This document shows positions 1-64,000 of a DNA stretch of 64,000 nucleotides, piece after piece. The stretch is taken from NCBI GenBank assembly GCA_025201805.1, contig MU619262.1, forward strand, positions 3,978 to 67,977, read 5' to 3'. Position 1 is the first letter of the stretch, and each line of letters opens with the position of its first letter. The stretch is from Parasitella parasitica NRRL 2501. Its lineage: Eukaryota; Fungi; Mucoromycota. Position numbers and translations under genes: made by a program. The notes beneath the pieces were generated by a model that did not search any database, was not told the DNA's origin, and worked only from the letters and a program-made list of their open reading frames with translations.

Positions 1-3000
1 AAACATATTTGGTAGATACAGAGGTGTTGTCAGAACCATTGAATATCAAAAACGTGGTCTCCCGCATGGTCATATGCTGCTGTTCTTAGATAATGAAACA
101 GACAAATTTGACACGGCAGAAAAAATTAATCAAATCATTTGTGCTGAAATTCCAGACGTCCTCGAAGAACCTGAATTGCATGCCATTATTACCCGTAACA
201 TGATGCACGGTCCCTGTGGTAATTATAACAAGAAGTCGCCATGCATGGTGAAAGACGCTTTTGGTAATGATGTATGCTCCAAAAAATTTCCAAAGCATTA
301 CCAACCGGCAACGATAGCAACTGATGATGGATATCCATTGTATCGCAGAAGAAGAGATGGTCGCTCCCATCGTGTAAGCATCAAAGACGAGCAGAATATG
401 TATCACGACTTTGAGATGACAAATGAATGGGTTGTGCCATACAATCCCTATCTCTCAAAAAAATACAATGCCCACATTAATGTGGAAGTATGTGCCAGTG
501 TTCAGGCAATTAAATATATCAACAAGTATATTTATAAAGGATCTGATCAAGCAACACTGAAAACAACAACAACAGCGACAACAAACCAGAATGATGAAGT
601 TGCCAAATATTTAAATGGTCGTTATATTAGTCCTGTTGAAGCTGTTTGGAGATTGTATGAATTCCCAATGCATGAAGAAAGCCCGTCTGTCTCTCCTCTT
701 GCTGTCCATCTTGAAAAAGAACAGCCCGTGTGCTTTGACCCTTTGTGGCCCCAGGCAAAAATTGACAAAGTACTGAGAGAGAGTCGCTCCACACTGATGG
801 CTTATTTTCACTACAATAACCAAAATCAGAATAGAGCCAACTTTCGACCATTACTATATCAACAATTTCCTGAGTTCATGACATGGCATCAAGCAACAAA
901 GGAATGGAAACCAAGACAAAACAGCCGTGTGTCAATTGGTCGTATGTACTACTGCAGTCCTGCTGCTGGTGAAAGATACTATCTTCGTTTGCTTTTGACA
1001 GTTATCAGCGGAGCTACGTCCTTTTCGCACTTGAGAACAGTGAATGGTCAAGAACGTGCCACTTACCGTGAAGCGTGCATGATGCTACATTTAATCGAAG
1101 ATGATGAGGAATGGATGAAAACCTTCCAAGAAGCTGCTACTTTTGCCTCTGGCTATGCCATGCGCTCAATGTTTGTGTCTGCGCTCATGTTTAACTCTCT
1201 GGTATCACCTGCTGAGATCTGGAATCAATTTTGTGAAAGTTTTTGTGATGATCTCGAACATACAATTATGCAAAAGGGATATTCCCAACTGCTCGATGTA
1301 CAAACTAATGCTGAGTTCTTTCGTGGAGCCCGTAGTCTGGATTACGGCCTGTATTTGCTTCAGACGTCTCTTGGTGCTCAGGATAGATCTCTGGATCAAT
1401 TCAATTTGCCTTTGCCTCTCTTCAACTGGAATGGACTGATAAATAGAATGACTGATATACAACGCAACTCACTGATCCTCAGCGAAATGTCATATCTACG
1501 AGATCAGGAAGCGTTTTCATATCAGCAAAAGTATGCTCAAATGAACGCCACCCAGAAGCATATCTTTGACTCCATCACCTCCTCCATCAACAGCAATACC
1601 AACAATTCTCATTTCTTCTTGCAAGGTCCAGCTGGAACTGGTAAAACATTTGTCTACAATACTCTTTGTCATTATTATAGAAGCCAAGGAAAGATTGTTC
1701 TCTGTGTTGCCTCCTCTGGTATTGCTGCTTTGCTGTTACCTGGTGGGCGTACGTCTCACACTCGCTTTGCAATTCCATTAAACATACACGAGCAATCCGT
1801 ATGTGCTATCAAGAAGAATGGTGACCTTGCTGACCTCATTCGAAGCACAGCATTGATCATCTGGGACGAAGTGCCAATGCAACATCGTTATTGCTTTGAA
1901 GCTCTTGACAGAACACTCCGTGATATCTGCAGTCGTGGTGATGAAGTTTCCTTCGGTGGTATTCCTGTCGTTCTTGGTGGTGATTTTGCCCAGATCCCTC
2001 CTGTCGTCAAGCAAGGCGGTCGTCCTCAAATTGTAGATGCGTCGCTGATTTCGTCAAGATTGTGGCCTAGATTGCAAAAATTGATGCTTACCGAGAATAT
2101 GAGACTAGCCAACTCAAATGAAATCGACCGTCAATTTGCAGATTGGATCGGCAAGATGTCCTACGAATCAGTAATGATTGGCAGTATTACTTTGCCTTCT
2201 TTTTTGAGACAGATGACTGACCTTGATCAGTTCATTGAAGATATTTATCCTCGGCATGTTCTGCAGCGTCCTCTGCAAAATAGTGATTTCTTCAAGGAAA
2301 GGGCAATCCTCTGTTCGAAAAACATTAATGTTGATGTTATCAACAACAAGGTGATGCAGAATGTGATTGGCGATAAGATTACTTTGTACTCTGCCGACAC
2401 AGTTCAGTCTGATCTGACCAACACTGAACAGACCTACCCTTCAGAGTATCTACAGACTCTTTCGCCTTCAGGGCTGCCGCCAGCAGTTTTGGAGTTGAAA
2501 GTAGGTCTTCCTGTCATGCTGTTAAGAAACTTAAATCCTGAAAGAGGTTTATGTAATGGCACCAGGCTCATCATACAACAAATTGGGCAATATGTGCTCA
2601 AGGTGAAAATTCTTGGCGGGTCAGATGCAATCGAGTTGATACCTCGCTTTACATTGTCAACATTGCCTGGCACCTTGCCATTTACCTTGACTAGAAAACA
2701 GTTCCCCGTAAGGGTGTCATTTGCAATGACAATTAACAAGTCGCAAGGTCAATCACTCAACAAAGTCGCTGTAGATCTGAGAAGTCCTGTATTTACTCAT
2801 GGCCAGCTCTATGTCGCTCTCTCAAGAGCAACATCAGCGAATGGTATGACAATCTTACTACCAGAAAATGTTACGCGAACGGAGAATGTAGTGTATCCAG
2901 AAGTCCTATTTAAAAATGCTACATAAAAAATTGAACTCTCCTTCACATCATCTTAATGGCTTTCGTTTGACATCAGTTTATAAGCAAAAAGGGATCTGGA

Positions 3001-3186
3001 GATCTCCCCCAGTTGAGGGGGGGATGGGGGTTCAAGGGGGATACCCCCTGACTATTCTGTAGACTTTTTCGTTATCAATGCTTGATTGCTTAATCTACTT
3101 GATTTAACAAAATTTTTATTGTAGTGTAAATTATATCTTCCCGCAGGGCGACGCCGTCATCGAGCGTAGCGAGATCAAACGGCTAG
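1..3186 (+). mobile_element. Helitron rolling-circle transposon, 3' portion (5' end lies upstream of the window)
   Basis: RepHel ORF followed by a subterminal hairpin (3159-3175) and terminal CTAG (3183-3186) followed by T, the canonical Helitron 3' end in an A^T target. Confidence 0.93.
2..2926 (+). CDS. Helitron RepHel protein (HUH Rep endonuclease + PIF1-family SF1 helicase), 5'-truncated by the window edge
   Basis: Frame is open from base 2 (NIFGRYRGVVRTIEYQKRGLPHGHMLL = HUH motif); catalytic KYINKYIYKG; helicase motifs GPAGTGKT, LIIWDEVPM, GDFAQIPPV, AMTINKSQGQS, GQLYVALSRA; no introns or stops. Confidence 0.96.
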   Translation, partial: NIFGRYRGVVRTIEYQKRGLPHGHMLLFLDNETDKFDTAEKINQIICAEIPDVLEEPELHAIITRNMMHGPCGNYNKKSPCMVKDAFGNDVCSKKFPKHYQPATIATDDGYPLYRRRRDGRSHRVSIKDEQNMYHDFEMTNEWVVPYNPYLSKKYNAHINVEVCASVQAIKYINKYIYKGSDQATLKTTTTATTNQNDEVAKYLNGRYISPVEAVWRLYEFPMHEESPSVSPLAVHLEKEQPVCFDPLWPQAKIDKVLRESRSTLMAYFHYNNQNQNRANFRPLLYQQFPEFMTWHQATKEWKPRQNSRVSIGRMYYCSPAAGERYYLRLLLTVISGATSFSHLRTVNGQERATYREACMMLHLIEDDEEWMKTFQEAATFASGYAMRSMFVSALMFNSLVSPAEIWNQFCESFCDDLEHTIMQKGYSQLLDVQTNAEFFRGARSLDYGLYLLQTSLGAQDRSLDQFNLPLPLFNWNGLINRMTDIQRNSLILSEMSYLRDQEAFSYQQKYAQMNATQKHIFDSITSSINSNTNNSHFFLQGPAGTGKTFVYNTLCHYYRSQGKIVLCVASSGIAALLLPGGRTSHTRFAIPLNIHEQSVCAIKKNGDLADLIRSTALIIWDEVPMQHRYCFEALDRTLRDICSRGDEVSFGGIPVVLGGDFAQIPPVVKQGGRPQIVDASLISSRLWPRLQKLMLTENMRLANSNEIDRQFADWIGKMSYESVMIGSITLPSFLRQMTDLDQFIEDIYPRHVLQRPLQNSDFFKERAILCSKNINVDVINNKVMQNVIGDKITLYSADTVQSDLTNTEQTYPSEYLQTLSPSGLPPAVLELKVGLPVMLLRNLNPERGLCNGTRLIIQQIGQYVLKVKILGGSDAIELIPRFTLSTLPGTLPFTLTRKQFPVRVSFAMTINKSQGQSLNKVAVDLRSPVFTHGQLYVALSRATSANGMTILLPENVTRTENVVYPEVLFKNAT

Positions 3187-3266
3187 TAACAATTATACAA
3201 CAGTTTTTTAGATAAAAAGGATAATGTTTATTCATATAAAATTAGAAAGGTATTTATATTATTATT

Positions 3267-3479
3267 ACTTGCTGCGACAGTTGCTATTACTAATGATATT
3301 ACTAATGATCTTAATAATGGTATTTATAATCAGTCGCAGCAAGTGAGTAAGCTAGATCATCCTAGCGCCATTCAACCAGTAATAAGCAATCTGTCTTTGA
3401 TTCTTATTACAGGCTATGTTCGATATAAGGCTAAAAAAAGCTTGCAAAAAAAGTAGCCTTAAATCGAGCGGCTACTGTA
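3267..3479. repeat. Inverted-repeat-rich segment ending in ...CTACTG-TA; putative right end of a TA-targeting DNA transposon/MITE
   Basis: 12-bp IR ACTTGCTGCGAC (3267-3278)/GTCGCAGCAAGT (3333-3344); 14-bp IR with 1 mismatch TCGATATAAGGCTA/TAGCCTTAAATCGA (~3420-3467); reverse strand reads TA-CAGTAGCCGCTCGA, resembling Tc1/mariner/pogo TIR starts. No partner TIR found in the window. Confidence 0.4.
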
Positions 3480-3808
3480 TTTTCTTGTTTCCAGAAAAAC
3501 ATCATTCATCGGAGCGAGTACAGTCTTATTACCAGAAAAATGTTTTCTCCGTTGGAGGAGAGCCTACTTTGCAACGACGCTACTAACAATGGTCCAATGT
3601 AGGCGTCAATGACCCTACCTGCAACCAATGCGTTCACTCAGGGCGCTGCCCATGTTCACTTTTCAATGTCATGGTACAACTACTATAGTGCGCTCGATGA
3701 GGCAACAATAGTTTACTTGGCCAAGTTGAATTTGGGAAAACTGACTTTTTGTTGATTTATTGCATTTTTGATTTAAGACCATTTCGCATCTTATCGGGTT
3801 ATTTTATA

Positions 3809-6713
3809 ATGTCTTATCGGTCAACGACAAGTACAAGAAGAACTCAAAGCTCATCATCCATCATTTCTCAAACTAGAAATATTAATACCGGAGAAATTGT
3901 ATTAATTTGCAAGCTTCATTGATTGCTTACCTTAATAATCCATTTGAGCTTTCTGAAGAGCAACACACAGCTTTTAAAAACTTTGTTGCTAGGTCTTAAT
4001 TCATTGTTAGTATCTGATTTCCTGACTCAGAAAGATCTATTTCATCTAATGCGCATCTTACCACACAGCGTAAATAACATTCTGTATTATTGTTTATTTA
4101 AAGAAGAAGAAGAAAGGAAAAAAACGGGGTGGGAATCAATAAATTACTCGATGACGATGGCGTCACTAAAAATGTGTAGACGTCGTGCATGAAAAGATTC
4201 ATACTTTTCATCCATTCCCTTCATCATGTTTCCAGGCAATGAAGGTAAAAGTATATCTGTCGAAGGAAAAGATAAAAACAATGCTGAAGTCAACTTGTTA
4301 TTTTCTTTAGATTTGAATGCTTACGTTACAGAAGCCAAATCACCTACTTTGCAGGCGTTTGCCTCTAACAGAGTAAAACAAATTGCTCAGTGGACAATTG
4401 ATCAATCTCCCAATACAGGCACTGAGATCTTTGATTTATGGCATAGGCGATTTGTAAAAAGTCTCACTATCATTCGGCCGGAAATGCGGATCAAGTAAGT
4501 TTCTATATTCTAATCTCGTTTCTTAGACTCAAAAATATTTTTCTTTCGTTAGGAAGCAAACTATGTCGGTAATCTGGGCTACTATTGCAACATTGAAAAC
4601 AAAAATCGTAAGTATGGAAGCCTTTTAGGTAGCATCTCTTTTCTTTTTCTTTGCTAACACAGGGCTGCTAACATAATTTTTTTTATAGAAAGAAAATGAG
4701 TCCAGCTATATGATCGCTGGGTTTGATGTGCTGAATTCATATAGCACTAATGTGGCCAACATGGCCATTCAAATTGGAAAAAGAAAAGTGATATCATCAA
4801 GCAGTAGCAATAGCAATAGCAGCAGTGATAGCGATAGCAGCAGTGATAGCGATAGCAGCAGTGATAGCAATAATAGCAATAACAGCAGCAATAGCAATAA
4901 CAGCAGTATTAGCAATAACAGCAGCAATAGCAATAGCAGCTCCTATCAAGGCGTCGTGAATGTGTTTACAGATGATGAAGAAGATATCAACGAAAATGCT
5001 CTTACTATCAAGGAGGTTATTTTCGGTATGGCGTTGAAAAAAGTAAAACCCTATCCATACCTCGCTCCTCTCAATTTGACAACTCACTTTTTTTTAATAG
5101 TTTCGGGGGATTGAATGGACGGAATCGGAAAAGCGAACTCTCAGTGAACTCGATGAAGGATCACCATTTTTAAACATCAGCTTAACACTTTCACGTGCTG
5201 TCATCTCCTTACTAATGAAAAAACAACCATTGACTGCCATGGATATCTCAGTGTTGAAGTAAGTTATGTGTAGTATAGAAAAAAAAATGTATCAAGGATT
5301 ACGTATTAATAGCTCTCTCCCATTCACTCTCCCCTTTTTTTATGGAACAGGTTATCTTTATCAGGCATAGTGAACCAATTGAAAACAGACCAATTCAACG
5401 CAATCAAGCCTTATCTTCCAGAGAACTTTGATCAATCTCACGTGGACCATATTGCGGATAAAATCAAATGTTATGAAATGAAGGATGACACATTAACAAT
5501 GTATGAGTCCATTTTGGATCTCATGTAAGTACCAAGAGCTTCTGAAGAAGAATGAATTCTTATTTTTATTTTGTGTGTATGTGTAGGGAATCTGAAAACT
5601 TACCTATTGAACATGCCCTGTTGCAAATCGACACTTTTAAGGCCAAATTCTTGAAGACGGAAGGAAGAGCAACGGAGGGTTATACCATGCTGAAAGTGGT
5701 GGAATATTTGTAAGAACATCATGATAGTGAAAAGTTAAAATGTGATGCAGTGCGGCCCAAATGACTGATTTGTTTTATATTTTTGTTTTTTTTGGCTATA
5801 GACTTGAAACGCTGAACGACTGGAAGCAAGACGACTCCGAAACCACCATCTACAGACGCATTGCTACCATTTTCGACTTCATGTTTCGTGACACGCATGT
5901 CAAGTTAGCCGAGTAAGTAGAAATAAAAAAAATAACTGAGACTCATGATTTTCACTCTTGATGTTGTCTTAGTGGGGAGACAGCTTGTGACCGGTCTAAA
6001 TACGAACGACAATACAATGACATTGTTTTTGGCACATGATCTTCGGATCGTGAACTTTGTGGTCGGAAGATAGACCTATTAGTGCGTTATGGCAGGGATA
6101 ACAAAGACTTGGAACTATCGAGCAACGAATTTAAGAAGCCCTCTGTTACGACCTCCAATGCCATCATCCAACAATGCAAAAATCTTCGTGTCAACGGTGC
6201 TATCCTCAACCACCTCCATGGACTGAACAAGAACATCGATTCTCTCCTCGCAATGGACTGGATAGGTAAGTCTTTTTTCTCACGACGCATCAACGGGTTG
6301 AATAATCGATCATTTTTTATATACCTGGTTAGGCAGCACTGGCTATATCTACTGTTTAGTTGCTCATCATGGTGTGTATGTTGCTAAATTTATTGATATC
6401 CTGACAATCCCTACCTCTGTGAATGGCTTGCTTGAATTTAGAAATACTCTGCGGCTTCTCTTTGCTTATAAGGTATTCCTTCCCCTTCCCCTCAAAAAAA
6501 GGAATCATTGACTGACTGAAAACATAAAAGGATTTTACATTGCGAATAGGTATAATTGCCGAGCATTCCCTGGAGGAAAGACGAAAAGTAGGTCGATTTC
6601 GGGAAGTTATCGATGTCTCTGTTGCCACCCCTTCGCCCACCCTTCATCATGAAATCTTTTTTACACCAACTACGCACCGTGTCAAGAGAACGAAAACAGA
6701 AAATAATGTTTAG
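3809..6713 (+). pseudogene. Multi-exon gene of a PD-(D/E)XK (restriction-endonuclease-fold)-like family, disrupted by in-frame TGA codons
   Basis: GT-AG exons give ...FDFMFRDTHVKLADGETAC...GRKIDLLVRY...LELSSNEFKK...QQCKNLRVNGAIL...LAMDWIG...FFTP...; in-frame TGA at 4190-4192 and 6037-6039; 5' start uncertain. Confidence 0.6.
4797..4941 (+). repeat. Low-complexity AGC/AAT/GAT microsatellite encoding a Ser/Asn/Asp-rich linker
   Basis: Tandem agcagcagtgatagcgat / agcaatagcaat units. Confidence 0.85.
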
Positions 6714-7242
6714 TACAGTATATTATATGATATTTAATAAACCTCCCCACTCTAATCACACTGCTTCTCTTAATTTCATATTATATTTTATCAACATCTC
6801 CAACAATTATATGGTATGTAATTATTACAGCTATATTATTAAGCTATTTAAATTAACAAACAATAAAGTGGGTTCTTTTTGTCAGTTGAAACATGGTGAT
6901 AGCCAACTAGAATTACAGTCCTTTTTTTTATCGTTTCTGAAAAAAAAAAATTAGTTCAAGTAAATGATAAAGATCATGGTGATTGTGATAATAAATATTA
7001 GGGCTGCTGGTAACAAACCTTTTATTCCTGATAAAAGCCAAGAAGTTTCTGAGAGAAGAGAAATGTCTCCCTAAAAAGATTTCAAGTAGAGAAAAAGAGT
7101 AATTGCTTTGTTCTATTCATAATGAAAATACAAAGAGACCGTGTTGTAAAATAAGTTATTTACATCATATTTTGAAGTTCAAGGAAGTCTTCAAAAGCTG
7201 TAACGGTTGTCTGTTGATAAACATCTGTGGTTCTGGGTGTAA

Positions 7243-7388
7243 GTGTGTCCGTTGACTTTGGGTCAAAAACCTTTAATTGGGTTCATGAACGGATAGCAAG
7301 GTTGAAAATAAGCACATTTATGTCCTTGCGATTTCATGAATTTCCATATAGATTAATTCTTATGAATGTGTGTGTTATCCTGGTGGCA
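7243..7388 (-). pseudogene. Tc1/IS630-family transposase relic (second D and E region, DD34E spacing)
   Basis: One minus frame reads CHQDNTHIHKN*SIWKFMKSQGHKCAYFQPCYPFMNPIKGF*PKV, matching DNAPIH...LPPYSPFLNPIEEFW; exactly 34 residues between D and the (E->K) position. Confidence 0.75.
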
Positions 7389-7994
7389 GATTGCTTCCTT
7401 TTTTCTGGCATTTTCTTATACTTTCAGTTGATCTGGTGCCTTTTAGCGTAGAAGGTCTTGCCAGACAAGTACCAAGCAGGGTTCTCTATATCCAGTTGCA
7501 CGGTAGAACAGCTAGTTAAACCTGTGCCGTCTTTTCCAAATATTGGAATGTTTCAAAAGTGTGTGTCTTTGCAAAACCAGCGTAGATTTTAGGCGCCTAA
7601 TTTTTTTTTGCTCTAGACGAACTTCAGTGTGTTGTTGTAAGAAAAAAGACAAAGGCTGTAAGAAAACAATGTTTAACAATTTCAAACACAAAAACAAGCA
7701 ATTCAAAGTAATGCATTAGAATATAAGCCGCCTTTTGATTACATATTTGCATAGCTTAGAGCAAGCTTTTATACTTTTCAACTCGATATCAGATGAAGGT
7801 AGAGACTTTTCTGACTTTTCTCGGAAAAGTATTTTCAAAATCGGAGCGTGAGATCGTCAGGCCAGGTGCAGACATGCAAGTACTACCATTAGAAAACCAC
7901 GACGCACATAATTTAAATAAATTAGTTTTCAAATGTTTTTCTCTTGAATTGGGTAAGCTATGGCTTCTCAAAGCTAACTCTTTCTTCAGAAAAA

Positions 7995-8742
7995 CATCTT
8001 TTTTTATGGCGGAGATTAAACGGGTCCAAAATCAGGAAGAAAAACTTCTTTCAGAAACTCCATTTGGACAAAAAGAAATCAAAATTACTCTTTTGAGGCA
8101 AGATATCATCTTCTGATACTATGCATACCACTGGGGTCAATCTATGATAATAGCTGTATTTTTGGGCGCTCTACACGCTGGTATCATTTCATAATTTCCG
8201 AATGCTTATGGAAGGAGTTCTGCCGAAAAGCCTCAAAAACAGATTTAAAGGAAAAAATCAACATTTTACTTAATCAAAGCGCATTGCCAGCCCTTCAAAT
8301 CATGGAATGGTCTTTTACGATCATTTTCCACCAATATATGTCATAGTGAAAAGTTGAATTTTTTGAGGTCAAAATCGAGGATAATGTATAATCGATGGTT
8401 TTGGATGTGTGGGTACAAGGAAAAAATCGAAAAAATCCGTCATTTTGCATCGAAAAAAAAATCATGCTCAAATTGCACCAAAATCATATATAATATAGTT
8501 CTTTCTCAATGGATACTATTTCTGGCGTTTTTAGAGCACTTTTAATTATGAAAATCAGTCAAAAAATGGCACACGAAGCTAAAGTTCTTGCTTTTAAGCT
8601 GTGAAAATGTTTATCTGGAGGTGAAATCACGTCAATATCAATTCTAGTACATGGCACAGCTCTATAAAGTATACCTTTATTCATAGTAATATGATCAAGC
8701 AGGTGTGGCTCATCGAGTTGGAAGCATAAGAGGATAATTAAT
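7995..8742 (+). repeat. Dispersed non-coding repeat, copy 1 (probable non-autonomous TE)
   Basis: Colinear and highly similar to 28025-28792 (shared e.g. aaaaatccgtcattttgcatcgaaaaaaaa and tcacgtcaatatcaattctagtacatg). Confidence 0.9.
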
Positions 8743-8859
8743 GAATGCAATGTTTTGCTGCAGTCAACGGTAGATGTCTTTATCAAAAAAGGGCGCTACG
8801 AAGCCAAAAAGAGAAGAGGATTTAATTAAAAGGTGAAGGTGAAGATATCAAAAAAAACA

Positions 8860-9185
8860 ATAAAAAAAAATACCTGACTTTATGAGAGATTTACTCGATG
8901 ATGACAATGTTCAAACAGTTCAAGATCTACAGCAAAGCCCTTTGGTTGCCAAAAAGAAGTGATAAAAGCGCACTTTAGAAACGAGTAGACTTTATCACCA
9001 AGCTTCCCTCAAAGCGACATTAACTAGGATAGTAATTTTTATTTTCGTAGATGATTCAGGGTTTATCAGCTCCAGGAAAGAAGGGGAAGCAGCAATTGCC
9101 CGCAATACATAAAAACTCCCAGAGACCTTTAATATTATTACCACCATTCTTGCAGCAGTTTCTCATGATGGTTTGATCTGCCATA
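8860..9185 (+). pseudogene. Tc1/IS630-family transposase relic (linker and first catalytic D)
   Basis: Reads FMRDLLDDDNVQTVQDL...SDIN*DS / IFVDDSGF...T*...TTILAAVSHDGLI, resembling FIDESGF...TILGAIS..G.I; contains stops and a frameshift. Confidence 0.65.
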
Positions 9186-9408
9186 ATCGTATGCTGCATT
9201 TTCTGGTTAGGGCGACATTTTTGTTCGGCCTGGACAACATGAAATTATTGGATCAACTGCTCACAAATACATGTTGGATATTAAGGTTACACGCAAAATT
9301 ATTTTTTTTTACGAAATAGAAAAAATCCAGGTATAGCGAGAGAGTATTATTATTACTCACACTTGATTTTATTTTTTTCTTCCCCTTCTCCTCATAACCT
9401 TATTTAAT

Positions 9409-12400
9409 ATGAATATACCACATTCAAAGCACAATCATACGCTTAGCTGGGAGAGTGGCCAAAGAGAGGAATTGACAGGGAACAACAGCGCTGCAAGACA
9501 TCAGACAACGAATTCTGACTCTTTTTTCAACCGTGTGTTCGGCCATCATTCTTCTGATTCTTCTCGAGGTAAATAGGAGACACATATTGGAGAAAAGGAG
9601 TTGTATAATATTCACACATACAACGCTATCAAAGACGAGGGGGGGGGGGCTTTTTTTTTTTTTTTGGGAGATGTGGTAGTGTTTGTGTTTATGTGGTCCA
9701 TCTCTTTTGTTTTCTTTCCTGTTTTTCCTAATCTTCTTTTTCTCTTTGCATTGACTATTGTAGCTGGATCGCCTATACCACCCTCCAATACAAATACGCA
9801 TACACAGCAGCACCAGCACCAGCACCAGCACCAGCAACAGCAACAGCAACAGCACCAACATCAGCACCAGCACCAGCACCAGCAACAGCATCCTCACCAG
9901 CACCATCACCACCACTATCACCAGCATCAACACCACCAGCCTTTTAAAAGCAGCGCAACCACTGACTCCCACAAAGGCACATCAACAACCGCTACAGCAA
10001 ATTCGCGTCATTGTCGCAACTCTTCCACAGGCCATCTACCGTTAGATCCGTCGTCCATTGTACCAACAAACACACCCATCAGCAAAATGCAACGAAGACG
10101 CTCCTTTGACGGTGCGGAGGGTCAGAACATCAACTCCAAAAAGGCCAGCCCTACTCCGCATTCGTCCGTATCTGCACGAGCAACCACCAGCCCTGTACCG
10201 TCATCTCGGGCAACTCCCTGTGTTCCACACCAACCGCAAAAAGGTGACAACGCTGCCGTTCCATTTCCAAGAGGGGGAAGGCAGATTGGTCAAAATAATG
10301 CCGATGCGCAAATGATGAAAAGAAGCGACTCCGTGGAGCGCCAGCAACGACTGCCTGAGGGTGAGTAACATGATATGCATTTAACTGGTTGCTCCGTGAT
10401 GATTAACCGCACTCTGCGTGTGCACGTAGATCGCCAAAAGAAAAGGCTGTTTGGATTCAGAAAACGGAAAAGTAAGTTGTCAGTTATAAATATCGATGGA
10501 AAGCGGGGGGGGGGGGGTTGGGAATGGATCTGCTTATAACTTGTTTGAAATAGACGCACCTCTTGCTTCTTCTATAAATGAGTCGTCTTCTTCCAATACC
10601 ACAGCATCATCTACTTCTGCTAGCAGCAGCATGTCGGCAATGGTCGGTCTCCGTAAAAAATCCAACGATGCAGATCATCGATCTCTGTTATCTGACTCGC
10701 ACACTCCTGCCGCCGACATCCAAAGATATTACTACCAGCAGCAAATGAATGTGGAACGAAAGCGATCCGCCGGCTCGAGTGGCAGTGGAAATAGCCGCAA
10801 GAAAAACAGCAAAGACAGCGGAAAGGACCAGCTATTGCAACTGAAATGTAAGTCCATGCCTAAACTCGCCACTTGCCTTCCCTCCCCCCCCCCCTTTCCC
10901 CCACACACACAAACGGCTAATATTAAATGGTTGTATATAGTGGACCAAAACTTTGAGAGGATGGACGGCATTGTCAACAAGGACTACTACAAGTCTGTGT
11001 CACCAGTGCCATCATCAGCTACTGCAACACTTGCGCCTAGTTTGAATGCATCAAGCACCAATACACCGTCAAATGGCATAGACCCCAGTGTAAGAATTTG
11101 CATTTCCAAAGCAAAATGCATGCCAACTGACGCACAATACATTGTAGGGCCTTGATCTGGAGTCGTGGGCTCCTCCCGACAGCTGGGGCGTGCAACCTCC
11201 ATCAATAATGTCTGCCTCGGCAAATATGTTTGAGGAAGATCACACCGATTTCGAGGATTACCAGATCGACGTGCAAGAGAAATGGGACTTGCCCAAAAAG
11301 AATGCCAACATCAAGATTTATCGTCATGACAAAACCTACAACACATTACATGTGCCGCTGAATTCCACCACATTGGAGATTTTAAAGAAACTAGCAACAA
11401 AATTCTTCAGGTCTGACATGACCAAGTTTAATCTCGTCATGAAAAGACACAACATTGGTACGTATTGTGTGTGTGTGTGTGTGTGTGTTTGTCTAGCCGG
11501 CGGTTGCTAACACGTCGAGACAGAGCGTATTGTAGGGCTGACAGAGCGACCACTTCAGATCCAAAAGCTTTTGCAGGAGCAGATGGGTTACATGGATCAG
11601 GACAAGATTGATGACTGCACATATCTTGTGCGCTTCCAAATGATGCCAAACATTGCACAACCGGTGCAGGAAGACAAAGACTTTGGACAGCATGTTGACC
11701 TCCAGACAAGATCGTTAGCAACTATACCCATTTACCTCTATAAACACGCCTCGCGTATCATCTCTCTGGACATCTCCAAGAACCTTCATATCGAGATACC
11801 TTTGGACTTTATTCAAATGTGCACCAGCCTAAAGCAACTTTGGCTAGCCAATAACGAGTACCCGACTTTGCCTCCTTCGACGCAGCACATCTCATCACTG
11901 GAGCATTTGAACATTTCTGGAAATAGACTGAGGGATTTCGACCATGCCAATCTGCATGAAATCGCTGGATTAAGAACATTGCGCGCAATCAACAACAAGC
12001 TGGAATCCATTCCCGCATCATTCGCAAGCTTTAAATACCTAACAACATTATTTGTATCCAATAATTCGTTCACCAAGTTCCCCATGGTGATTTGCGACAT
12101 CTTGTCGTTGGCGTATCTCGACATCAGTTTCAACAAGATCCAGATGTTTCCCGAGGAGATTGGCCAACTGACAAACCTGATTGGCTTGTTTGCTATAGCA
12201 AATCGCATTACGGGTGCACTGCCAAGCAGTTTTTCACAGCTGACGAAATTACGAGAACTGGACATCCGCCAAAATCTGATCACTGAATTGGACGTCATCT
12301 CTCAACTGCCGCGCTTGGAGATACTGCTGGTCGATTATAACTCTACCAGTATTGTCAATTTTGAAGTCAAAAGCTTAAAGCAACTCAAGATGTACAAGAA

Positions 12401-15400
12401 TCACCTCACACAGTTCAATTTGACAAGTGGCCCTGGTGGCGGAACTTGCCTAACTGAATTGAACCTCTCTTGCTGCAAGCTCTCGAGCCTGCCTGAAGAA
12501 CTATTCAACAGCACGCAAGGGTTAGAGCGCCTTGTCTTGGACAGCAATACCCTGAATTCGATTCCCTCCAGCATCGGTGCGCTGAAAAAACTCGTCAAAC
12601 TGTCGATTCAAAACAATAATCTAGAGACACTACCCGCTGAAATTGGCAAACTATCTGAACTCAGGGCACTGGATGCTCAAAAGAACAATTTAAAATCACT
12701 GCCAAAGGAAATATGGCTCTGTGCATCTCTGCAAACGCTCAATTGCTCGTCCAATCTGCTAGAGACTTTTCCTGAACCACTGTCTAGCATCACTCCTAGG
12801 TCTACTCCATCTGCAAACCAAAAGAATAGCAATGGCATTTCAGACATGACATTGACTTGCGACCAAGACGAAGCCATGATCAAAAAGATGCTACCGCCTA
12901 ATTTGAACGCTGGTCAAGGCGTAGTAAAGCGCTTGGATCATCTGCTAGACTTTAACTCCATGACACGCTCTTCTACCTCCAGGGCTACTTTTGTATCTTC
13001 TAATTCATCAAACCCCTCTCCAGTATCGCCTAGCTTGGGTAAGGCCCTCAATTTCGCCTCTGCGTCCTCCAACAGTAACTCAGGCCTAAATCCGCCACCA
13101 AATTCGTATTCGCAGGACCAAGCTATGCATCCCTATCATCTAACGCCTCAACAGCAACAGCAACAACAGCAGCAACAGCAGCAACAGCAGCAACAGCAGC
13201 AACAGCAACAGCAGCAGCAGCAACAACAACAACAGCAACAACAACAACAACAACAACAGCAACAACAACAACAACAGCAACAGCAACAACAACAACAACA
13301 ACAACAGCAGCAGCAGCAGCAGTCTGCCTCGCCGCCTCCAGCACCCAATTTCAATCCGCCTAGCTTCTTTGCCAGCCCTCGAAACCACCCTCCTCCTCTT
13401 TCCTTGTCATTGCGTCAGTTATTCTTGGGCGATAATAGGTTTACAGACGATGTTTGGTCACCACTTTCACTGTTTCTCGAGTTACGTACGTTGAATTTAT
13501 CCTTCAACGAACTGTACGAGATCCCCAATGACGGCCTCTGTCATCAACACTTGTATGAGCTTTACCTCTCGGGCAACCAGCTCACGTCGTTGCCTGCTGA
13601 CGACATTGAACGGCTTCAATACATGCGCGTGCTTGTTGTGAATGGCAACAAGCTGCAAACCCTGCCTGCCGAGATTGGCAAACTTCGCAAGCTTCTCGTC
13701 TTGGATGTCGGCAACAACCTGCTCAAATACAACATCTCCAACTGGCCCTATGACTGGAATTGGAACTGGAACCTGGGGCTCAAGTACTTGAATTTGTCTG
13801 GCAACAAACGGCTGGAGATCCAAAAGACGCATCCTGACCCCAGCAATCCCAAAGACAAGGACCTGAGTGATTTTAGTGCGCTGACCCGTCTGAGAATGTT
13901 GGGTCTGATGGACATCACGATACTAGGCGTATCTGTGCCTGAAGAGTTCCATGACCGTCGTGTGAGAACATCTCCCTCCGAGGTCAACAGCATGGCGTAC
14001 GGTGTCGCAGATTGGCTGGGCCCAAATGATCATCTTTCCACCTGGGATTTGGTCATGCCGAGGTTCAGAAGCAAAGAGGATGAATGTATTTTTGCGCTGT
14101 TTGATGGATCAGAGCACCCCAAGTCCGGGTGCCGCTTGACAAAGCAATTGAATGACACGCTAACAGCTCAGTTTACCAAGGAGTTGGCGACCATCAAGAG
14201 CGACGACACTATTGTTTCTGCTGTGCGCAGAGTATTCTTGGGCCTCGAACAGAGCTTGGGCAATTCTCCATACATAGTCGATAAAGAATCTGGCGCATCC
14301 GCTGTCATGTGCTACATCTCAGGCAGCAAACTCTATGTGGCTAATGTTGGCGATGCTTTGGCCGTCATCTCTCGTAACAACGGGCAGGCGTTTGAAATCA
14401 CGCAGAAACATATACCTTTGAATCCTAGTGAAGTGTCTCGTATTCGGGCTGCTGGTGGCCATGTCTCCAACTCTGGTCTACTGAATAACGAACTGCACGT
14501 GTCCAGAAGCTTTGGACATTTCCATCTCGTCCCCGTAGTCAATTGCAATCCTTTCGTATCAACCATTGATTTGACCGAGAATGATGAGTTTGTGATTATG
14601 GCTTCTCGCGGCTTATGGGACAAGATGACCTATCAGACGGCTGTGGATATCGCTCGCACCGAGAAAGACGATCTGATGGCTGCAGCGCAAAAGCTACGTG
14701 ATTTTGCCATTACGTATGGCGCTACCAATAATCTGATGGTTATGGTGATTGGTGTAGGCGATCTGTTTGACAAACGAGAAAAACGTTATCGCGGTAACCG
14801 TGGAAACAATATGGGCCCTGGACGTGGAGGCGTTGGTGCTGATGTTGGCGCAGAGGATGGCTTGCTAGTCAAGAGCAAACGTAGAGGAAAAGAAGAGATC
14901 CCTGGGGATTCTGTGAGTTTTTTACTATTGCAAACTTGGTTTTATCTAGAGTACTAATAACACTGATTTAGACGCTTGCTCGTTTGGAGAGAGAGGTCGC
15001 GCCACCTGTCAGTCAACTAGCACTGGTGTTTACAGACATTAAAAGCTCTACTCAATTCTGGGAAACGCAGCCAGAGAATATGCGATCTGCAATCAAGATT
15101 CATGACGCCATTATGCGTCGTACACTGCGTAGCGTTGGTGGTTATGAAGTCAAGACAGAAGGAGATGCTTTCATGGTGTGCTTCAAGAATATCACGGCTG
15201 CCCTGCTGTGGTGCTTTACCGTTCAACTGCAGCTGTTGGAGGCAGACTGGCCGGCAGGTATTCTTGACTCTGATGAGGGTCGTGAAATTGAAAAAGATGA
15301 TTTTGTCATTTACAGAGGGTTGTCTGTGAGAATGGGTATCCATTGGGGTTCGCCTGTTTTTGAACGCAATCCCATTACACAGCGTATGGATTACTTTGGT

Positions 15401-16432
15401 CCTGTAGTCAATAAGGCAAGTCGTATTTGTAACGCTGCTGACGGTGGTCAGATTTGCGTGTCTTCTGATGTGATTGCTGCTCTCCGCAACTTTCCTAGCA
15501 TGTTTGACGAAGACGCTGAGCTTCAGACAAATGCCTCGACAGAAGTAGACGCCTCGTCTGGCACGTTTCCCGTTAGTCGCGATCTCCTGCAGTTGAAGCA
15601 ACTGGGCTTCCATGTGGTTGAGCTGGGTGAAAGGCGGCTCAAAGGTTTAGAGACACCGGAAACCCTTAGTTTAGTGTACTCAAAGCAGCTGCTGGCTCGT
15701 ATCGAAGTCGACAAAAGTGAAATGATGGCAACAACATCGTCGTCTATTGTAACTCCCTCCAACATAATATCACCCAAAGCCATTTCTTCGGTCGAGGCCT
15801 CGCCTGCATTGGCGTCCACCATCACAACTGATTCCTCTGCTAATACGACGATCAACAACAGCAGCATGTCAACAACGCCAATCGATTACTTGACAGCAAG
15901 ATCTATAAATCATACCAATACTCGCAAGGTTGTCCGCACAATTGATCCCAACTTGGTTTGTGCTATGAGCAATTTGGCCATCCGTTTAGAACGATTGACA
16001 TCGGGTAATGTTTTATCGCAGCAGATGGCTGGTAGCTCAATAAACCGCCAATATACCTTGCCAACTGAGGGAGGCGAGGACGGTGCAAACACTGTCAGTA
16101 CCGCTCCGTCGGGATTAGGCCTAATGCTTGATAGACACATTCGTGAAGACGCTACTGATGAAGAATTAGTGATCATGATGGAAAATTGTGTTGCGCGCGT
16201 AGAGGTATGTATACCTTTTTTTTTTTTTTTTTTTCTTCCCTAGGACCACAATACTAAAATACACTTTCTCCAGAATGCTGTATCTTCCTTGTATTTGCAA
16301 AAGGTTGGCCACTTTGCTGGTGTTTTGGAAAAGCTGGGCGAGGCTATTGATATGGATCCTATGCACATTATTAAAGCTCTACAAATGTATGCTGAATCTG
16401 CTTCTCTAGTGGCTGCAAACAAGTCTTTTTAA
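9409..16432 (+). CDS. CYR1: Fungal adenylate cyclase (Ras-association-like region, LRRs, PP2C-like domain, class III cyclase domain); multi-exon
   Basis: LRR array (11571-13930), PP2C-like motifs (FALFDG, YVANVGD, SRSFGH), catalytic LVFTDIKSST, VKTEGDAFMV, RMGIHWG, DYFGPVVNKASRI; first exon 9409-9568 splices in phase to 9764; last exon ends TAA at 16432. Confidence 0.95.
9805..9939 (+). repeat. CAG/CAC repeat encoding a Gln/His tract in the adenylate cyclase N-terminus
   Basis: (cagcac)n, (caacag)n and (caccat)n runs. Confidence 0.9.
11466..11488 (+). repeat. (TG)n microsatellite in an adenylate cyclase intron
   Basis: Direct reading of the sequence. Confidence 0.9.
13149..13322 (+). repeat. 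CAA/CAG trinucleotide repeat encoding 58 consecutive Gln
   Basis: 174 nt of only CAA/CAG codons, in frame within the 11571-14957 ORF. Confidence 0.95.
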
Positions 16433-16648
16433 TTATAAAAATATGTCATGTAATCAAAACTAATTTATTTATCGTCATTTTTATTAAAAAGTATTACCTA
16501 AGTTGCTGAGATCGACATCATTCTACCAAAGCTAAATCAAGGTGATCCAAACGCTTTTAATGCATTTCTCATGTGTTTAGATCAGTGTAAAAGTAGTATT
16601 TCTGTAACATTGCATTTGTTTATTTAAAAAAAAAAAAAGAAGAATTCT

Positions 16649-17325
16649 TTACAAAATGGGGATATAACTGCTAATTCTGTCCTTTTGGTTTTGAGAGATG
16701 CACTCGGCAATCCAAACGATATTTCTGATTTCTTGTTCCTTCAATTTGATGTAGGCATAAAATACGCCAAAGTTGAATTGCTGCTGGAAAGCCTGTCTGT
16801 TCAAAAAGACTTCTGTTTCAAAGAATTTGTCCTCCAATGTTTTGTTGCTAGTGGTGGTATCAAAGAAAGATCTGTATTCATGAAAGACTTCGCAAGTAGA
16901 CTTGACTTGGTCCATCTCATCAGCAATAGCTAGACGTGCATTTCCTTCAGGATATAAGCGGCCAATAGTGGGGAACAATTTCTTGCGATCTTCCTTGGGC
17001 AATTCAGTGCCGAAAGAATTGATGGTAATATTGATAGTACGACGGTCTGCTTCAAACTGTATGGTTTTATCCAAATTAGTATCTGCAATATTCAAATGAA
17101 GACACACGACTTACACGAAGGATGTCGCCCATTACTTCGGCAGTTGGTCCACCGATCGACTCGCAGAATCCATAGAAATCCTCAAGGTAAGCTTTGTAGA
17201 GTGTGTTACGGATAATTTCGATATTCAATTCATCCAAATCATGGGCACTCAGACAGTTGGCAAAGTAAGGAGCTATGGATTTATGTGTCAGATTTAACGC
17301 GTTTTGCTGTATATATATTCGATAC

Positions 17326-17356
<31 letters not shown>

Positions 17357-17958
17357 TCTCATACCTAAAGGCGTTTCAACCAAGACAGTGTTGTATAGTT
17401 CAGCAACAGTAGTAGCTACACATAAAGCAGGCATAGTATCAAATACGCCAAGCGGATGGCAACGCTCAAGAAGCTCATGAGTGTCACGCTCATGAAGAGT
17501 TCCGGTGATGATCAAAATAACATTATCAATCATGTATTGGTACCTGATTTCCCTTTCAGTATCTGTCAGCATATTCTCCACAGAGAAAAACACTTACGTG
17601 ATGTACTCTAAAAACTTGGACAGAGGTTGAACGGCATTGCTGCGAATATAGTCAAATTCTTCAACGAGACTTTGTGTTAATCTCTCTGCGATGGTTGAAG
17701 TGGCAATAGGAGAAGGCTCGTTTTGTAAGAGAGATCCATAGTCAGTGGCACCCAACTGAAGGCGAAGATCTTGATGGTTTTGTTTAGTCTATTGTTTTGC
17801 GCCTGGTGTTTTTTTTTTTTTTTTTTCTCCTTACCTTCAAGTGTTTCACACTGACTGAAATTGAGATATTGAGTCGAGTTCAAAATGCCAGAGTAGTAGC
17901 CTCTCAAAATGCCATCGATAAACCCATCGTTTTCGTTGAATATGAGTGCGCTGGCCAT
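16649..17958 (-). CDS. VMA6: V-type ATPase V0 subunit d; multi-exon
   Basis: [97 protein letters not shown]. Confidence 0.96.
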
Positions 17959-18135
17959 TTCTTGTACGTATTTCAAACAGAAAAACCGGGATAAGCTTTG
18001 AAACTTTTATAAACAAAGAAGAAGAAGAAGAAAAAAAAAACAAATCTGACCATAGAGTTGTGTCTCTGAAATAGCCAACGGATCCGGCGTTTCAAAAGAC
18101 TACTCATACACATTTGTGGGTTTTTTATTTTATGG

Positions 18136-19317
18136 TCAAGTCGAATCATTTTCATCGACTACTACACTGGTGGCTGTAGGCGGTAAGAATGTGGCAAACG
18201 TCAAGTAGCTTGTATGGCCTCTAGTCTCTCCCAGCGTTTTTGTCACCAGCATCAAATTTGCTGCTTCCTCCACCTCTTCCGCCGAAGGAAAAGGCTCATC
18301 TTTGCCTAATTTTCTTTTAAGAGCTACACTGTCCGCCGAAGCTAACCCCTTGGTCTTTTTATCTTGTGCGTCCTTGATGGCCGCTGAAAAGTCGACCTTT
18401 AATATAGGCGCTACTGTATGCTCACGGATCAAACATTCGTACATGGTGATATCTGAACGGCGCAGTATGTGAATATCCTTTTGTCTTCACAAGTCATCTC
18501 AATGAAAACCTACCAATAAAGCCTTGCTCATCCAATGCTGCAACAGACCTAGCTACTTGCTCAATGCATGGACTGAAACAGCATATCTTGCCAGTACGGT
18601 CTTGCTTGAATGCTTCCTTGGCGGAGGCAACTGCATCCCAAGGTGCTGGTAAATCTAAGAACACCGCGTTTACTCGATCCTTCATCTGGAACCCATCTTT
18701 ACAAACATCTCTGTGGTGCATTTTAATAATATCTCCAAATCCGTGTTTGTTAAACTCTGTTTGTGCCAAACTGGCTCTGTCCTGATGGTATTCGAACGAA
18801 TAAAGCCGGCCTGTTGGGGCGATTGTGCGAGCGATCGAGTGTGAAAATGATCCAGAGCCTGTGCCTGATTCTATAACATTGACTCCAGGCTTCATGTCTA
18901 ATAACGTGGTGACGAATGAGATATCTGCTATGTACAAGATCTGTGTGCGATGTGGTAAAACAAGTGTCCAGAGCTCTGGTGTGGGGTGAAGCAAGTAAAC
19001 AAATCCTTTATAGTTCGAGGAGACAAACTAGATCATACGAAAAATTGTCAAGCAAGTGTTATTTAGCTATACATCTTGATCTGCGGATCAAATTTACCTT
19101 GGAACCGTACTCTTTGCCAATAATCTCATCATGTTTATAAACACCAAAACGGTTCTGGAATATTGTGCCCTTCTTCATGAAGATTGGTGCCATATTTTCT
19201 CTTGTCTAGACATTTTATCAGCCCAGTGTTGCGTTGATATTATCGGCTGCTATTTACCATGTATACAATAACGAGGTCTCCCTCTTCGATGAATTTTTTC
19301 CAGCCTCTGAAGCTCAT
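18136..19317 (-). CDS. TRM61: tRNA (adenine58-N1)-methyltransferase catalytic subunit; multi-exon
   Basis: LHPTPELWTLVLPHRTQILY, ESGTGSGSFSHSIAR, VFLDLPAPW, CFSPCIEQV, GHTSYLTFA. Confidence 0.95.
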
Positions 19318-19489
19318 ATCCAAATTCTTTAGTAATACTTGTTGAGAGGAAGGTGCCCAGAAAAAAAAAAAAAAAAACTGAATCAATCAAGCAAATGGGT
19401 CAATAAGCCACTATAGAAACGCCTTGTGACTAGTGTAGATCCATGTTCATGCCCTTTTGTCTCTCTCTCTCTCTCTCTAAACAAGTATA

Positions 19490-20325
19490 ATGAACACCAC
19501 AAACACTAATGAAACAGATAAAGTAGAATTTAGCTCTCAGGATTTCCTATCGGTACAGACGAAACTGCAAAATTACTTGCATGAATTAGTGGAGCAAGCC
19601 TCAGCAGACCATCCAGAAGAACGTGTTTTTCTACTAGGCGAATTGGACCAAGTAAGCTCCCGCAATATTGTTTAGTTTAGTTTACTGATGAAAATTCTAG
19701 TGGTCATCTAGTCTATTCACATCTCTTGCGGAAAATTCGACTTTTACGAATAGTAATGGATTTGAAATTCGAGGTATTTACACATCAGCTTGCTTTCCAA
19801 TCGAAATGGCGTACAAAGTCTCATATAAAAAATATCCAATCTATAAGCTCCACTCTACCCCGTTGATCCTGTAGATGAAGAATTGAAAGCAGCAGTCAAG
19901 AAAGAAGAAGCTGATTTCAAGGCTCACATGATCAAAGTAGTCAAATATAGAGCACAAGTGCCCTCTATACTAGCAAATTTATCGCAGGAAATCTGTGAAA
20001 GCAAAAGCCGAGCAGCGGAACACCTTGAAATAGTATTACCACCAGCAATTGAAACTGAAGGTAAATTGAAACCCAAGGCTACTAAATCCATTGTCATTTC
20101 CACTGATGTCGTAAGCAAAGATAAAGATTATGGTCTTCCTATAGATACTGTCAATAAGGAGTATAAAGACGCAATGCAAATGTTATCCCAACTGAATACG
20201 GTAAAAAATTATATTTTTACATGGTGGGCTATCCGATCTAATTCGTGCAATAGATGGTTCCTGACGAAATAAATCAAATCCAAAGACTTCATGAGATAAC
20301 CAACTTGGTCATGAAGCAAAACTGA
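19490..20325 (+). CDS. Probable kinetochore MIND-complex subunit, Mis14/Nsl1-like; multi-exon
   Basis: ~200 aa helical protein with DPVDEELKAAV...VVKYRAQVP and YKDAMQMLSQLN.MVPDEI pattern recalled for Mis14/Nsl1; family assignment from memory only. Confidence 0.5.
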
Positions 20326-21113
20326 ATCCGACTATAGGCATATACCAATGATTATTTTGTACTCATCTAAATTACCTGTTAATAAAATCTAATCCTATAA
20401 TATTGCATTGCATTTAGGGCTGTAGTGTTGAGTACAATGAACAACGGGTTTACTCTTGCGATGCTTCGGAATGCATATTAAACAGAGTATACTTCATCCT
20501 CCTCCTATGGATTAGGATACCATACATTTTATTTTCCATCTAGCAGGATCAAAGTAAAACGAGCCAAAACGAACGAGTCCATACTTTTTACCTCTAAAAA
20601 TAAGCAACGTATCTCTAGATGCTAGACAATTTACCTGAAATTCTAGTAACGACATCATTAACGAGCATAAAGAGCATAATAAAACCATGCGTAAAGTAAG
20701 CTCAATAGGTAACTTGGTTTCGGATTTTGCGTGAAAACACACTGCGATGAAGAAGTTACGTGCAAGATTATGGCATCCGAACCATAACTTGTGTACAGGA
20801 AAAAACGCTCTTGATCAAGTCAATCAGATTTAGTCTATGCCTCTTCAAGTCCTATTCAAATCCTTTGCCAATTGTATACAAAAATGATCCAGTAGCATTG
20901 GTTGTATCTGTTTATAAATTTATTATTCAAGGCTGTTTGCAGTGTTTATACAAATGATGTACAGTAATCGAATAAAGAAAGATACGGCACCTATCATGTC
21001 TCCACTGTAGCATGGCTTAACTGCAGGATCGTCACGATTTTTTTTTTTTTTTATTTATTTATTTCAGAACCAAAGCGTAGCTTCTTGTACCTCTTTACTA
21101 TTTTTCCATTGCC

Positions 21114-23379
21114 ATGTCTGCTATGGAAATTGATCAGCATGCTTCCAACGGGGATTCTTCCACCGATGAGCCTGTTGTAACTGGAATTATTTATCCAGTT
21201 CCAGACGTTAGAAGTAAGATTGGTTGAAAAATCTAAAAGGATTCGATATTAAGCGCCTCTGTAGAAAGAATTGATAAAGCTGCAGCAAATCTTGCGACCA
21301 AGGGACCCGAATTGGAAAAGCACATTCGAGAGACTAACAAGGATGGTCTCTTCAACTTTTTAAATCCTAATGATCCTTATTATGCTTATTACCGCTTCAA
21401 ATATCAGGAGGTCAAGGATGGGAAGGGTAATTTGACGCTCTTTTTGTTTTATTCACAAACACGTAAAATTAACCTGGACAATTGAATAGTGCCTCAAGTC
21501 AATGGCAATGCCCAAGAGCGAGTCCCGGAAACGGTTAAATTGCAACCTGTCAACCTTGCGCCAAAAGAGCCTGAGCCATTCGAATTCTCTGCAATAATGC
21601 CGGCTATGTCTGCTCAAGATTTGTAAGGATAGAATACAAATTTGACGATTGCTGAATGTAACCGACTTTGTATGTTAGAGATATCATGAAGTTGACAGCT
21701 CAGTTTGCTGCCCGTAACGGCCGTGCGTTTATCAGCCAACTTGCACAGCGCGAATCAAGAAACTATCAATTCGACTTTTTGCGCCCATCCCACAGTTTAT
21801 TTCCTTATTTTACTGAACTTGTCAAGCAATATACAAAAGTATTTTTGCCACCTAAAGACTTGCAAGAGAAATTGAAGGCAAACAAAGACAATAAATACCA
21901 CATCTTGGAGCGGGTCAAGGAACGAGTAGAGTGGGTTGCTTGGCAGGAAGCTGAGGAGAGAAAGAAGAATGACGAGGATGAAAAAGAAAGACGTAAGGTT
22001 ATAAAAAAACATAGACTACACACAATATCGCTAATGCGTTTCATCTAGTCGCTTATGCTAGTATTGATTGGCACGATTTTGTCGTCGTAGAAACTGTAGA
22101 ATTTACAGATGTTGATGAACAAGCTGAATTGCCACCACCAATGAGTTTATCAGAACTGGAAAATATGTCGTTGGCTCAAAAGCGTTTGGCTGCTATGCCA
22201 ACTGAGGCAATGCAACAGCCAGGGATTAAAGATACAGAGCCCGAAGATGTGGATATGGAGGAATCCGACGACGAATCAACTCAACCCGTCATGCAACCTG
22301 CTATTCCCAAAATGCCAGACACATCTGCGCCCATCAAAATTCGCACCGACTATAAACCGAAACTTTATGGCACAACAGCTAATAAAGGAGCAGTTGCTAC
22401 AGAGCGCTGTCCCCGTTGTGGCGAAGCCATCCCTGTCGCAGAAATGGCCGAGCATATGCGTATTGAATTACTCGATCCTAAATGGAAGGAGCAAAAGATG
22501 GCAATGGAAGCTAAACAAAGAGATAGTAACTTGCTACAGGAAGGCAACGACGTTGCAAAGATCTTGAAAAACATCTCTGGCTTGCGTCCTGATATTTTCG
22601 GATCAGATGAAGTTGATGCCAACAAGAGAATCCGAGAGCAAGAAGAAGAGGCAAAGAGAAAAGACAGAGTTATCTGGGATGGTCATACAGCTACCATGGG
22701 GTTGGCTAACCAAAGAGCTCAAAAGACTAGTATTGAAGATCAAATTGCCCAGATGCATAAAAAGGTCACTGAAGATAATGACATTGGTCCTCAAATGCCA
22801 GGACAGCAACAGCATGAATTTACACCTCTTCCACCACCTACGGCCTTCTCCGCGCCTCAATATTATACACCAGATCAGCAGCAGGCATTTGCAAATCAGG
22901 TTCCTAGAGGCATGTATAATAACGCTCCTCCCCCGCCACAACCACCCATGATGCCACAGCCATCCATCACACCCGCAGTACGTAAATCGGACGAACCAGA
23001 CTCGGCCGTAGAAAAGAAAACTCGTATAGAAGAACCTGAATGGCAAGCGCCACCCGACGTAAGTTCTGTTTGTTTACTTTATTTTTTTTTATTTTCATTA
23101 ACCTTGTACGAAAAGCTCTCTTTCTCGATTAACATTCAAACGCCCGATATGCCTGACAAACCAGAATGGAGCCTAAATGGAACTACAATTTCGGTGCCTG
23201 GATTGTTACCAAATACGCTTATTTCCACCGTAAAGGATCGTATCGCATCTCAACTCGGAATGCCCGTTGGTAAACAAAAACTGTCAAGCTCAAGCACAGT
23301 TCTCAATAACTCCAAGACTTTGAGTTTTTATGGAATTGGTGAAGGCTTTTCTCTGGTGCTGGAAGTTAGAAAACGATAA
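21114..23379 (+). CDS. PRP21: Splicing factor 3A subunit 1 (two SURP domains, PRP21-like domain, C-terminal ubiquitin-like domain); multi-exon
   Basis: GIIYPVPDVR, FNFLNPNDPYYAYY, DIMKLTAQFAARNG...FDFLRPSHSLFPYF, YASIDWHDFVVVETVEF, EHMRIELLDPKWKEQK. Confidence 0.95.
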
Positions 23380-23688
23380 ACATTAAATAAAGTTTAAGCT
23401 AGGATTGGCTCATTAGTATCGTATGTCTTTGTTTGTACATGGCACAGACGTTTGAGATACACAGTGCCTTGACTTGAATCCGGTTAGTATTAGTAACTCG
23501 GAATAGTTTCCAGGTTGACTCTCACCATCCCAGTTTCCGTTCTCTTACGGATACATCTTTACTAAATCGCATTCCCACGGCATCTCAATTAATCTGGCAC
23601 TATTTATTAAGTGTCAAGTCTTTTTTTTTTTTTTTATATATATATCTCTTTTTGCTTTTTTTTGCTTTTTTTTTCATTCAATCACAAA

Positions 23689-26039
23689 ATGGCTTCCAGC
23701 AACAATATCCCTACCAAATTCCCTAACCTCAAGCCTAGAGGCCCTGGTGGTGAGGCCCTTTTAGCTGCTGAAAGGGCAAAAACTACATTTGATGTAAATG
23801 CGCTTTCAAAGTTCATGTACAGTCAAGAATGGCTTGACAAGATGAACAGCATCTTGCAGATCATTGAGAATGAGCCTGCTTTTGACAAGACTAACCGCTA
23901 CTATCAAAGCCGTCCTGAAAAGATTGCTACTGGGCTTTGGAAGGACAAACGTATGGCTGAACTTGCTGTGTAAGTGGTCTAATAGTGTGAGTTGTTCCCC
24001 CCACCCACCCCGCTAATTGTTCTGTCTAGTGAACACAATTGGGATGACCAAGATTCTCAAATTGCCAACTTTCTCTATGATCAATCCACTCCTGTAAGTT
24101 TATAACAAAACAAAAATGACATTTTTGTGTAACCATGTATATTTATGTTTACCTAATCTGATTCTTGTAGTTCTCCCTCCATTATGGAATGTTTATCCCC
24201 ACATTAAGATCTCAAACCACCGATGAACAAAAGAAGCTTTTCCTCGAGCGCGCATTGAAGCATGAAATCATTGGCTGCTATGCCCAAACCGAAGTAAGTT
24301 GTGTGAGCTAGTTTGTGTAGTCAAGCAAAACGCTGATTTGCGTTCCCAATAGTTGGGCCATGGTTCTAATGTACAAGGCCTTGAAACTACTGCCACCTAC
24401 ATCTCAGAAACCAACGAGTTTGAACTCCACTCTCCTACTTTGACTTCTGCCAAATGGTGGATTGGTGGTCTCGGTAAGGCTGCGAACCATGCTATCGTGA
24501 TGGCCCGTTTGATTACAGACGGAAAGGATTTGGGTCCCCATCCATTCTGCGTGCAAATCCGTAGCTTGGAAGATCACACGCCTCTTCCTGGTATCACTGT
24601 GGGTGATATTGGGCCCAAATTTGGCTTTAATGCTGTAGATAATGGCTTCATCATGTTTGATCATTACCGAATTCCTCACGTTGCCTTCTTGGCCAAGTAT
24701 TCTCAAGTCAAGGCTGGAAGCGGTGAGTACAGTAAGCCTCCCAATGCAAAACTTTCTTATGGTACCATGGTCTTTGTTCGTGCCAACATTGTTATGGGCG
24801 TAAGATATGCTCTTGCTAAGGCTACTACCATTGCTATTCGCTATTCCACTATTCGCCAACAGTTTGTGGATGCTGCTAGTCCCAAAAAGTGGGACAACAA
24901 GGTTATTGAAACGCCTGTTTTGGACTACACTATGCAACAATACCGCTTGCTGCCCATCATTGCCTCTGCCTATGCTTGCTTCTTTACTGGACGTGAAATG
25001 TATCGTCTTTACGAGTTGAATCAGTCCGAGATGCAAAAGGGCAACTTTGGTCTCTTGGCCGATCTTCACGCTAGCTCCTCAGGCCTCAAGAGTTTGACTA
25101 CAACTATGGCTGTTGATTCTTTAGAGGAGTGTAGACGTGCCTGTGGTGGTCATGGTTACAGTTTGTTCTCTGGTTTGGGCCAATTCTATCAAGATTATCT
25201 CCCTAATGCTACTGTAAGTTCATCATCAATATGTATCTCTGATAACCACTTATAGTTTTGGTTTATAGTGGGAAGGTGACAACTATATTTTGACTCAACA
25301 AACTGCTCGTTATTTGCTCAAGACATTCCGTAATGTTCTTGCTGGAAAGGCAGAACCCTCCGAGCACAACCAAACTATCACTTATTTGACCCAATACCTT
25401 GAAAACCCCAAGGCCAAGTGTCCTGCTTCCAACCCTGACGATTTCCTCAACGCTGAACTGATTTTATCTGCCTTTGGTTTCCGTGCTGCTTATGGCATTG
25501 CCAAGGTTGCTGAACAAATTGATCACCATGGCCGTTCTTGGAACTCTATGCTTGTCGAAATCCGTAACATTTCCAAGGCTCATTGTCAATTCATGTTGGT
25601 CCGCAACTTCCTTGTCACTCTCCAAAACGATGCTGAGCTTGCCAACCCAGAGAACAAGTCTATGCTCACTATCTTGAAGACCTTGTCTTACCTCTTTGCT
25701 CTTCACAATATGGAAAAGGAGCTCTCTGAATTCCTCTTGTCTGAATACTTGTCTCCTGATCAAAGCGCAATGTTAAAGGAACAAGTCGTTTCCTTGCTCG
25801 ATAAGGTTCGCCCTGAAGCGGTTGGCCTTGTTGATGCCTTTGCTTTGCCCGATTACTATCTCCACTCTGCTTTAGGCCGTCATGATGGTCGCGTCTACGA
25901 ATCAATGACCAAGATGGCTGAGGCTGAGCCTTTGAACCATACCCGTGTTGTTGCCGGCTATGAGGAATATATTAAGCCTTTTGTTCACAAAGGAAAGGAC
26001 TTGGCTATTAGCAAGGAAGAGGCTTCTTCAAAGCTTTAG
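23689..26039 (+). CDS. Peroxisomal acyl-CoA oxidase; multi-exon; C-terminal PTS1 (SKL)
   Basis: [50 protein letters not shown]; ends ASSKL*. Confidence 0.96.
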
Positions 26040-26595
26040 ATGATGCATACAAAATTGTATAATAGTTTATAGAAATATCTCCCACCCCACCACCCCCCCC
26101 CCTCTCAATTTGTCTTTTTATTACTATAATTTTTTTTTTTATAAAATCTGAATACGTAGTAGCTCTGTCTTGATATCTGTGTCTTACATTTCCCACCTTT
26201 TCTTGTCGTCGTAGTGATACAAAAGCAAGTTGAACCCCACTCATATTTACCAAGATTATTTCGCCTTACAAAAACTATTAGTTACAAATTCGGTAAAGTC
26301 TATTAAACTGGTAGTGTAAAAGCAAGCTATTTGGATGATTTTTTGTCAACTTCTAATATCCAATGCTATATGAACTCTAATATTGAGTATTTAAGATTAT
26401 TATTTTTTTCAAGAGCTTTGTACCTCGATTCTACTTGAAAAAAAAAATAGCTTCTTTGTTCTTTTTATCTCTTGTTACATGTGAAAAATCCTTTGCTCTT
26501 CCCCATCATGCAACACTGCACATATAAATAAAGTATTTAAAAATGACCTTTTCTTCTTTTTTTTTTTTTTTCATTGTTTAGTTAATATCTGCTAA

Positions 26596-27300
26596 ATGTC
26601 CTCAGAACAACCACCCCAACTCGTCTCTAATCTATTACTTCCTGAACTTGAACGCCAACTAGCTGAAGACCAGAATCTTTGGCCCAATATCAAGGGCCTT
26701 TTCATTGTTACTGTGACAAAAAAGAAGAAAGCTGCTGCCACATGGTATTAGATGCAATATTGTGTTTCTAGAAAATCCAAATTAACTCTGTAACATTCAT
26801 AGGTATCTCTTACTCCAAGGTACATATATAGCTATACAGTAAAAAAAAAATCGCTATTGAATTAATATTGGTATTAGGGAAAGGCGTACTGCCATTGATT
26901 ACTACCTCTGAAGAAGATGCACGTGCAGGTGTCAACGGGAAATTAAGAACTGTGAAGGTGCAGATTGATGATGCCGATTTATTGAACTTCATTACAGGAG
27001 GGTAGGTAGATCAAGTGCTTGGAATGACCTGCTCGTTAAAAAAAAATGGCATTTATGCGCAGGATGACTGGTGTGAAAGCCTATATGACGGGAAAAATCA
27101 AAGTTAAAGGAGACCTTTTGTTGGCCCAAAGGTTGGAAGAGGTTTTTGAAAAGCTCGGCGGAAGAGAGGTAAACCATACCATGTACTGCCTTTCAGGTTA
27201 AATTACCCATATTAAAAACAAGTTGTTAATACAGAAAGCTGTTGAATTTATCAAGAATAATGAACAGGCTCTAGCTCTGACAAGCAAATCCAAGTTGTAG
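26596..27300 (+). CDS. SCP2 sterol/acyl-CoA carrier-domain protein (~153 aa, 5 exons), C-terminal PTS1 (SKL); missed by the ORF track
   Basis: Exons 26596-26744, 26803-26819, 26878-27001, 27063-27168 and 27235-27300 splice in frame (462 nt); SCP2 signature DDADLLNFITGGMTGVKAYMTGKIKVKGDLLLAQRL; ends SKSKL*. Confidence 0.88.
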
Positions 27301-27649
27301 TATATTTCTCGTTGATTTTCTCAGATATTTGCACAACCTTTAGTATTTCTTTCTTTTTCACTGCATACATCTTTAAAGCAATAAACTCGAAATTACCACA
27401 CAAAAAAGATAGGACAAATGCTTGCCTTTTACTCATATACTTAAATTAACTCGTGGTATTATGCACATGCAGCATAAAAGCGTGCTCAGCAAGTTAAATC
27501 AGGACCTTGAATATGTTTTACTTGTGAACTGGCTCAAAATCTTGTTTTGGCAATATCACAAAGTTGAAGTAGATACAAATGTGAAAACTCAAGAAACTTT
27601 GTGAGGAGGTCTATTCAGGCGAATTTTATTTAGGATTTTTTTTTTTTTT

Positions 27650-28024
27650 NNNNNNNNNNNNNNNNNNNNNNNNNNNNNNNNNNNNNNNNNNNNNNNNNNN
27701 NNNNNNNNNNNNNNNNNNNNNNNNNNNNNNNNNNNNNNNNNNNNNNNNNNNNNNNNNNNNNNNNNNNNNNNNNNNNNNNNNNNNNNNNNNNNNNNNNNNN
27801 NNNNNNNNNNNNNNNNNNNNNNNNNNNNNNNNNNNNNNNNNNNNNNNNNNNNNNNNNNNNNNNNNNNNNNNNNNNNNNNNNNNNNNNNNNNNNNNNNNNN
27901 NNNNNNNNNNNNNNNNNNNNNNNNNNNNNNNNNNNNNNNNNNNNNNNNNNNNNNNNNNNNNNNNNNNNNNNNNNNNNNNNNNNNNNNNNNNNNNNNNNNN
28001 NNNNNNNNNNNNNNNNNNNNNNNN
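27650..28024. other. Assembly gap (375 N)
   Basis: Run of N. Confidence 1.
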
Positions 28025-28792
28025 TTTTTCTTTGATAGCGGAGATTAAACGCGTCCAAAATCAGGAAGTAAAAATTCTTTCAGAAACTCCATTTGTACAA
28101 TTAGAAAACAAAATTACTTTTTTAAGGCAAGATATCATCCTCTGGTACTATGCATACCCCAGCTGTCAGTCTATGATAATAGCTGCCCTTTTGGACGCTC
28201 TACACGATGGTATTAGTTCATAATTCTCATATGCTCATGGAAGAAATTATGTCGAAAAAAAATCAAAACAGATCAAGAGGGAAAAGTCAATATTTTGCTT
28301 ACTCAGAGCGCATTTCCAATCTTTCAAATCAAGGAATGGTCTTTTGCGATCATTTTCCTCTAATATATGCTATAGTAAAAAGTTGCATCTTTGGGGTCAA
28401 AATTGAGGATAATGCATAATCGATGATTTTGGATGTGTGGATACAAGGAAAAAATCCAAAAAATCCGTCATTTTGCATCGAAAAAAAAATCATGCCCAAA
28501 TTGCACCAAAATCATATATAATACAGTTTTTAATCAATGGATACTATTTTTTGCGTTTTCAGGGCACTTTTTATTATAAAAATCAGTCAAAAAATGGCAC
28601 ACGAAGATAAATTCCTTGCTTTTAAGCTGTGAAAATATCTTTCTGGAGTTGATATCACGTCAATATCAATTCTAGTACATGACACAGCTTTATAAAGTAA
28701 GTATTTTTGATGCCACAAGTATACCTTTCTTCATAATGAAATGATAAAACAAATGTGGCTCATCGAGTTGGAAGCAGAAGAGAATAATTAAT
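28025..28792 (+). repeat. Dispersed non-coding repeat, copy 2
   Basis: Colinear with 7995-8742; carries 22 extra nt flanked by AAGTA microhomology (~28700-28721). Confidence 0.9.
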
Positions 28793-29911
28793 TAAAACAA
28801 TCATTTCACTGTAATAACCCCTTGTTATTTGTGAATAATTCGCAAGTTGCTAATTGCTACTGACAGAGAAGATCTGTTACCATTGATGGTTATAATAATG
28901 CTTAATGTCAATGCTACGCATGTAAAATAGAATGTAAAGTAGAGGTTAGGATTGAGGTTGAAGATAATTTTACTATCAAAAGTTAAGCTTCACAATAAAC
29001 TTCTGGTAGATTCCAGGTTCCATTCACTGTACATTAACCCGTCCGTTATAGCAAGTCTCGACTATATATTCATTCCTTGATATTAGATATACCGATTTAA
29101 CAGATGAACATAAAATGATAATGCGAAGTTTTTAAAATAGATATTGCCATTTGCTTGAATATGCTACGATTTTTGAAAAGATATATAATTAAAAGAGAAA
29201 ATAGAATGAAATGGTTGGTTTAAACTTAGATTCAGGGATAAACTACCACTGTTTCAATTAAATAATTTGACGGATACGTACAGCTGAGTGCCTTATTAGT
29301 ATATGCAGTTTGATAGTTTGATGGTTTTGTGATTTAACCGTTTTTTAGTTAAATACCTAAGCAGCTCTATAGACTTGTTTAAATATTTGAGCTTATTTAT
29401 ATGTCTAATTTATAACGGATATATCTGAAATAATTTATCAACATTTAAACATCATGGAATTTAAACAACTCTGTATCGTGGCCTGTTGGTGATTGTTCAG
29501 TTTCAGGTTCTGAAGTACATTCCGATAGTGTTGGTAAAGAATTGTATTGAAAAATGGGATAATAAAAAACCCAAATATTCATTCATTCAAAAATACCTTT
29601 TACTCCTGCACAATGGCTGTTTGATCAAAAATAAAATAATCAGAGTATCGCAATTTCGCATAGCACTATAAAATGTGCTATATTCTTGGGCATTTTTAAC
29701 TAGAATAGAAAACCAAAAACGTGATTGTATTTAATACTTCTTGTCCCTACTTGAAATATTCTTCAAAAACTGCAAAACGACAGTGTATATTGAGACAAGT
29801 AGTTGTAAAAGTAAGCCATCTGTTCCTAATATTGAAATACCGGGCTTGACGCTTTTTCTGATTTTTTTTTTTTTTTTTTTTATAGAATTTCAAATATAAT
29901 AGAATAGTACA

Positions 29912-31283
29912 ATGCAAAGAACCGGCGTCTTCTTCAAGCATTGCGTAAAACCCTATACCTTTAATTCAAAAAAACAGCTATATGGAGCGTCTTCAATAAG
30001 CTTTTGCATTAAAAGACAATATGTTAGGGCAACAAACACCATCAACGCTTTTTCCACAACGAGTAAAATGGCAGGCCCCCCCTTAAAGGCATCCCGAAGA
30101 ATATTGTCATTGCCAACAAAAGTAACAGAGATGAAATTGCGCTGTAGGTATCATTGACATTTTCAGGCAGCTTTTCATTTCGCTCATTGCTATTGTCACC
30201 TGTAGGCACAGAATTTGATCAAAATGGAGCTGTCAAAACAACAGCAGGAGAATTTCTAAAGTCGGATTTTTGCCAGCATCACTCATTGCTTCCTCGAGAT
30301 TTACGAACAATTGATACCTACTCTGTATATCAGAAACCCACCATACTTGTGCGACCGGAAGCAATTTTGGTGAATATTGCGCATCTGAAAGCACTATTGA
30401 AGAGCGATATGGTGGTACTATTCGATACTTACGGCTCAGCAGATAGTTACAATCAGAGCATCTTTATATACGATTTACAGGAAAGATTAAAATCACAGAA
30501 GGATGGTTTGCCTTTTGAATTTAGGTAAGTTTGATCGGGACAGAAAGAGCATAGGGATGCAGCACTCAGCGCTAGTATCGTAGAGCATTGGAAGCCATTT
30601 TGATATCAGTTACATCCTCACTACAGTCAGAATTGGATATATTAGAAGAGCCTGTTAACAAATTACTCGGAGACTTGGAAGATTTGGCTGATATAGAAGA
30701 ATCGATGAATGGGGATAGGTTGAGGGATTTACTGCAGTACTCTAAAAAGTTATCAAAATTTGAGCAGGATGCACTTTCTATTAGAGATGCATTAGAAGAA
30801 GTATTGGACAATGGTAAGATGCCTCCATGCTAAATAGAGATCCAAAATTGATTTGCGTTGATGATAGATGATGATTTGGCGGCAATGTATCTGTCTGATA
30901 AAAGAGCAGGAAAATACAGAGCACCCGAGGATCATGAAGAAGTGGAATTGCTTTTGGAGGCGTACTATAAACAAACAGAGGAAATTGCAGCCAAGACCTC
31001 CACATTGAGACAGCATATGCGATCCACAGAGGAAATTGTACAACTTATTTTGGACGTGTCTCGGAATTCATTAATGTGGTATGATATTAGGTTAACCATC
31101 CTTACACTATCCGCCACCGTTGTGAGTGGTTACGGGGCATTGTTTGGTATGAATTTGCGAAACTACTTTGAAAACGATCCCTACGCGTTTGGTCTTGTTT
31201 CCGGTCTTGCCCTCATGTCTGGCTTTGGTGCATTTGCGATTGCTTTACGAAAACTTCGAACCTTGGCCAAAATCAAACCTTAA
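29912..31283 (+). CDS. MRS2: Mitochondrial Mg2+ transporter, CorA/Mrs2-Lpe10 family; multi-exon
   Basis: LLPRDLRTID, LPFEFRALEAIL, EEVELLLEAYY, LDVSRNSLM, two C-terminal TM helices with FGMN; basic N-terminal presequence. Confidence 0.9.
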
Positions 31284-31285
31284 GC

Positions 31286-31320
<35 letters not shown>

Positions 31321-31462
31321 CTCCGCCCCCCCCCCCCTCTTTAATGAATAAAATTTTGAATAAATATCAGCTCATTTTTCTTTTTCGAATAAAATTTATT
31401 ATTTTCAAGGTACAATTAAAATAGGAGATATGGACATTACAATGAGGGCAGCAAATGTAAAT

Positions 31463-31999
31463 TTAAACCGTAGCGTCACGCACGACCAACACAGGGCAAG
31501 GACATTCTTTGAGACATGCGTCAGAAACCGAGCCCAAAAAGACGCTCTTTACAGCTCCCAGACCACGCGAGCCCACAATTAATAAATCAACCTTGTGAGC
31601 CTCGGTGAAACGAGGAATGAGTACTTTGGCTTCACCCCACAGAATATGCACTTCACTAGAGATGAGAAGTTGGTTAAGGTTATGGGACATGGCTTCGAGA
31701 CGTTGACGAGCAGTTTGACCCTGAGCAGTATTTTCAGTCTTCTCGATAGCTTCATTTACTTTGGACACAGTGGTGGACAGCATGGGCAAATCTCCAGTTT
31801 TTGGTGAGACAGCTTCCTTTTTCGCAAAAAGACCGGCAGCGCCTGACTTGTCATCTCTCTTGACAGCAGACAGCAAGATAATATGATCGCTGTCAGGACG
31901 AATTATGTTCTTGACTGACCATTCAAAGAGCCTTTTGGCGTCTTCACTGCCATCATAGGCGATAGCTATACGGCGTTTTTCAGTGATTGAAAGGGGCAT
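31463..31999 (-). CDS. Universal stress protein (USP domain), intronless
   Basis: RIAIAYDGSEDA...VDLLIVGSRGLGAVKSVFLGSVSDACLKECPCPVLVVR. Confidence 0.93.
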   Translation of the reverse strand: MPLSITEKRRIAIAYDGSEDAKRLFEWSVKNIIRPDSDHIILLSAVKRDDKSGAAGLFAKKEAVSPKTGDLPMLSTTVSKVNEAIEKTENTAQGQTARQRLEAMSHNLNQLLISSEVHILWGEAKVLIPRFTEAHKVDLLIVGSRGLGAVKSVFLGSVSDACLKECPCPVLVVRDATV

Positions 32000-32404
32000 T
32001 TTTATTATGCTTATGATTACAAACAAGAGGAAAAGAAAAAGGTGAAAATTGTGTGCAGAGGCGTGCTTTATACATGTTTCAAAGTAAATTCATGCATCCG
32101 AGTGAGTGGTGGAGTTTCATTATTCTTGCTACCGTACTTGCGTTGTAGACTTGGACGGGGGGGGGGAGGGGTTTATGTTGATATCATTCAACACAAATAT
32201 CCATAAAGAAATTTCCTGGAGAAAGACCAGAACTATAGATTTTTCTATAACTGAAGTTAACACATACGCTGATTGTAGAATATAGGAAAATAACAACATT
32301 GCAGGTTTGGATTAAAATATATTTCCTACCATTAAATTCTTTGATCCTATGTATGTATACGCATTCTTTTTTCTTCATCTCAACGATAATATCTATATGG
32401 CCAA

Positions 32405-33587
32405 ATGGTGCAATTCAAATTTCAGTTGTTCAGATTTGACGGTATATGCCAGACAGTGGCATTAACATTATGCCCATTGATGGGAAAATTTGATGGGATT
32501 GAACCAATCTGTTATTCACGAAATGTTGAAGTAGCAGGATTGTTAGTATTCCAGCCTGGTAAAGGAATCAAGGCCTTTCATCTATTCAATAACTTACTAA
32601 CATGGGACAATTAGCGACTCTAATGATGAATTTAGTTGCGCTTTGTATGACTAGTATCATGATTTATCATGTAAAAACCAAATATACAGCCGTAGGTAAG
32701 AAACTAGACACATGTTTCACCTTTGGAAGGCAATTAACAGCAGATACCATAGGCAGAAAAGAAATTGCCATGTTTTTTCAGCTGTATTTGGTGACAATAT
32801 TTTTAGAAATGCTATTGGTTACCAACATCATCCCGACTGCTTCCATATTGTATCCTGTAGGTTGGAAATGCTGAAATTTGTCGTGTTACTAAAATGTATA
32901 TTTAATCTAGTTTTTTACAGCAGCACATTTGGGACTGATTAGCGCGTCTTTTTGGTGCTTGCTATTGAACGGTTTTGTCGGATTTCAGTTTGCAGAAGAT
33001 GGCACGCCTATTAGTTTATGGGTTAGTATTTCACATTGGACGCACAGGGGTGGTGTGAGAACGAAAAAAAAAAGTCATCAGATTTTAACAAGCACATTTC
33101 ATGCCCAAAAAAGTCGATTAGGATCAGTACATTTCTGGTGGTTTTAGTGGTTGGGTTTATTGCCATGGCAACATTTAACAATCTTGGACCTTTCAGCTAC
33201 ACATCACCTGGTGCATTGTGGATCATTTACTTTATTGTAAATGGATCCATGTTTCTTGTATACACAATTTCACAGATCATTCTGGTCACGTACACATTAG
33301 ATGATAGGTGGCCCTTGGGAGACATTGCTTTCGGCATATTGTTTTTCGTGTCAGGTTTAGTCGTCATGTTTATTTTCTCGGTTGCACTTTGTGAACAGGT
33401 TAAACACTATTTGGATGGGCTTTTCTTCGGTAGCATGTGTAACTTACTGGCTGTGATGATGGTTTACAAATACTGGGATTCCATCACAAAAGAAGACCTC
33501 GAATTCTCAATAGATTCAAAGCATCAAACTTGGGAGATTCAAACGCTACTGAAGGACGAAGAGAATAAAATTGCAGCCAAGTTTTAG
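32405..33587 (+). CDS. CHS7: Chitin synthase export chaperone (Chs7 family, multi-pass membrane protein); multi-exon
   Basis: [67 protein letters not shown]. Confidence 0.95.
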
Positions 33588-33786
33588 TACCATTAGATCT
33601 AATATGTAACCTTCCTTTTGTTTATGCTTTCCACACTTGACCAATAAGATGTTATTTGTCACACCACTTATTTTTTTTGATCTGACACACACATATAAAA
33701 GCTTTTCGGTTTTATATTTCTGTTTCCTTTTTTTTTTTCTTTCCGTCTTTCTTACACACAGTTTTTTTGATCTGTTATAAAAAAAA

Positions 33787-34206
33787 ATGACATTAATCAT
33801 TCGCCAAATCCGATCATTAATCTTTGAAGCGTCTTTACATCAAAAGAAGGTTGAAAGTAAGACATCCAAAAAGACGCAAGAACGAAAGAAATCTCTGACC
33901 GTCAAGATCAGTAAAGAGCCACCTGTCATTGTGTATTTTGAGCGAGATAAATTAGAAGACTCATTTGAATGTATCTTTGATCCACAAGTCCACCATGATG
34001 ATGAAAAAGACCATCCGGATTTGTTTGAAAAATGCAAAAAGAAGGAATTGAAACCTTGGCAAAAGCCTCCCTACTGCACGCCAAATAACAACAGCTTAAT
34101 GAGTCGTTTTAAATCAACATTTAGCAGGAATAGCGTAAACACAACTGCCACAGCTGCTCCGCTTATAATGCAACAATCTAATCACTCGACAGAATATGTT
34201 GCTTAA
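33787..34206 (+). CDS. Hypothetical protein (139 aa), intronless
   Basis: ATG in A-rich context, open frame, AT-rich 3' region; no recognised domain. Confidence 0.6.
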   Translation: MTLIIRQIRSLIFEASLHQKKVESKTSKKTQERKKSLTVKISKEPPVIVYFERDKLEDSFECIFDPQVHHDDEKDHPDLFEKCKKKELKPWQKPPYCTPNNNSLMSRFKSTFSRNSVNTTATAAPLIMQQSNHSTEYVA

Positions 34207-34663
34207 TCAAACCTTAATAATACCCCCCTTAAATCTTGTACATAATATGCGACTCAGAAAACTACTCTTTTTGTGTAAATAAATTTATTTTTATGCTGTA
34301 ATATTGTTATTTATTATTGGGAGTCATATGTCCCTTGGGTTTCCCATTGACAAAATCAGTGTGTTACATTAAACTTGATTGGCTTCGCATTGCAAAACTA
34401 ATCAAGCTACCAAGTATATGATCTACTTTACAAGACTGTCTTTTCCAAGAGAGTGGTTGCTGTACCCCTTTTCTTCCAAGCATCTGTTGAAATCAATTTT
34501 TTTTTTTTTGTTTTTACGTTAGTTCTTGGGTCACTCTAGTGTAGGTAAAACTGTAAGAAAACCAAGGTCAAGCGCATCTTTTTGACCGGAATTAATACAG
34601 CGTATTATTCATATACCCCCCGCTCTTGTATTCGACTATCATATTGCCGATAAATTCACTGTG

Positions 34664-36467
34664 ATGATATCAACATTAACAGAGATTGAACAAAAGCAGG
34701 AGCTAGAGAATATACCTCCATCCAGCTCGCTTACTCCTGATTCTTCAAGCGAAAGCGAATATCACGACTGTCACAGCGATGAACCTCTCACACCAATACC
34801 CATAAAGAATACATTGACAAACAACACAGTAAAAGATAGCGCGTGTGCCGCACTGTCTTCATTAGAGTATCAGCCTTACATCGCAAGCATTGTCGATGAC
34901 AAGCCACCTGCAATAACCGTTCAAGAGGGCGCTAAATGGTGTCAAAGATGCGGTACAATAGACACACCAAGATGGAGGATGGGCCCTGCTGGCCAATCTA
35001 CGTAAGAGAATAAGCTACATTTCCAGGGAATCGGTGCGAATCCTGAACCCTTGTTTTTGTTTTTTTGTTTTTTTTTTCCTAGATTGTGCAATGCCTGCCA
35101 TTTGAGATGGAAAATTCAAGGTAGACCCAAGGAGGGATACAGCTCGACTGTTTTTCCGCCACCTCACTACAACCCCAACCCTGCCAAAAGAAACAAACCT
35201 CAAAAGTCAAAAAAGCCATCGAAAAAGCCAAAAGTGGACGCTGAAATTGTGCAGGATCAAGACAGTAAGAGCCCACCTTTGACAGCTGGAAAGGGCCCAT
35301 GCATGCATTGTAAAACTACGAGTGCTCCTATGTGGCGAAAAGGGCCTTTGGGCAGTGGAACGTAAGTAACTGAAAGTAGTTTTTTTCAATGTTATTGAAA
35401 AAAAAAATGGCTAGATTGTGCAATGCCTGTGGATTAAAATGGGCAAAATCATCAACAACCGAAAAGCCTTCATCCACAACTGTGAAATCTTCATCCACAG
35501 CTGCAAAACCCGGAAAGACAACGACACCGAAAAAGGCAGTGCTGCTTCGTAATAGCAAAGAATACATCACACACGGTCTTTATTTCGACAATACCCGAAT
35601 CCGTCAGAATCAGTCATTTTCCTTTCCACTTCCTATGCATCTAGGCGAATTCTTAATGACAAAGGAGAAAGAATTCGAACTACCTCCGGATATACACCAA
35701 GAGCGTGAGTTGGGACTGATTAAAGGGCTGATGGCTGATAGGGAACCATTTTTCACTCGCATTAGATCGAATATATTTGTTGAACGAAAGCCAAATGTTA
35801 GCAAAGATGCAGTCATATGCCATTGCGTTCGCCCAGCAGAAGGAGAAACGGGTTGCGGTGATGATTGCATCAATCGAATGCTGTTCTATGAATGTGATCC
35901 TGCAGAGTGTCCTTGTGGAGATCAATGCTCGAATCGGCGATTCCAGCGCAAGGAGAGGACCAAGCAATTGCAAGTGTTTCAGACAAAGACTCGAGGCTGG
36001 GGACTTCGTACATTGATAGACATAAAGAAAGGTGATCTCGTCATTGAATATCGGGGTGAGGTTATTTCGCATGAATTGTGCGAAGAGCGAATGTGCACCA
36101 CCTATGTCAACGAGAAGAACTTTTACTTTTTAGAGTACTGCAATGGCGAGGTCATTGATGCTTGCACAAAGGGAACCGTGGCGAGATTCATAAACCACAG
36201 TTGTGAGCCAAATTGTCATATTGAAAAATGGTACATACATAACACTGTTGCGCCGCCACGAAAACTGATTGATTTTTTTGTAGGTCTCGAAAAGGAGAAT
36301 CTCATTTCGGTGTGTTTGCATCGCAAGATATCGAGGCCAAATCAGAACTTTTTTATGATTACAACTTTTCAACATTCAACAACTCTGTAGAAAGCGAGCA
36401 GCCGTGTCATTGTGGTAGTAAACTATGTAGAGGAACTATAGGCAGAAAGATATCTCGTGTTCGCTGA
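34664..36467 (+). CDS. Fusion protein: two GATA-type zinc fingers + ASH1-type AWS-SET-postSET histone (likely H3K36) methyltransferase, ~538 aa, 4 exons
   Basis: Exons 34664-35001, 35083-35361, 35415-36230 and 36284-36467 splice in frame; CQRC-x18-CNAC and CMHC-x18-CNAC; AWS CHC...CGDDCINR...ECDPAECPCGDQCSN; SET RGWGL, ARFINHSCEPNC, ELFYDYN; post-SET CHCGSKLCRG. Confidence 0.9.
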
Positions 36468-36746
36468 TTATATATTGTATACTTATTGACATTTATTATT
36501 AAATTACAAGCATAAATACACAACCCTCGCTTGATGACCAGTCAACAATTATACGTTTGTAAATGGTTTTTTTGCAACCCGATTATTCTGTACTTTTGTG
36601 ATCCCATAGCAACATCTTTCAAAATTATGCACTATAAAAAATCAACTACTGATTGATGACAAATTTGAGGCACTAGTAAGCCTGTTTTGCTTGCTAATTC
36701 TTTCTGGAACGGCGTCTACAACTCGATAAAGAGAGTGCATTCTTAC

Positions 36747-36757
36747 CACGTGACGTC
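36747..36757. promoter_or_regulatory. Overlapping E-box (CACGTG) and CRE-like (TGACGTC) motif ~95 bp upstream of LEO1
   Basis: CACGTGACGTC read directly; function not shown. Confidence 0.3.
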
Positions 36758-36851
36758 TGGAATGAAGCGCTTGTACTGGTACATCACGTCGAGAGAGAGT
36801 TGGTCAATTTTTTTCTCCTTGTTCATAAAAAAAAACAACAAACTTAAAACA

Positions 36852-38357
36852 ATGTCATTCGAGGATAACGACAATAGCGCCTCTGATCATGATTTTGGAG
36901 ATCTATTTGGCTCCGAGGACGAAGCATCTGATATTGATGACGGACGCTCTCAATCTTCAATAGAGCAGCAAAATTCGCCAGCACCAAGACCCGCGAAGCA
37001 GTCGAATGACCTTGACAATTTGTTTGGAAGCGATGATGAATCTGCATCTGGAGACGAGCCTGAAAAAAGACAAACACTGAAGCAAAGAAGGTAATTCTTG
37101 AGAGCCTTGGAGCTCTGTAAGGCAACTAAACAACCATCAAATAGAGCCCGCACACCACAGTCGTCTGAAGACGAGCGAGATTCTGGCCGTAGAAGCCCTG
37201 CAAGAGACGATGATGATGTGGAGGATGAAGATGACGACCAATATGGAAGCCACACAAATAAAAAACAACGCGTAGAAGTGTCGTTGGAAATGCCACAGCT
37301 ACCGGTACCCTACAGCGACAACAACAAGGTACTTTAAAAAACTAATCACCCTTGTGCTGAAAGCCAATTAATTATCTACGAATAGTATTATTTGGCCAAG
37401 CTACCTCGCTTTTTGGATATTGAAGTGAATCCGTTTGTGCCCGAAGAGTTCCAAGTGCAGATCGAAGAAGGCTTGTCAGAAGTACAAGTACAAGAATCTA
37501 TACGTGAGCAGATAGAAAACACAATTCGATGGAGGAAAGTTTTGGAGAATGGTTATGAGGTACTCTTTTAAGCTTGTGAAATTTTGCACTCGGCGCATCT
37601 AATACCGAATTCATGTCCATAGACCATGCAATCAAATGCACATTTAGTAGAATGGGAGGACGGTAAAGTGTCTATGATGCTGGGCGACGAATGCTTTGAT
37701 GTGGGCAGTAAACCAGTCGGCAACCAAGAACACGCCTATCTGCTTGCACATCAAACAGGGTCTGGCGCGCTGGAAAGTCAAACTGAATTCACTGACCATA
37801 TGACATTCAGACCAAGTGGGCTTAAAAGTGATACACATCGTCATCTTACTGCACAAATTGCAGATCAGCAAGTGAAAAAGAACAGGACAAAGATGTTCTT
37901 TACTGAAAAGGATCCGGAATTGATGAAACAAGAACTCGAATCACAAGAAAATGAACGTCTGAAGGCGCAAAAGAAATTGGAGCTTCAACGCAGAAAAGCC
38001 GATATGCGTTATGGAGATATGGGCTCACGCCGTAATAATGAATTTAGTGATTACAACGATGTAGCTGATTATTCATCGAGCCATGGAGCTAGCGGACGGG
38101 GAGCACAAGACCGCTACGAAGACGATTTTGTTGTAGATGATGATGAATACGATGAAGAAGAAGAGAGATCAAGGGAGAACAGATTATCACAAGCAAAAAG
38201 TTCGGGTATGGATAGATACAAGCGCAGTCGCTATAATGAAGACGAAGACGAAGACGAGGAAGACGAAGACGAAGATTATGGAATTGATGACGACGAAGAC
38301 GAGGAGGTTGTGGTTAGAAGACATAAGCGTAATCATATCTCGAGCGATGAAGAATAA
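36852..38357 (+). CDS. LEO1: Paf1 complex subunit Leo1; multi-exon
   Basis: Acidic DLFGS repeats, AKLPRFLDIEVNPF, ENTIRWRK, QSNAHLVEWEDGKVSMMLGDE, MTFRPSGLKSDTHRHLT. Confidence 0.9.
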
Positions 38358-39359
38358 AGCGATGAACAAATAAATTTGTAAAATACCTTCACCTCAATGG
38401 CAATGTATTCGATATATTTTTCTGCCACTTGTCAAGATAATCTACCGATTGAGACTTTGTATCGCTTCAATTACTTTCCTTCTATTTGCAGTATATTGCC
38501 ATTTCAAAGAGACCCCTCAATAATGCAGTTTTTACCGTCGTTGATTAAATTCAAAATTCGTCGTGCTCAAGATACTGTAAAACTAAACTCTATATTATAA
38601 AAAACACGAATGTTTATATAATTGATTAGTGCATTTTCCTCATTATCTTTTCTTTGCGTATAGACCATAAAAATTGCAACCGTATCCATTCCATTTTCAA
38701 TAGCTTCATCTTTGGTATTCTCTCCTATCAAAATTTTGTTCTCAACATGGATTTTACGATAATGCCTGACAAACGAAAATTGGTACAAATGCATCGTATC
38801 AGTATTAAACCTGGAATAATCGTTCTTTATGCAGGCAACATTAGTCATTCGGTGTGATCTTGAATATAATATTTGGTGTCTCATATTGCTAAGAGTTCTG
38901 TTTTTTATATACCATGAAACCGGGTTGGTCCTACCAGCAGTCGTATGTTTATTTTAAAAGGATTTCAGCTGCATGTATCATGGGAAGGTTTCTGATTCTG
39001 TCTACTTATAATGATATGACTAGTCCCAAACACATCAGCTCCTCATCTTCAATACAATAAATTTATCAGCAAAGGTGGTATGCAAGCGAATTAAAGGCTT
39101 CTCATTCCCTTGGATAGCTATGTAATAAGTTGCATGCAAATGATTGATTGTTGCAGTGCTAATTCCAGCATCTCGGAACTGTTTCGCTTGTCTGTACGAT
39201 GTCAACCTGTAAGAATTAATTTTTTTTTGGACGAGAAAATTTTATAATGGTATTAAAAAGAAAATGGCGTAAATTGCTTGGTAACTATATACAAATGGCT
39301 TAATACATGTCTCAAACAGGTAAAGCAAAATATATAATATACGCAACTGCTAGTTATAG

Positions 39360-41510
39360 ATTTGACAGACCCCCAAATTATGAAATCTGGATATCTCGAG
39401 AAATTTTTATTTTAATGAAATGAACATTAGAATGATCATGGATCAGTAAAATAGTGTCGAATTTGACGAAATAGCGTCTAAGTTTTTATAATTCTTTCGT
39501 CAAATGATGATAGTTATAATGATAGATTGAGTAAAATGGCCAACTTTTTTTTTTGTTTATAGGATGAGAATGGATACATGCCTGGCCTCCAGCCTCTTTA
39601 TTCAAGATAAATCAGAAAAAGTCGAACACACAAAGACTCTTTCCATTCTTTCTCTTTCTCTTCATCTCTTCATCCCTTTTTCTCTTTTGAAAAGTGTACA
39701 ACATAATGGGAAATATTAGTATGTATTTGTTTTTGATTATACTATCAGGAGTCATGTACCAATTCGCCATGTGTCATTTCATTCAAAATATAGTCAGCAC
39801 TTCTATCTCTGCAAGATCTCTTGCTGTTCCGGGTTCAGGTATGACAGACTACTTTGAAGATTTTGACGACGACGCTGCCGATACGCAGAGCAAGGTAACT
39901 TTAAAAAGTGCCTACTGACGACATTTCCTGTTGACAGTTACAATAAAATAGCATCTGCTTAAAAAGCAACTGATAGATTACATGAAACACTTTACACATC
40001 AAAAAGAAAAGTTAAGCAAATTAGAAGAGTCTTTTCTATTGTAGGTTGGCACATGATACAGAATTGCATGTATTTTAAGGAATACTCCTTATGATGTCTC
40101 ACATTTCTACACTATAGAGTCCTGCAATCATCTATCATCAACCTACTTGGTAAAAAGCAATGTGAATCCTATCAAAACCACGGATCATTTAATGGCACAG
40201 ATTTAAAGATAATGAGTTCCATTTGTCGAATAACGCATTTTGATGTCGACAAGTACTCTGAAGTTAATCATCTCATTGAGCCTTTGAAAGCTGTACTTAT
40301 TAGTTAGTGGAAAGTGTTGCTACACGGTCTTAATCTTTTATCAATTTTTGTAGGCATTCCAAATTGGCTCCTTGCAAAAAGTGTTGGTGTCAATTGAAAA
40401 CATTAAGCAGTACAATGATCACCAGGGCTTGCCATTGAGCACTATTGGCTATAAGTTGTTGGATATTTTGGAATACATGTAAGATGGTAGCAAAAACTTT
40501 TGTTTTAAAGTGTACCGAATCAATGGTTTTTTATCAGTACGAAACTTTGCATGAATGAGGAAAAAGATGCCAAGGCCGTTTTTGTTCACTGGATGAACAT
40601 ATTCGACATACTATTCCGAGGTACAAATGTAAAGCTATCAAAGTAAGTGGAGCTGTAGCCTATGTCTTGCTCAGTTAATGTCAACAATATAATCTGTTTA
40701 GCCGTAGATCTAAATTTTCGGTCAAGTGTGTGGACTATCAACAAGAGAGTTTAAATAAAACGCAGCAAAAGAGAAAACTCAGTAGCGTCAATGGAAGTTC
40801 CAAAGACAGTATATTATTCCAATGTCTTTGCCATAATAGCTCCAGCCAACAAGAACTCGTAGAGATATCATCTTGTAATATTTCTTACAAAGCGAAAAGT
40901 GATACTGAAGAACAGTACGCAGAGAAAGAGGCCATTTTTCAAAACAATTCCATCCTGATCAACAAGGGAATCATCGAGAAGCTGAAAAAAGATTACCCAA
41001 ACATTGACGAGAATAATATGAGAGACGTTTATCCTTTAGGCATTCATTTATCTGGTATTTATCTCTTTATACATGCATTCTTTTGTTTAATTATATAAAG
41101 TAGAATTCGATGGCTATGTCTATTCTATCCGTCAATACAAAGGCGTATATATAGCATCGCGGGCTAGTGAGAGCATCTTATTTTTACCGCAAACCATCAA
41201 CGAGTTTGAGATGTTTCTATACAAGAGCCGAGTGCTTGAAATGTTGTGCAATCTCAAGGTTTGGATAAATTATATCCTTATTTGTGTCATCACCATTAAT
41301 AGTAGCCAAATAGAGACACTACATCAATGTTGCCAAGCTTATAAGACAAGCATCCGTAAGCAAAAATGTGTGGTCGAATCCGTGAGTCAACTAGGCTATC
41401 GTAGCGTAATGGTATATGTGCAAGCAATGACACCGTATTTAATAATATTGCAATCCAAAATAAAAAGCATTCAGCTTGTTTATGAATCATTGAAAATTCA
41501 TATCTTTTAG
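39360..41510 (+). CDS. Second, diverged member of the PD-(D/E)XK-like family seen at 3809-6713; lacks the D...ExK residues; 5' end and integrity unresolved
   Basis: Exons give LQSSIINLL..., GYKLLDILEY, FDILFRGTNVKLS, ELVEISSCN, AIFQNNSILINKGII, VYPLGIHLSG-FDGYVYSI..YKGVYIA, colinear with copy 1 and with matching intron positions. Confidence 0.55.
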
Positions 41511-41766
41511 ACTTACACTGCTTTTGACGCACTTGAAATACAAATAAAATAGGAAAATCGTTGGCATATAGCAATATATTGGTCATTCATGTCACATGAA
41601 CACAACTGCAGAAGGCAACAATTATCGGACGTTATAGGTTATCAATTGTCAATTGATGATGTCTACATAGAAACAATCATATCTCTATTAAGGAGATATG
41701 TCTTTTCTATTTTATATATATATATATATATATATCTCTGATTATTATATACAATCTACTTGATGC

Positions 41767-44131
41767 TTAAAACAGTTGGTTCAACAAAGTAGGGTCGGTC
41801 ACAGATGAGCTGGAAGTATTGGTAAAATCGCCCACGCCAGCATTGACGTTCCCATACTTTGCGATCAAATCTATGACATTGCTGCCAACATGCGTCACAT
41901 GTTCAGCCTCCAACATGAACAATGTGCTCTCTTTGTTACCGTCAGCATCAAACAATCTGTCTTGCGTCGCGTCATTACTAGCTCCCATTAAAAATGCCCG
42001 TTGATAGAGCTCGCTCAGGGCGATCAGTGCTTGTGGACTAGGTGTATTTTGATACGATGAGCCATTGCTTTCATCGCTATTATTGCTGCTATTGTTCAAT
42101 AACTGATCTGGCATAAGAACATCCTTGTTTTGGTTTGCTGAAGGAAAAGACGCGAGAATGAAATCGTTAAAAATGCTGTTATTGGCAGGGAAAATGGGGC
42201 TGTTGGCAGTTGTTGAGACATCATACATTGTGGTGGTTGTCGTGGTATCTTCTTCGCATGAGGCCATCATATCGTTGTCTTCTTCAGGTGGTGGCGAAAA
42301 GCAAAAATCGTGGAAATCAAGCGTTACTGTCGTGCCTGAATAGCAGGATTGGCCTGTTGTAGAATCACGGCGTTTGTGCTGAGATGGTGTTGCGCTAGTC
42401 AATCCGAGCTCAAACAACTCCTTTTGCTGATCTGCCAATGCCTGTGCAGTCAACGGAATAGATTGGTGGTTAAGAATCATAACATTTTCTGCGTCTGATT
42501 CGTGCTTCTCTTTAGAGTCCATATTGTCTTCTGTCACTTCCGAGGAAGGAGAGAGAGATGTCGCTACCGTAGGAGGAGACGGTAGTGGAGGCGGGAAGGG
42601 TGCAGGAGCTGTACGGGATGCATATTTACGTGGTCTCAGGTTAGGCGTAAACTGATTTCGATATGTGTCCAAAGCTTTTTGAAGCAGGTTTTTCTTGCTG
42701 GCTAGTTGACGAGGATTCAGCCAAGCTAATTTCCAGCCTATTTCGTTGCATTTGGCTTCGTCTAATCGACGCTGAGACACAGATGGCGTTTCTGCTGTTA
42801 TGTTCATTGCCCTAGGAAACACACAGTTGTTTTTACGGAATGTCATGTCAATAGTATCTAGCACAACAGACTCAATGTTGATTCGAATGCGGCATTTCGA
42901 GGCCGAGTCTTCAATCAAGATTGTTTTAGGCACTTTTTCATTGTATTCATGGTGGTTTTTAGCGACTTTATTGCTCTGATCTTCGTCTTCAGTAGAGGCA
43001 GTAGTCTCACGATGCTTTCGTTTGCGCAGTGTGCCTTTCAAGAGCTTCTCTTGCCTTGCAACTCGACGAGATCGCATGCTTGGATATCGATTACGATACG
43101 AATCAACAGCACGCTGAATGAGGCCTCTTTTACCGGCAATTTCGTCAAGGTTCAAAAAGGCTAATTTCCATCCCAAAACATTGCACTCAGTTTCATATGT
43201 CCATCTGTTGCCGCGGTATGTCTCTCGGGGTAAATTGGCTCTCGGATATACCTAACAATAGAGAATTCGAGTTAGAACTTTCTCTGAAATACCATGTCGC
43301 CCAAGAGGGATCTCGTACACAATTCTCTTTTTTGAATTTATCGTCTAATATACTGGTATCGACTTTGTCAAGGTCTGTTCTAATACAATATCTACGTAAC
43401 GTTCTATGGTGCGAATATACAAAACTAACCCACTCGATTCCCTCTTTCAATTCAGTTGTAGGCTCATGGTTAGATAGGAATGGTGAGGTGGAAGGAGCAG
43501 TTGATGTGACGGGTGGCTTGGCAGTAGTTGCCTTGGAGAGGGAGTTTCGGTTAGGGCCAGCATCAGTTGTTCGTTGTGGAGGAGGCGTTGGTGGTTTGTC
43601 TTTGCTTGTTTTGTTCGCTATGGTCGTTGGCCGTGTAGATGATTCTGCTGGTACTGTTTGCGCTGATCTTTGCTTGTTTGAAATTTCCTGATTCGAAATT
43701 GCTTCCACAAGGGCATTAGCAACTAGATTTGAGTTCCAGGCATCGCCTGAAGGGGTTTCTATGGCAACATTCGACATATTTTGTGCTGCAAGGAGTAATC
43801 AGGATATTAATATATGACATGCAAAAATAAAAATGTAAGGGGAGGCTATATAAGGGTCTTTACCTTGATGATTTTCATCTGCTGCATCATCTAATATGTT
43901 GCTCAATTTACGTTCTTTGATTTTATTGACTGCTTGCTCGATTATGTTCAATTGCTCATTAGATAGTGTCTCCAGTAAAGTTTCCGCAGACTCTGTAGGA
44001 TGTACAAGATCTTGGATGCTTAGTTGAAGCTCAGGATTGTAGGGCAATGTTTCATTGATAATTGCAGCATAAGATGATAAGGTCATAATATCATCTTTGA
44101 TGGATTTTGTTGCAGTCGTAGTTGTAGTCAT
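41767..44131 (-). CDS. Protein with two tandem copies of a conserved fungal domain of unknown function; multi-exon
   Basis: Repeat 1 KKENCVYPRAN...ETECNVLGWKLAFLN...KRGLIQRAVDSYRN; repeat 2 RKNNCVFPRAM...EAKCNEIGWKLAWLN...KKNLLQKALDTYRN; long acidic/Ser-rich tail. Confidence 0.85.
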
Positions 44132-45598
44132 ATCGTTGTAGTAATGATTGGTGGAAAGGGGCGGTTATTTGTTGCACTAATTGTAGAAAAATTATAGATA
44201 GAGAAGGAATAGAAGAAAAGAAGAACTTGAAAGCGCGTTCTATTTAATAACCCGTTAAAAACTGACTTGTAAAAAGATGCTAATTACGGCCTGCGGGGTG
44301 CAACGGTTGCAGCTCCTTATTCAAAATTCTATGTGATAATTGTACCTTCATATAACAAGTAATACGTTAAATTGTCTCTTTGTATATAATATAATGGAAC
44401 ATTTAAAGTTTGGAAGGTGTAATGTATCGTAGACGCTGAAAATAATACTGGAATAATTTGGCTTTACTAAAAGATTCCACTTGTGTAACTGAAAAATTGA
44501 AGGTTTTTTGAAGAATCAAAGGAATCTATTCGTTAAAAAAGATACAAGAATACATCCAAGATCAACATCAGTCATTTTCTATTTCGGGATACATTCATAG
44601 CAGATATATCGGTACGATTAAATGAATTTACAGCTGTCTATAAGAAGTGTACTTGCCATTTTCTGTAATCGTAATGTTTACACAAACATTTTGGTTGTGT
44701 AGATCACAGGTGATATTGCGGTAGATTCGGTCCAACAGCCCCGCCCCAATCTAAATTCATTCATTCAGTTTCCAGTTGTCATAAAAGTACCCGATTGTGT
44801 CTTTTCGAAAATGGTTCATTTCATGTGATTGGATGCAATTTGCTAGCAAAGAATTAGGCCTATGTTAGGTCAACGAAGTTTAGCTTTAATTCACATTTTC
44901 AAGCTAAAGCGAATATACAAAAAAAAACCATCAATCTTACAAGCGGGTATACTTGACATAATATTGTACACAAAAAGATCTCTACTTGATGGTTTGAGTG
45001 CCCAATTAAAAATAACTGTCATAACACACAAATTTGATAATGCATTGACATGAATGGTTTGAGGATGGCAAAGTAACAAAAATTCAGAAAATTTAAAGTG
45101 CTATATTGCGATCATGATTTGCATTTGGGATTTTAATAAAACCTCGACAGCACTCGAGACAATCACCGAATGTGCATAAGATAATGTGATGAATTTGATA
45201 TTAACGATCATTGCACTCATTAGAACGAAGGTCGAAAAAAGTGATTCCTTTTTTTTTTTACCCTGGTTCGGGGTGGAGAAAATCGTTTGATATTGAAATA
45301 TGTTTTAGAATACAAAGAATAATAGCATAAACCATTGCCATGTACAGGACGATTTTTTGAAATCTGCTTCAAAAGAAGGTGGATTACTAATGGGTTAAAG
45401 GCGACAGTCAAATGATGATCTTTTACATCAATTTGAATGCGCATATCTTGAGAGTATTTTAAATATTTTTTATAATAGACATTACAGGTGTCTTTCTATT
45501 CTTGTCAAAATATACCTTAGAGTCTAAGAATATTTAAATTGAATAAAGGGTTATAAAGCCTATTTAAAAAGAAAAAATAATCCCACTGAAAGAAATTA

Positions 45599-47749
45599 TT
45601 ATTGATTATCTGTGAAATCAGGCTTTTGTATAACGATAGGAGAAGCAGCAGATTCCACATATCTTGTATCATTTCCCTCGACAATTGAAGGCTTCATTAA
45701 CTTCATTGATTCATCGGTAACCCTGGGAGCGCCTTCGCCAGCAAGGGTTGTGCTATCTTTTGTGAAATTCTCATCATCGTATTCATTAGGAGTATATCTT
45801 TCAATTGCGATGGACGGTGATGTAAGCAGCATTGAATGACGGCCTGCTTGATCCTCAATAGACCGATGCTTTTCATTCTCAACCATAGCATGTTGAGCAT
45901 TACTGTTATCGTAAAATTTGTCCACATGATCCCAATCAACAGGTAATTCATCTAGCTTCTTTTCCTGCTCTCTCCTTTTACGGATATAAAAGAATATGAC
46001 AGCAGCAATTGCACCTATACCCTATTATACGTAAAAAGCATTGTTAATGTATACTTTTACTAAAATTTATATAATATACATGTATATAAAATACTTGCCA
46101 TAATGACACAAGCAACCGCAATACCAGCAATGGCACCGCTGCTCAATGAGCTACTACTGCTATCGGCTACTGGTTTCTCTGATGAGGTTTTGATTTGCTC
46201 GATGTAGGGATAGGTATCTGGAAAATAGAGGTTATTCACATCATTGACACTTATGAGAAGAATATCATCTAGGGGGTTATTATAAACAGCCAAACCGAAC
46301 AGAATAAACAAGGTTGTATTGACCAGTACAGCTGCCACATATTGATTGTTAATAAGAACTGTAACGCTCTTCTAATCGAGTTGAGTATAGCTACCTGAAT
46401 GTGCAAAGCGGGGGGCGGATGCCACGCCTACAGTATCGATGGTTCGGCGGGTCCATCTGTTGCTGTCCAAGTTGAGAGTGTAGCAGAAATCAGTAAAAGC
46501 TAAAAATGTACGCCCAAATACAATAGTCTTAATACAGTGATGAATTATGCTTGAAAGCTATGATTACCTGTGGTTTGTCCTGTGGAAGTGCCTCCATAGA
46601 GCAAAATGTCGTTTGAGTTGGGTACTAGTAGCGGTCAATATGTCAGCTGAGTGAGCATCCAATCATTAAAAACATAAAACATTACATAATGTGGCAGTAG
46701 GGAACATGCGGGCACTTGGAGTGGTTCCATTCAAAACCATAGAGATCCAAGAGCTGCTAGAGGTATTGAATACATTTGCGCTTTTAAAGTCTTGCTTGTT
46801 TTCTTTTGTATAATCTGGGCTCGAGTAATAGAAACCCCCCAAGTAATATATGAGGCCTGTCTTTGGGTTTAACGTGACAGTTTGAGCAGAGTAAAGCACA
46901 GTCGGTGTGTTTAGCTGTGGCGTTCTTGGTAGCCATTGGTTGTTACCATAATTGTAGCTGACAAGAGAGGAGTACCCCTCGTGCATAACGGTTTGATTCG
47001 AGCTATCAATTTGTGTAGGGACAGTGGTATTAGAGATGGGATTTCTACAATTTGGTTTAGTCTGTGATGAGTAAGCAAAGAGATGTACAAGTAGGCTTAC
47101 TCTGTGACACCACCGTAAAACACAATCGAGTTTTCGATAGGAGCTAAATTGACGGCTGCAGCGTTGTATCTGTATTACATATGCCCAGAAGTGGAATTAG
47201 TTGGTCGTATCGCACATGTATAATAACATAGACATTACATTTGTCGAGCAGAGCTTGATTTTGCATCAGTGTAGGTGCTCAAGGTCTGCCATGCATTTGT
47301 GTCTCTGCTGTATGCAATTGTTTGATTTTTGATCATTGTACCATTATAGGTGTAACCTCCAGTGATGAACAGGGTATTTTCGTTGTAGACCACAGAGTTG
47401 GCACGTCGTCTGTCTTCAAGGATGTAATCTGTATTGGTATAGTTGATTTGAACCCAAGTTTTAGCAAAGTTGATCATGCTTTTATTGTTAGTGAGATTGG
47501 TTAAAGGAAGGCTGTACAGATCAGAATCTATATTATTGCTCATTAAAAGACCACCATAGCAGTAAATTGAATCAACCAAAAAACCGCATTCTTGATTCAA
47601 CAGAAAAATGTTAAAAACTTAGAGTGAAAATATACATGCTTGGTCTTACGAGATTCAGATCTTTTTTCTAACTGTATTGCTTCTAAAACGCTCAGATTTG
47701 AGACAATGGTCGTTGCGACAACTGCCAGAGCCGCTGTAAGACGCTTCAT
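45599..47749 (-). CDS. Type I membrane protein with extracellular kelch/beta-propeller repeats; multi-exon
   Basis: Signal peptide MKRLTAALAVVATT; kelch-like IYCYGG, LFITGG, IYYLGG, LLYGG, LFILFG; TM LSSGAIAGIAVACVIM; cytoplasmic tail ending QKPD. Confidence 0.85.
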
Positions 47750-48509
47750 TTGTAAATATAAACAAAGAGAGAAAGGTGCTCAGCAATATACAGCGACATT
47801 ATAAATAAAGATCCACACTTTAATCAAGGCAAGGCTGAGGAGGTGTCACTTGTGTCGTGCCTTTTTGTACTCATCAATTATCAGATTAGTATATTAACAT
47901 GTACAAAAAGCTTAATACTGTGCTTCCACTCTTAATTTACCACATGTTTGGGAGACTCTACTCACTATTTTGAATAGTTATGGGCATTTGTGTGAGGTCA
48001 ATCTACCCAAAAAAGTCAGACTAAGTTGATCAGATGCTTGAAACTAATTTGCCCCCACTTAGTTTCGTCGACTGTAAAGTACCATCTTTTCTGCTTTCTA
48101 CTGAAAATGGCCACCAACAGCATGCTAGACGTCCGTAAGAGTGCAATAATTGCTAAAAGCACGCAGTTTATATAAAAAAGCTTCTTCTGGATCCGGTAAA
48201 AGGTACACTTGTAGATGTAGTCGATTAGCTGATTTTCATTTTGCTAGACATTTTTGTCATTGCGCAGCAACCAGAATGCTGAAAGGTTAATTGTAAAAAA
48301 GGTTTTTATATAAGCATTAAAAATTAAGACAGTACGTATAAGGCCAAGCATAGGAACCAAATTCAGCTATTATCGCTGTAGCAGAGAGAAATGTTGAGAA
48401 AAAAAAAAAAGAAAACAAAGGGTCAGAACCAAAGTCGAAAGTAAGCTACAGAAGATGGGTTAATTTATGTCAATATGGTTTAATATAATTGCTTCAAGCT
48501 TAATAGATG

Positions 48510-49328
48510 TTCAAGTTTTTTTGATATACCAGGTGAAACCAATTCAACGAATGCAATCCAGCATATGGAACAATATGATCCCAAATTAGCTTCTTATTTG
48601 GGTCGAGATACTTTGACCGCATTCAAAGAACGTCTTGAGAGATCTGATGGAACCAATCCTTTCAAGTATGTACATCATACTGTTACCAAAATGATAATAT
48701 TATTGAAAGAATTTTCTGTAGAACTTTTGTTCGATCAGGAAAGTCTGCGGCCTCTGTCCTTGCTTGATTTATTGAGTTGTTTAATACATCCGATCAGTGT
48801 TAGAATTCAATTGGTTTCCATCCGCTGATCAAGTTCCGGAGACGAGTTTGGATGATCTGAGATCTGCAGGTTTATCAGGGCGAAAGGCAAGTTTTGTACA
48901 TGTGCAGCTTGTATAAGATTTCAATATTCATTAGTTTCACATTTTTATGATGTACAGACTCAGTACATACAAAATCTTGCTCAGTATTTTGTCAGCAAAT
49001 CCTTTATTCCTGAAAATTCCGTACAAACGTTGGACCAAGGAATCTCTACTCGACTATGCACTGTAAAGGGCATTAGCCAAGTGAGTTTTGCATTCATGGA
49101 GAATAAAATCAAGTCGTTAATACTAAATTAGTGGTTTGTTGATATATTTCTTCTGCTTGATCTTTATCACTACGATGTTTTGCCCTTGGGAGATTTAGCT
49201 GTACGCAAGAAAAATTTCCTTTACCACATCACATGATAGAATTAACAAAGTTCTGGCGACCTTATCGATCTTCAGGCTCATGGCTCATGTGGAAATTACA
49301 GGGAATTAAAGTCGTTGGTGATGATTAA
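48510..49328 (+). pseudogene. Pseudogene of DNA-3-methyladenine glycosylase (paralog of 62646-63932)
   Basis: YDPKLASYL...PFK, GKSAASVLA*FIELF, frameshift before WFPSADQV...DLRSAGLSGRK, DVLPLGDLAVRK, frameshift/deletion, WRPYRSSGSWLMWK; 5' end uncertain. Confidence 0.85.
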
Positions 49329-49346
49329 AGTTAAGAAAAGGGATGT

Positions 49347-51972
49347 TTATTTTGCGTATCGAAGGCTATTTGTGGCCGGTGATGATGCCTCATTCACTAG
49401 TAGTTGAGTTACTTGGAGTTCAGCTCTTGTTATGTTCAGTTCAGCTTCTAAGTGAGCTATTTCATCAGGAAGACCTTTTGTCTCTTCCATCGCGGATTTA
49501 AGCTGCTTAAGTTGGTTGTCCTTATCAGCTGTCAATGTATCAAACTCTTGCCGTAGTCTTGAAATAACTCTCCAAGGATCATCGTTTTCATCTTCTAAAG
49601 CCGGATGAGAAATAACCGATTGAGAAGAGAGAATAAGTCGAGACGTACTGTATAACCTATTTTGTGAGTCAGTAATGATGTATAAACTGATTTGATGGCC
49701 ATTCTACTTTTGCTCGAGAGCAGACTTAATGCTTGAAAGATCTGTGGATGATTCTGTCTGATCTCTATCCAATTTTTCCAGTTTTAACGCAATAAGCGAA
49801 ACTTTATTCAAATATTTAATCAACAGAGACCGGTCATCAGAAATCTGTGGACATAAGCCTTGGTTAAAATATCATACCATTAAAAATCATTATACTACTC
49901 ATACAAACCTCGCATATTTTGGGATCCACTGGGATACGCTTGATACGAGAAGCAAAGCTTAGTATATCTAGAGTAGGTATTTCATCCTGAACTGCAGATT
50001 CCATATCGATCGTGCATACTGAGACGACTTGGTGGTGCCCCATAAATGTCGGTTGCAATAATCTTGTTAATTTGGAATCATGATACGGCGGCAAAGGATG
50101 TCTTGCACTGCAAATGTATATCAGAAAGTAGTTAAACTTTAAAGAAACATACTACCTTTTCCCAGCTTCTGATAGATTATATACAACGGCCTCGAATGCT
50201 AAACAGCTTTTGTTGATAGGACTCTTGAGTGTTTGGAATATAGATTTGTCGTTACTTGCCATATCGATTAGATACTAACAATAATGACTTAGTAGCCAAG
50301 TATTTATCCTATAATATAAGCTCTTACTAAATAGGATACGTGGACGCTATCGTGCGTTTTCTTTTGAGGCACTTTTGTTCTACGAGAACTACTTGTGCTG
50401 CTACTTATGCTGCTTACGAGACTGATATTGCTAGCTAAATTTGGTTTCTTTGATGCTGCCTGTTTTTCTCTTTTCTCGACTGTCTATTTAAAGTGAATTA
50501 CTTCATTTGATGACCAAAATATATATATAATATATAAAAGAAACTTACTAGTTGGATAAAGGTGTGTGCCCTGCTATGATGAATGTCGTAATTGTTTGTA
50601 AGCATATATCGATTTGCTATGATAATGTTATTCTTGCTGTATTTACAAATTTCTGCAGTATATCGTACCCTCTGCTCTTTTTATAAGCTGCAAGGCTTCC
50701 CTGGGCGAAGTAATGATTTGCTCTTGTAGAGACATGACATGTGCTCCACGCTACAATAGCTCAAAATGGGTGTTGTCATACATAATCGACTTGAATGGTT
50801 ACTTACTCGCTTATTCTCATCTGAAATCTTCAATGCTTCTCCATGCTCTGAAAACAAATCTCTGAGAACTTCATTTGCAATCTCAAAGCAAGCCAGACTC
50901 AACATGTATTCATGATTATCATCCTGCGAGGTGTCAGATCTTTTCTGAAAGGTTACATTATAAAAGGGGTGGCTTACGTTTTTTATCGTTTGGAATACAG
51001 TTTCAAACGTCAATGGTACTATTCCTAAATCCTTGTTATTGCCTAGAAGTTGTTTATTAGTGCCCTTTTCTTTTCTTTTGCAGTACCTGATATTAAAGTG
51101 CTTACCGAACTATTATACAAATAAAATGCAGGTATCAAACAGAATTCAGACACTGGGAAAAATTGAGAGGGGTGTTTGTAGTTTACCATTGTCTATAATT
51201 TTCATTTTATTGTTTTATAATGAACAGTTACTATCAACTCCAACCCAATCGTGCGATTTATATACTTGTTACAATGAAAATAACTTACATAAGACTTTCC
51301 TGTTCCAGGTTGGCCATAAGTGAAGACTGTGCCTGTTTGATCTGGTTACTATTTTCTTTTTCATAGACAAAAGTAAGTGGTTTATACCATTAAGGCCCAA
51401 CATGACATCCTGTATAGTTGATTTTACACTTGTATCAAACAAATGTTTGTTTGTAGATGATTTCCTGAATATATGGTCTTGATTGCATGTATATTAGTGC
51501 GATATGGAAGCACGTATCCAGCATAAACTCTACCAAACTCGAATTTCTTCCTTGACTTGGGCCCTAAATAGCGCAATACGTTGTCTTCCTCCAGTTGCCA
51601 ATCGCAACTGTCCTTTTCAACCGATAACTTTATGACACTTTTCATTCTTTTCTTCTTTTTGGCCACGGATGTAGAGGTGGAGCTGAATATGCTTGTGAGC
51701 CAATTATTACCTGTAGACGCATTAGACGACGATGCTGAAATGCTTCGTCTATGTACTCGAGGTGTTGTTGTTGCTCTCTGTCTAATATTACTTTTGGATG
51801 ATTTTACCGTTAGAGGAGTAGTGATAGCAGCCTTTTGCCGACAACTTGTGTTAGTGTTAGTTGATGTTGAACTAGCTAATGCTTTCCGTGGTAATGTCGT
51901 CGACGCCGATTTAACAGGTATCCTACTTGTTGTAAGACTATCGATGCTAAGATACTTTGATGATTGCGACAT
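49347..51972 (-). CDS. Kinesin motor protein, kinesin-7 (Kip2/KipA/CENP-E)-like, with degenerate switch I/II; multi-exon incl. micro-exons
   Basis: NGTVFTYGQPGTGKSY-TM-FG, FEIANEVLRDL, HSRAHTFIQL, LIDMASND, INKSCLAF, PYHDSKLTRLLQP, TLDILSFASRIKRI, short coiled coil; subfamily call from memory. Confidence 0.85.
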
Positions 51973-52172
51973 GGTTAAGACGTGAATAAAAGAACAGGAA
52001 AACGCAAGGAGAAAAGCTAAATGGAGTTTTAATGTAACAGCAACAATTTAAGAGATATACAATGGGCTTCATTGTTGCCAAAGCTCATGAGTATATAAAG
52101 AGTATCCAATGCTACAATACAAACAAGACCTACGTCTCCTTTTTTTTTTTTCTCTCTATATACTATTAAAAG

Positions 52173-52922
52173 ATGAATATGGTTTTTCATGTATCAACAT
52201 GGGCGGTGGTTTCTATTGTTATTGAAATGGCAGCCAAATGGATGACCCCTTCGTCCCCTTCTTCGACCAATGAAGACACTGACATCTTGCTGTCAAATAC
52301 CATTCAAACTACCAAATGGAAATATTCAAACACCCCAAATGCTTTGTTGTTTGATTTCTCTGACTTGAACCTGAAAAAAGACCAATTTCTCCCCATGATA
52401 CAATCCTCTCTACCCTCAAATGTTACTGCTTCGATCCGACCCGTTGGTGAACTTTTGGCTGAAATTGCTATACAAGAGCCAGAAGAGCCTAACTCACTAC
52501 ATAAGCAGGTTCACTCTATTCTGAAAAACAAGGGATTACATCTTAGGGACAGAAATATATGGCTGAAGCCCACAGCAACGCTTTCTACAGATCCAAATCT
52601 AGTCTTTTGGCAGATGCGACTCTCAGAATACCCTAAATCTATGGAGAATGACTCCTACAAGCAAAGAATTGCAGACGCCATCAGTAAATCATTCCAAAAA
52701 CGAGATAAAAGCAAGCTTAACAATAGTATTTTGGTAATTAGTGGTGATAATGTGTTTTTCAGCAACACGACTGCAAATCAGGACTCCAAGCAGGGTAATG
52801 TTACTATCCTAGCAGAAGAATATACCATCACTCCTCCGCCTTTTATTAATCCTATACGAAAACTTATTTACATGCCATTCTTAAAAAGACATCTCCCTAT
52901 AGACATATCTCAAGTTGAATAA
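52173..52922 (+). CDS. Hypothetical protein (249 aa), weak resemblance to ORF1/gag-like N-termini of fungal non-LTR elements
   Basis: Intronless 750-nt ORF downstream of TATATAA (~52092); family resemblance is impressionistic only. Confidence 0.5.
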   Translation: MNMVFHVSTWAVVSIVIEMAAKWMTPSSPSSTNEDTDILLSNTIQTTKWKYSNTPNALLFDFSDLNLKKDQFLPMIQSSLPSNVTASIRPVGELLAEIAIQEPEEPNSLHKQVHSILKNKGLHLRDRNIWLKPTATLSTDPNLVFWQMRLSEYPKSMENDSYKQRIADAISKSFQKRDKSKLNNSILVISGDNVFFSNTTANQDSKQGNVTILAEEYTITPPPFINPIRKLIYMPFLKRHLPIDISQVE

Positions 52923-54042
52923 ATAGATTTCGTATTATTTTTACTTTTATTCTAAAATCAGAACTCTAATGCCAAACATGTGGAACTACGCTTCATTATT
53001 TACATCATTTGCACAGAATCAAACAGCTGCTAGATCAATTACCAAGAGCTTGAAACTACCGTTATCTACTTCAATGATGCTAATCCTTCTGCTACTGCTG
53101 TTAAAGTTAGAGCGATCCAATCATTTCAAGTTTCACACAGACCGTTCAACCTTTTGTTGAAAAAAGCTGATGCCTATGAAGAACCTACCTCCAGGGCTAA
53201 GAGCGAGGAAGACTGTATCAGGAGTTTCTTACTATGATCTTATACACCAAGAATTATGCAATGTGATTAGAATCACAAATTACTAGCCACAAGGTATGTT
53301 CATGAGGGGCATTTACTTGTTTATACCCAACACAAGTGACGTAAATACAATTGAACGATGAGAAATATCCTAACCTTCAACTTTCTCTATGCTTGAATAT
53401 CGCCACAAATGCATAAAATTTTTTTACATAGAGGCTTGTGAAATGCCTGCAAGTCCATGTATGTGTGCACGTGTATCAAATGTATTTTTATAACCATATG
53501 CATCGAAAAAAAAAACAAAATAAAAAGACTCATTACCAGGCTGTTGATGTAAATCTATTGGATGGGGGACATTTTTTTTTAAAGGTTTTTATTACTTGTT
53601 CCGCGTAAATTACAGAGTTTTGAGTGTAATCAAGCGGCGGGCGCAATCATCAATTATATTAGAATAGAAGGATAAGATATAAAGAATAAAGTATAAAATG
53701 GATAAAGCATAATATATGGGGACATTTGGATTGAATCGAGGCTCCAATTCAACATATTCTTGTACAGGGATCGACAACTATTTAAACAGCCGTCTTTTTG
53801 AACACAAACGTTTGTTTTGCATCCGGATTCGATGCTAATTAGCAAACTGGCTACGCCAAGTTTTGTTGTCAAAGTCGATTTTTTAAAAAAAAGGGAGGGA
53901 ATGAATTTTTTAAAGTTATAGGGATTGATTCCGATTAACCCACCATCATTTGCAGATTGAAACAAAAATATAATAAGAAAATACGCGCTTAATGGTGAAA
54001 AGTTTTATTTAATTCGAAAAAGAGATCAACTCGATTTTTTTT

Positions 54043-54633
54043 TCAGAAATCCAAAACAATATTGTGGTTATCATTAACATGATGGCGATCAGGCATAAAG
54101 ATTTCATCTGTCATTGGTGGTTGACGAAGAGGTAATTTCGACATAATATCCAAGGGGCGACGTTGAGATTGTTGTTGAGATGGCTGTTGAGATTGTCGTT
54201 GATTCTCATCGAGTTCATCTTCTTCAGATAATTCTTGATCATCGGATAGATCGGTATCGTTTACAAGCCCTATGCCAGATAGGCTGCATCGTTGTTGCTG
54301 TCTTAGTGTATAGGTCAGCAATTGGATATGTTGCAAAGCGTTTTCCAGTTCCTGCCTGGTTTCATCTAATGCCATCTCCCTTTGATTGGTCATTCCTTTA
54401 AGAGCATTGATGGTGTATCTTGCAAACGACAATTCCTTGCTTAAATGCGAGTTTTGTTGTTGAAGATATGCATTATCGATTTCAAGTTGCGAGCAACTCC
54501 TAGTTTTTTCAAAACCTACCATGTCGTGAGTAAGAAGAAAGCATAGAATCCTAATAATCTACTTACCATTCATGTTTAGCTTGTCAGATCCGTTGTTAAG
54601 ATGAACATTGATTTGTTGATTTCTTGTTGCCAT
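54043..54633 (-). CDS. Hypothetical coiled-coil protein; 2 exons
   Basis: ATG at 54633, GT-AG intron, heptad-like LEIDNAYLQQQNSHLSKELSFARYTINALK...LDETRQELENALQHIQLL. Confidence 0.75.
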
Positions 54634-57554
54634 GGTAACGAAATGTTATAAAAAGTATACAAAATTCTATTTCGACAGAACCAGCTGAAAATAATATATG
54701 AACACAAAGGAATTAAAATATGATAGGGATATGAAGGTATAGAATTAAAATCAATCTTTTCTTTGTTATCAAAACAATGAAAACTTAATAATAATAATAG
54801 TAATAGCCTTAAAAAAAAAGAATTATATGAACAAAATGAAAAACAAAACGGAAAAAGCAGAATAGAAAATGGACAAAGCTGTGGAAGGTTTTATATCGTT
54901 TAGAGATGTCACGTGTAATGTCTCAGAAATTTTTGGGGGTATGACAGATGAGGAGAAGAAGAGTCCATGCACTCGGCACAAATATTACAGTGAAGAGCGA
55001 GGGGAGTTAAAGTTTGAGGTACCCGCGTCCTTCTGCTGTAATAGAATTGGTATATAGAGGGAGAATCAAAAGGGGAGATTGAGGAGTTTACTCGACTTGA
55101 CATTTTTAAATTATCACAGAGTGAACTTGCCGTGGACCACACACACACCCCTTTACCATTTTTTGAATATTAGCAAAACATACTACATGTGCTTACAAGT
55201 TATAAATGGTTTTTCATAGACTGTTAACGATTTGATTATACATATTTTCATTTATGTAGAATCAAATAGAACGCCAAAAATCGGAGAGCCTCGATCGAAT
55301 AGTTTGCTTTTATCTAAATGAATTGATGGTGATTAATAGTAAAAGATAAAGTAACATAACTTCTTTTTGTTCACCATGATTCCATGTTGATGATACAGAT
55401 GCTTAGATGCTCATTTGGCGTTGCATAGAAAATAGATAACTTACAATACGGATGTGATATGTTCGTTATGAAACATGGATTGCCCTCTCGATTACTCCGT
55501 GTTCTTCTGTGCATCCAAATCTTACTGTATACATTGCATAGATGCACTTCAACCTCTTCAGTTTGTGTCCGGGATATAAGTATATGTTTAAAAAAAATGA
55601 AAAAATTCACAATGAATTGCGAAATGGATACCAATGTTTTTGTATGATAACAATAACAATAACAATAAGAGCAATCATTTCACGGTTTACTTTGCATGCA
55701 ATTTTTCTCACTCTAGACCTCGTGTTTGAGAGCAGCTATAAAAGGAAGATTTTATTCATGTCGCAAAAAGTGAAATACACACAACAGTAGAAAGTAATGC
55801 AATGATCGAATGGGAAATAGTTAACAAATGCCCACCTATTACTTTGACATTAACTGGTAATAGTATAATATTATAATGAGCAGCCTTTAAATAGAAACAA
55901 ATAGGACTCGCATGGGCGCCAAACACACTACAAATGATATCTCGAATGCCAGTTGAATTGATTTCAAAACGTTTTGTAATTATTATCTTGAGTAGCTAAT
56001 GAAACACAACTTGACTTTGATAGAAGGCCCCAAATCTTCTCTTGAACAGAGACTGCTTAGATTATACTGTAGCGAAATAGACTTGCGACTTGATAACTTG
56101 AGTCATTTTTAGCTTGGGATCTTAAATCGCACTTATTTCTGTATGCAAATCTGAGATTAGAAAAGTACAGACATTTTGCACAAGTAAGGAGAAAGATCGC
56201 CAAACTTTATATGGCTTGCCGATGGATGTATTAAACCGATCATAAGGATGACTGACAGCTCAAAAGTCTTGTTCCTATACAAAAATGGAAATCAAACAGA
56301 TTCAAGAGTATTTAGCGAACGTCTAAAAAGTAGTAATCATAACCTATCTATTCACTTTGCTTTACTGGCGCAAAGGTCCTAAAACAATAAGCTGATTGAA
56401 GAGGTATTGTAATTATGCTGATCTGTGGGCTATATACTGTGAGTTAAACAGGTTGACGACTTTTTTGCGATCTATGAATAGAAATTTTATGTGCATTATT
56501 CATGATAAATCTATGTTTAGGCGATTCAATTAGACAGTACAGGGTTATGACACACATTGATGAACTAGTAGATTCGGTTAGAACATTTGCACATATAAAG
56601 TCTTTTAATAACCATTCAGAAGCCATCCAGTAGCAGGCCCTGAGAACTATTAGATAGATTATTCCTTGCGAGTGTGTAGGTGTTGTTTGTTTTGGACTTG
56701 CAATTCGTTTGGATAGATATTCATTTGATAAAGTGCTGTATTTGATACCAAGATTTGTAATAGCGTTTTGCTATTGTGTGCATCCATTACTTAATGTACG
56801 GGATGGATATTGAATCGACGAGTATTTGTAATACTGGCGATTTTTTTAAAAGCAAATGCCTCTCAGGTGAGGGATTTTCTATATTACATTGGCTAAATTT
56901 ACATGTGAGCGGGGTAATCTTGATTTTTTAGATATGAAATGCACAGCGTCAATACAGCGTGATGGTGTATAAAAAAAAAAAACTTGGCACTGCCCATACA
57001 AAAATAGATTTTTTTTTAGATCAACTGCATATGGGTGATCTTTTTATTTTATCGTTGTTCATCAAAAGAATGATGGCAGTTATTAAAAGTACACAAGTGT
57101 TCTACCAATTTTTAGCATGTCGTCTATATCGATTCCGATTGTTTAGTGCCACCACATCTTTTATTGCGGCCATTGGTGCTTGGCTGAAAACGGTTTACGG
57201 TATTTCTGGTCGTGCCAGGCGATTGATTGTGTTTCATCAGATAGAAAGTCTTCTGGTTATTGACAACGACTACCTTGGAAAATGTAACAGAGTTATTAGA
57301 GTTTGTGTTACAGTTTTGCGTAAGAGATGATCTGGTAGGTTTAGGAGAAGGTATAATGTCCAAAATAATGAGTCTATTCGCAGGCATTTTAGTCATACTG
57401 CAAGAAAAAGTAGTAAAGAGAGAGGAAGAAATATGTGTTTTTGTAAAAATCCAAGAAACACCAAGATTTATGTCTGACAATGACGACAGGAGGCAATATC
57501 AGTGCCATAATATCACAAGGTAAATGTAAATAAAATGTTTATTGCATTATTCAG

Positions 57555-58329
57555 CTAATTCTTTGAAAGGTCAGGACGAGACCGAACAACCATGACAGTA
57601 CAATCAAGGTGATGCACAAGGTATTCTGATGTCGAACCGATTAGTTTTCTACATGTTTAAAAAAAGAGTTAGTCGACAGCAGTGAAATCAACCAGCCCAA
57701 GTACAAACCTTTTCAGAAATCCAAAACCACGGCTACCACAGATGACTAAATCGGCTTGTTTTTCCTTTGCAAACTTTGTGATTTCACTCGAAGCCACGCC
57801 TCGAAGGATTTCAGCCTTGACATGTTTCTAGTTTTTTTTTTTTTTTTTTTTNNNNNNNNNNTTTTCAAAATTTGACAAATCTATTCTCAAGAAATCACTC
57901 ATTGTTGGGTAAGATTATTAAGGAAGAGAGAGGGGAAAAGAAAAAAGAAAAAGAGATGTCTCAGCTATGGGTCATCTTGAAACTCTTGGTAAATGTCAAT
58001 CAACTTACCAAACCCAAGGCACGCATAGCGTAAACAGCTTCAGCCAATCTTTCCCGGCCTTGCGACTCCAAAGAAGCTATAGTGTGTCTATAATCAGCTG
58101 CACAATCAATACCACCAATAGCAATTGTTTGCCAACCGCCAGGGCCTTCGATTTTAGCAACATCTTCGTTAATGCAAGTAGCAATGTAGATTTCATCTGT
58201 GGGAAGCAGAACACCATGGCCATTGACCCACTCTAGAGTTTGACGGCTGGCCTCAGACTCGTCGTAACAGATGACTATCTTTCTCGGAGTAGTAGAGTCA
58301 GGTAAAGGGACGTTCACAGTATTAGACAT
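57555..58329 (-). CDS. Universal stress protein (USP domain); 3 exons, first intron spans the 10-N gap
   Basis: RKIVICYDESEAS...; exons hidden from the ORF track read KHVKAEILRG...ADLVICGSRGFGFLKR-KLIGSTSEYLVHHLDCTVMVVR...KN*. Confidence 0.9.
57852..57861. other. Assembly gap (10 N) in a poly-T intronic tract
   Basis: Run of N. Confidence 1.
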
Positions 58330-58672
58330 TGCTTTTATGTAGTATAGCAGGGATGTGCTTACGTTGATGGCCGTTTCAAAGGCTGTATTTATAGCTGTTT
58401 TGTCTGTTTCAGTGTGATAGTTGCATGAAAGTCGTTGAAACCGGAAAACAGCGAGTTCGAACTTGGGGAGCATCTTGTAAATTTAGGTTCCCGTTTGTCT
58501 GCTGTAAATCAACTCATGTTGCTCCTGAGAATAATAATACAATACTCCCTATGAATTTATTGTTTATTGCAACCACACAAAGTAGTGCCGTCCTCCTTAA
58601 TATTTGTGTGCGTTTTCTTGCAAAATAAAAAGGCCCTTTTTCTTCTCTCTTTGTCCAACTTTTTTTTTTTAT

Positions 58673-61000
58673 ATGCAAGAGTATCCAAAGAAAAAAGGCA
58701 ATCTCCACTAATTTTGTTGAAAAGAATATAGTGTTCTGATACAAAGTTATAAATAATATAGAAATCACTCGACAACGCTCAATCAAAAGCTTCAAATCAA
58801 CCAACTCTCTTTCGCGAAGCCTGTCTCTCGCATCAAAATCTCACGTAACAAAGCTATACAACACAACACCCCAGCACTTGTCCGCAATGCCAGCAGTACC
58901 TACTATAAACACCGCAGATTCCTCTCCAAGACACGAAGAGAATAACAGGCTCAAAGGCGTCCTGAACAAGTTTGTTGGTAAGTAGACTAGATTTACACAT
59001 GAACGCCAGAATTCCATCTAACGTATATGATAGACTTGATGTCTACAAATGCGGATATCCAACAGAACGGCGGCATGGTCATCTCAGGTCCAATGGATAT
59101 TTCTTCTCCTTACAATACAAGACATGTTACTCATGTTGGTTTTGACGCTGATACTGGCGAGTTCACTGGTCTTCCAAGAGAATGGCATACACTCTTGAAA
59201 GCAAGCGGTATAACTCAGATTGAACAGGAGCAAAATCCACAGGTAAGTTTTAAGGAGCTTTTTGGTTTTATTTTTTATTATCTTGTTTTCTCATCCCTCT
59301 TCGTCCTTCCCCTTAAAATGATGGATTTAGGCTGTCATTAACGCAATTGAATTCTATCAAGAGTCAAGAGATTTAGACGAGGCTGTGTGGCATAAAATTC
59401 CAAAGACGCATAGTCTCAGAAATAGCATTCGATCTGAATCGTTGGATGTCGTTGCTCCATGCCAACCCCAGAAATCAACGGGAAATGCTCTCACTAAATC
59501 TTTGCGTCGATTGTCCAAACTTGCCGGTTATTCCACCAGACGATCTTCCACTGTAAGTTTATATGATGCTGTGTTTATTTGTCATTTTATTAACATGGCG
59601 TAATCAGATCTCAAATCGCACCTCTATTCTGGGTAATGTTTATATTGTTTTAGTCAATGTCATGAGCTAATATTTATTATATGTGTGTATTAGTGGAGAA
59701 TCAAAAGAATAAAGCTGAATCCGCTGTTTCCCGTCCTCCAGATGAGATAACGATGCCAATACAAAAATCAGATATATCGTTACCGTTAACAATTCCGGTA
59801 GAAAAACCATCACCACCACCAGCGGTGAATCCTGCGCCTGCCAAAGAAGAAAAGCTAGTGGCTGCAAAAGAAGAAGAAGAAAACTATCCTCCTGTCATCA
59901 AACGCAAGCAGAAAGAACCGAGACAAGAGGAAATTGATGTCCTGAAACAATTAAAAGATATTTGCTATACCGTGGATCCAAATGACATTTACAAAGATAT
60001 GATCAAGATTGGACAAGGGTATTGTGTATAAAACAGTGATTTATGCACATGTTAACACCTTATCATGTAGTGCATCTGGTGGTGTGTTTATTGCCCATCG
60101 CTCTTTCACCAACGATAACGGCGAAAAAACCACAATGCCTGTTGCCATCAAGCAAATGAATTTAGAGCAGCAGCCCAAAAAAGAACTGATCATCAACGAA
60201 ATCCTCGTCATGAAAAAGTCTCAAAATCCAAACATTGTCAATTATCTCGATTCTTACTTGTGGAAAGGGGATTTATGGGTAGTGATGGAATATATGGAGG
60301 GCGGTAGTTTGACAGATGTCGTTACTTGCAACATGATGATGGAAGGCCAAATCGCTGCTGTTTGTAAAGAGGTCCTACAAGGTTTATATCATTTGCATAC
60401 AAATGGTGTCATTCATAGAGACATCAAGAGTGATAACATCCTATTGAGTCTTCAAGGTGAAATCAAATTAAGTAAGTACATGTAGTAAAAAGGGGTTGTC
60501 ATGATTAACCTGACCGTATTTCATTAGCTGATTTTGGGTTTTGTGCACAATTGAATGAAAACCAAGCTAAACGCACAACCATGGTGGGTACTCCTTATTG
60601 GGTAAGTCTTTGTACCGTTTTTTATCCAATTCCATACTTAACGGTGACATTATAGATGGCACCTGAGGTAGTAACGCGTAAAGAATACGGCTCAAAAGTG
60701 GATATCTGGTCTTTGGGCATCATGGCCATTGAAATGGTCGAGGGAGAACCGCCGTATTTGAATGAAAATCCATTAAGGGCATTATATTTAATAGCAACAA
60801 ACGGTACACCAACACTACAAAGTCCTGAGTCTCTTTCAGAGGTATTTAGAGACTTCCTGTCAAAATGTCTGGAAGTCGATCCTGAACTTCGCCCTTCAGC
60901 TGAAGAGATGTTGAACCATCCATTTTTGAAACTTGCAGACCCTCTTCGTTCGCTTTCTCCTCTAATTCGCGCCGCAAGAGAAAGTAATGCGAGTTCTTAA
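58673..61000 (+). CDS. STE20: PAK-family Ser/Thr kinase with CRIB domain, no PH domain seen (Ste20-like); multi-exon; start uncertain (alternative ATG at 58887)
   Basis: [20 protein letters not shown]...FTGLPREW; kinase [39 protein letters not shown]. Confidence 0.9.
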
Positions 61001-61273
61001 TTGTTGTTTGTAATCCTACCATTTTTTTTTCCTGTTATACCCTCAACCCTTTTAACTACTTATTCATTAATATCATTTAATCATAGCCCCACTAATATAA
61101 ATATAACATAAATTTGACATCTTAATACAGAGATGTTTTTGAGGTTTACAGTTGATTCCACGTCTTTATTTTATACGGGTGCATAAAAAGATCTGCCTTG
61201 GAAGTTGATCAGTGACGATCCAATCATCATATGTACTAGATATAGATACATGCAAAAAAAGAAACGTTTGTGG

Positions 61274-62068
61274 TCAAGTTTGCCATTTTTTAATAATAGA
61301 GGAATGGACTGAATATTCTCCAGCGTCAGGGAAAGCAAGCCTGTATTTTGTCGAGGATGATGACCTGGCATTGACTAGAGCATATCTCTTGAAGTTGTGC
61401 TTGAATTTTGTCACATAACGTAACATGTTAGCCTTTGGATGTTCGTTGAAATGCATGATATGGTGAGACACGATTACGTTTGGTATAGAAGGGTCGTAAG
61501 GGATCCAAGTGACATCAATTGCCCCTTTTCTTGACGTAGCAACTCTAAACACACCTTCCACGTGGATATCTATCGTTCTTAGATTATGATATTGGCTTAG
61601 TCTAGCCATTCGATTGCTCCGTCTACTTTGAGATTTGTATGTGTCGATCAATTCCGCACCCAAATTGTCTTGGTACTTGTCTTTATCGATAGCATTTTGT
61701 TTCTTTTCACATTCTGCAACATGGATAGGCCAGAGAGGCCGGATAGTTCTTTTTGTAGGCCACAGTCTATCGGCGTTCTTTACAGCTACTTGAGAATATA
61801 GTGAGTGTTGTTCGGATGTATAGATTTTTGCCCAAGCGCCTTCATCTTCCTGTACAATGCAGGGCTGATTGTTCAACTCTTTGCGTTGAATTAGTTCCCA
61901 ACCTCCTCCAGCTAAATCTTTGCTTTTCAGTGAACTTGCTGCCGGTAAATCTGGGAACTGTAGAGCATCATCCAGCCATTCGACATAAAATTCGACAGCT
62001 TCTTCTAGTAAACATCTATTTTCGGCAAAGCCAATGGGAAAATATTGTTCAAATTGGATATCAGCCAT
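61274..62068 (-). CDS. Hypothetical protein (~264 aa), intronless
   Basis: ATG at 62068 after an A-run (MADIQFEQYF...), long open frame; no recognised domain. Confidence 0.7.
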   Translation of the reverse strand: MADIQFEQYFPIGFAENRCLLEEAVEFYVEWLDDALQFPDLPAASSLKSKDLAGGGWELIQRKELNNQPCIVQEDEGAWAKIYTSEQHSLYSQVAVKNADRLWPTKRTIRPLWPIHVAECEKKQNAIDKDKYQDNLGAELIDTYKSQSRRSNRMARLSQYHNLRTIDIHVEGVFRVATSRKGAIDVTWIPYDPSIPNVIVSHHIMHFNEHPKANMLRYVTKFKHNFKRYALVNARSSSSTKYRLAFPDAGEYSVHSSIIKKWQT

Positions 62069-62645
62069 TTTTTTTTTCGATGTAGTTGTAAATGTATGGC
62101 AAAATACAATTCCACTTTTATATGCATACACATTGTTTTTGCTGCGGTCTGCTATGTATACCACAACGATGGCCGCAGCACATGGTTGCATGATTTTCGT
62201 TTTCTTACAAACCCTTTTTTGAAGTAAAAAAACAAAATAGAATTTAATAAATTTCATAAGTTTATGTATAGATATATTGAAAGATGCTATGATATAGTGT
62301 ACTGATCCTTTGTTTTTTTGTTTTATTTTTTTCATTGTCGGCATTGCCAAAAACGCATAATAATATAAATATCTATGCTTATTAACACGGTAATCGGTTA
62401 TACCGTCTTCATTTCAGTTCATGCCCTCATTGAACATGGACAGATAATTTTTAATAGAGTTTTTCCGTGTGGCCAGTTAGTCAATCTCAAGTGCAACATT
62501 TTGAAGCAACAACAATTATCTTTATTTAAAGACGTACACATGAAAATTTGTATTAAAAAAGATAGTTTCTTGTAGAATGCATATCGTGCATATAGGTTGC
62601 TAACAGACTTTTTCCCGTGTTGCTAGGAAATAATATAAATGAAAG

Positions 62646-63932
62646 TTAAGTGTTATTACTTTGATCACCCGTAACCTTGATATCCAAAATTTTCCACATA
62701 AGCCATGAGCCTACAGTCCTGTAAGGCCTCCAAATATCTGTCATCTCAACCATATGATGGGGTAATGGAAATGATTTCTTCTTGTCAGAAGGCATTGCAA
62801 GATTAAAATGCTGAGCAACCCCTCTACGAACCCCCAAATCACCTAAAGGCAAAACATCTGAATGTTTCAGGTTGAGCATGAGGAACATGTCTACAGTCCA
62901 CTATGCGTTACAAAAATGTAAACTCTCACTTTTCAAACAAGATGCAACCGAGAAATTACCTGCCCAATGCCTTTGACTTGGGTCAATTGTTCACCGATTT
63001 CGGTACCAGACATATTGACAAAATTTTCAGGAGTGATAGTCTTGTCATTAAACTTTTGGGCAAGACATTGGATGTACTCAGCCTGCGCCATTAATATCCA
63101 TATTCAGCTACACTAGCTCCTAAAATATAATATACCTTTCTGGCAGATAGCCCTGCACTTCGTAATTCATCTGTTGATTTCTTCAAAACATCAGCAGGAG
63201 AAGGATACCAATCTTTACCTTCCTGGGAACCAAACAGCTGGATAAATCTGGCCTCAATGGAGGCAGCGGCCTTTCCATGTATTTGCTGGTAGATGATGCC
63301 ACTTGCAAGAGATCTGAAAGGGTCACTCTTTCTGTCTCTAGACATCCGTTCCTTAAAACTAGCCAGGACTTCATCGTTTATGTAAGACGCTAATTTGGGA
63401 TCATGCTTTTTGAAATGCTCAATGGCATTGTCAATATGGGTTTCCTCCGAAAGAATATACAAAGCAGACGGGGCATTTGACTAGTAGGAGGGAACTAAGC
63501 ATTTTTTGTTTATAAATGTGGGTTTGATACCCAACCAAAATCCTCTTACAAATTCAATGACCTTGGTCTTCTCAACCTTGGTTTTTTCAACCCTGATCCT
63601 TTCGACCTTGGACTTTTCAATGTTTCCCTTTTTGCTTTGTATCCTTAGAGCACTCAAAGCTTTCTGATCCTATAAACTAGTCGTTGAATTTAAAAACATA
63701 ATGGCCAATTAATCGCTTGAAATGCATTACCTTTTGGACAACAGATTTTTTCGAAATTCGACTGCGCAATTCAACCATGAGAAGCAATATGCATTTAGAC
63801 GTTTTCAAATCAAAAAGAGATTAAGAATACCTACATTTTTGATAACTTGGGGATCTTCTTTTCCTTGTAAGGTATTGCCGTCTTGTTAGCGAGTCTTCCG
63901 CTTTTACGAATGGTTGTAGTAACATTGGACAT
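62646..63932 (-). CDS. MAG1: DNA-3-methyladenine glycosylase (AlkA/Mag1, HhH-GPD superfamily); multi-exon
   Basis: DPFRSLASGIIYQQIHGKAAASI, LRSAGLSARK, TQVKGIGQWTVDMFLM, DVLPLGDLGVRRG, WRPYRTVGSWLMW. Confidence 0.93.
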
Positions 63933-64000
63933 AATGATGAGGTAGGAAAAGAGAAGTGTTTAGTTGACCTCTATCGAGTGACGGTGCGACATTTAATTTA

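What the first reader, a model, noticed from the sequence alone, without database searches (positions are those of the whole stretch)
34664..36467. Double GATA zinc finger fused to an ASH1-type SET methyltransferase: candidate self-targeting chromatin writer
Seen: two C-x2-C-x18-C-x2-C GATA fingers precede an AWS-SET-postSET module. The second half of finger 2 (LCNACGLKW) lies in the same exon and frame as the AWS/SET domain, so the fusion is not a splicing guess. The protein stops right after post-SET (no WW/SRI as in Set2) and has the KEYITHGLY...FPLPMHLGEFLM...FELPPDI block resembling the ASH1 pre-AWS region. Known: ASH1/Set2 enzymes methylate H3K36, and GATA fingers usually bind DNA sequence-specifically. 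Inference: a histone methyltransferase carrying its own DNA-reading module, independent of Pol II CTD recruitment. I do not recall this architecture being characterised. It also sits directly upstream of the Paf1C gene LEO1.
Basis: partly seen in the sequence, partly recalled or inferred. Interest (0 to 1): 0.82.

Follow-up and report, generated by a model that had tools for sequence, protein, structure and literature searches.

The report
ASH1 methyltransferase carrying GATA fingers
A real four-exon gene of a Mucor-like fungus encodes an ASH1-type histone H3K36 methyltransferase that carries two GATA zinc fingers; the arrangement is conserved across most of the phylum Mucoromycota, I found no paper describing it, and it could explain how this enzyme finds its targets.

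Summary
Window 34664-36467 (+) is a four-exon gene of 538 codons. It encodes two C-x2-C-x18-C-x2-C GATA fingers, each split by a phase-2 intron at the same spot. After them come an FxLP block, AWS, SET and post-SET, and the stop lies 12 residues after the last post-SET cysteine.

The catalytic part matches human ASH1L best (182 bits, against 130 for SETD2). The match includes the pre-AWS block that is the published MRG15-binding, activating motif of Ash1.

The fusion is not a splicing guess:
- Annotated orthologues map from the same ATG to the same stop.
- Three public contigs carry fingers and SET in one uninterrupted ORF.
- All four exons are under purifying selection.

GATA+AWS+SET occurs in Mucorales, Umbelopsis, Endogone and Glomeromycotina. 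It does not occur in Mortierellomycotina, chytrids or Dikarya. All eight zinc ligands are invariant in 12 two-finger orthologues.

The same genome has separate Set2-like genes and two MRG genes. No paper in the held library describes this architecture, and databases call the proteins hypothetical or ASH1L-like.

DNA binding and H3K36 activity are inferred, not shown.

Verdict: a new variant of a known kind, of moderate to high interest.

The parts
34664..35001 (+). Exon 1: start codon, Ser/Thr/Glu-rich N-terminus, and the first half of GATA finger A (from 34940)
   Evidence: GATA positions 1-19. Orthologues start at the same ATG. dN/dS is 0.19 against the relative in L002.
34940..35098 (+). 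GATA finger A, C-x2-C-x18-C-x2-C, interrupted by intron 1 (35002-35082, 81 nt, phase 2)
   Evidence: The four cysteines are invariant in 12 orthologues.
35083..35361 (+). Exon 2: second half of finger A with its conserved extension, a PPxY motif (35156-35170), a Lys/Arg-rich stretch (35183-35233), and the first half of finger B (from 35300)
   Evidence: dN/dS is 0.26.
35300..35430 (+). GATA finger B, C-x2-C-x18-C-x2-C, interrupted by intron 2 (35362-35414, 53 nt, phase 2, same position as in finger A)
   Evidence: In the Mucor orthologue, the best full-length, ungapped solved match is the x18 finger of Arabidopsis GATA18 (46.9 bits); the two-finger GATA-1 and GATA-3 chains total more (53.8 and 51.3 bits). 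The cysteines are invariant.
35415..36230 (+). Exon 3: end of finger B, a Ser/Thr/Lys linker, the FxLP block, AWS and most of SET, in one open frame
   Evidence: dN/dS is 0.086.
35617..35694 (+). Pre-AWS ASH1-specific block with two FxLP motifs. The second (FELP, 35674-35685) aligns to the FQLP of human ASH1L, which is the MRG15-binding site.
   Evidence: alignment to 6INE and 6AGO; present in animal ASH1L-type and fungal Ash1-like proteins, absent from Set2, NSD and ASHH2; PMC5963871.
35845..35952 (+). AWS domain
   Evidence: 66.6 bits, cut-off 23.3.
35995..36365 (+). SET domain, interrupted by intron 3 (36231-36283, 53 nt). The GWG, NHSC-x-PN and ELFYDY motifs are present.
36405..36467 (+). 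Post-SET C-x-C-x4-C (36405-36428), a 12-residue tail and the TGA stop (36465-36467). Nothing follows.
   Evidence: ASH1L is best at 45 bits; SETD2 scores 26.

Best explanation
This is the ASH1 orthologue of a Mucoraceae fungus, the Pol II-independent H3K36 methyltransferase. In the Mucoromycota lineage it carries N-terminal GATA-type zinc fingers in place of the AT hooks, bromodomain, PHD and BAH modules of animal ASH1.

Shown here:
- The gene is one transcription unit by anatomy.
- Its catalytic module is ASH1-type and has intact SET motifs.
- It carries the FxLP block through which MRG15 binds and activates Ash1 in flies and humans.
- It lacks the SRI and WW modules that tie Set2 to elongating polymerase.
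- The genome has separate Set2-like genes and MRG-domain genes.
- The fingers are canonical, conserved and under purifying selection across most of the phylum.

Inferred mechanism:
- The two fingers bind GATA-type DNA motifs and tether the enzyme to particular loci.
- An Eaf3/MRG15-like partner docks on FxLP and relieves the autoinhibited SET domain.
- Nearby nucleosomes are then methylated at H3K36 without need of transcription.
For: Anatomy and domains.

ASH1 assignment:
- ASH1L scores 181.8 bits against 130 for SETD2 and 126 for NSD1 on exon 3, and 45 against 26 on exon 4.
- The reciprocal check holds: the other AWS gene on contig C91 matches fungal Set2 best, with ASH1L last.
- In the tree the window falls in a fungal Ash1-like clade (98/94) apart from the Set2/SETD2/ASHH2 clade (95/82).
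- The FxLP block lies 45-55 residues before AWS and is shared only with animal ASH1L-type and fungal Ash1-like proteins.
- Its role in MRG15 binding and activation is published (PMC5963871).
- There are two MRG genes in the genome.

Fusion is real:
- Orthologue-to-genome alignments agree with the model.
- Single uninterrupted ORFs with fingers plus SET occur in L001, L044 and L045.
- dN/dS is 0.04-0.26 for all four exons.

Fingers are functional-looking:
- All eight Cys and the W-R and G-P core are invariant in 12 orthologues whose mean column identity is only 36%.
- Among solved structures, the only full-length ungapped match to finger B is the x18 finger of a plant GATA factor (46.9 bits); two-finger GATA-1 and GATA-3 chains total slightly more.

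Distribution.
Against:
- DNA binding, sequence specificity, H3K36 activity and MRG binding are all untested.
- The deep SET tree does not place animal ASH1L as sister to the fungal clade, although holding them together is not rejected (AU p = 0.24).
- The basic tail that follows classical GATA fingers is weak after finger B.
- GATA motifs are so frequent in an AT-rich genome that they may not give locus specificity.
- Mortierellomycotina orthologues do without fingers, so the fingers are not indispensable to the enzyme.
Confidence: 0.6

Rival explanations
1. The fingers give only general, low-specificity affinity for DNA or linker DNA. On this reading they are a functional stand-in for the AT hooks of animal ASH1. 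The enzyme is a broadly acting H3K36 methyltransferase whose distribution is set by other cues, such as the MRG partner reading existing H3K36me, or exclusion by transcription-coupled Set2.
For: Animal ASH1 uses AT hooks and BAH for chromatin attachment (abstract of PMC8426247). The short GATA core motif is very frequent in a genome of about 40% GC. The linker after finger B is Ser/Thr-rich and lacks a strong basic tail. Mortierellomycotina orthologues lack fingers altogether.
Against: Two distinct finger types (A and B) have each kept their own signature since the split of Endogonales, Umbelopsidales and Mucorales. That is more than unspecific affinity would require.
Confidence: 0.22
2. The GATA fingers act as protein-interaction or regulatory modules rather than DNA readers. 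They might dock other transcription factors, as the N-finger of GATA-1 docks FOG, or fold back on the SET domain.
For: Some GATA-type fingers are known to mediate protein contacts (general knowledge). Finger A has a family-specific conserved extension, and in Mucoraceae a PPxY motif that looks like a WW-domain ligand.
Against: Both fingers keep the full DNA-binding-type core (T-P-x-W-R, G-P, L-C-N-A-C-G/H) that is shared with plant GATA factors in the PDB match and with the PAS-GATA, white-collar-type genes of this genome. No evidence of intramolecular packing was obtained; the AlphaFold model was too poor to say.
Confidence: 0.1
3. The fusion is an annotation or splicing artefact: a GATA gene and an ASH1 gene lie side by side and are transcribed separately.
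For: In Phycomyces blakesleeanus and Umbelopsis sp. PMI_123 the public annotations call two adjacent genes. Many database models are SET-only. There is no RNA-seq for this genome.
Against: The last six residues of finger B, which hold two of its four zinc ligands, lie in the same open exon as AWS-SET and would be useless alone. The split-finger halves with the same intron are also present upstream of the SET gene in Phycomyces and Umbelopsis. Other annotations of the same genera are fused (Phycomyces nitens, Umbelopsis ramanniana). Three contigs carry fingers and SET in one ORF colinear with the spliced model.
Confidence: 0.03
4. The enzyme does not methylate H3K36. It has another histone or non-histone substrate, or is catalytically silent and acts as a GATA-type transcription factor with a SET-shaped scaffold.
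For: Activity was not tested. ASH1 enzymes are autoinhibited and weak in vitro (PMC5963871).
Against: The GWG, NHSC-x-PN and ELFYDY motifs, the post-SET cysteines and the loop between SET and post-SET all align to ASH1L without loss. The SET exons have the lowest dN/dS (0.04-0.09). All characterised members of the AWS-SET-postSET group target H3K36 (general knowledge; PMC6251624).
Confidence: 0.05

Closest known systems
Animal ASH1 / ASH1L (catalytic subunit of the Ash1-MRG15-Caf1 complex)
   Same: An AWS-SET-postSET core with the highest sequence score of all solved structures. The FxLP block lies at the same distance before AWS. An autoinhibitory-loop region of similar length and sequence is present.
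   Different: There are no AT hooks, bromodomain, PHD or BAH; the protein ends after post-SET. It has two GATA fingers instead and is only 538 residues long. The SET tree does not recover a sister relation, though it does not reject one.
Fungal ASH1 of Dikarya (Neurospora ASH1/NCU01932; Fusarium and Magnaporthe Ash1)
   Same: It falls in the same fungal Ash1-like clade as the ascomycete and basidiomycete representatives sampled (98/94). Like them it has a C-terminal AWS-SET and coexists with a separate Set2. The published role there is Pol II-independent H3K36 methylation of poorly transcribed genes (PMC6251624).
   Different: The Dikarya, chytrid, aphelid and Mortierellomycotina members sampled have no GATA finger. 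Mucorales also lack PRC2 and mostly 5mC (PMC9963178), so the chromatin context differs.
Set2 / SETD2
   Same: The same AWS-SET-postSET fold family and the same expected target lysine.
   Different: It has no SRI or WW domain. The genome has its own Set2-like genes on contigs C56 and C91. The window gene lies outside the Set2/SETD2/ASHH2 clade.
PRDM9 and other PRDM proteins (analogy only)
   Same: A SET-type lysine methyltransferase and a sequence-reading zinc-finger module in one polypeptide, so that DNA sequence instructs where histones are marked (general knowledge).
   Different: PRDM proteins belong to the PR/SET subfamily, use C2H2 finger arrays and occur in animals. There is no homology of the arrangement.
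White-collar-type and plant-type (x18) GATA fingers
   Same: The 18-residue loop and the W-R-x-G-P ... L-C-N-A-C-G-L-x-W signature. In this genome the phase-2 intron sits at the identical spot in five other GATA genes, three of them PAS+GATA. The only full-length ungapped solved match is the x18 finger of Arabidopsis GATA18 (46.9 bits).
   Different: No PAS or LOV domain is present, and the fingers sit at the N-terminus of an enzyme. Finger A has its own conserved extension.

Membership tests
ASH1 family of H3K36 methyltransferases | AWS-SET-postSET catalytic module with intact SAM-binding and catalytic motifs | tested here: met
   Pfam AWS scores 66.6 bits and SET 57.1 + 20.1 bits. The GWG, NHSC-x-PN, ELFYDY and C-x-C-x4-C motifs align to ASH1L.
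ASH1 family of H3K36 methyltransferases | SET domain closer to ASH1 than to Set2/SETD2 or NSD | tested here: met
   By phmmer against the PDB, ASH1L scores 181.8 bits overall, or 156 bits on the region shared with SETD2 (130) and NSD1 (126). On exon 4 the scores are 45 against 26. The genome's other AWS gene gives the opposite order.
ASH1 family of H3K36 methyltransferases | Phylogenetic placement with ASH1 orthologues | tested here: inconclusive
   The window sits in a fungal Ash1-like clade with 98/94 support and is separate from Set2. The animal ASH1L-type rows (with BAH or bromodomain) branch apart in the free tree. Holding them with the fungal clade costs 8.4 lnL, AU p = 0.24.
ASH1 family of H3K36 methyltransferases | FxLP MRG15-binding motif about 40-55 residues N-terminal to AWS | tested here: met
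   FELP at 35674-35685 aligns to the FQLP of ASH1L in the MRG15 co-crystal constructs. The motif is shared by animal ASH1L-type and fungal Ash1-like rows. It is absent from most Set2, NSD and ASHH2 rows, though plant ASHH3 and one PWWP row have an FxLP nearby. The definition is taken from PMC5963871.
ASH1 family of H3K36 methyltransferases | H3K36 mono/di-methylation of nucleosomes, stimulated by MRG15 | not testable with these tools
   This needs biochemistry. Two MRG-domain genes exist in the genome.
ASH1 family of H3K36 methyltransferases | Animal-type accessory modules (AT hooks, bromodomain, PHD, BAH) | tested here: not met
   Pfam finds none, and the protein ends 12 residues after post-SET. 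These modules define the animal subfamily, not fungal Ash1.
Set2 / SETD2 | SRI domain (and WW) C-terminal to post-SET, binding the phosphorylated Pol II CTD | tested here: not met
   There is no sequence after post-SET and no SRI or WW hit. Orthologues likewise carry only GATA, AWS and SET.
GATA zinc-finger proteins (Pfam PF00320) | C-x2-C-x17/18-C-x2-C with the T-P-x-W-R and L-C-N-A-C core | tested here: met
   Both fingers read x2-x18-x2. The halves are matched by Pfam exon by exon. Intact orthologues score up to 97.5 bits against a cut-off of 26.8. The ligands are invariant.
GATA zinc-finger proteins (Pfam PF00320) | Sequence-specific binding to (A/T)GATA(A/G)-like DNA | not testable with these tools
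   Binding is inferred from conservation of the core. A basic stretch follows finger A (35183-35233), but the tail after finger B is weakly basic.

The most novel reading that the evidence does not exclude
Mucoromycota use DNA-sequence-instructed H3K36 methylation. The ASH1 orthologue reads GATA-type elements directly through fingers that share their ancestry with white-collar-type GATA fingers (same signature and same intron position). It then lays down Pol II-independent H3K36me at those loci. In a phylum without Polycomb and largely without cytosine methylation, this would provide a heritable gene-regulatory layer. It might compete or cooperate with light- and nutrient-responsive GATA factors at the same sites.
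Probability: 0.3. Interest if true: 0.8.

Novelty: new variant of a known kind. Interest (0 to 1): 0.6.

Why it matters
How the Pol II-independent H3K36 methyltransferases are targeted is an acknowledged gap. [quoted passage not shown] Here an ASH1 enzyme has a built-in, canonical DNA-reading module. It has been conserved since the common ancestor of Mucorales, Endogonales, Umbelopsidales and arbuscular mycorrhizal fungi.

This gives a directly testable targeting hypothesis in organisms with genetic tools: Mucor lusitanicus has an orthologue, P0122. These organisms include agents of mucormycosis and the mycorrhizal symbionts of most land plants. They lack PRC2, so H3K36me may carry more of the regulatory load.

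The work also shows that many public gene models of this locus are truncated or split.

Tried and rejected
- The four exons were not joined into one protein for any search. All searches of the window used single exons by reference, and full-length analyses used database orthologues.
- The protein-atlas search with the Mucor orthologue gave only generic SET clusters below 0.9.
- AlphaFold2 on the Mucor orthologue with a 12-row alignment gave mean pLDDT 40. It was useless for domain packing, so no fold search was run.
- A search of the own genome for SRI (PF08236) found nothing, but its control found nothing either, so it says nothing. The Set2 identity of the other AWS genes rests.
- Tudor-knot hits do not coincide with the two MRG genes, so the chromo-barrel of the putative Eaf3/MRG15 partner is unconfirmed.
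- The large representative-protein search was not run, on grounds of cost, because the word search had already resolved the family.
- The idea that LEO1 adjacency has functional meaning was rejected. It is Mucorales-level synteny (window, L002-L005, Phycomyces) and is absent in Umbelopsis and L001.
- Independent acquisition of fingers in Glomeromycotina was considered, because their finger is C-x4-C. The C-x4-C finger B of Umbelopsis bridges the two forms, so a single origin is favoured but not proven.
Full report
**The observation.** The DNA between 34664 and 36467 on the + strand reads as a four-exon gene. The exons are 34664-35001, 35083-35361, 35415-36230 and 36284-36467. The introns are 81, 53 and 53 nt, all GT..AG, which are sizes usual for a Mucorales genome. 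The coding length is 1617 nt, or 538 codons plus the stop.

Each exon was sent by reference, and full-length questions were asked of database orthologues.

Pfam, exon by exon, finds:
- GATA model positions 1-19 at the end of exon 1, and again at the end of exon 2.
- GATA positions 22-33 at the very start of exon 3, followed in the same open frame by AWS (1.9e-18) and SET (2.7e-15).
- The last part of SET in exon 4.

Once the introns are removed, both fingers read C-x2-C-x18-C-x2-C. Both are split at the same place and phase, just before L-C-N-A-C. The post-SET C-x-C-x4-C is followed by 12 residues and the stop, so there is no room for WW or SRI.

**Is the fusion real?** Four lines of evidence say yes.
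- The last six residues of finger B carry two of its four zinc ligands. They lie in the same stop-free exon as AWS-SET.
- The annotated proteins of Parasitella parasitica, Mucor circinelloides and Mucor lusitanicus align to the window from residue 1 at 34664 to the last codon at 36464, with breaks exactly at my intron bounds.
- Three public Logan contigs carry fingers, AWS and SET in one uninterrupted ORF that is colinear with the spliced model. They are L001 (458 aa), L044 (601 aa in a 2373-nt contig with UTR-like flanks) and L045 (591 aa in an 1824-nt contig ending in sequencing adapter). Every genomic copy I read in Mucorales and Umbelopsis has the finger introns (window, L002, L042, L043). 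L044 and L045 are therefore most simply spliced transcripts, but I could not check their library type.
- Against the relative in L002, dN/dS is 0.19, 0.26, 0.09 and 0.04 for exons 1 to 4 at dS of about 0.9-1.2. The finger exons are therefore coding and constrained.

Direct RNA evidence for this genome is missing.

**What the catalytic half is.** Against all PDB chains, exon 3 matches human ASH1L best: 181.8 bits overall, and 156 bits on the stretch shared with the other enzymes. SETD2 scores 130, NSD1 126 and fungal Set2 about 100. Exon 4 gives ASH1L 45 bits against SETD2 26. The GWG, NHSC-x-PN and ELFYDY motifs and the post-SET cysteines are in place.

The genome (32.8 Mb) has three AWS genes. 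The one on contig C91 gives the reverse order, with fungal Set2 first and ASH1L last. Its paralogue on C56 has the same Set2-like N-terminal layout.

A 66-row maximum-likelihood tree of the AWS-SET-postSET region puts the window next to Parasitella. It sits inside a fungal Ash1-like clade (98/94) that holds Olpidium, ascomycete, basidiomycete, aphelid, chytrid and Mucoromycota rows. This clade is separate from a Set2/SETD2/ASHH2 clade (95/82) that holds the SRI-bearing rows. The animal ASH1L-type rows, recognised by BAH or bromodomain, are not sister to the fungal clade in the free tree. Forcing them together is not rejected (AU p = 0.24).

**The pre-AWS block.** The best PDB alignment (6INE and 6AGO, the ASH1L constructs solved with MRG15) starts 43 residues upstream of the start reached by the shorter ASH1L catalytic-domain constructs. 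It aligns the window's FELP (35674-35685) with the FQLP of ASH1L.

Schmähling et al. (PMC5963871) showed three things:
- Drosophila and human Ash1 carry a single FxLP about 40 residues before AWS.
- This binding raises H3K36 dimethylation several-fold.

I scanned all tree rows for the extended block. It lies 45-70 residues before AWS in the animal ASH1L-type rows and in nearly all fungal Ash1-like rows. It is absent from the SRI-bearing Set2 rows, SETD2, NSD, ASHH2, and the Dictyostelium and oomycete rows. Plant ASHH3 and one PWWP row have an FxLP nearby.

The genome has two MRG-domain genes. I could not confirm their chromo-barrel.

**The fingers.** The Mucor orthologue's finger region matches only GATA factors in the PDB. 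The only match that covers finger B in full without a gap is the 18-residue-loop finger of Arabidopsis GATA18 (46.9 bits); the two-finger GATA-1 and GATA-3 chains total slightly more (53.8 and 51.3 bits).

Two finger types can be told apart:
- Type A is followed by a conserved extension ending in Y/F-P-P-P. In Mucoraceae this extends to a PPxY motif and then a Lys/Arg-rich stretch.
- Type B has the G-L-K/R-W-A-K ending typical of white-collar and plant fingers.

In an alignment of 12 two-finger orthologues from Mucorales and Endogone, mean column identity is only 36%. Even so, all eight cysteines, the W-R pair, G-P and C-N-A-C are invariant.

In this genome, five other GATA genes have the intron at the identical position. 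Three of them are PAS+GATA, that is, white-collar type. The ASH1 fingers probably share ancestry with that finger class. This is inference from signature and intron position, not from a tree.

**Distribution.** Two word-index searches covered proteins of 183-1011 residues. GATA+AWS+SET was found in:
- About twenty genera of Mucorales, among them Mucor, Parasitella, Rhizopus, Phycomyces, Apophysomyces, Circinella and Blakeslea.
- Umbelopsis ramanniana.
- Endogone.
- Glomeromycotina: Rhizophagus, Glomus, Funneliformis, Cetraspora, Dentiscutata, Diversispora, Entrophospora and Acaulospora.

Two fingers occur in Mucorales, Endogone and Umbelopsis. Glomeromycotina have one, with a C-x4-C first pair. 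Finger B of Umbelopsis also has C-x4-C, which links the two forms.

No finger is present in:
- The long Mortierellomycotina orthologues, nor within 4 kb upstream in Lobosporangium.
- The chytrid, aphelid, Olpidium, basidiomycete or ascomycete rows.

On the gene tree, this fits one gain at the base of Mucoromycota and a loss in Mortierellomycotina. Cunninghamella retains a decayed finger.

Many SET-only database models are annotation truncations. In Phycomyces blakesleeanus and Umbelopsis sp. PMI_123 the fingers, with the same intron, sit just upstream. There they are annotated as a separate gene or not annotated at all.

**Literature.** I found no description of the architecture.
- Two pan-fungal SET surveys never mention GATA (PMC9692433 and PMC12581908). 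The first describes fungal ASH1-like proteins as AWS+SET only and their function as unknown.
- The Mucoromycota methyltransferase survey (PMC9963178) does not mention Ash1. It confirms that Mucorales lack PRC2 and mostly 5mC.
- Searches combining GATA, SET, AWS, Ash1, Mucor, Mucorales and H3K36 returned nothing relevant.
- The library lacks most subscription journals, so this is absence of evidence only.
- Databases name these proteins hypothetical, SET domain-containing or ASH1L-like.

**Mechanism and rivals.** Three things are shown: an ASH1-type, MRG-dockable, SRI-less methyltransferase; physical fusion to two conserved canonical GATA fingers; and separate Set2 genes in the same genome.

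The mechanism is inferred. The fingers tether the enzyme to GATA-type DNA, an Eaf3/MRG15-like partner opens the autoinhibited SET domain, and H3K36 is methylated independently of transcription.

- The main rival is that the fingers only supply general DNA affinity, as the AT hooks do in animal ASH1 (PMC8426247 abstract).
- Lesser rivals are a protein-interaction role for the fingers, a different substrate, and an annotation artefact. The anatomy all but excludes the last.
- SET enzymes with their own DNA readers are known in principle (PRDM9, the AT hooks of ASH1, the CXXC domain of MLL; general knowledge). The concept is therefore not new. The ASH1-GATA combination and its phylum-wide conservation are.

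**Surroundings.** LEO1 lies downstream (Pfam Leo1 at 37392-37568 and 37626-38354) and Chs7 upstream (33036-33587). The order Chs7, a conserved 139-aa ORF, GATA-ASH1, LEO1 is kept in a related species (L002-L005). LEO1 also lies downstream in Phycomyces, but not in Umbelopsis or L001. I read this as lineage synteny, not as a functional link to Paf1C.

**Verdict.** This is a real, intact gene. It is the Mucoromycota form of ASH1, distinguished by GATA fingers. It is a new variant of a known kind, and I found no paper that characterises it. It gives a testable answer to how a Pol II-independent H3K36 writer might be targeted.

Noticed in passing
window 35156-35170 and 35183-35233: Finger A is followed by a conserved extension ending in Y/F-P-P-P. 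In Mucoraceae and close families this reads PPxY, a WW-domain ligand consensus. A Lys/Arg-rich stretch follows, which could be a nuclear localisation signal or a DNA-contacting tail.
   Followed up: partly
G000 contigs C20:~260.9 kb, C42:~83.3 kb, C4:~359.0 kb, C84:~4.7 kb, C87:~136.3 kb (L046-L050): Five other GATA genes of this genome have an x18 finger with the intron at exactly the same position as both ASH1 fingers. Three of them are PAS+GATA, that is, white-collar type.
   Followed up: partly
L042 2950-3680 (Phycomyces blakesleeanus); L043 3261-3440 (Umbelopsis sp. PMI_123): Public annotations split the locus into a GATA gene and a SET gene, or leave finger B unannotated. Many SET-only models in the databases (Cokeromyces, Radiomyces, Pilobolus and others) may be similar truncations; only the Phycomyces and Umbelopsis loci were checked.
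   Followed up: partly
window 33787-34206 (+): A 139-aa ORF lies between Chs7 and the ASH1 gene. It has no Pfam hit, but a 140-aa ORF sits at the same place in a related species (L002 3276-3698). This could be a small conserved gene of unknown function.
   Followed up: no
G000 C56:4551-4667 (L007) and C91:59343-59447 (L008): Two Set2-like paralogues have AWS near the N-terminus. This fits the reported expansion of the SET2 group in Mucoromycota (PMC9692433). Their SRI domain was not detected in the six-frame search.
   Followed up: partly
P0138-P0140, P0144 (Glomeromycotina); P0133 (Endogone): Glomeromycotina orthologues have a single finger with C-x4-C as the first ligand pair and an animal/AreA-like tail. 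They and Endogone continue for about 80-120 residues beyond post-SET, whereas the Mucorales proteins stop at once.
   Followed up: no
window 35389-35414: ATG codons inside intron 2 (35389, 35407) are in frame with exon 3. The mechanical ORF 35389-36390 would therefore encode a finger-less AWS-SET protein if transcription started there, or after intron retention. There is no evidence that this happens.
   Followed up: no
window 36849-38357 (+): The LEO1 (Paf1 complex) gene, with very acidic N- and C-terminal regions, lies directly downstream. Its adjacency to the ASH1 gene is conserved in Mucorales but not beyond.
   Followed up: yes
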